From a virus (taxonomy: Duplodnaviria > Caudoviricetes), in IMG/VR virus record IMGVR_UViG_3300032155_000021, positions 1 through 32,211 of that record: 32,211 nt of DNA, one strand, 5' to 3'. The notes beneath the pieces are model-generated. The model saw only the letters and a program-made list of their open reading frames with translations, had not been told where the DNA came from and did no database searches. Both the position numbers and the translations under genes were made by a program. Below are positions 1 through 32,211 of this stretch, in pieces (position 1 is the stretch's first letter; the number at the start of each line of letters is the position of its first letter).

Positions 1-222
1 ATGCTCACATTAAATGAGATTTGCGCGGTGCTTGGCTGCTCGAAGCCTGCCGCCTCGCTGCTCAAGAATGGGAAATACGACAGGAACGGAGATTTGGTGA
101 AGCGATACCAGGCCCTCATGGAGGCCATGGACAAGGGGCGCGAAACCCCGCTGGACCAAATCTGCATCGAATGCCCCCGACAGAACTGCGAAGGCTGCAG
201 GGTGGCGGAACTCAGGGGATAA
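1..222 (+). CDS. Small putative HTH DNA-binding protein with C-terminal Cys cluster
   Basis: N-terminus LTLNEICAVLGCSKPAASLL is HTH-like; C-terminus has CIECPRQNCEGC (CxxC-x4-CxxC). Starts at the window edge. Confidence 0.55.
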   Translation: MLTLNEICAVLGCSKPAASLLKNGKYDRNGDLVKRYQALMEAMDKGRETPLDQICIECPRQNCEGCRVAELRG

Positions 223-246
223 CCCGCAACAGTCAAGGAGAATCAC

Positions 247-486
247 ATGCTGCAGAGAACCGATACCGGACGCAGAACAGGGAACCAGGCTTTCACCGCC
301 ATGCCGAACGGACCGATCTCCGGCGAGGCGCACCGGCTTGGCGTGGAACTCAAGATTCTGGCGCAGAAGGCCGGAAGCGCCCACAAGGAGCTGGTGATCA
401 TGGGAAACAACATGCTGGCGCTTGCCGAGCGGATTGAAGGCTTGGAGGGCGCAACGCTGAAACACTTTGAAGGGAGCGAAAGATGA
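247..486 (+). CDS. Hypothetical phage protein
   Basis: AAGGAG RBS upstream; stop overlaps the next start (ATGA). Confidence 0.65.
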   Translation: MLQRTDTGRRTGNQAFTAMPNGPISGEAHRLGVELKILAQKAGSAHKELVIMGNNMLALAERIEGLEGATLKHFEGSER

Positions 487-995
487 GCAAGCGGATCAAG
501 CCGCAGAGCGAGATCATCACCACGGTCGAGCAGGCAAAGGTTGCAATGGCCGAACTGGCGGAGATCGAGCGCAGCCTCGCCGCCATCGAGGCGGACATGA
601 ACGAGAACATCGACATCGTGAAACGCAATGCGGACGCCGAAGCGGCTCCGCACCAGGAGCGCAAAAAGGCCCTGGCGACGGCGCTGAACGGATTCGCCGA
701 GGTGAACAGGGGTGAACTGTTCACCAAGCGCAAGAGCCTGGAACTGCCTCATGGGGTGATCGGGTTCAGGCAATCCACGAGCATCGTGGCCAAGGCCAAG
801 GTCAAGATGGCCCAGGTTCTTGAGAGGCTCAAGGACTTGGGTTGGAGCGAAGCCATCAAGACCTCGGAGACCGTGAACAAGGAAGCCATGCGCGAATGGG
901 CGGACGGCAAGCTGGAAGCCGTCGGCATGGAGCGCAAGACCAAGGACCAGTTCTACATCGAAGTATCCGCCGAAGCCCTCAAGGGCGAAGCGTAA
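483..995 (+). CDS. gam: Mu Gam-like host-nuclease inhibitor (DNA end-binding)
   Basis: 170 aa, coiled-coil N-half, KRKSLELPHGVIGFRQS and ETVNKEAM motifs typical of Mu Gam; position in the early region. Confidence 0.85.
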   Translation: MSKRIKPQSEIITTVEQAKVAMAELAEIERSLAAIEADMNENIDIVKRNADAEAAPHQERKKALATALNGFAEVNRGELFTKRKSLELPHGVIGFRQSTSIVAKAKVKMAQVLERLKDLGWSEAIKTSETVNKEAMREWADGKLEAVGMERKTKDQFYIEVSAEALKGEA

Positions 996-1015
996 CAACC
1001 ACAAGGAGAAAAGGA

Positions 1016-1294
1016 ATGTCTCTCACCAAAAGCGAAATCGTTCAGGCCGTAGCCGACAAGTCGGGACTGACCAAGACCCAGGCCACAGGGATCGTCGACA
1101 CCGTGCTGCGCACCATGGTCGACGGGCTGCGCTCCGGCGAGTCCGTCAACCTCCGCCACTTCGGCACCTTCAAGCCGGTGACGCGCAAGGCCCGCGAGGG
1201 TCGCAACCCCCAGACCGGCGAGCCGGTCATGATTCCGGAGCGCCAGGCCGTGAAGTTCAAGCCGTCCAAGTCGCTGCTCATGGATGAACTGTAA
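1016..1294 (+). CDS. HU/IHF-family DNA-binding protein
   Basis: MSLTKSEIVQAVADKSGLTK...FGTFKPVTRKAREGRNPQTGEPVMIPERQAVKFKPSK is the HU signature; RBS upstream of ATG 1016. Confidence 0.93.
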   Translation: MSLTKSEIVQAVADKSGLTKTQATGIVDTVLRTMVDGLRSGESVNLRHFGTFKPVTRKAREGRNPQTGEPVMIPERQAVKFKPSKSLLMDEL

Positions 1295-1360
1295 GGCGAA
1301 ACCGCCCTGCGGGGCGGTCGTCCCGGCCAATCGGCAACCGGGGCCTGATGAGCCAGCCGA
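1295..1360 (+). ncRNA. Predicted type II hammerhead ribozyme 1 (cleavage after C1319)
   Basis: GGC-GAAA-CCGCCC(TGCG)GGGCGG-TC-GTCCCGG(11 nt)CCGGGGC-CTGATGA-GCC: full catalytic core with stems III, I and II. Loop-I TCGGC (1331-1335) is complementary to GCCGA (1356-1360), a potential pseudoknot. Confidence 0.85.
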
Positions 1361-1373
1361 AAGGAGAAAACCG

Positions 1374-2402
1374 ATGGAAGAGAAGATTATGGATGCAATT
1401 GGCGTGGTGTTTACCGGGTCGGACAGCGACGGCGGCCTGTGGGCGCGTATCGACGCTGACGGGAATGTGGTTCCCGATCCCGGCCAGGCGTTTTTCGACA
1501 CCCGTTCCGTCTGGGGCGGCATCAAGGATGTCGTGATCGACGGGCAGCACATGGTGCTTATTCCCGCGTTCTACATCAAGCGGACCCGGCTGACGGCCGG
1601 AGAGTATGCTGGCAAGCATGCCTGGCTGATCAGTGACAAGCCTCTGGACGGGTTTTCCATCCATCCGGCCTTCCGTCGTGATGGTGGCGACTTGCAGCAG
1701 GTGTTCGTCGGCAAGTACCAGGCCAGCATGGACGGCTCCAAGCTCTCTTCCGTTCCCGGAGTCAAGCCCGCTGTCAGCCGGAGCCTGACGCAGTTCCAGG
1801 CCGATGCCGCCGCGCGCAACGAGGGCGATGTTGAAGGCTTCATGCTCTGGAGCGCTTACCAGTGGTCCGCGATCCAGTGGCTCTACCTGGTGGAGAACGC
1901 CACCATGGACAGCCAGAGCAAGACCGGTCGCGGCCGCGTGGACGCCTGGGGCAAGGGTGCGGCGGAGGTTGACGCCGAGGATGTGGCGCAGGCCACCTAT
2001 CGCGGAATCGTCGGCCTCTGGGGCAACGTCTGGCAGTGGATGGATGGACTGAAAACGATCTCCGGCGTGATCAACCTCTGGGACCGCGAAGGCAACCAGA
2101 CCTGGGTGAATACCGGGCAAACCCCGCCGAACATGAATAACTACACGTATCCTGTGACGTTCATGGACGCCAGCGGAAGTGGCTACGACATGGACGACGT
2201 GTTTATCGGCAAGACCGGTCCCACCAGCAACTCCGGCGCGACGGCCCCGGACTATCAGTACTGGAACAATTCCGCCGAGTCCTTCCCGTTCGTGGGCGGC
2301 GGCTGGAGCTACGGCGCGGATGCGGGGCTGTGGAACGTCTACTGCAGCAACGCGGCGTCGGACTCGTACACGAGCCTCGGTGCGCGCCTGGCGAAGGAGT
2401 AA
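1374..2402 (+). CDS. Remote DGR target protein A (342 aa; C-type-lectin/FGE-like fold predicted; homolog of the tail adhesin C-terminal part)
   Basis: AAGGAG at 1361-1366. Motifs FVGKYQAS, GIVGLWGNVWQW, VGGGW...LGARLAK; C-terminal VR matches the TR. Confidence 0.9.
   Translation: MEEKIMDAIGVVFTGSDSDGGLWARIDADGNVVPDPGQAFFDTRSVWGGIKDVVIDGQHMVLIPAFYIKRTRLTAGEYAGKHAWLISDKPLDGFSIHPAFRRDGGDLQQVFVGKYQASMDGSKLSSVPGVKPAVSRSLTQFQADAAARNEGDVEGFMLWSAYQWSAIQWLYLVENATMDSQSKTGRGRVDAWGKGAAEVDAEDVAQATYRGIVGLWGNVWQWMDGLKTISGVINLWDREGNQTWVNTGQTPPNMNNYTYPVTFMDASGSGYDMDDVFIGKTGPTSNSGATAPDYQYWNNSAESFPFVGGGWSYGADAGLWNVYCSNAASDSYTSLGARLAKE
2276..2395 (+). repeat. DGR variable repeat VR-A
   Basis: 120-bp ungapped match to TR 30332-30451 with 12 mismatches, all at TR adenines. 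Confidence 0.95.
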
Positions 2403-2429
2403 TGTGTCTTGCCCCTTGGGTCATGCTGT

Positions 2430-2447
2430 GGCGGGCGAAAGCCCGCC
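2430..2447 (+). promoter_or_regulatory. DGR target-recognition hairpin after VR-A
   Basis: GGCGGGC-GAAA-GCCCGCC, starting 35 nt after the VR end. Confidence 0.8.
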
Positions 2448-2455
2448 TGTTGAAA

Positions 2456-2520
2456 GCGAAACCGCCCTGCGGGGCGGTCGTCCCGGCCAATCGGCAACCG
2501 GGGCCTGATGAGCCAGCCGA
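2456..2520 (+). ncRNA. Predicted type II hammerhead ribozyme 2 (cleavage after C2479)
   Basis: Same sequence as ribozyme 1 from GCGAAA onward; stem II is 2 bp plus the potential pseudoknot. Confidence 0.82.
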
Positions 2521-2533
2521 AAGGAGAAAACCG

Positions 2534-3562
2534 ATGGAAGAGAAGATTATGGATGCAATTGGCGTGGTGTTTACCGGGTCGGACAGCGACGGCGGCCTGT
2601 GGGCGCGTATCGACGCTGACGGGAATGTGGTTCCCGATCCCGGCCAGGCGTTTTTCGACACCCGTTCCGTCTGGGGCGGCATCAAGGATGTCGTGATCGA
2701 CGGGCAGCACATGGTGCTTATTCCCGCGTTCTACATCAAGCGGACCCGGCTGACGGCCGGAGAGTATGCTGGCAAGCATGCCTGGCTGATCAGTGACAAG
2801 CCTCTGGACGGGTTTTCCATCCATCCGGCCTTCCGTCGTGATGGTGGCGACTTGCAGCAGGTGTTCGTCGGCAAGTACCAGGCCAGCATGGACGGCTCCA
2901 AGCTCTCTTCCGTTCCCGGAGTCAAGCCCGCTGTCAGCCGGAGCCTGACGCAGTTCCAGGCCGATGCCGCCGCGCGCAACGAGGGCGATGTTGAAGGCTT
3001 CATGCTCTGGAGCGCTTACCAGTGGTCCGCGATCCAGTGGCTCTACCTGGTGGAGAACGCCACCATGGACAGCCAGAGCAAGACCGGTCGCGGCCGCGTG
3101 GACGCCTGGGGCAAGGGTGCGGCGGAGGTTGACGCCGAGGATGTGGCGCAGGCCACCTATCGAGGGATCGTCGGCCTCTGGGGCAACGTCTGGCAGTGGA
3201 TCGACGGGCTCAAGACCGATGATGGCGAAATCTGCCTCTGGGACCGCAACGGCCGCAAGACATGGGTCGAGGCCGGCCAGATTTCCGACTCCATTGACGA
3301 CGCTGTTTATCCGGTGACCTTCATGGACGAGAGGACGAACGAATATGACCTCGGCGACCTCTTTATCGTGGACTTCGGCGCTGATGAGCAGAGCGAGTCC
3401 ACGGCTCCCGATTGGCAGTATTGGGACAGCTATCGCGGGTACTTCCCGATCGTGGGCGGCGGCTGGGGCGCCGGCGCGCATGCGGGGCTGTGGTACGTCT
3501 ACTGCAACTACGCGGCGTCGACCTCGTACACGTCCCTCGGTGCGCGCCTGGCGAAGGAGTAA
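2534..3562 (+). CDS. Remote DGR target protein B (342 aa; paralog of A)
   Basis: AAGGAG at 2521-2526. N-terminal ~220 aa identical to A, then a divergent acidic segment, then a C-terminal VR matching the TR. Confidence 0.9.
   Translation: MEEKIMDAIGVVFTGSDSDGGLWARIDADGNVVPDPGQAFFDTRSVWGGIKDVVIDGQHMVLIPAFYIKRTRLTAGEYAGKHAWLISDKPLDGFSIHPAFRRDGGDLQQVFVGKYQASMDGSKLSSVPGVKPAVSRSLTQFQADAAARNEGDVEGFMLWSAYQWSAIQWLYLVENATMDSQSKTGRGRVDAWGKGAAEVDAEDVAQATYRGIVGLWGNVWQWIDGLKTDDGEICLWDRNGRKTWVEAGQISDSIDDAVYPVTFMDERTNEYDLGDLFIVDFGADEQSESTAPDWQYWDSYRGYFPIVGGGWGAGAHAGLWYVYCNYAASTSYTSLGARLAKE
3436..3555 (+). repeat. DGR variable repeat VR-B
   Basis: 120-bp ungapped match to the TR with 15 mismatches, all at TR adenines. 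Confidence 0.95.
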
Positions 3563-3589
3563 TGTGTTTTGACCCTCGGGTCATGATGT

Positions 3590-3607
3590 GGCGGGCGAAA
3601 GCCCGCC
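3590..3607 (+). promoter_or_regulatory. DGR target-recognition hairpin after VR-B
   Basis: GGCGGGC-GAAA-GCCCGCC, starting 35 nt after the VR end. Confidence 0.8.
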
Positions 3608-3615
3608 TGTTGAAA

Positions 3616-3680
3616 GCGAAACCGCCCCGCGCGGGCGGTCGTTCCGGGGAGACGGCGACCGGGGCCTGATGAGCCAGCCG
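3616..3680 (+). ncRNA. Predicted type II hammerhead ribozyme 3 (cleavage after C3640)
   Basis: GC-GAAA-CCGCCC(CGCGC)GGGCGG-TC-GTTCCGG(GGAGACGGCGA)CCGGGGC-CTGATGA-GC. Differences from copies 1/2 are confined to loops plus one C-G to U-G change; loop CGGC can still pair with downstream GCCG. Confidence 0.82.
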
Positions 3681-3718
3681 AATGAAAACGAAATGCCGCA
3701 AGGCGGCTTGGGAGAAAC

Positions 3719-3952
3719 ATGCAGATAACGCACCCGCAGACTTTGGTGGCCGCGATGCTCCCGTGGCAGGTGAGGACGTGGGTATGTCTGGTCGCGCTCC
3801 TGTTCGGGGCTGTGAAGAGTTCCGGGATGCCCTTGGCTCTCGCCCTTTGTGTGGACTGCATAGCTCTGCTGGTCATGATCCAGGCTGACGACAAGGTGAC
3901 CCTCGCCGTGTTCGCGTTGACGATGATCGGCGCTTGCTCCTTGAGGCCGTAG
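3719..3952 (+). CDS. Small hydrophobic (membrane) hypothetical protein
   Basis: GGAGA RBS; 77 aa with 2-3 hydrophobic stretches. Confidence 0.55.
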   Translation: MQITHPQTLVAAMLPWQVRTWVCLVALLFGAVKSSGMPLALALCVDCIALLVMIQADDKVTLAVFALTMIGACSLRP

Positions 3953-3971
3953 CCTGGGCGCGGAGGAATCA

Positions 3972-4145
3972 ATGACCCAGGACGAGAAGAAGCACGAACT
4001 GCGCAAGGCTCTTGCCGACTTTTTTACGAACCCGGCGGTACTTGCGATGTGGCGCGGCCACATCAAGCGCAAAGGTCTGAGCCCGGAAGACGCCGAAGAG
4101 GTTGTCGGATGGCTGAAACTCTGGGCGAATGGAGGTGGTAAATGA
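3972..4145 (+). CDS. Small hypothetical protein (57 aa; not in the ORF track)
   Basis: GGAGG RBS; MTQDEKKHELRKALADFFTNPAVLAMWRGHIKRKGLSPEDAEEVVGWLKLWANGGGK; TGA overlaps the next ATG (ATGA). Confidence 0.7.
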   Translation: MTQDEKKHELRKALADFFTNPAVLAMWRGHIKRKGLSPEDAEEVVGWLKLWANGGGK

Positions 4146-4582
4146 AAAAGAAGCCGATAACGCCGCGCAGGCGAACCCTGCTCCATATAGCACACAAGGC
4201 TGCGGACCAGCTTGGATGGGACGACGACATGCGCCGTTCCATTCAGGAAACGCATACCGGGCATAGTTCATGCCGGGATATGAGCGACGCACAGCTGGCC
4301 AGATGGTGTTGGAAGCTCAAGGACATGGGCGCGGACATCTACGTTCCTGATCCGGCTCCGCGCGGCGGGCAAGACCTGACGAAGCCGACCACTCGGCAGC
4401 TCGCCCAGATTGAACAGCTCGCTTTTGAGCGCGGATGGGAGGACGGGCTGAATGATGGACGTCTGCGTGGGTTCATCAAGCGCACGGCTGGCGTCGACGA
4501 TGTCACCTTTGCCAGCAGGAAGCAGGCAACCGACATCATCTCCGGCCTACGGCGCTGGAAAAAGCAAGAGGAGTCCAAGTGA
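4142..4582 (+). CDS. gemA: Mu GemA/gp16-like regulatory protein (DUF1018-like)
   Basis: LHIAHKAADQLGWDDDMRRSIQETHTGHSSCRDMSDAQL pattern; located just before the Mor-like gene as in Mu-like phages. Confidence 0.75.
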   Translation: MKKKPITPRRRTLLHIAHKAADQLGWDDDMRRSIQETHTGHSSCRDMSDAQLARWCWKLKDMGADIYVPDPAPRGGQDLTKPTTRQLAQIEQLAFERGWEDGLNDGRLRGFIKRTAGVDDVTFASRKQATDIISGLRRWKKQEESK

Positions 4583-5067
4583 TCGAACAGAAGCTGAACA
4601 CGGAACACGCGCAGAAGCTGGAAGAGCTACTTCCCGCGAGCGTGAGGGAGCTGGCCGAGCATATCGGCCTGGACTTCGCCTTGCGCGTCGTGGAGAAGCT
4701 CGGCGGAACCACGCTGGACGTGCCGAAGGGAGACATTCCCGCTGGCATCGCCCGCATAGAGTGGCTCGGCGAGGTTCTTGGCGAGGATGTCGCCGCAGTT
4801 TTCGTGCGCCACTATGGCGGCAGTCGCGGGTTCTATATCCCGCGCTGCCAGGCGGCCGTCGCGGCCATGCAGGACTTGTCGATCCAGAAGCGCTTCGACG
4901 GCCTTTCTGAGCAAGGGCTGTCGGCCCGTACGATCGTGGCCATGCTGGCTGTAGAGTTCAGCCTGACCGACAAGACCATCTGGCGCGCCCTGACGAGGGT
5001 TCCCGGCGGCGAAAAGAAGGACGGCGGCAGGGCGCAGCAGATTGGCCAGCTGCCCTTGCCTCTGTGA
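4579..5067 (+). CDS. Mor/C-family transcription activator
   Basis: GTG start. LPASVRELAEHIG...LGGTTLDVPKG...YGGSRGFYIPRC and C-terminal HTH (LAVEFSLTDKTIWRAL). Confidence 0.8.
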   Translation: MIEQKLNTEHAQKLEELLPASVRELAEHIGLDFALRVVEKLGGTTLDVPKGDIPAGIARIEWLGEVLGEDVAAVFVRHYGGSRGFYIPRCQAAVAAMQDLSIQKRFDGLSEQGLSARTIVAMLAVEFSLTDKTIWRALTRVPGGEKKDGGRAQQIGQLPLPL

Positions 5068-5082
5068 TGAAAGGAGTGTGAA

Positions 5083-5403
5083 GTGGACAAGGTTGTTGAC
5101 TTTAATGACTACAAGAAAGGCGTCGCCACGACCTACACCGTGAAGCCAAGGGATCGCCGGTGCGATCATCCACGGCTGCTCGTAAACGACCAAGCCCATA
5201 CCGTGAGGTGTGAAAAGTGCGGGGAGGAGGTCGACCCGTTTTGGGTTCTCCTCCAGTATGCCGACAGGCAGCGCAGAACGGAACTGCAGGCCAAGCGCTA
5301 TGAGGCAGCCTTGTCCGAGTTCCAGAAGATCAAAAGCGAGTGGAGCCTGACGCAGCGCGAGCGCAGGCGCATCGAAAAGGTCATGAGCGAAACGACCTTG
5401 TGA
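5083..5403 (+). CDS. Hypothetical protein with Zn-ribbon-like motif
   Basis: AAGGAG RBS, GTG start; CDH...VRCEKCGEEVDPF followed by a coiled coil. Confidence 0.65.
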   Translation: MDKVVDFNDYKKGVATTYTVKPRDRRCDHPRLLVNDQAHTVRCEKCGEEVDPFWVLLQYADRQRRTELQAKRYEAALSEFQKIKSEWSLTQRERRRIEKVMSETTL

Positions 5404-5463
5404 TCTGGGGATAGCTTTTCCGAGAAAAGTTCTGTATCAAAAAGCCAAGGCCAAAGCCTTATA

Positions 5464-5503
5464 TCAGCGGGAGCCGCAAGCATAGTCTTGTGGCTCCCGC
5501 TGA
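5464..5503 (+). terminator. Long stem-loop between early/middle and lysis genes (terminator-like)
   Basis: TCAGCGGGAGCCGCAAG-catagt-CTTGTGGCTCCCGCTGA: 17-bp stem with one G-U; weak U-tract. Confidence 0.5.
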
Positions 5504-5549
5504 ATGCTTTCCACGCTCACCCCGCCGCACATTGCCGTATCGTGCGGGC
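5500..5549 (+). promoter_or_regulatory. Putative activator-dependent late promoter (Plys-like)
   Basis: CTGA-N6-TCC starts 38 nt before -10-like TATCGT; ATG follows 6 nt later; no SD. Same geometry at 13196 and 24382. Confidence 0.6.
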
Positions 5550-6047
5550 ATGAAAAAGAATTACAATCCCCCCCCTCAAATTTTCGATGCCGCGTTCCTC
5601 CTGGTTGTGGCTGCCGAGGGTGGCGAGAAGGTCACGGACGACCCTCGCGACCCCGGCGGCCTGACCAAGTGGGGCATTTGCCAGCGCTCGTATCCCGATC
5701 TCGACATCCGCGCCCTGACCGAATCTGACGCGCGCGAGATTTACAGGCGGGATTATTGGGACGCTTGCAAGTGCGACGAGCTTCCCTGGCCCCTTTCCCT
5801 CTACGTCTTTGACGCCGCCATAAACCAGGGCGTATCCGCTGCCGCGCGGATGCTCCAGGAGGCGGTTGGCGCGACTGTGGACGGCAAGATCGGGCCGAAG
5901 ACTCTCGCCGCCGCAAAGTCCCACCCGGAATGGCGCGCGGTCAGGTTCATGGCTCTGCGCGCGATCCGCTACAGCCAGACGAAAAACTTCGACCGCTTCG
6001 GCATGGGCTGGCTGACGCGGATATTCGCCCTCGCCCAGGAGGTATGA
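5550..6047 (+). CDS. Endolysin, glycoside hydrolase family 108-like with peptidoglycan-binding C-terminus
   Basis: EGG..DDPRDPGGLTKWGI, FDAAINQG, VDGKIGPKTL, FGMGWLTR motifs. Confidence 0.9.
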   Translation: MKKNYNPPPQIFDAAFLLVVAAEGGEKVTDDPRDPGGLTKWGICQRSYPDLDIRALTESDAREIYRRDYWDACKCDELPWPLSLYVFDAAINQGVSAAARMLQEAVGATVDGKIGPKTLAAAKSHPEWRAVRFMALRAIRYSQTKNFDRFGMGWLTRIFALAQEV

Positions 6048-6469
6048 TGCTCCCCTTTGTTGGAGACCTGATCTCTGCCGGGGTCGACCTCATCAAGGGG
6101 TACTTCCCTCCGGATATGACTCCCGAGCAGAAGGCCGAAGCCGAGGCCAAGCTCGCACTGCTGCAGCAGCAGGCCGTGGCGCAGGCTATGTCCTTCCAGG
6201 CCGACATGGAAAACCAGCTCACCGAGCGGTTGAAGGCGGACATGAGCAGCGACAGCTGGCTGTCCAAGAACGTGCGACCTCTCGTCCTGATCTATCTGCT
6301 GGCGGCCTGGACCATCTTTGCAGGCTTCTCGCTGTATCAGCACGACGTCTCCCCGGCCTACGTGGACATGCTCAAGCAGATGCTCATGGCGGCCTTCGGG
6401 TTCTACTTTGTCTCTCGCGGGGCGGAAAAGATCACGGCCATTCTCAAGGGCGGCGGGGGCAAGAAATGA
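6044..6469 (+). CDS. Holin-like membrane protein (3TM/GTA-holin type)
   Basis: Follows the endolysin; DSWLSKNVRPL then TM segments and FYFVSRGAEK. Confidence 0.7.
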   Translation: MMLPFVGDLISAGVDLIKGYFPPDMTPEQKAEAEAKLALLQQQAVAQAMSFQADMENQLTERLKADMSSDSWLSKNVRPLVLIYLLAAWTIFAGFSLYQHDVSPAYVDMLKQMLMAAFGFYFVSRGAEKITAILKGGGGKK

Positions 6470-6750
6470 CCGAGAGACAATTGCTGTTCGCGGCAGGACT
6501 TATGGTCGCCTGGAGCGGCTTTCTCGTGGGCATACTGCGGGCGCTCGTCTCCAAGATGATCAGCGATATGGAAAATCGCCAGGCCGAACAGGCGAAGGAG
6601 CTGGCACAGATCAGACGCGAGCAGCAGTGTTGCCGATCCGAGCTGGCCATCAACTTCCAGCGCAGGGAAGACTCCATCCGCGAATACACGGCCCTGAACG
6701 TGAAGCTAGACCGGCTCTACGAGCTGATGGCCCGGAGGAACAATGAATGA
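6466..6750 (+). CDS. Membrane-anchored coiled-coil protein (Mu gp25-like position)
   Basis: N-terminal TM helix, coiled coil, overlapping start/stop with neighbours. Confidence 0.6.
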   Translation: MTERQLLFAAGLMVAWSGFLVGILRALVSKMISDMENRQAEQAKELAQIRREQQCCRSELAINFQRREDSIREYTALNVKLDRLYELMARRNNE

Positions 6751-7048
6751 GTTTGTAGACATCGCCAGGGCGGAACGGGAGACCCTCCGCTGGGTGCTTC
6801 TCTACGCGCTGTGGCATGCGCGCCCCTATGGCACCACGGAAATGGTGCTTATGAGGACCGCCCAGGACGTCCCGCTGGCGGTGACTCCCGACCTGGTCCG
6901 GCAGGAGCTTGCAAGTCTGGAAAAGCGCAAGCTGCTGACGATCACCAAGGGGCCTGTCTGGAAAGCCGAGCTGACCGCCGACGGTGAGGACGTGGTGGAC
7001 CACCGCGCGCCGTGTCCCGCAGGCGTCGCAAGACCCCCCAAGTGGTAA
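6743..7048 (+). CDS. Mu gp26-like protein
   Basis: RETLRWVLLYAL...VRQELASLEKRKLL...LTADGEDVVD...GVARP pattern and synteny. Confidence 0.65.
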   Translation: MNEFVDIARAERETLRWVLLYALWHARPYGTTEMVLMRTAQDVPLAVTPDLVRQELASLEKRKLLTITKGPVWKAELTADGEDVVDHRAPCPAGVARPPKW

Positions 7049-7053
7049 GCGGC

Positions 7054-7587
7054 ATGGCAAGGAAATCCACAGTCCAGCAGCTTTCACCGGAGATACGGTC
7101 CTATCTGGAGCGGCGGATCGTCGAGGGCAGATTGACGCTCGACGAGCTGATCGCAGACCTGCAGGGCAAGTTTCCCGACGAGGCCGCTCCCTCCCGCTCC
7201 GCCGTGCATCGTTACGGAAAGAAGCTGGAGCGAAAGCTCTCGGCCATCAAGGCGAGTACGGAAGCCGCGAAGCTCATTGCGGAGAGCGCGCCGGATCAGG
7301 CGGACCTCAGGTCCGCAGCTGTTATCAGCCTGGTCCAGTCAGAGCTGTTCGATGCGATGGTGTCGCTGCAGGAGGCCGAGGAAGAGTCCGACGCCGGAGC
7401 GCGTGTCAAGCTGCTCTCTCAGGCCGCCAAGGCTATCGCGGAGGTTTCCAGAGCGTCCGTGGTTCAAAAGCGCTGGCAGGACGAGGTGGCCGAGAAGCTG
7501 GCCAAGATCGAAGAGGCCATGCAGGACGATGCCCGTTACGACGCATACACATTCAATCGCATTAAGGAAGAGCTGTATGGCAGCTAA
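7054..7587 (+). CDS. Mu gp27-like (DUF3486) putative small terminase
   Basis: MARKSTVQQLSPEIRSYL...PSRSAVHRYG motif; upstream of the large terminase. Confidence 0.8.
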   Translation: MARKSTVQQLSPEIRSYLERRIVEGRLTLDELIADLQGKFPDEAAPSRSAVHRYGKKLERKLSAIKASTEAAKLIAESAPDQADLRSAAVISLVQSELFDAMVSLQEAEEESDAGARVKLLSQAAKAIAEVSRASVVQKRWQDEVAEKLAKIEEAMQDDARYDAYTFNRIKEELYGS

Positions 7588-8354
7588 TGTAAAGCCCATT
7601 ATGAAATATCCCGGCGGAAAAGGTGGCTGGCAAAAGACATTGCCGCCATGCTTCCGCCGCATCGTTGTTATGTGGAGGTCTTTGGTGGCATGGGGGCCGT
7701 GCTCCTGGCGAAAGAGCCCTCTCCTGTCGAGGTGTACAACGACGTCGACGAGGGGCTGGTGACGGTCTTCCGCGTCGCACGGCATCATCCCGACGAGCTT
7801 TCCAAGGAGCTTCGGTACTGCCTCTTTTCCCGTTCCGAGCGCCTGCACTGGCTGGAGTCTCCGGGCGAGACGGACATTCAGCGCGCCGCGCGGTGGATCG
7901 CTGCACGGTGGACCGGCTTTGCCGGGCTGGCCGGTCGTGGCTTCCATGTGTCCAGGTCGTGCGCTGCCGCATCGCGGGACACGCTGATCAAGAACATCAT
8001 GGCCGTATCCGATCGCCTGGCTCGGGTGTCGATAGAATGCCTCGACTGGCGGCGGCTGATCGACCTTTATGACCACGCCCCTTCGGGGGGGGGGGGGGGG
8101 GGGTAGTCTTTTTCCTGGACCCTCCCTACGCGGACGGCGACCAGAAGCTGTACGCGAGCGGCGGCATAGACCATGCCGAGCTTCGGGAGCGCCTGCGTAC
8201 TGTTAAGGGTAGCTGGATTTTGACCTACGGGGACCATCCGCTGATCAGGGAGCTGTATGCGGATTGCGAGATCGTGGAGCGAGAGCGCTGGAGGGGTATA
8301 AACAATGCAGCCCGCAAGCGCTACGTTGAACTTTTAATCAGGCCGAAAGAATGA
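7577..8354 (+). pseudogene. Dam-like (D12-class) DNA adenine methyltransferase split over three frames
   Basis: KYPGGK in frame 1; WLAKDIAAMLPPHRCYVEVFGG...VYNDVD in frame 2 after the A4 run at 7618-7621; VVFFLDPPY...ELLIRPKE* in frame 3 after G19 at 8085-8103. Final stop overlaps the terminase ATG. Confidence 0.85.
8085..8103 (+). repeat. Poly-G tract (19 G)
   Basis: Directly visible, just upstream of the DPPY codons. Confidence 0.95.
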
Positions 8355-9661
8355 GCGAATCAGTCCTTTATCCGTACCAGCGCAGATACCTGAACGACAC
8401 CTCCAGGTTTAAGTCGGGCATGTGGAGCCGTCAGACCGGCAAGACATTCACGACCACCCTGGAGGCCGTTCTGGACTGCCTTGACGCGGAGACGCAGGGC
8501 AAGTCTCGCCGATGGACCATTCTGTCCGTCAGCCAGGCCCGCGCCCTGGACGCCATGGACAACGGCGTGAAGCTCCACCTGCGCGCGTTCAAGGCCGGTT
8601 TCGAAGCGTTGGCCGTCCCCTTCGCCGCGAACGAGCTGGCCTTCGAGGTTAGGCTTCCCAAGGGGAGCCGCATACGGTGCGTGGCCGCGAACCCCGACAC
8701 CGCGCGAGGTATGACGGAAAACCTCATTCTTGACGAGTTTGCCCACCATAAGGACAACCGGGCGATATGGAGGGCCCTCTTCCCCGTCATATCCCGCCCC
8801 GACCTCAAGCTGCGCGTCATATCCACGCCCGGCGGAGTCGGAGACAAATTTCACGAGATCATGACCGATCCCGAGTCGGTCTTCTCCCGGCACATTGTGA
8901 CCATCTACGACGCCGTCGCCGACGGGCTCCCGCGAGACGTCGAAGAGCTGCGACGGGGCATGTCCGACCCGGAAGCCTGGGCGCAGGAGTTCGAGTGCCA
9001 GTTCGTCGACGCGGCCTCGGCCTGGCTCCCTTATGAGCTGGTCGGCAGCTGCGAGGACGAGGCCGCGGGGATTCCCGCAAAGTACTCCGGCGGCCATTGC
9101 TTTGTGGGGATGGACTTTGCGGCTCGCGGCGACCTGACCGTCATCGCCGTGCTGGAGATGGTCGGAGATGTCCTTTGGCTGCGGGAGCTGGTCGAAATGC
9201 GCCGGACGTCCTTTGCCGAGCAGCTGTCCGCCCTGGACAGGATCATGAAGGAATACCGGGTCTCCCGCGCCGCGCTCGACCAGACGGGTCTCGGCGAGAT
9301 GCCCGTCGAAGAGGCAAAGCGTCGCCATGGCCAGTACCGTGTCGAAGGCGTCCTGTTCTCCGCAGTGCGCAAGCTCGACATGGCCACCGCGCTCAAGGAG
9401 CGCATGGAGGATCGCTCGCTGCGGATTCCGCCCCGGCCCGAGTTGCGGTCGGACCTGCATTCCGTCAAGCGCGAAGCCAGCCCGACCGGAGCGCCGAGAC
9501 TGATCGCCGAGCGGACCACGGAAAGCGGCAGAAGCCACGCGGACAGATTCTGGGCCTTGGCTCTGGCCGTCTCGGCGGCCGTGGAGCCGTCACCTGTATA
9601 TGCCTATGAAACGGTCAGCCGGAGAACCTGGCGCGGAAGCGAGGATAATGAACGATGGTAG
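8351..9661 (+). CDS. Terminase large subunit (Mu gp28-like)
   Basis: Walker A SRQTGKT, Walker B LILDEFA, ISTP, nuclease GMDFA and HADRFWALAL. Confidence 0.93.
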   Translation: MSESVLYPYQRRYLNDTSRFKSGMWSRQTGKTFTTTLEAVLDCLDAETQGKSRRWTILSVSQARALDAMDNGVKLHLRAFKAGFEALAVPFAANELAFEVRLPKGSRIRCVAANPDTARGMTENLILDEFAHHKDNRAIWRALFPVISRPDLKLRVISTPGGVGDKFHEIMTDPESVFSRHIVTIYDAVADGLPRDVEELRRGMSDPEAWAQEFECQFVDAASAWLPYELVGSCEDEAAGIPAKYSGGHCFVGMDFAARGDLTVIAVLEMVGDVLWLRELVEMRRTSFAEQLSALDRIMKEYRVSRAALDQTGLGEMPVEEAKRRHGQYRVEGVLFSAVRKLDMATALKERMEDRSLRIPPRPELRSDLHSVKREASPTGAPRLIAERTTESGRSHADRFWALALAVSAAVEPSPVYAYETVSRRTWRGSEDNERW

Positions 9662-11205
9662 TAGATAAGAAGACACTGAAGTCCGAGGTGGCCTCGGCCG
9701 GGTTGACCGGCATACGGCAGGCGTGGACCTTGCGGCCCATGGCCTCGCTCACCCCGGCGCACGTGGTTGACATTTTGCGCAGGGCGAGCCTTGGCGACGC
9801 CAAGGAGTATCTGCTGGCCGCCGCAGACATTGAAGAGAAAGACCTGCACTACCGTTCGGTGTTGCAGACCCGCAAGCTGGCCGCCGCAGGGTTGCCGCTG
9901 TCCGTTTCTCCAGCCGACGAGACGCCCGCCGCCGAGAAGGCTGCGGAGCTTGTCCAAGACGCGCTGGAGAGGCTGGACATCCCCGCCCTGCTGGTGGGAC
10001 TGCTTGACGCGCTGTCCAAGGGGTATGCCGTTGCGGAGATTCTCTGGTCCACCCAGGGCGGCCGGTGGTTGCCCCAGGACGCGCTGATCCGCGAGCCGCA
10101 CTGGTTCCAGTTCGACCGGGAGACCGGCCGCCATCTGCGTCTGTACGACGGGTCGCCGGATGGCCAGGAGCTGCCGGAGTACAAGTTTATCTGCCATGCT
10201 CCGAGGATTCTGGCGGGCATTCCGATCATGGGCGGCCTCGCCCGTTCGGCGCTGTGGGCGTGGGTGTTCAAGAGTTATGCCCTGCGCGATTGGGCGGCAT
10301 TCGCCGAGCTGTACGGCCAGCCGCTGCGCCTGGGCAAATACGACGCCTCGGCCACCCAGCAGGATATTGACGTGCTTCGCCGGGCGGTGATGGATGTCGG
10401 CTCCGATGCCGCCGCCGTTATTCCCGACAGCCTCAAGATCGAATTTCAGGAGTCGACGGCCAAGACGGCCAGCGCGGACCTGTACCAGCGCCTGATCGAA
10501 TATCTGGACCGCCAGGTGAGCAAGGCCGTTTTGGGACAGACGCTGACGACAGACCAGGGTTCCAGCGGCAGCCTTGCCCAGGCCACGGTCCACAACGAGG
10601 TTCGCAGTGACCTCTTGCGCGCCGACGCACGTTCTTTGTCTGCGACGCTCCGCCGGGGTCTTATCGGCCCCATCGTGCGCTTGAACCTTGGAGATGCGCC
10701 CCTTCCTCACGTGGAACTGTTCGTTGAAGAGCCCGAGGACATGGTGGCGCTTGCGGACCAGCTGTCCAAGATTGTCCCCCTCGGTGCCAAGGTGCCGGAG
10801 CGCTGGGTGCGTGAGAAGTGGGGCATCCCCGAAGCGGAAGGCGACGAGCCTCTTTTGGGTGCTGTATCCGCGCCGGAAAATCTCAAACAAACAGAGCAAG
10901 ACAAAGACAAGCACTCCCGCAAGGCTACCGCCGCACACGCCCAGGAGGCTTCCGGAGAGGATGTGACCCCCATATCCCCCCAGGCCGAAAGGATGGCTGC
11001 GGATGCCGAGCCAGGGTGGGCGACCATTCTGGAGCACATCGGCAAGCTGGTCGAGGACGCTCCGGACCTTCCGACGCTTCGGGAGTCGCTGCTCGCAAGC
11101 TACGCCGATCTGCCCGATGGAGATCTGGCCGAAGTGATGGCCATGGGATTCGCCGCCGCCGAGCTGGCGGGGCGCTACGACGTGGAGAGGGAGTCTGATG
11201 TCTGA
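9655..11205 (+). CDS. Portal protein (Mu gp29/DUF935-like)
   Basis: LLDALSKGYAVAEILW, FAELYGQPLRLGKY, SKAVLGQTLTT, HNEVR motifs. Confidence 0.9.
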   Translation: MVVDKKTLKSEVASAGLTGIRQAWTLRPMASLTPAHVVDILRRASLGDAKEYLLAAADIEEKDLHYRSVLQTRKLAAAGLPLSVSPADETPAAEKAAELVQDALERLDIPALLVGLLDALSKGYAVAEILWSTQGGRWLPQDALIREPHWFQFDRETGRHLRLYDGSPDGQELPEYKFICHAPRILAGIPIMGGLARSALWAWVFKSYALRDWAAFAELYGQPLRLGKYDASATQQDIDVLRRAVMDVGSDAAAVIPDSLKIEFQESTAKTASADLYQRLIEYLDRQVSKAVLGQTLTTDQGSSGSLAQATVHNEVRSDLLRADARSLSATLRRGLIGPIVRLNLGDAPLPHVELFVEEPEDMVALADQLSKIVPLGAKVPERWVREKWGIPEAEGDEPLLGAVSAPENLKQTEQDKDKHSRKATAAHAQEASGEDVTPISPQAERMAADAEPGWATILEHIGKLVEDAPDLPTLRESLLASYADLPDGDLAEVMAMGFAAAELAGRYDVERESDV

Positions 11206-12436
11206 TCCGGCCGCAGCTGACCCGAAGGTGGCGGGCGTACTCAAGCGCCCGTTTCCGGAGCAGGTCGCCTTTTTCCGGGCCAAGCTCGGCAAAATGATGC
11301 CGTCCGCCAAGTGGGACGACGTCTGGAAGGGGCGGCACGATCAGGGGTTCATGGTGGCCGGGGCCGCAAAGGCGGACCTGCTGTCCGACCTGGCCGCAGC
11401 GGTCGACAGGGTTATTGCCGAGGGCGGAAGTATTCAGTCCTTCCGCAAGGACTTTGCCCGAATCGTCGAGCGCAACGGCTGGGACTACCGGGGCGAGTTC
11501 AACTGGCGCACCAGGGTTATCTACACGACCAATCTTTCCACGAGCTACGCCGCCGGTCGCCTTGCGCAGCTGCGCGAGGGCGGCTTTGAGTGGTGGGTGT
11601 ACAAGCACTCCGACAGCTCCCTTCATCCCCGTCCGCTGCATGTGTCCTGGAACGGTCTCACGCTGCGGGCTGACGATCCTTGGTGGAAGGCGCACTACCC
11701 TCCAAACGGGTGGGGCTGCCGATGCCGGGTTGTCGGCGTCAGGCGTCCCGAGGATGCCGACAGGTACGGCGGCAAGGTGCGCACGGCTCCGGATAATGGA
11801 ATCGACCCCAAGACGGGAGAGCCGAGCGGCATCGACCGTGGATGGGGCTACATGCCCGGCGACACGGTTTCAGACGCCGTCCGGACGATGGCGGCCAAAA
11901 CGCAGCAGTGGGATTATTCCCTGGCCAAGTCGTACATGCAGGGAGTTCCGGAGTCTGTCCGCGACAGGCTGGCCACGGCATATCGCAGCCTGCCTTCCGT
12001 GGCGGATGATGTTCGGCGTTATGCTCAGGCCGCGTTGGACGGCAGGGACGTCCCCCCGTATCGGACCATGGGCCTGCTCACAAGTGCAGACGCGAAGACG
12101 GTGGGAGGACTGACCGGCGCAAGGGTCGATCTGTTCGACTATGCGATCGACCAGTATGCACCCAGGCACATACTCACCGGGCATGGCGACGCCAAGTCAG
12201 AACTCGCCAGAGGCCAGCGGGAAGTAAGGGTCGAAGACTATGCCTTGCTGCCTGAAATGCTGAACAAGCCGGACCTGGTCGAGGACGGTGGCGTGAACAA
12301 GGTTGGCCGCAAGGTCGTGCGGATATCGAAAGAGATGGACGGCGAGACGCTCACGGCCGCTTTTGAGGTTCGGAAAAAGAGAAGGTCGCTGGCTCTGCAG
12401 AGCATGTGGATAAAAGCAGGTGCGCCCCCGCGCTAA
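11198..12436 (+). CDS. MuF (gp30/F) minor head protein with C-terminal nuclease-like extension
   Basis: PFPEQVAFFRAK, RTRVIYTTN, HYPPNGWGCRCRV; extra ~130 aa with RHILTGHG...RGQ...LPEMLNKPD...SMWIK. Confidence 0.85.
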   Translation: MSDPAAADPKVAGVLKRPFPEQVAFFRAKLGKMMPSAKWDDVWKGRHDQGFMVAGAAKADLLSDLAAAVDRVIAEGGSIQSFRKDFARIVERNGWDYRGEFNWRTRVIYTTNLSTSYAAGRLAQLREGGFEWWVYKHSDSSLHPRPLHVSWNGLTLRADDPWWKAHYPPNGWGCRCRVVGVRRPEDADRYGGKVRTAPDNGIDPKTGEPSGIDRGWGYMPGDTVSDAVRTMAAKTQQWDYSLAKSYMQGVPESVRDRLATAYRSLPSVADDVRRYAQAALDGRDVPPYRTMGLLTSADAKTVGGLTGARVDLFDYAIDQYAPRHILTGHGDAKSELARGQREVRVEDYALLPEMLNKPDLVEDGGVNKVGRKVVRISKEMDGETLTAAFEVRKKRRSLALQSMWIKAGAPPR

Positions 12437-12502
12437 CGTCCAGGACGTTTCCGGGTATGAGCCGGACGCCGCGATGCACGCACCTTTCAATAGAGTATAG
12501 CC

Positions 12503-13012
12503 ATGATCAACATCGAAATCAACGACAGAGAGGTTCTGGACGCCCTGGAGGGGCTTGTCCGTCGCCTCGGCAATATGTCTCCCGCCATGCAGGATATCGG
12601 GGAGCTGCTCGCCGAGAGCGCGATCCAGAGGTTCTCCGACGGCGTCGGCCCTGACGGCGAGGCGTGGAAGGAGAACTCTCCGGCGACCATCCTTGCCTAT
12701 GTCGACAAGTACAAGGGCTCCCGCAGCAAGCGCGGCGGGCTGACCAAGAAAGGCCAGACCCGCGCGGGATCAAAGAAGCCGCTCATCGGCGAAACCAAAT
12801 CCCTGTCCACGATGATACATTACAGCGCGGGTCGCGACAGGGTTGAAATCGGCAGCCCACAGGTTTATGCTGCCGTGCAGCAGTTCGGCGCGAAGCGTGG
12901 GCAATTTGGCGCGGCCCCCTGGGGCGACATCCCGGCCCGTCCTTTCCTTGGCGTTTCGGACAGCGACAAGGGCTCCATCCTGGCCATCGTATCGGGATAT
13001 ATGCTGCCATGA
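12503..13012 (+). CDS. Mu gpG-like virion morphogenesis protein
   Basis: RFSDGVGPDGEAW, YAAVQQFG, IPARPFLG motifs. Confidence 0.85.
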   Translation: MINIEINDREVLDALEGLVRRLGNMSPAMQDIGELLAESAIQRFSDGVGPDGEAWKENSPATILAYVDKYKGSRSKRGGLTKKGQTRAGSKKPLIGETKSLSTMIHYSAGRDRVEIGSPQVYAAVQQFGAKRGQFGAAPWGDIPARPFLGVSDSDKGSILAIVSGYMLP

Positions 13013-13170
13013 TGACGAGAGGGGTTGCGCAAAATCCGAAAACTCGCCAGAATGCCCCCAGAACGATTTTTAACCATCGTCCCTAGCGTGGACACCTGTC
13101 CACCCCCTTCACCCCCCTAGTAAACGCCGGTAAACGGGTTAAACGGGGCGACCAGACAAAGACACCAATC

Positions 13171-13214
13171 AGGCGCGGAAGAGAGCGGCTATATGCTGAC
13201 CCTCTTCCGCGCCT
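13171..13214 (+). terminator. Inverted repeat followed by a T-rich run (terminator-like)
   Basis: AGGCGCGGAAGAG / CTCTTCCGCGCCT perfect 13-bp stem, 18-nt loop, then CTTTATTTT. Confidence 0.5.
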
Positions 13215-13245
13215 CTTTATTTTCTGATGTGGCCATCATGGCCGC
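13196..13245 (+). promoter_or_regulatory. Putative late promoter (PI-like)
   Basis: CTGA-N6-TCC starts 38 nt before CATCAT; ATG 6 nt later; no SD. Confidence 0.6.
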
Positions 13246-14190
13246 ATGAAGACCCTCACCGATCGTTTCAGCATCCGCCTTCCTTCCTCGGACACCCCGC
13301 CGGAATGGGTTCATCTCGTTCCGGCGGGGAACTTCTCGGGGCGCGACGGGCGCGGGCCGTATGAGCTTGACGCCGACGCCGTGCTGTCTGCCTTTGCCGG
13401 GTGGGGAATCGACCTGGTGGTCGACTACGATCACCAGACCCTTACCGCCGAGAAGAAGGCCGGACCAGTCCCCGCAGCCGGATGGATCAAGAAGCTGGAG
13501 CTTCGAGAGGACGGCGTGTGGGGGCAGGCAACGTGGACCGAGACGGCAGCAAAAGCGCTCGCCGCCAAGGAGTACAGGTACCTGTCGCCGGTATTCGCAT
13601 ACGACCCGGACACCGGAAGGGTCGTGTCTCTCTCCGGGGCTGGCCTGACGAACACCCCCAACCTTTACCTGCATGCCGCAGCCTCTCAAGGAGACCCCAT
13701 GAGCAAGGAACTGCAGGAGCGAGTCGCCCACAAGCTGGGACTCGCCCCCACCGCCTCGGCCGAGGAAATCCTGGCCGAGCTTGACAAGAAGAAAGACCTG
13801 CTGACCGCAGCCCAGGCCGCACAGGGCGCGGCCCCCGACCCGACCAAGTACGTGCCTCTCGACCAGCATGAAGCGGTGTCCCGAAAGCTGGCCGAACTGG
13901 AGGGCGAGGTCAAAACCAAGGCCGCGACGGACGCCGTGTCCGCAGCGATGTCCGCTGGCAAGATCGCCCCTGCCATGGAGGGCTGGGCCAAGGATTACGC
14001 GATGGCCGACCTCGAAGGCTTCGCCAAGTACGTGGAGGCGGCTCCTGTCATCGCTTCCTCCCATTCCATGAAGCGCCCGGACGGCGACGGCCATTCCGAG
14101 CTGTCCGAGGACGATCGCACGGCGGCCCGCCTGCTGGGCATGTCGGAAGAAGCGTTTTCCCAGGCCAAGAAGGATGTCCAGCATGGCTAA
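13246..14190 (+). CDS. Mu gpI-like prohead protease / scaffold
   Basis: WVHLVPAG..GRDGR, VDYDHQT, AAGWI, EYRYLSPVF, AGLTNTPNL motifs. Confidence 0.9.
   Translation: MKTLTDRFSIRLPSSDTPPEWVHLVPAGNFSGRDGRGPYELDADAVLSAFAGWGIDLVVDYDHQTLTAEKKAGPVPAAGWIKKLELREDGVWGQATWTETAAKALAAKEYRYLSPVFAYDPDTGRVVSLSGAGLTNTPNLYLHAAASQGDPMSKELQERVAHKLGLAPTASAEEILAELDKKKDLLTAAQAAQGAAPDPTKYVPLDQHEAVSRKLAELEGEVKTKAATDAVSAAMSAGKIAPAMEGWAKDYAMADLEGFAKYVEAAPVIASSHSMKRPDGDGHSELSEDDRTAARLLGMSEEAFSQAKKDVQHG
13699..14190 (+). CDS. Probable internal-start scaffolding protein (Mu gpZ-like)
   Basis: In-frame ATG at 13699 preceded by AAGGAG, right after the protease domain. Confidence 0.65.
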   Translation: MSKELQERVAHKLGLAPTASAEEILAELDKKKDLLTAAQAAQGAAPDPTKYVPLDQHEAVSRKLAELEGEVKTKAATDAVSAAMSAGKIAPAMEGWAKDYAMADLEGFAKYVEAAPVIASSHSMKRPDGDGHSELSEDDRTAARLLGMSEEAFSQAKKDVQHG

Positions 14191-14464
14191 CCGCCTCGCG
14201 GAAGTGAAGGCGCACGCGCTGCGGCAGAAGGATGTGCGCGCGGCCGTGTTGGCTGCGCTGTATGTGTCTCGCACCGTCAAGACACCGCCTCTCGACGGCC
14301 TTTCCGTCAAGCACGTCGCAGACGACAGCGGCTACTCCGAAGTGGAAGTGCGCTTTGCTTGCGAGGTGCTTGTCGAGACGGGAATGGCGTTGCCGACCGG
14401 CAGCTACTACCGCATTACCCCGCGCGGCTGCGTTGAAATCGAATCCATCACCGAAAAGGAGTAA
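14183..14464 (+). CDS. Hypothetical winged-helix-like protein
   Basis: Fills the I-T gap; SEVEVRFACEVLVETG...YYRITPRG resembles a wHTH. Start could be 14174. Confidence 0.55.
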   Translation: MANRLAEVKAHALRQKDVRAAVLAALYVSRTVKTPPLDGLSVKHVADDSGYSEVEVRFACEVLVETGMALPTGSYYRITPRGCVEIESITEKE

Positions 14465-14470
14465 GTGAAC

Positions 14471-15385
14471 ATGGCTATCGTTACCCCCGCCCTTATCACC
14501 TCGCTGCGCACCGGGTTCTCCGACGCGTTCCGCAAGGCGCTGGGCGACACCCCCACCGACTATCAGAAGGTCGCGACCGTCGTTCCCTCCGGGTCCGCCG
14601 GAAACACGTACGGCTGGCTCGGGCAGTTCCCCAAGCTGCGCGAGTGGATCGGCGACCGCGTCATCAAGGATATGGCCGCCCAGGCGTACCAGGTCCAGAA
14701 CAAGCTGTACGAATCCACGGTCGGCGTGAAGCGTACCGACATCGAGGACGACAACGTCGGTATCTACACCCCGCTGTTCTCCGAGATGGGCCGGGCCGCC
14801 ATGTCCCACGCGGACGAGCTGGTCTTTGCCCTGCTCAAGGCCGGAGCTTCGACCCTGTGCTACGACGGGCAGAACTTCTTCGACACCGACCACCCCATCT
14901 ACCCCGAGGTTGACGGGACCGGGTCCGCTGAAACCGTGTCCAATATGGACGTCCCCGGAGCTGATCCCGGCGCGCCCTGGTACCTGCTCGACACCGGCCG
15001 CGCCCTCAAGCCGCTGATCTTCCAGGAGCGCACCAAGCCGGAACTCGACAGCATGACCGCGACCAACGACGAGGGCGTGTTCGTCCGCGACGAGTACCGC
15101 TACGGCATTCGCTACCGCTGCAACGCGGGCTTCGGTTTCTGGCAGATGGCCTACATGAGCCGCCAGACTCTGAACGCCACCAACTTCAACTCCGCCATGA
15201 CCGCCATGATGAGCACCAAGGCCGACGGCGGCCGCCCGCTGGGCATCAAGCCCTCCGTGCTGGTTGTTCCCCCGTCCCTGCGCGCTGCGGCCATCGAGAT
15301 CGTCAAGAACGAGCGCCTGGCCAACGGCGCGTCCAACCCCAACTTCGGCGTGGTCGACATGATCGTCTCGCCGTGGGTGGCCTAA
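14471..15385 (+). CDS. Major capsid protein (Mu gpT-like)
   Basis: YGWLGQFPKLREWIGDR, IEDDNVGIY, CYDGQNFFDTDHP, KPLIFQER motifs; AAGGAG RBS. GTG 14465 is an alternative start. Confidence 0.93.
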   Translation: MAIVTPALITSLRTGFSDAFRKALGDTPTDYQKVATVVPSGSAGNTYGWLGQFPKLREWIGDRVIKDMAAQAYQVQNKLYESTVGVKRTDIEDDNVGIYTPLFSEMGRAAMSHADELVFALLKAGASTLCYDGQNFFDTDHPIYPEVDGTGSAETVSNMDVPGADPGAPWYLLDTGRALKPLIFQERTKPELDSMTATNDEGVFVRDEYRYGIRYRCNAGFGFWQMAYMSRQTLNATNFNSAMTAMMSTKADGGRPLGIKPSVLVVPPSLRAAAIEIVKNERLANGASNPNFGVVDMIVSPWVA

Positions 15386-15397
15386 GGAGGTTCTCTG

Positions 15398-15601
15398 ATG
15401 GCTGAGAAAGAAAAGACTCAGAAGAGGGACGAAAAGCAGGAGTCCGGCCTGGTCAAGCTCGTGGTGCGAACCAAGAGTCTCTCGCGCCGGTTCCGTGCTG
15501 GCCTCGGGCCGTTCCATCCGGAGCCCGAAGAGGTCGAAGCTACCCCCGACCAGGAAGCGGCTCTTCGCGCTGATCCCGAACTCGTGGTGAACGTGGCATG
15601 A
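15398..15601 (+). CDS. Small head-associated protein
   Basis: AAGGAGG RBS; RFRAG..F...ALRADPELVV pattern common after Mu-like capsid genes. Confidence 0.65.
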   Translation: MAEKEKTQKRDEKQESGLVKLVVRTKSLSRRFRAGLGPFHPEPEEVEATPDQEAALRADPELVVNVA

Positions 15602-16017
15602 GCTACGCCACGCTGCAGGAGTTAGTCGATCGCTACGGCGAGGAGCGACTGGTGCAGTTGACCGACAGGAGCATGGCCGAGGCCATAGACCAGGCCGTGC
15701 TCCTGCGCGCCATTGCCGACGCCGACGCCGAGATCGACGGGTATCTGGCCGCGCGCTACCGCCTCCCTCTGGCGAGTGTTCCTCCTGTGCTGACGCGGAT
15801 CGCCCCGGACATTGTCTTCTATCGCCTCCATAGCGATGAAGCTCCGGAAGAGGTTCGCACCCGCTATGAGGACGCCCGCCGCCTGCTGGAGGGCATCAGC
15901 CGTGGCTCTGTCGGCCTCGGCGTTCCGGAGACCGAGGATCAGCCTCGCCCGTCGCTGGCCTCTGCCAGTTCCGGGAATCCGCGCATCATGGATCGCTCGG
16001 GTACGGAGGGGCTCTAA
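15598..16017 (+). CDS. Head-tail connector (Mu gp36/DUF1320-like)
   Basis: MSYATLQELVDRYG, DADAEIDGYLAARYRLPL, RYEDARRLL. Confidence 0.88.
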   Translation: MSYATLQELVDRYGEERLVQLTDRSMAEAIDQAVLLRAIADADAEIDGYLAARYRLPLASVPPVLTRIAPDIVFYRLHSDEAPEEVRTRYEDARRLLEGISRGSVGLGVPETEDQPRPSLASASSGNPRIMDRSGTEGL

Positions 16018-16496
16018 TGGTTTCTCTTGAGCCCGCGCTTGTCGCCCGTATCGCCGAGAACATGCCCAAGGGCGTGAAAGTCTTCTCCGCCGCCGACCTT
16101 GCCGGTGTGCGCGAGGCCGCACAGCACACCCCGGCGGTGCATGTGATCTATGACGGATATCGTGTGGTTCAGGCCGACGGGGCTGCAGCCGAGATTGAAA
16201 CGTCCTGGCTGACCGTTCTGGCGGTGAGAAACGCGAGAGCACAGAAGACGGGGAGCGCGGCAAGAGAAGATGCTGCGAAGCTCATTTCCAGCCTGTACGG
16301 CTCTTTGGCCGGGTGGCTACCCTCTGGGTGCGTACGCGAGCTTGAGCTGGCCAATGCCCCGCGTCCCGGCTTCGACGCCGGGTTCCTGTATCTGCCGTTG
16401 GCGTGGAATGCGCGCCAGGTGTTGGTGGGCTGCGTGGCCGGAGAAGAGGTCGAAGTTCCCTTGCAAACAGTAACATTCAAAGGAGACGTCGAATGA
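16017..16496 (+). CDS. Tail completion/terminator protein (Mu gp37-like)
   Basis: Synteny between connector and sheath; PAVHVIYDG motif. Confidence 0.6.
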   Translation: MVSLEPALVARIAENMPKGVKVFSAADLAGVREAAQHTPAVHVIYDGYRVVQADGAAAEIETSWLTVLAVRNARAQKTGSAAREDAAKLISSLYGSLAGWLPSGCVRELELANAPRPGFDAGFLYLPLAWNARQVLVGCVAGEEVEVPLQTVTFKGDVE

Positions 16497-16681
16497 AAAC
16501 CTATATCTATTCCGGGCCTCCCTCCGGCGTGACCATCGAAGGCCGCGAGGTGATGCTCTGGCCTGGCCGCCCTGTGGAGCTGCCGGAAAAGTCCGGCTAC
16601 GTGTCGGCGCTCGTGGCCCAGGGACGGCTGACACCCGCACCGGCCGCTGCGCCTCAGAAAAAGCGGAGCAAAGGAGAGTAA
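16493..16681 (+). CDS. Small pre-sheath protein
   Basis: AGGAG RBS; MKTYIYSGPPSGVTI...LVAQGRL; ATGA overlap. Confidence 0.7.
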   Translation: MKTYIYSGPPSGVTIEGREVMLWPGRPVELPEKSGYVSALVAQGRLTPAPAAAPQKKRSKGE

Positions 16682-16684
16682 ATC

Positions 16685-18106
16685 ATGGCAGCCAACTACT
16701 TGCATGGTGTTGAAACCATCGAAATCGACAAGGGGCCTCGCCCGGTCCGCACGGTCAAGTCGGCCGTTGTCGGGCTGATCGGAACGGCTCCGGCCGGGCC
16801 TGTGAACGCGCCCACCATTGTCCTGTCCGACCGCGACGCCGCGCAGTTCGGGGCGGCGCATCCCGACTACACCATCCCGCAGGCCCTTGACGCGATTTTT
16901 GACCAGGGCGCGGGTACGGTCATCGTCATCAACGTGCTGGACCCCTCGGTCCACAAGGCCGAAGTGACCGACGAGGCGCTTGTGCTGTCCGGGGATGTGG
17001 GAACCGCCGCGCACCCGGCATGGAACGGCGCGCCGACGGTCAAGTCGTCGGACGGCGCAACCACCCACGTGGCCGGGACGGACTACACCTACGACGCCGA
17101 CGCGGGAACCATCACCCGTATCGACGGGGCCGGTATCTCCTCCGGGGCGAGCCTGCTCGTGAGCTACGAGTACAAAGACCCCACCGCCGTTCTGCCTTCC
17201 GACCTGATCGGGACCGTGACCGTGGGCGGTGCTCGCACCGGCATGAAGGCCCTGGACGACACCTACAACCTGTTCGGCTTCTTCGCCAAGATTCTGATCG
17301 CCCCGGTGTACTGCACCCAGAACAGCGTGGCCGTGGAAATGATCAGTATGGCGCACAAGCTGCGCGCGGTTACGCTGATCGACGCGCCTATCGGGCTGAC
17401 CCCGCAGCAGGCGATCACCGGACGCGGCCCCATGGGCGAGATCAACTTCAACACCTCCAGCGAGCGGGCCGTACTCTGTTACCCCCATCTGAAAGTGTAT
17501 GATACCGCCACCGATTCGGAACGCCTGGAGCCCATGAGTCAGCGCCTTGCTGGCGTGATCTGCCGCAAGGACGTCGAGAACGGATACTGGTGGAGCCCTT
17601 CCAATACGGAGTTCATGGGTATCACCGGGGCCGAGCGCAGCATTTCCGCGCGCATCAACGATCCGCAGACGGAAGCCAACCTGCTGAACGAAAACGGCAT
17701 CGTGACCGTGTTCAACAGCTTCGGTACCGGCCTTCGAGCCTGGGGCAACCGTTCCGCCGCGTGGCCGTCCGTCTCGCACCCGAAGAACTTCATCAACGTG
17801 CGCCGCACTGCGGACATTCTCCACGAGTCCGTCGAGTACGCCATGCTGCAGTTCATCGACTTCCCCATCAACAACGCCCTGATCGACGACATTCGCGGAA
17901 CCGTGAACTCGTTCATCCGGACGCTGATCGGTCGCGGCGCGCTGGTCGACGGCTCCTGCACCTATGATCCGGCCAAGAACCCGCCGACCGAAACGGGCAA
18001 CGGGCATCTGACCTTCGACATCACGTTCATGCCGCCGACTCCGGCCGAGCGGATCACCTTCGAGAGCGTGATCGACATCAACCTGCTCAAGACCCTTGGG
18101 CAGTAA
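16685..18106 (+). CDS. Contractile tail sheath protein
   Basis: YLHGVETIE, VVGLIGTAP, WWSPSN, WGNRS, FINVRRT motifs. Confidence 0.93.
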   Translation: MAANYLHGVETIEIDKGPRPVRTVKSAVVGLIGTAPAGPVNAPTIVLSDRDAAQFGAAHPDYTIPQALDAIFDQGAGTVIVINVLDPSVHKAEVTDEALVLSGDVGTAAHPAWNGAPTVKSSDGATTHVAGTDYTYDADAGTITRIDGAGISSGASLLVSYEYKDPTAVLPSDLIGTVTVGGARTGMKALDDTYNLFGFFAKILIAPVYCTQNSVAVEMISMAHKLRAVTLIDAPIGLTPQQAITGRGPMGEINFNTSSERAVLCYPHLKVYDTATDSERLEPMSQRLAGVICRKDVENGYWWSPSNTEFMGITGAERSISARINDPQTEANLLNENGIVTVFNSFGTGLRAWGNRSAAWPSVSHPKNFINVRRTADILHESVEYAMLQFIDFPINNALIDDIRGTVNSFIRTLIGRGALVDGSCTYDPAKNPPTETGNGHLTFDITFMPPTPAERITFESVIDINLLKTLGQ

Positions 18107-18118
18107 CAGGAGGCGTAT

Positions 18119-18640
18119 ATGGGCAAGATTGCCATCAACCGCATCACTAACGCGAACGTCTACATTGACGGCGCGAGCCTGCTTGGCCGGGCCGAAGAGG
18201 TGGAGCTGCCGCAGATCAAGGCCAAGATGTCCGAGCACAAGGCTCTGGGCATGGTGGGCAGCATTGAAGCGTTCGCCGGTTTCGAGAAGCTGGAGGGCAA
18301 GGTCAAATGGGCCTCCCTGTATCCGGAAGTGCTCAAGAAGGCCGCCAACCCCTTCAAGACCGTGCAGCTGCAGCTCAGAGGCAGCCTGTACACCCAGACG
18401 GCGCAGGGCCGTACTGACGAGGTTCCGGTCGTCGCACTGTTGACCGTGGCCTTCAAAACCTTCCCCGGCGGCAACTGGAAGCAGCACGAGAACGTCGAAA
18501 TGGAAACGGAGTTCGTCGCCTATTACATGAAGATTACCGCCGGAGGCGAGGATATCGTCGAGGTCGACGTGCTGGAAAACATCTACAAGGCCGGGGGTGA
18601 AGATCTTCTGGCTGAATACAACGAGAACATCGGAGGCTAG
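18119..18640 (+). CDS. Tail tube protein (P2 FII-like)
   Basis: NANVYIDG, EEVELP, GFEKLE, EVDVLENIY; follows the sheath. Confidence 0.88.
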   Translation: MGKIAINRITNANVYIDGASLLGRAEEVELPQIKAKMSEHKALGMVGSIEAFAGFEKLEGKVKWASLYPEVLKKAANPFKTVQLQLRGSLYTQTAQGRTDEVPVVALLTVAFKTFPGGNWKQHENVEMETEFVAYYMKITAGGEDIVEVDVLENIYKAGGEDLLAEYNENIGG

Positions 18641-18642
18641 TC

Positions 18643-18909
18643 TTGTCCAAATTAAATGAGATTCCCCTGGCGGAACATCTGACCTTGCCCGACGGCACCG
18701 TCGTGAAGAAAATCGTCCTGCGCTCCCCCAAGGTGCGCGATCTCAAGCTGGCCCAGCGCGGCGGCGGAACCGAAGCGGATCAGGAGATCAGGCTGATGGC
18801 CTCCCTGTGCGAGCCTCCCATGACGCCGGAGGATATGGAGGAAATGGGGCTTGCGGACTTCCGCAAGCTCCAGGGCGCGTTTCAGAGATATCTGGATTCC
18901 TCTTCCTGA
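18643..18909 (+). CDS. Tail assembly chaperone
   Basis: TTG start with GGAGG; LRSPKVRDL...DMEEMGLADF; between tube and TMP. Confidence 0.8.
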   Translation: MSKLNEIPLAEHLTLPDGTVVKKIVLRSPKVRDLKLAQRGGGTEADQEIRLMASLCEPPMTPEDMEEMGLADFRKLQGAFQRYLDSSS

Positions 18910-19045
18910 TCTGTGGCAGGCAGCCGCCGCACTGGCGCGGTGGTATCGTTTCCAACCCTCCGAAATAGACGCGCTAACCATTGAAGAGCTGCGGCTCTGG
19001 CTGGCCGAGGCGGCCCGCCAGGCTAAAGCGGAAGCCGAGAAATAA
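18875..19045 (+). CDS. P2 GpE'-like chaperone extension (likely frameshift product; start approximate)
   Basis: LARWYRFQPSEIDALTIEELRLW resembles GpE-family; overlaps the chaperone in the +1/-2 frame and has no clear RBS/start. Confidence 0.6.
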   Translation, partial: ARFRDIWIPLPDLWQAAAALARWYRFQPSEIDALTIEELRLWLAEAARQAKAEAEK

Positions 19046-19056
19046 CCGGACATCAC

Positions 19057-21672
19057 ATGGCATCTTCCCTCACTCTTGGTCTTTTGGTCTCAGCAACCAC
19101 CAGCGCCGCCCAGGGCGCGTTGCAATCCTTGGGGCAGTCCGTCCACCGGCTTTCCGGCCAGGTGGAGGGCGCCTCCAGGGAGCACGCGCGCCTGGGCGGC
19201 GAGGTGGCCCGGCTCCGCGCGTTTGGCCGGGTGCCTGAAGACCTGGCCAAGAGATATGACCGGCTGGGCAAAAGCATTGAATCCGCAAAGCTCAATCTGG
19301 AGGGGCTGGCCCGCGCCCAGGAAAAGGCCTCGTCGCACCGTGCGGCCATGGGCGAGATGTGGGGGCAGGCGCTTGGTGTCGTCGGCGTTGCCTTCGGCGC
19401 ATCAAGCCTCGTGAACGCGCATGGGGAAATACTGAAGGCGCAGGGAGAAATAGCCTCTCTTGGCATAGCCGAAACCGGCATAGAATTGATCACCAAGGCG
19501 GGAAGGGAATTCTCGTCGGCCTGGGCAGGGACATCAACCGAAGCATTTATCAGTGCAAGCTATGACATCAAGAGCGGCGTTTCAACGCTCGGAGACATGG
19601 CGGTTGGCGAGTTCACCAAAATTGCGGCACTCACCGCTGCGGCAACAAAGAGCAGTACGGCTGAAATGACCACCCTGTTTGCAAAAGGGTATGGCATTTA
19701 TCGTGGGCAATTTGATGCCTTTGGCAAGACTGTCGTGTCCGGGTGGAAGAGTCTCTCTGCGGAAGAGAGGGACGTTGAGTTTGGCAAGGCATTCTCTGCG
19801 GGCATCTCGGCATCCGTGCAGGCATTCCGCACAGACGGCTCTCAAATGAGCCAGGCGCTTTCTTCTCTGGGCGCATCAGCCACGGCGGCGGGTGTCGCCA
19901 TGTCTGAGCAGTTCGCCGTGCTCGGGGCGCTTCAGCGCACCATGAGCGGCAGCGAGGCGGCTACAAAATATCAGGCATTTCTGGCTGCGGCATCAACGGC
20001 AGGCGGCAAGATGGGGCTGGATTTTATCGACCAACACACCGGCATGCTGAAGTCGCTCCCGGATATTCTTGATACAATCAATGATCACTATGGAGGGGTA
20101 ATAGATCAGGCGGCCAAGGATGAAATGCGCAAGGCTTTCGGCACAAAAGAAGCCCAAGACCTGATAGACGTCCTGCTGGGCCAGAAAGAAGCGTTGCGTC
20201 AAGGGGCTAGCGAAATAGATCGCGCAATGCAGGGCGGCCTCGATACCACGGAAGACATGGCCCGCGCCCTGCAGCGCGGTCGCGGTTTTGAGTTGCTCGG
20301 GCAGCAAATAAGGAATCTCTCAGCATCCATCGGCAAGGCGCTGTACCCCACGGCTGAGGCTATTGCGGAGGTGGTGGGAAGGCTGGCGCGCGGTTTAACA
20401 TCGCTCTCCGAAAGGTTCCCTGGGGTCATTGGTTTTGTGGGTAAGGCCGCTGCCGCACTCCTGGCGTTCAAGGCTGCTAGCCTTGCGGCCAGGGCTGGTT
20501 ATCACCTGCTTGGCGGCAGCCTCTGGTCCAGCATAGCCCGCTGGCGGTCCATCAAGGCGTCTGTTCAGGCTGCAAGTCTGGCTATGCAGGGCGGCATGGG
20601 CACGCCGACCAGTGCTTTAGCGGGAGGGACCGGAGCTGTTGCAAATCTTGCTCGGACTCTCCGCGAAATTGCGAATTCTGGAGCCCCCCTAAAGGCTCTG
20701 AGGTTTCAGGTGAGCCTGTTGGCGTCCTCGGCGCTTACGTCTGGGAAGGCTATGGGAGGGGCTCTTGTTTCAGGCATTCGCCTGACGGGCCAGGCCGTTC
20801 TCTGGCTTGGCCGCGCCATGCTGCTCAGCCCCATAGGCTGGATCGGCATCGCCATTGCCGGGGCCGCGCTCCTGATCTGGAAGTTCTGGAAACCCATCAG
20901 GGGGTTCTTTGTTGGCATGTTCCAGGGCTTGTCCTCGGCGCTCAAGCCTGTCGGCGACGCCATGCGCACGGCTTTTGCTCCGGTCGCGTGGGTCGTGAAG
21001 CCGGTCGCGGATGCGCTCGGCCAGGTCTGGTCTTGGGTGAAGGCTCTGCTGCAGCCTGTCGAAGACACTGGCGGGGCCGCGCAGTCGCTGGGCCAAAAGT
21101 TCGGATCGGCCATCGGCACTATTATCCGGCTTGTTATCGGGCTCCCTCTTCGCCTGGCCATGCTGCCCCTGGAGTTTATCAAGCTCGGCGCGCAGATCAT
21201 CGGCGGCCTGCTCGGCGGCCTCAAGCAAGGGTGGGAGAGCCTGAAATCAGGACTTTCCGAGCTTGCAGGAAACATTGTCGGCTCGTTCAAGAGCCTGCTT
21301 GGCATCCGGTCTCCCTCGCGCGTGTTCGCCGGTCTGGGTGGAATGCTCGGGGCCGGTCTTGCCGTGGGCATGAAGGGAAGTGCCGGAGAGGTGGCCCGCG
21401 CGGCTGGCGAAATGTCGAAGGCTGCTACGCCGAACCTTCCCACGGTTCCGCTCCAGGCTCTTGCCGGTCGAAGCTCCGGAGGTGGAGCTGACGCTGCTGC
21501 CGGAGCTGGCCGAGGAGGCATGAACGTCACCTTCGCCCCTGTTATTCATGTTGGGCAGGGCGGTGGAGGTGTGCGCGAACAGGTGAAGGAGGCCATGAGC
21601 CTCAGCTTCGCCGAGTTTGAGCGGTTGATGTCCCGATACGAGAGGGATCACGCAAGGAGGTCTCCCGCATGA
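19057..21672 (+). CDS. Tail tape measure protein
   Basis: 871 aa, Ala/Gly-rich helical; LGIRSPSRVF near the C-terminus. Confidence 0.9.
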   Translation: MASSLTLGLLVSATTSAAQGALQSLGQSVHRLSGQVEGASREHARLGGEVARLRAFGRVPEDLAKRYDRLGKSIESAKLNLEGLARAQEKASSHRAAMGEMWGQALGVVGVAFGASSLVNAHGEILKAQGEIASLGIAETGIELITKAGREFSSAWAGTSTEAFISASYDIKSGVSTLGDMAVGEFTKIAALTAAATKSSTAEMTTLFAKGYGIYRGQFDAFGKTVVSGWKSLSAEERDVEFGKAFSAGISASVQAFRTDGSQMSQALSSLGASATAAGVAMSEQFAVLGALQRTMSGSEAATKYQAFLAAASTAGGKMGLDFIDQHTGMLKSLPDILDTINDHYGGVIDQAAKDEMRKAFGTKEAQDLIDVLLGQKEALRQGASEIDRAMQGGLDTTEDMARALQRGRGFELLGQQIRNLSASIGKALYPTAEAIAEVVGRLARGLTSLSERFPGVIGFVGKAAAALLAFKAASLAARAGYHLLGGSLWSSIARWRSIKASVQAASLAMQGGMGTPTSALAGGTGAVANLARTLREIANSGAPLKALRFQVSLLASSALTSGKAMGGALVSGIRLTGQAVLWLGRAMLLSPIGWIGIAIAGAALLIWKFWKPIRGFFVGMFQGLSSALKPVGDAMRTAFAPVAWVVKPVADALGQVWSWVKALLQPVEDTGGAAQSLGQKFGSAIGTIIRLVIGLPLRLAMLPLEFIKLGAQIIGGLLGGLKQGWESLKSGLSELAGNIVGSFKSLLGIRSPSRVFAGLGGMLGAGLAVGMKGSAGEVARAAGEMSKAATPNLPTVPLQALAGRSSGGGADAAAGAGRGGMNVTFAPVIHVGQGGGGVREQVKEAMSLSFAEFERLMSRYERDHARRSPA

Positions 21673-22559
21673 GTCTGTACGCCACCCTCGGGGAAACGGA
21701 ATTGGAAGTCGTATCGTGGATGGACGGGCTTGATATCCGCTATGGGTCCAGCTTTTCCGAGCATGCGCTTATCGGCAGAAAGCCAGCCATGCAACATACC
21801 GGGTGGAGTCCGGACGAGCTGTCTTTCAGCGTCACGCTGCACTCGTCATGGTGCAACCCTGCGGACGAGGTTCGGGGCCTGAAGGACCACATGGACGCCG
21901 CCACGCCTTTGGACTTCGTTCTCGGTAACGGCGAATATCGCGGCGTCTTTGTCATCGTCGACCTGTCCGTGACCTATCGCCAGACGAACGGCACCGGGAC
22001 AGTGATCTCGCTGGAGGCGTCGCTGCGCCTTCGGGAGTACGTCGGCGATCCGGCCAAGCCGAATCCCCCCGGAGTCTTTTCTCGTGGCATGTACGTTCCG
22101 CCAGTCACCGCGAGCACGGACGTTCTGTCTACGGTGTCGGGGCAGGATGCGGCTCCCGCTCCGGAGGCGGCAAAGGCTGTCAGCCAGGCGGTTTCCTCGG
22201 CCTCCGAAGTTTCCCAGGCCGCAGGGCGCACCGCGAGCATGGCCGCCACGCTTCTTTCCGAGGGAGAGTCGGCGCTGCAAGCAGCCAGAGAGCTTTCCGA
22301 CGATCTCCGGGCCATTGCGTCCAGACTGCCTATTGCGGCTTTTTCCGCGATCTCTTCTCTTCCCGGAGCCTCAGACGTGATGGCGGCCTACAACTCCGCC
22401 AAAAGAGACCTGGGCTTTGCTTCGGACGCCATGCGCACCGTCGAGGGCGGCGTGAGCGCAGCGCGATCCGCGCGCAAAGCCGCCGAGTCTCTGGCGAGAG
22501 TGCGACCGGCCCTGTCCGGCATCGCGGCAAAGGTCGCCATAAGGGGCATACAGCTATGA
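21669..22559 (+). CDS. P2 GpU-like tail protein with Ala-rich C-terminal extension
   Basis: EHALIGRKPAMQHTG, LGNGEYRGVFVI, LREY motifs. Confidence 0.75.
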   Translation: MSLYATLGETELEVVSWMDGLDIRYGSSFSEHALIGRKPAMQHTGWSPDELSFSVTLHSSWCNPADEVRGLKDHMDAATPLDFVLGNGEYRGVFVIVDLSVTYRQTNGTGTVISLEASLRLREYVGDPAKPNPPGVFSRGMYVPPVTASTDVLSTVSGQDAAPAPEAAKAVSQAVSSASEVSQAAGRTASMAATLLSEGESALQAARELSDDLRAIASRLPIAAFSAISSLPGASDVMAAYNSAKRDLGFASDAMRTVEGGVSAARSARKAAESLARVRPALSGIAAKVAIRGIQL

Positions 22560-22765
22560 TTTTTCTGCAACACATCACGACAGACGGGGAACGCTGGGAC
22601 ATGATCTCCTGGCGGTATTACCGCGACGTGGCGCACATCGGCATGCTGATCGAACAGAATCCGCATGCGCCGGTATCGGACGCCTTGCCGTCCGGCATCA
22701 AGCTGCGCATCCCCGTCATTGAGTCCTCGGCCGACACGGAAGGGTTGCCTCCATGGAAAAAATGA
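22556..22765 (+). CDS. Tail protein X (P2 gpX/LysM-like)
   Basis: TTDGERWDMISWRYY...NP...LPSGIKLRIP...LPPW. Confidence 0.85.
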   Translation: MIFLQHITTDGERWDMISWRYYRDVAHIGMLIEQNPHAPVSDALPSGIKLRIPVIESSADTEGLPPWKK

Positions 22766-23781
22766 CCGTTCTCCAGCCATCTTTCCGCATCGTCTATTCC
22801 GGCCGCGACGTGACTGCGGACCTTTCCGCCTATGTGACCGAGGTGCGCTACACCGACCGGCTGACCGGGCAGTCCGACGAGCTGGACGTCACTCTTGGCG
22901 ACGACGATGGGCGCTGGCTTGGTGCGTGGTATCCCGACAAGGGTGCCGAGATGAGCCTTGAATACGGCTATGCGCACCAGCGGCTGGTTTCCGCTGGAGG
23001 TTTCGATGTCGACGAGGTCGAGATATCCGGCCCGCCGTCCGTGGTCCGGATCAGGGCTTTGTCCACAGGCATCACCAGGCAGGTGCGGACCCGCCGAGGC
23101 AAGGCGTATGAGAATACGACTTTGAAGGCCATTGTCGCACAGGCGGCCAAGCGCATCGGAGCCAAGGTCAGCGGAGAGATTGACGAGATCGCCATCGACC
23201 GGGTCACGCAATATCAGGAAACGGATTGGGCTTTTGTGGTGCGACTTTGCCGGGAGTATGGCTATACGGCCAAGCTCTGCGACAACAACCGCACCCTCGT
23301 GGTTGCTCGCGCTGGCAGCCTGGCCGAGCAGTCTCCGGTCAGAACTCTATATTCTTCCGACCTCACGTCCTGGCGCTACGCCGACAAGGTGACCGATGTG
23401 CCGTCGAAGACGTCCGTCCGCTACCACAACCCGGATACGAAGGAAGTGGTCGAACAGCAGGCGCAGGCCGGAGACGTTGCGTCCCAGGATACGGTAACGG
23501 CCCAGGATGAGAACAAGCAGCACGTCCGGGCGCGTAGCGCGGCACAGGCGAAGGCCATTGCCGAAGCCGAGCAGCAGCGCAGGGAGCAGGACAAAGTGGC
23601 CCTCAATGGGACGCTTCCTGGCGATCCTAAGATCGTGGCCGGTGCTATCATTGATATCCATGGCCTTCGACGGCTGAACGGGCTGTATCTCGTCACTCAG
23701 GCTACCCACTCCATAGGGCGCTCCAGCGGATATGTGACCGAGTTCGAGGCCAAGCGCGTGAAGGAGGGAGGCGATGAATAG
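22762..23781 (+). CDS. Baseplate hub / late control D-like protein
   Basis: YTDRLTGQSDELDVTL, QYQETDWAFVVRL; start 22753 or 22762. Confidence 0.85.
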   Translation: MTVLQPSFRIVYSGRDVTADLSAYVTEVRYTDRLTGQSDELDVTLGDDDGRWLGAWYPDKGAEMSLEYGYAHQRLVSAGGFDVDEVEISGPPSVVRIRALSTGITRQVRTRRGKAYENTTLKAIVAQAAKRIGAKVSGEIDEIAIDRVTQYQETDWAFVVRLCREYGYTAKLCDNNRTLVVARAGSLAEQSPVRTLYSSDLTSWRYADKVTDVPSKTSVRYHNPDTKEVVEQQAQAGDVASQDTVTAQDENKQHVRARSAAQAKAIAEAEQQRREQDKVALNGTLPGDPKIVAGAIIDIHGLRRLNGLYLVTQATHSIGRSSGYVTEFEAKRVKEGGDE

Positions 23782-24385
23782 CACCTTCGGAGAAGCGGCG
23801 GCCACCCTCCAGTTCGGCATTGTTGTCGAGATCGCCGAGGCGACATGCAGGGCCAAGGTGCGTCTGCCCGCGCTGGATAACCTGGTCACACACTGGCTCC
23901 CGGTGTTGGTTCCCAAGACCTGCAGGGACAAGCATTATTTCATGCCCGACGTGGGCGAGCACGTGGCGCTGATGCTGGATTCTCGGGGTGAAGATGGCTG
24001 CATTCTCGGCGCATTGTATTCCAGCGCGGACGTGCCGCCGTGCTCCGGAGTGGAAAAGCATCACATCGCATTTGACGATGGAACCACCGTCGAGTATGAC
24101 AGGGATAGTCATGTCCTTTCCGTCAATGCGGTCGGCCCGATAACGATAGAGGTTGACGGACCAGTCCTGATCCGCACCCCGAAGGCCACCATAGACGCCC
24201 CAGAGACACGGGTCACCGGCCACTTGACTGTCGAAAAGGGTATGACTGTAACCGGAGGCGGAGGTGCCGCCGCTTCCATTGCCGGCGACATTGAAGTGCA
24301 AGGCGATATCCACGTCGATGGCTCTGTCGACGCATCCGGCACCATCCTCGACGCCTCCGGCAACTCGAATCATCATAGCCACTGA
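23774..24385 (+). CDS. Baseplate spike protein V
   Basis: MPDVGEHV, FDDGTTVEYD, C-terminal HHSH metal-binding tip. Confidence 0.88.
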   Translation: MNSTFGEAAATLQFGIVVEIAEATCRAKVRLPALDNLVTHWLPVLVPKTCRDKHYFMPDVGEHVALMLDSRGEDGCILGALYSSADVPPCSGVEKHHIAFDDGTTVEYDRDSHVLSVNAVGPITIEVDGPVLIRTPKATIDAPETRVTGHLTVEKGMTVTGGGGAAASIAGDIEVQGDIHVDGSVDASGTILDASGNSNHHSH

Positions 24386-24432
24386 CCTTAGTCAGCACAC
24401 CTTTTGCCCCTGACTCGCATAGAGTCGGGGGC
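24382..24432 (+). promoter_or_regulatory. Putative late promoter upstream of baseplate W gene
   Basis: Perfect dyad CTGA-ccttag-TCAG starts 38 nt before TAGAGT; ATG 7 nt later; no SD. Confidence 0.6.
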
Positions 24433-24780
24433 ATGTTACCTAACTCCGCACACTGGCAGCCCGCATTGGGCCGGAACGGCTTTGTCGAAGGCATAGAAGA
24501 CATTCGCCAATCCATCCGCATCATCCTGGAAACCCCCCAGGGGAGCGATCCGCTGCGTCCGGAGTTCGGCTCCAATATCTATCAATACATTGACCGGCCC
24601 ATCGACCGCGCCCGCCCCCACCTGGTGCGCGAGGCTGTCCGCGCTATCCGGCGCTGGGAGCCTCGCGTCACCGTGGTGCGAGTCCAGGTGGAACAAGGGG
24701 ACGGCCCCGCGCATGTTCTGATCAGGATCGAGTTCCGGCTCGCCGATGGCGCTTTGGCTTCTGCGGAGGTGCGCGCATGA
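24433..24780 (+). CDS. Baseplate wedge protein W / gp25-like
   Basis: DIRQSIRIILETPQGSDPLRPEFGS, AIRRWEPRV. Confidence 0.9.
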   Translation: MLPNSAHWQPALGRNGFVEGIEDIRQSIRIILETPQGSDPLRPEFGSNIYQYIDRPIDRARPHLVREAVRAIRRWEPRVTVVRVQVEQGDGPAHVLIRIEFRLADGALASAEVRA

Positions 24781-25874
24781 CCCTTCCTAAGGTTGTCCAC
24801 GAGGATTCCCAGCTTGTTACATCCGAGCTGATAGCCACCTATGAGGCCATGACGGGAAAGACGCTGTATCCCGCCCAGGTCGAGCGGCTGCTGATAGACT
24901 TGATCGCCTACAGGGAAACCCTGATGCGGGCGTCCATCAATGACGCGGCGAGGCAGAACCTGGTGCGCTTTTCCAGGGCTCCCATGCTGGACTATCTCGG
25001 AGACCTGGTCGGCGTGACCAGGCTGCAGCCTCAGGCCGCCCGGACAACGCTGCGCTTCTATTCGGAAGCTCCGGTATCTTCCGGCGTGGTCATCCCCAGA
25101 GGCTTCCGCGTGAAGTCCGGTACCGGAGCCGTATTTGCCACGCAAAGCGACGCCTTGATTCCTTCCGGCCAGAGTTCCGTGGAAGTGCTCGCACTGTGCG
25201 ACGAGCCCGGAGCGGTCGCAAACGGCTTTTTGCCGGGAGACATCAAGCAGTCGTTTGATCTGCTGCCGGACGGCATACAGGTCGTGAACGTGACCTTCTC
25301 AAGCGGCGGTGCCGACATGGAAGGCGACGACCGGCTTCGCGAGAGGATCATTCTCGCGCCTGAACACTTTTCTGTTGCTGGCCCCACGCTGTCGTATCGC
25401 TATCACGCCATGAGCGCGAACCAGAGCGTGGTGGACGTCGCAGTGCTGTCTCCCGATCCCGGCCAGGTGGTTCTGTATCCGCTGGTCCAGGGTGGTCTGC
25501 CGTCCGAGGACGTGCTGGCACAGGTTGCCGAGGCTGCAAGCGCGGACGATGTGCGTCCGCTGTGCGACACAGTTACCGCAGCCTCGCCCGTCCTGTACGA
25601 GTACACCATCTCTGCGGAGATAACCCTCTACCATTCCGCCGATGCCGCAGACACGCTTGCGCGCGCCACAGCCGCAGCGCGGGCATGGGCGGACAAGGCA
25701 GCTGCGACCCTTGGGAGCGACATCGTCCGCAGCCAGATCATGGCGGCTCTTTCCGTTTCCGGCGTGTATCGCGTTCACCTTGCTTTGCCCCTTGAAGACG
25801 TTGATGTGCCTGAAAACGGCTGGGCCAGCTGCACCGGCGTGTCCGTCTCTGTGGCCGGAGGCGTGAATGGCTGA
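24777..25874 (+). CDS. Baseplate J-like protein
   Basis: LDYLGDLVGVTRL, GGADMEGDDRLRERI, SVAGP, VRPLCD. Confidence 0.9.
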   Translation: MTLPKVVHEDSQLVTSELIATYEAMTGKTLYPAQVERLLIDLIAYRETLMRASINDAARQNLVRFSRAPMLDYLGDLVGVTRLQPQAARTTLRFYSEAPVSSGVVIPRGFRVKSGTGAVFATQSDALIPSGQSSVEVLALCDEPGAVANGFLPGDIKQSFDLLPDGIQVVNVTFSSGGADMEGDDRLRERIILAPEHFSVAGPTLSYRYHAMSANQSVVDVAVLSPDPGQVVLYPLVQGGLPSEDVLAQVAEAASADDVRPLCDTVTAASPVLYEYTISAEITLYHSADAADTLARATAAARAWADKAAATLGSDIVRSQIMAALSVSGVYRVHLALPLEDVDVPENGWASCTGVSVSVAGGVNG

Positions 25875-26985
25875 TTCCGTCGTCCCTGGAGTGCTGGCCA
25901 CGGATGAGCGCCTTGCGCCCATGGCCGAGCTGACGCAGCGTCTTTCGCTGTTGCCGGTCGACGGACTGCTTGTGGACCTGGTCGACCTGGTGTCCGCGCC
26001 GTTCCTTCCGCATCTGGCCGAGCAGTTTCACGTTCTGGGTCTGGAGGGCTGGTCCTCCGGCCTCGCCGAAGCGGATCAGCGCGAGCTGGTGCGCAACGCG
26101 ATCCGGCTGCACCGGAAGAAGGGAACGCCCTGGGCGATCCGCACGGCCTTGGCGAGTATCGGCTATCCCGGCTCGGAACTCATTGAATACAAGACCTACC
26201 GCGAGGAATGGGAAGCCGCCGGAGGACGCACTCTCGACGGCTCGTGGATTGCTGACGGCTCCGTTGTGCTCTCGCCTCCTGTTGGTACGGTCCGCAGGCT
26301 GGCCATGCGCAGCTGGGCCGAGTACGCGATCCGCCTGAACCTCGCGGAAGGGACGTGGACCAGGGCGCAGCAACGGCTCGTCAAGGACATGGCTGCGCAA
26401 TATGCGCCTGTCCGTTGCCATCTGCGGGCCTTGGTCACCGCTGTCGGATCGACCTTTGATTCTTCCATCACAATGCTTGCCCCGTCGCAGCGGCTGGCCA
26501 TTCGCATGGTCCAGTGCCGCCGCTTCACCGTTCACAACTGGCAAACCCTCGACGGCTGCTGGGATGTGGGCGGCAACTATTCCGAACGCCTTCTGGATGG
26601 CAGCTGGGGACTCCTCGGCACCGTCCGATTGACGGGGCTCCAACCTGCTGGCGCTCCCTTGCGCAGTGGATTCGGCGAATTTCGAATGCGCGGCCGCACG
26701 AGCCTGCCTGTGCCAGCGGCGGGCGGCGACCGCGCGCTTCCTGCCCGGCAGCTTTGGCAGCCGATGCCTTTGGACGGCCGACACAAGCTCGGCGGGCATA
26801 AGCTGGACGGGTTGTGGAAGGTGGATGGCTCGTGGAGCCTCGCCTATCCGACCCTGCTGACGATTGGGCAGCCGCGACTTGACGGGACGTGGCGCTTGGG
26901 CGTGGAGCCCGGTCTTCCGGGTGTGTGGTTTACTGCCGTCGCGACCGTCAGGCGTGGTGGCGCAACATATAGAGAGGTGCTCTGA
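25867..26985 (+). CDS. Tail protein I-like (P2 gpI) with LDGxW repeats
   Basis: FLPHLAEQFHV, AIRLHRKKGTPWAIR; several LDG(S/C/L/T)W repeats. Confidence 0.8.
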   Translation: MADSVVPGVLATDERLAPMAELTQRLSLLPVDGLLVDLVDLVSAPFLPHLAEQFHVLGLEGWSSGLAEADQRELVRNAIRLHRKKGTPWAIRTALASIGYPGSELIEYKTYREEWEAAGGRTLDGSWIADGSVVLSPPVGTVRRLAMRSWAEYAIRLNLAEGTWTRAQQRLVKDMAAQYAPVRCHLRALVTAVGSTFDSSITMLAPSQRLAIRMVQCRRFTVHNWQTLDGCWDVGGNYSERLLDGSWGLLGTVRLTGLQPAGAPLRSGFGEFRMRGRTSLPVPAAGGDRALPARQLWQPMPLDGRHKLGGHKLDGLWKVDGSWSLAYPTLLTIGQPRLDGTWRLGVEPGLPGVWFTAVATVRRGGATYREVL

Positions 26986-27344
26986 TGCCGACCGCAATTG
27001 CCGCAACGGCGGCGTATCGCAACAAGGTGGCCACCGCCGCCGCAACCGGGGACGCCTTGCCAAAGGCCGCATGGCTGGCCTTCGGTTCCGGCGACGCCCC
27101 ATATAGCCCGGACGTCGACACGGCTCTACAGGCCGAGTTTCTCCGGGTGCCCACCGCCAACGAGGTGAGCGGCCCCAGCTTGACGGTCAGGGGTGTCCTG
27201 TCCGGCCAGGCGGCCGGGGAGAACATCGTGCGCGAGGTGGCTGTGATCGCGGCGGACGGAACTCTGATGGGGCGGCGCGTTGTCGCCCCCAAGGAGCTTG
27301 AGCCGGAAACCGAGATCGAGTTTGAAATTGTCTTTGAATACTAA
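26985..27344 (+). CDS. Tail fibre attachment/collar-like protein
   Basis: AFGSG...DTALQAEF...REVAVIAADG resembles tail-fibre N-terminal collar domains; synteny. Confidence 0.6.
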   Translation: MPTAIAATAAYRNKVATAAATGDALPKAAWLAFGSGDAPYSPDVDTALQAEFLRVPTANEVSGPSLTVRGVLSGQAAGENIVREVAVIAADGTLMGRRVVAPKELEPETEIEFEIVFEY

Positions 27345-27352
27345 AGGAGGAC

Positions 27353-29905
27353 ATGATGGCTACTGAAAATCCCACGTTGACTCCGGGGTCGCCCCCCGAG
27401 TTCAGCGAATCCCTGCCTGCTCTCACCGTGGAGAGCGTGGCGCACCCGGACACCTGGAATCCGATCCACCAGCGGCTGCTCGACAACACCGTTGTCCTGC
27501 GCGAATCGGTTGAACTGACCGACGAGAACTTGGCCGCTCTGGGCTCGCGCGTGGATGGTCTGGAAGAAACCAGCTCCGTCAGCGTGCAGCGCGCCGTCAC
27601 CCTGGACTGGCTCTACCGCGACAACCGTATCGCCTTTGAGCTGTGGGCTCCCGGCTTCACCCTGATTGACGCCGTGGATACCGCCATAGTGCAGGGTATT
27701 TCCGGCGACGACAGCGTGGACGTTGCCAGCACGGCCCAGCTTCGGCCTGGAGAGTATTACGTCCTCGCCGACGAGGAGGGCTCGCTGCTGATCAAATGCA
27801 CGGCCGTGCTCTCCGAGAACCGCATCCGCATTGAAACCAACCTTCCGCGCACTCTGGGAGCCGGTGTCCTGACCCGCTGCTCCATGGAAGAGGTCGGGGC
27901 CGCGTACGCCACGTGCGAGGTCGGTGACATCTGGCTGTCCAAGCCGATCAACATCGGAAACGACGCCGAGGGCGGTGCCGTCGTGATCCGGCGCTCCCTG
28001 AACTCCGGCGAGGCCAGGCTCTACTTCCGCGACGCATCCAATCCGGCGTGGACCGAGCGCGTCTGGTCTGTCCGCAGACAGGGCGGGGATATCCCCGCAG
28101 GCTTTGCGGATTATGAGTACATTCTGCCCATGCGTGGTGACGGCAGCCTGATGATCGTCACCGAGGGTGAAGCGATGCAGATTCGCCATATCGTGGCCCT
28201 GTCTGCGGCTACCGGCCTCGGCGGCTACGTCAACCCGGCCATGCGCCCGAACGCGCCCGCCATCAGTTCTCCGGCCGACGGCGCTGTCGACATCTTCGAG
28301 CGGCCTACGCTGGCCATCGCCGGGTATTCGAGTCCTGGCGGAACACCCCAGGCTGGCATTCAGTTCCAGGTCGCCGTTGCCGGGGCGCAGTTCGCCACCG
28401 TGCTGCACGACTCTGGAGAACAGCCTGCGGGCTTGTCGTATCAGATGCCCGCCGACGTGCTTGAAGTATCCTCCAGCTATGAGCTGCGGGCGAGGGTGAA
28501 AGACCTGTCCGGCCTGTGGTCCGACTGGTCCGCCGTTTCGGGCTTCGCCACCGCCGCCAGTTTCGCCTATGTGGCCACGCCGACGCTGGTCTCTCCCGCG
28601 AACAACGCCACGGACGTTGGCGAGACCCCCTTGCTGCAGACCGGCGCTTTCGCGGTCATCGACGGCAGTGACACCCATGCGGCCAGCCGCTGGAGAGTCC
28701 GCGCTTCGGGCGGAACCTGGGCGGAACCGTTGTGGGATTCCGGCGAGGATGCCGTGAACCTGCTTTCTCTGACGCTGCCTGCGGGCATTCTGGAAGCCGG
28801 GTTGCGGGTCTACTACCTGCAGGTGCAGCACAAGGGCGAAACGCGCGGGTGGTCCGAGTGGTCGGGCGAGGTCAAGATCACGACCAAGCAGGCGTTTGCA
28901 TACGTCTCCGGCGTTGCGCTGATTACCCCTGGCGGCGATGGCGGCACGTGGGCCTATGTGGACGAGGACGGCAACACCGTCCCCGATCCCGGCGCTGCCC
29001 ATTTCAGCACTCATCCCGTCTGGGGCGGCATGCAGGACGTGGTTGTCGACGGCCAGTACATGGTCAAGATTCCCAAGTTTTACATCCGCCGCGCGACGAT
29101 CGGCTCCGGAGCGAACACTGGGAAGGAAGCCTGGTGGATCAGCGACCAGCCCGTTGACGGATATGTCGTGCATCCGGCGTTCAAGGTCGGCGGCAGCGAA
29201 GTCGATCAGATTTACGTCGGCAAGTATCAGGCCAGCATGGATGGTTCCAAGCTCGGCTCTAAGCCCGGCGTGTTGCCCGCTGTCAGCCGGACGCTGACGC
29301 AGTTTCTGGCTGATGCCGCTGCCCGCAACGTCTCCGGCGTGTCCGGGTTCGGCCTCTGGAGCGTCTATCACTGGTCTGCGATTCAGTGGCTTTACCTGGT
29401 GGAGAACGCCACCATGGACAGCCAGTCCGAGACCGGGCAGGGGCGCGTCAGCGCGTCGAGCGCGGCCAATGTCGATGCCTCGGATGTGGCGCAGGCCACT
29501 TATCGCGGAATCGTCGGCCTCTGGGGCAACGTCTGGCAGTGGATGGACGGCCTGAAAACGATCTCCGGCGTGATCAACCTCTGGGACCGTGAAGGCAATC
29601 AGGCCTGGGTGAATACCGGCCAGACTCCGCCGAACATGAACAGCTGGACGTATCCGGTGACGTTCATGGACGCCAACGGAAGCGGATACGACATGGACGA
29701 TGTTTTCCTGTCGAAAACCGGCCCCACGAGCAACTCTGGAGCAACCGCTCCCGACGGCCAGTATTGGAACAATTCCGCCGAGTACTTCCCGATCGTGGGC
29801 GGCTACTGGAGCTACGGCGCGCATGCGGGGTTGTGGAACGTCGCCTGCGGCGACGCGGCGTCGTACTCGAACACGCACATCGGTGCGCGCCTGGCGAAGG
29901 TGTAA
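27353..29905 (+). CDS. Tail adhesin / receptor-binding protein; proximal DGR target
   Basis: 850 aa; Ig/FN3-like repeats (YELRARVKDLSGLWSDWS; YYLQVQHKG..GWSEWS), then a ~340-aa lectin-like region ending in a VR; adjacent to avd-TR-RT. Confidence 0.88.
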   Translation: MMATENPTLTPGSPPEFSESLPALTVESVAHPDTWNPIHQRLLDNTVVLRESVELTDENLAALGSRVDGLEETSSVSVQRAVTLDWLYRDNRIAFELWAPGFTLIDAVDTAIVQGISGDDSVDVASTAQLRPGEYYVLADEEGSLLIKCTAVLSENRIRIETNLPRTLGAGVLTRCSMEEVGAAYATCEVGDIWLSKPINIGNDAEGGAVVIRRSLNSGEARLYFRDASNPAWTERVWSVRRQGGDIPAGFADYEYILPMRGDGSLMIVTEGEAMQIRHIVALSAATGLGGYVNPAMRPNAPAISSPADGAVDIFERPTLAIAGYSSPGGTPQAGIQFQVAVAGAQFATVLHDSGEQPAGLSYQMPADVLEVSSSYELRARVKDLSGLWSDWSAVSGFATAASFAYVATPTLVSPANNATDVGETPLLQTGAFAVIDGSDTHAASRWRVRASGGTWAEPLWDSGEDAVNLLSLTLPAGILEAGLRVYYLQVQHKGETRGWSEWSGEVKITTKQAFAYVSGVALITPGGDGGTWAYVDEDGNTVPDPGAAHFSTHPVWGGMQDVVVDGQYMVKIPKFYIRRATIGSGANTGKEAWWISDQPVDGYVVHPAFKVGGSEVDQIYVGKYQASMDGSKLGSKPGVLPAVSRTLTQFLADAAARNVSGVSGFGLWSVYHWSAIQWLYLVENATMDSQSETGQGRVSASSAANVDASDVAQATYRGIVGLWGNVWQWMDGLKTISGVINLWDREGNQAWVNTGQTPPNMNSWTYPVTFMDANGSGYDMDDVFLSKTGPTSNSGATAPDGQYWNNSAEYFPIVGGYWSYGAHAGLWNVACGDAASYSNTHIGARLAKV
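29779..29898 (+). repeat. DGR variable repeat VR-T (tail adhesin)
   Basis: 120-bp match to the TR; 10 mismatches at TR adenines and one synonymous C>T at 29831. Confidence 0.95.
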
Positions 29906-29906
29906 T

Positions 29907-30305
29907 GTGTCTGGCAATGTGAGTCATGCAAGGGCGGGCGATAGCCCGCCCTCTTCCGGGTACGCACAGCCGAGCCCGTACGCGACCCTCCTCGCGAAAA
30001 TCGAAGAGGTGGAAGCCTACACGCACACCGTGCTGCAGCAGTATCCGAAAATCGAGCGGTACGCCCTGTGCGCCGACATACGGGCGGCGCTGGCGAACAT
30101 TCAGCGCCTCTCCATCGTCGCATGGAAGCGGTACCACAAGAAAACAACGCTGCAAGACCTCGACGTGGAGATCGAGGTTCTGAGGATGTGGATTCGCAAA
30201 TCGTTGCGCCTGCAATATATCACGCCGCGCCGCTATGAAATATGGGTGCGGCACGTAAACGAGATCGGCCGCATGGTCGGCGGATGGCTCAAGGCGGCAA
30301 GATGA
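29907..30305 (+). CDS. avd: DGR accessory variability determinant Avd
   Basis: YPKIERYALCADIR...LDVEIEVLRMWIR...EIGRMVGGWLK; basic helical protein between VR and TR. Start uncertain (GTG 29907 or 29919). Confidence 0.88.
   Translation: MSGNVSHARAGDSPPSSGYAQPSPYATLLAKIEEVEAYTHTVLQQYPKIERYALCADIRAALANIQRLSIVAWKRYHKKTTLQDLDVEIEVLRMWIRKSLRLQYITPRRYEIWVRHVNEIGRMVGGWLKAAR
29931..29952 (+). promoter_or_regulatory. DGR target-recognition hairpin after VR-T
   Basis: AGGGCGGGC-GATA-GCCCGCCCT; core GGCGGGC starts 35 nt after the VR end. Confidence 0.8.
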
Positions 30306-30331
30306 ATATTCAGGGCGGATGCCTGTCAACG

Positions 30332-30451
30332 CGAGTACTTCCCGATCGTGGGCGGCAACTGGAGCAACGGCGCGAATGCGGGGCTGTGGAACGTCAACTG
30401 CAACAACGCGGCGTCGAACTCGAACACGAACATCGGTGCGCGCCTGGCGAA
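30332..30451 (+). ncRNA. DGR template repeat (TR)
   Basis: Between avd and RT; 10 AAY triplets in the VR reading frame; A at nearly every position where the three VRs differ; diverges from the VRs after CTGGCGAA. Confidence 0.95.
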
Positions 30452-30595
30452 CGGCAACGGCCAGAAGCCCGTCGCTTACGGGCGGCGGGACAGTGCCTGT
30501 CCTTCGGGGCGTCCGTCCTGACCTATCCGGTCAAAGATCAACAAACAGCAGCGGCAAGTAGCCGTGCGCGAAAGTGGCTGCTGGTAATCATACAA

Positions 30596-31621
30596 ATGCC
30601 AATCACACACAGCGACCTATTCGCCAGAATCATCGACTTCGACAACCTGTGGAGCGCGTATCTGGCCGCGCGAAAAGGCAAGCGGTACCGCCGCGAAGTG
30701 GCGGAGTTCAGTGTCAATCTGGAAGAGAACCTTATCAATATACATAACCATCTCGTATGGGGAAGCTGGGAGCCTGGAAAGCCCCGCAGCTTCACGGTTT
30801 TTGAACCCAAGCGCCGGGATATTCAGGCTCCGCCATTTGCGGACAGGATTGTCCACCATGCCCTGGTTCGGGTGGTAGAGCCGCTGTTCGAGCGGCGGTT
30901 CATCCATCACAGCTATGCCTGCAGGACGGGTAAGGGCGCGCAGCGAGCCGTGTGGGCGTTGCAGCGCATGCTGCGCACGGCGCATAGGAACTGGCAGGCT
31001 CCGTATGTCGTAAAGGCCGACATCAAGAGCTATTTCGCCAGCATTCGACATGATGTGCTGTTTACGGCCATTGAGCGGGTCGTCTCCTGCAGGGACACCC
31101 TTGACCTCTGGAAAAGGATCACCGCCGGGTATGGCCATGATGGCGTCGGCCTTCCGGTCGGCGCTTTGACGAGTCAGCTCGCCGCCAATGTCATGCTGGA
31201 CCAGCTGGATCACACCATGACGGATGGCGCGGGCATCGGGCGGTATGTTCGGTATATGGACGACTTCATAATCGTTGCCCCCGACAAGACTGCTGCATGG
31301 CGCGCCTTGAACGTCGCAGCGGATACGGTCGCAGGGCTCGGGCTGTCCTTGAACCCCAAAACCAAGATTGTCCCTGCCAAGGGCGGCGTCGACTTCTGCG
31401 GCTATCGCACGTGGGCGACGCACATCCTTCCCCGCAAGAGGAATATGCGCAAGGCGCGCCGGATGTTCCGGAAGATGGTCAGGCAATACGCCGCTGGCCG
31501 GATATCTCTCCAGCATGTCCAGCAGCGAGTGGCCAGTTTTCTGGCGTACACCAAGCATTGCTCGGCAGATCGCAGCGTGCGGTCTATTCTGGGCGATGCC
31601 GTATTTATCAAAGGAGAATGA
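30596..31621 (+). CDS. DGR reverse transcriptase (341 aa)
   Basis: PKRRDIQAPPFADRIVHHAL, SYACRTGKG, KADIKSYFASI, GLPVGALTSQ, YVRYMDDF, GVDFCGY; no maturase or endonuclease extension. Confidence 0.95.
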   Translation: MPITHSDLFARIIDFDNLWSAYLAARKGKRYRREVAEFSVNLEENLINIHNHLVWGSWEPGKPRSFTVFEPKRRDIQAPPFADRIVHHALVRVVEPLFERRFIHHSYACRTGKGAQRAVWALQRMLRTAHRNWQAPYVVKADIKSYFASIRHDVLFTAIERVVSCRDTLDLWKRITAGYGHDGVGLPVGALTSQLAANVMLDQLDHTMTDGAGIGRYVRYMDDFIIVAPDKTAAWRALNVAADTVAGLGLSLNPKTKIVPAKGGVDFCGYRTWATHILPRKRNMRKARRMFRKMVRQYAAGRISLQHVQQRVASFLAYTKHCSADRSVRSILGDAVFIKGE

Positions 31622-31623
31622 CG

Positions 31624-32211
31624 ATGTTGATTGAAAACAATGTGCTGACCGTGGACGGCCACACCGAAGAATTGCCGCGCCTGGCCACCCCCGGCGTGGT
31701 CCGTGTCTGGAAGGTTCCCACGGAATACCGGGAGAGCGGGTATTTCGTGTCCGTACAGGCTGCCGGAAAGCCGATGGAGCTGCCCGCCTGCGCGGCAAGC
31801 GAAATGCAGTTTGTCGGCGAGGCGGAACTGGCTCCGGCCGACGACGCGGCTCTGTCTCAGGTGAAAAAGGAGAAGCTCGCGCAGGTGCTTGTCGCCAGCG
31901 ACGCCGCCATGGCCGCGCTTTCCTCGCGCTATTCGGAGCATGAGAAGCTGAGCTGGCCGAAGCAGGAGCAGGAGGCCAAGGCCCTGCAGGCCGACCCCGA
32001 AGCCCCCGCGCCTCTGCTGCGAGGCGTTGCCGCCACGCGCGGGATTGCTCTCGAAGCGCTCCAGGCCAAGGTTCTGGCAAACGTGGGAGCTTCCGAGGCT
32101 GCTACGGCCTTCATCCTTGGCACCCAGCAGAAGTATGAAGACGAGATCGCCGCTGCGGCCACCATTGAAGAAGTGCAGCAGGTTGTCCCGATCTTCGAGA
32201 TGCCGGAGTAA
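31624..32211 (+). CDS. Tail-fibre-assembly-like phage protein
   Basis: AAGGAG RBS; YSEHEKLSWPKQEQEA...PLLRGVAATRGI pattern typical of genes after tail fibres. Confidence 0.6.
   Translation: MLIENNVLTVDGHTEELPRLATPGVVRVWKVPTEYRESGYFVSVQAAGKPMELPACAASEMQFVGEAELAPADDAALSQVKKEKLAQVLVASDAAMAALSSRYSEHEKLSWPKQEQEAKALQADPEAPAPLLRGVAATRGIALEALQAKVLANVGASEAATAFILGTQQKYEDEIAAAATIEEVQQVVPIFEMPE

Follow-up and report, generated by a model that had tools for sequence, protein, structure and literature searches.

Tandem hammerhead ribozymes delimit unit-length RNAs in retrozymes and viroid-like circular RNAs. RiboJ-type insulators, devised in synthetic biology, place a hammerhead and a hairpin before the SD and thereby fix the 5' end of a gene. 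Type II hammerheads are also found in phages, where their association with Mu-like genes has been stated (PMC10085705). A 2011 study described prophage hammerheads on either side of single genes, with the identity of the gene changing (PMC3088659), and type II hammerheads near phage-like genes in Desulfovibrio vulgaris (loc 1-3; cyPhyRNA-seq) have been detected in cleaved form in total RNA (PMC8782182).

DGRs that rewrite more than one gene are also known. A survey found a second, non-adjacent target in 45 of 372 DGRs (PMC5758913). In Quimbyvirus, a distal ORF is such a non-adjacent target, and a role in phage-host conflict has already been suggested for it (PMC8008677). Roseburia phage Shimadzu carries a VR2 in orf43, and this second VR is apparently under weaker selection than the fibre VR (bioRxiv 10.1101/575076).

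Here, we describe a locus in which these two published features, clustered hammerheads and remote DGR targets, occur together. The sequence analysed (the window) spans 32,211 nt, positions 1-32,211 of IMG/VR record IMGVR_UViG_3300032155_000021. It is a Mu-like phage with a DGR, and its host is probably a sulfate reducer. We know of no report of the combination: as an initial annotation had suspected, no DGR with ribozyme-flanked targets was found in the openly available literature searched, and the supplement of the Wu survey has no entry for "hammerhead" or "alkalitolerans". The pairing of ribozymes with a rewritten gene is real and unusual, but it is probably not a dedicated system. As the evidence stands, the locus is a coincidence of two published features. 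The locus joins two questions: the purpose of ribozymes in Mu-like early operons and the role of second, non-structural DGR targets. The features are as follows.

483-995, early operon: gam (Pfam PF07352)
1016..1294, + strand: HU/IHF-like gene, early operon, after gam (Pfam PF00216, E 1e-32)
1294..1362, + strand: type II hammerhead 1, upstream "A" type (Rfam RF02276, 54.3 bits)
1374..2402, + strand: remote DGR target 1, 342 aa, a chimera by sequence comparison (single-member cluster P0003)
2276..2395, + strand: VR1 (VR/TR comparison)
2430..2447, + strand: target-recognition hairpin of DGR type, 7 bp and GC-rich, loop GAAA (GRNA)
2454..2522, + strand: type II hammerhead 2, B-type 5' flank and A-type body (Rfam RF02276, 53.2 bits)
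2534..3562, + strand: remote DGR target 2, 342 aa, free-standing, the allele type of relatives
3436..3555, + strand: VR2 (VR/TR comparison)
3590..3607, + strand: second target-recognition hairpin, GAAA loop
3614..3683, + strand: type II hammerhead 3, downstream "B" type (Rfam RF02276, 51.7 bits)
4142..5067, + strand: gemA and mor, end of the early/middle region (Pfam PF06252, PF08765)
27353..29905, + strand: tail-fibre target, 850 aa, whose last ~340 aa are a paralogue of the remote targets
29779-29898: VR3, tail fibre (VR/TR comparison)
29932..29951, + strand: hairpin with GATA loop, 3' of the fibre VR
29958..30305, + strand: avd, given as the open frame scanned, start codon not fixed (NCBIfam NF033474, 116 bits; cut-off 80)
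30332..30452, + strand: template repeat (TR)
30596..31621, + strand: DGR reverse transcriptase (Pfam RVT_1, E 8e-20; YMDD motif in translation)

The three type II hammerheads proposed in the initial annotation are all matched by Rfam RF02276 (Hammerhead_II) over the full model (1-66), with E values of 1e-8 to 5e-8 and scores above the gathering score of 37 bits. Nowhere else in the 32-kb window does the model match at E<=1. The core (CUGAUGA / GAAA / GUC) is intact in all three, the NUH triplet is present, both stem I and stem III are closed, and stem II is open. The predicted cuts fall where they had been placed, after 1319, 2479 and 3640, and would release RNAs of 1160 and 1161 nt. Copy 3 was said to differ only in its loops and by one pair-preserving change. 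From copy 1 it does differ in the two loops and by a stem I pair (C-G to U-G); copies 2 and 3 also have A for G at the outer stem II position. Stem II is thus 2 bp in hammerheads 2 and 3, rather than the 3 bp of hammerhead 1; lengths of 2-3 bp occur in 122 of 153 family members among the matches listed.

We also find a pseudoknot between loop I and the 3' tail that had been overlooked. In hammerhead 1, 1331-1335 pairs with 1356-1360; the pairing comprises 5 bp in copies 1 and 2 and 4 bp in copy 3. Among the matches listed, 74 of 153 family members have at least 4 such pairs, against a mean of 21 with letters shuffled and of 54 (maximum 66) with tails swapped. Topology, short stem II and pseudoknot are all shared with the clustered prophage hammerheads (RF02276; PMC3088659), which likewise bracket single early-region genes and whose cargo varies between phages. 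They differ in cargo, which in the window is a DGR target that is active. The D. vulgaris hammerheads resemble ours by class and by their phage-like context, and that species shares its bacterial family with the cultured strain that carries the closest target homologue; no DGR link is mentioned in the portion of PMC8782182 consulted. In minimum-energy folds of longer contexts, stems I and III form in copies 1 and 2, while copy 3 takes an alternative fold, and z-scores range from -0.3 to -2.1. The efficiency of cleavage in context is therefore uncertain.

As first described, each unit between the hammerheads has an SD, an ORF, a VR and a hairpin; the ORF encodes 342 aa, and the GC hairpin bears a GAAA loop. 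Both ORFs are true remote DGR targets, since VR1 and VR2 differ from the TR only at adenines (12 and 15 of 28 changed, respectively, and 0 of 92 other positions). The fibre VR3 has changes at 10 of 28 adenines and at 1 of 92 other bases. RT and avd adjoin the TR, which is the same in three of four close relatives and differs by a single base in the fourth. A GC hairpin with a GRNA loop, the target-recognition consensus (PMC3240598), lies 3' of each of the three VRs. The DGR of Bordetella phage BPP-1 (PMC3240598) and the protein TaqVP (5VF4) share this pattern of A-only VR/TR differences, GRNA-loop hairpin and FGE-type lectin fold. In contrast to BPP-1, the window has three targets, two of them 26-27 kb from the TR in the early operon. 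Diversification is ongoing in the population: 12 of 12 remote VRs are distinct, and two relatives (L003 and L006) have identical scaffolds with different VRs. The scaffold itself is under purifying selection (median dN/dS 0.14; 27 pairs of 8 alleles).

Target 2 is a free-standing, acidic protein with no visible leader. It shares 94% identity with EPR35577.1 of the cultured Alkalidesulfovibrio alkalitolerans DSM 16529, which could make both of the questions above approachable in one system. Pfam and NCBIfam searches return no family for the target proteins. An AF2 model of target 2 (77 sequences; pLDDT 95.5) has an FGE-type C-type lectin fold, for which Foldseek gives TaqVP 5VF4 as the best match (E 2e-15, TM 0.54), with the Treponema variable protein also among the best. 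The remote proteins correspond to the fibre's C-terminal unit, to which their N-part is 66% identical (several 50-nt blocks are 86-90% identical between the paralogues), and lack the ~510-aa N-terminal part of the fibre. As in the phages with a second target, a fibre-side TR/RT/Avd set rewrites a distant, apparently non-structural lectin-fold gene. Ribozyme bracketing, in contrast, goes unmentioned in the portions of those reports consulted (PMC5758913, PMC8008677, bioRxiv 10.1101/575076), and separate origins and convergent acidification are tested here.

The bracketing is a fixed trait of the phage group. A hammerhead precedes the target in 10/10 contigs with upstream sequence and follows it in 10/10 with downstream sequence, and the target always sits behind HU (10/10 contigs with upstream sequence). 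The core is kept in 20 of 21 hammerheads, where random loss of core nucleotides had been considered. All ribozyme-bracketed target contigs of the group stem from one event. A target-less allele was sought via Gam, where 6/6 loci carried the target, and via the hammerhead tail in metagenomes, where four stretches on three contigs all carried it. With the link so complete, a benefit of the ribozymes specific to the target gene is possible. A more distant DGR phage (91% complete) has one hammerhead and no remote target.

Beyond this group, the same hammerheads precede other genes. At least 129 IMG/VR stretches match the window-motif pattern. Among the matches listed, 51 of 74 long-flank contigs have a Gam, HU, GemA or Mor match within 4 kb, 2 of the 74 carry the target, and the ORFs 3' of same-subfamily hammerheads in other phages are unrelated. 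In 85 of 152 of these listed hammerheads, the core is followed at a distance of 12-30 nt by an SD and start codon, against 160 of 3000 random positions; the other 67 have no start codon in this interval by our simple rule. Our own hammerhead regex overlooks core variants, such as the second copy of L019 that Rfam found, so negative claims rest on Rfam results. A hammerhead spacing of 1167 nt in three other loci (L063, L078 and L086) looked like the 1160-nt unit and was rejected as coincidence, with unrelated genes inside.

Targets of this kind, in turn, work without ribozymes. None of 14 free-standing homologues in other phages (L218-L231, including the Mu-like L225) has an Rfam ribozyme at the gathering score, and none appears at E<=1 near six of these plus L197 (0/7). 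Each of the five second-clade homologues tested, like L197, is a true target of the TR in its own phage. Among fibres, the two free-standing clades arose separately (AU test, P = 2e-6, for 27 rows that we selected from 59). Free-standing copies of a fibre tip among early genes thus appear, from these sequence comparisons, to have arisen more than once in DGR phages. The D+E content is 16.3% (n = 4, near-identical alleles) and 12.9% (n = 11) in the two clades, compared with 7.9% in fibre tips (n = 42, maximum 11.6%). Among GenBank phages, no close homologue of the second clade was found (five matches, all <30% identity). The hammerheads are therefore generic to the Mu-like early region and are not DGR parts. 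A DGR-specific, self-excising hypervariable cassette, as the initial annotation had it, does not fit ribozymes that also precede unrelated genes and second-clade targets that are ribozyme-free.

We consider it likely that two separate known features coincide here, namely Mu-like early hammerheads and a free-standing, DGR-rewritten copy of a fibre tip (see also PMC6765202). In this explanation, type II hammerheads between the stop codon of one gene and the SD of the next would punctuate the early operon, and self-cleavage would split the polycistronic early transcript into single-gene mRNAs. At hammerhead 1, the HU stop codon adjoins the ribozyme and the SD follows directly 3' of it. Each mRNA would carry a 5'-OH and the stem I hairpin or pseudoknot directly before its SD, and end in a 3' hairpin with a cyclic phosphate. 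Processing would most likely set stability and translation gene by gene. The initial annotation had listed mRNA processing among the possible roles, and the cleaved D. vulgaris hammerheads (PMC8782182) support it. The arrangement recalls RiboJ-type insulators, from which it differs in being natural, type II and repeated along the operon. A scan for promoters and terminators gave nothing above chance (2 against 1.2 expected, and 5 against 4.5). In this phage group, the lectin domain copied from the fibre C terminus, with VR and homing hairpin, occupies a hammerhead-bounded slot behind HU, and the DGR would rewrite the remote VR at the DNA level via the hairpin, for which ribozymes are not needed. 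From its location and composition alone, the remote protein would most likely be produced early and bind inside the cell, acting in phage-host conflict.

The near-identical direct repeats may, in addition, mark where DNA recombination inserts, duplicates and collapses cassettes. Alleles of the HU slot suggest such a route. In L156, of the same phage group, two identical A hammerheads lie between HU and the target and enclose a 98-aa non-DGR ORF. The downstream hammerheads of L019 and L158 are hybrids with a B flank, an A middle and a B tail, which is what duplication followed by collapse should leave. One phage group thus shows insertion (L156), hybrids (L019, L158) and duplication (the window), which sets it apart from the hammerheads in the portion of PMC3088659 consulted. 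As in integron-like cassette arrays, variable genes also lie between repeated hammerheads in multi-hammerhead loci elsewhere. This allele series suggests that the ribozymes double as DNA-level cassette boundaries. In other phages, hammerheads of one locus share an identity of 0.48 to 1.0, which does not always exceed that between loci, so repeat-driven exchange is not universal. A Pfam scan of 40 ORFs of the window, which lacks the phage's left end, found no dedicated site-specific recombinase that would act on the repeat.

The tandem in the window is not the norm: relatives carry a single gene (one target, not two, in 9/9 spanning relatives). Over 1296-2002 (707 nt), unit 1 is identical to unit 2, which the initial annotation missed, so hammerhead copies 1 and 2 count as a single duplicated element and not as independent evidence. 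Nor had it noticed that target 1 is chimeric, its other component being of the tail-fibre paralogue's type. It follows target 2 to nt 2002, continues with an 83-aa fibre-type segment (90-96% identity to tail-fibre alleles, 47% to target 2) and VR1, and ends in a remote-type 3' end. This chimera is a single sequence (P0003), compared with 45 members in the normal-type cluster. Hammerhead 2 joins a "B" 5' flank to an "A" body, and its crossover lies within a shared 12 nt, 2456-2467, by comparison of flanks with nine relatives. Since this chimera is unique, the tandem is either a join made in assembly or a recent duplication, which would have gone through the hammerhead repeat and included an exchange with an allele of the fibre.

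It is quite possible, though we lean the other way, that two strains or prophage copies with one cassette each were joined in assembly; the bracketing would stand either way, as only the tandem is at issue. The 707 identical nt and the single targets of all nine spanning relatives would fit such a join, hybrid downstream hammerheads in the population (L019, L158) would loop an assembly graph, and the post-stop spacer of unit 1 is closer to the L006 and L020 alleles than to unit 2. However, the fibre-type segment of target 1 is only 88-90% identical to the fibre of its own genome, so the assembler did not copy it from there, and L156 has a real extra cassette between identical hammerheads.

The early operon could hold an antibody-like intracellular repertoire, in which a cytoplasmic lectin-fold binder is rewritten by the DGR, released by ribozymes and recombined through ribozyme repeats. 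We regard this reading as a whole as unlikely. Under it, the binder would be aimed at host defence or regulatory proteins, the flanking hammerheads would free it as its own stabilised mRNA, and the ribozyme repeats would allow duplication, swaps of fibre segments and collapse. Several specificities could then be carried at once.

The ribozymes might instead have been selected for this gene by giving a long-lived mRNA, so that the protein is made late, as a second receptor-binding tip of the virion or a released decoy. The protein does correspond to a complete fibre C-terminal unit (the 66% identity in its N-part), folds well alone in the model, and comes from a gene whose bracketing is fixed in the phage group. 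We nevertheless think this improbable, given the gene's place in the early operon, the two separate clades that are both markedly more acidic than fibre tips, the absence of ribozymes from the second clade and the missing ~510-aa N-terminal part of the fibre.

More doubtful still is the idea that the remote gene serves chiefly as a reservoir, a spare tip exchanging segments with the real fibre by recombination and encoding a protein of little consequence. The fibre-type segment in target 1 would mean, if the assembly is right, that paralogues do exchange, and the 50-nt blocks of 86-90% identity agree with this. However, the chimera is one sequence against a 45-member normal cluster, a remote-type middle segment occurs in 0/5 close fibre alleles, and the low dN/dS (0.14) and distinct composition indicate selection on the protein itself.

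Least probable of all is a retrozyme-like cycle, in which the excised cassette RNA is circularised and then translated or RT-copied into new cassettes: tandem hammerheads in the same orientation do flank one unit, end-joining would by sequence rebuild a full ribozyme, the genome itself encodes an RT and a tandem duplication is present, but the unit is protein-coding, type II with a 2-3 bp stem II, and fixed at one locus behind HU (10/10 contigs with upstream sequence) rather than dispersed by RT, its ends would be held by a 2-bp stem II only, favouring release, and a rebuilt ribozyme would presumably cut again. The circular mRNA raised in the initial annotation also finds no parallel in the consulted portion of the prophage hammerhead study, where no circular or spliced products were detected (PMC3088659). 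RT-assisted copying, also raised there, disagrees with the duplicate junction, which lies off the cut site and upstream of it. A copy joined at the cut site should bear the stem III loop of the downstream ribozyme; the loop of hammerhead 2 is of the upstream type, which sets it apart from copy 3 and from 8/10 downstream copies in relatives, and the crossover maps 5' of that loop, a test that fails if the donor's downstream ribozyme was already hybrid. A weak test for go-back joints in three contig sets found none at hammerheads. In four runs compared with the single-cassette relative L003, where RNA coverage amounted to 0 reads in the raw-read run and 6/30 bins in the declared RNA run, the sole joint (5240 to 5103) was in one DNA contig and lay at the VR.

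Three type II hammerheads, as proposed in the initial annotation, were recovered as full-length Rfam matches above the gathering score of 37; beyond these, there was no further Rfam match at E ≤ 1 anywhere in the window.

1294-1362, plus strand: type II hammerhead 1 (54.3 bits)
2454-2522, plus strand: type II hammerhead 2 (53.2 bits)
3614-3683, plus strand: type II hammerhead 3 (51.7 bits)

All three have an intact core, with predicted cuts at the positions originally proposed (after 1319, 2479, and 3640). Each also has the loop I:3'-tail pseudoknot that the available part of PMC3088659 reports for the type II class.

The window takes in the greater part of a Mu-like myovirus (gam, HU, gemA, mor, lysis, Mu portal, head, sheath, and baseplate genes), with a complete DGR 3' of the tail fibre: avd, the template repeat (TR; 30332-30452), and RT. 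The two 342–amino acid ORFs between the ribozymes are true DGR targets. Relative to the TR, their variable repeats (VRs) are changed at adenines only (VR1, 12/28 adenines and 0/92 other positions; VR2, 15/28 and 0/92), bearing out the remote targets first read from the sequence. The homing hairpin expected in each unit is also present: a GC hairpin with a GRNA loop follows both VRs, the counterpart of the one required for homing in BPP-1 (PMC3240598, in part). The predicted structure of target 2 is confident (pLDDT 95.5); it resembles DGR variable proteins with the FGE-type lectin fold, TaqVP ranking first. The best named homologue, EPR35577.1 of Alkalidesulfovibrio alkalitolerans DSM 16529 (94%; known here as a protein only), points to a host in the Desulfovibrionaceae. 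Elsewhere in the window, a D12-class adenine methyltransferase gene (7560-8110) covers only profile positions 21 to 81 of 253, as though split or truncated, and a Mu F head-morphogenesis protein (11198-12436) carries a fused PBECR3 nuclease-like domain (Pfam E 2e-12; 47 bits against a curated cut-off of 30).

Eleven related contigs carry the same remote target (9, plus 2 from a later search; L157 seems to duplicate the L019 contig, and the pair is counted once). The upstream and the downstream hammerhead were each present in 10/10 contigs with that side sequenced, and the core is intact in 20 of the relatives' 21 copies, including an extra one in L156. The sole exception, the downstream hammerhead of L019 (5071-5139), has one substitution, at the second position of CUGAUGA, and may have lost activity or contain a sequencing error. 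All nine contigs that span the slot behind HU have a single target, of the target 2 type. No hammerhead was found in the six fibre/DGR loci scanned. The 12 remote VRs compared are all distinct, whereas purifying selection acts on the scaffold (median dN/dS 0.14; 27 pairs of 8 alleles). One VR (L007) nearly equals the TR, with one adenine and two other differences, reflecting either a recent low-error homing event or assembly collapse with the TR. The small ORF after hammerhead 3 (3719-3952) shows insertions and frame changes among relatives and is missing in L006, where gemA follows the downstream ribozyme; this variation is further turnover of the slot.

The ribozymes belong to the genomic site. 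A search of IMG/VR with the window's motif pattern matched at least 129 stretches. Among the matches listed, 80 loci with long flanks gave 74 contigs after six overlapping pairs were merged; Gam, HU, GemA, or Mor homologues lie nearby in 51 of these, and 2 carry the target, which 5/49 short loci also touch. The genes behind hammerheads in other phages are unrelated to one another. A Shine-Dalgarno (SD) sequence and start codon lie 12 to 30 nt past the core in 85/152 hammerheads, versus 160/3000 random positions, and stem II is 2 to 3 bp in 122/153. In L156, two identical upstream-type hammerheads flank a 98–amino acid non-DGR ORF ahead of the target, and a more distant DGR phage (91% complete) carries a single hammerhead and lacks a remote target. 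The same pattern appears in PMC3088659, which describes prophage hammerhead clusters flanking single genes of varying identity, with no circular or spliced product detected. The strongest gene association of hammerheads is with Mu-like phages, for reasons left unexplained (PMC10085705), polycistronic mRNA processing is the standing hypothesis (PMC6765202), and type II hammerheads of D. vulgaris are cleaved in total RNA (PMC8782182). Three phages without Mu early-gene matches (L058, L094, and L101) have arrays of five to seven hammerhead-like motifs within ~3 to 4 kb, each ahead of a small gene.

A remote target requires no ribozyme. Homologue searches revealed a second clade of free-standing proteins (322 to 328 amino acids; named members in Pseudomonas oleovorans and Azonexus hydrophilus), widespread among temperate phages that are not related to one another, where it lies in early regions (clusters of 86, 32, and 13 members). 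From 141 related viral stretches, the 80 best were listed, and the top 14 (L218-L231) are free-standing. Hammerhead-target co-occurrence, which was to be sought in other DGR phages, holds in the window's group (10/10 on each side) and fails in this clade, where no Rfam ribozyme reached the gathering score at the 14 loci, nor E ≤ 1 at seven (six of this clade plus L197). In the five contexts examined, the ORFs around the target read as early genes of ssb, recombination, or gemA type; L225 is Mu-like and has the target gene in almost the same region, with no hammerheads. All five pairs tested agree with the TR of their own phage (4 to 19 of 21 to 24 adenines changed; 0 to 2 of 75 to 78 other bases), and avd and RT adjoin the fibre. 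In a tree of 59 rows (chimeric target 1 excluded, last 38 residues removed), the two free-standing clades fall within different groups of fibres, and a test on a 27-row subset rejects one shared origin (p-AU 2e-6). Proteins of both clades have a more acidic composition than fibre tips. A third case, L197, is placed as sister to the window's clade, at the end of a long branch. A tRNA gene (4671-4743 in L229/L230) lies ~250 nt upstream of the free-standing target. Prophages commonly have non-adjacent DGR targets (PMC5758913), and Quimbyvirus (PMC8008677; role in conflict suggested) and phage Shimadzu (bioRxiv 10.1101/575076; seemingly weaker selection than on the fibre) have distal non-structural ones.

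The locus is most likely explained by two independent features that coincide, not by a new retroelement design. Each half is already published, and the combination appears to be the new part; it is real and testable in a cultured strain. In the literature searched, we found no description of hammerheads or other self-cleaving ribozymes linked to DGR targets, in keeping with an earlier remark that no DGR so arranged was known, and the available parts of PMC5737381, PMC10743442, and PMC8144416 contain no such link.

We consider it likely that the early-operon transcript self-cleaves into linear single-gene mRNAs. In each, a 5'-OH and the stem I hairpin would come first, immediately ahead of the SD; at the 3' end, the homing hairpin would be followed by the stem III hairpin and a cyclic phosphate. 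The DGR would work on the DNA copy of the target, independently of the ribozymes. By analogy with RNA decay in general and with engineered ribozyme insulators, release as a separate mRNA may alter stability or translation. The remote-target protein probably acts early, as a binder inside the cell that takes part in phage-host conflict; this is the weakest step of the proposal. That the ribozymes bound an intracellular repertoire of variable copy number seems unlikely.

Units 1 and 2 are identical across 1296-2002. Beyond that, target 1 is chimeric and continues with a segment that shares 90 to 96% identity with fibre alleles and 47% with target 2. Its type is a single sequence, against 45 members in the normal-type cluster. 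Hammerhead 2 joins a downstream-type 5' flank to an upstream-type body, with the crossover somewhere in 12 nt that both types share, 5' of the stem III loop. L019 and L158 also have hybrid downstream ribozymes; these fit duplication and collapse at the DNA level, and could also mislead an assembler. An assembly join is a credible, if doubtful, explanation of the tandem and concerns the tandem only: the bracketing of the target by ribozymes is not in doubt. Joining of excised target RNA into circles, or RT copying of such cassettes, as initially suggested, was not borne out. Circles are very improbable because a 2-bp stem II would let the ends go, a rebuilt ribozyme would cleave again, and the target gene is never dispersed; a copy joined at the cut should also retain the downstream loop, which hammerhead 2 lacks, an argument valid only if the donor was not itself hybrid. 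In L156 (reverse strand), the insert between HU and target, bounded by the two identical hammerheads, is 314 nt; by eye, its ORF looks similar to the N-terminal portion of GemA, the repeat ends are the structural ends of the ribozyme, and a different ORF stands in place of gam.
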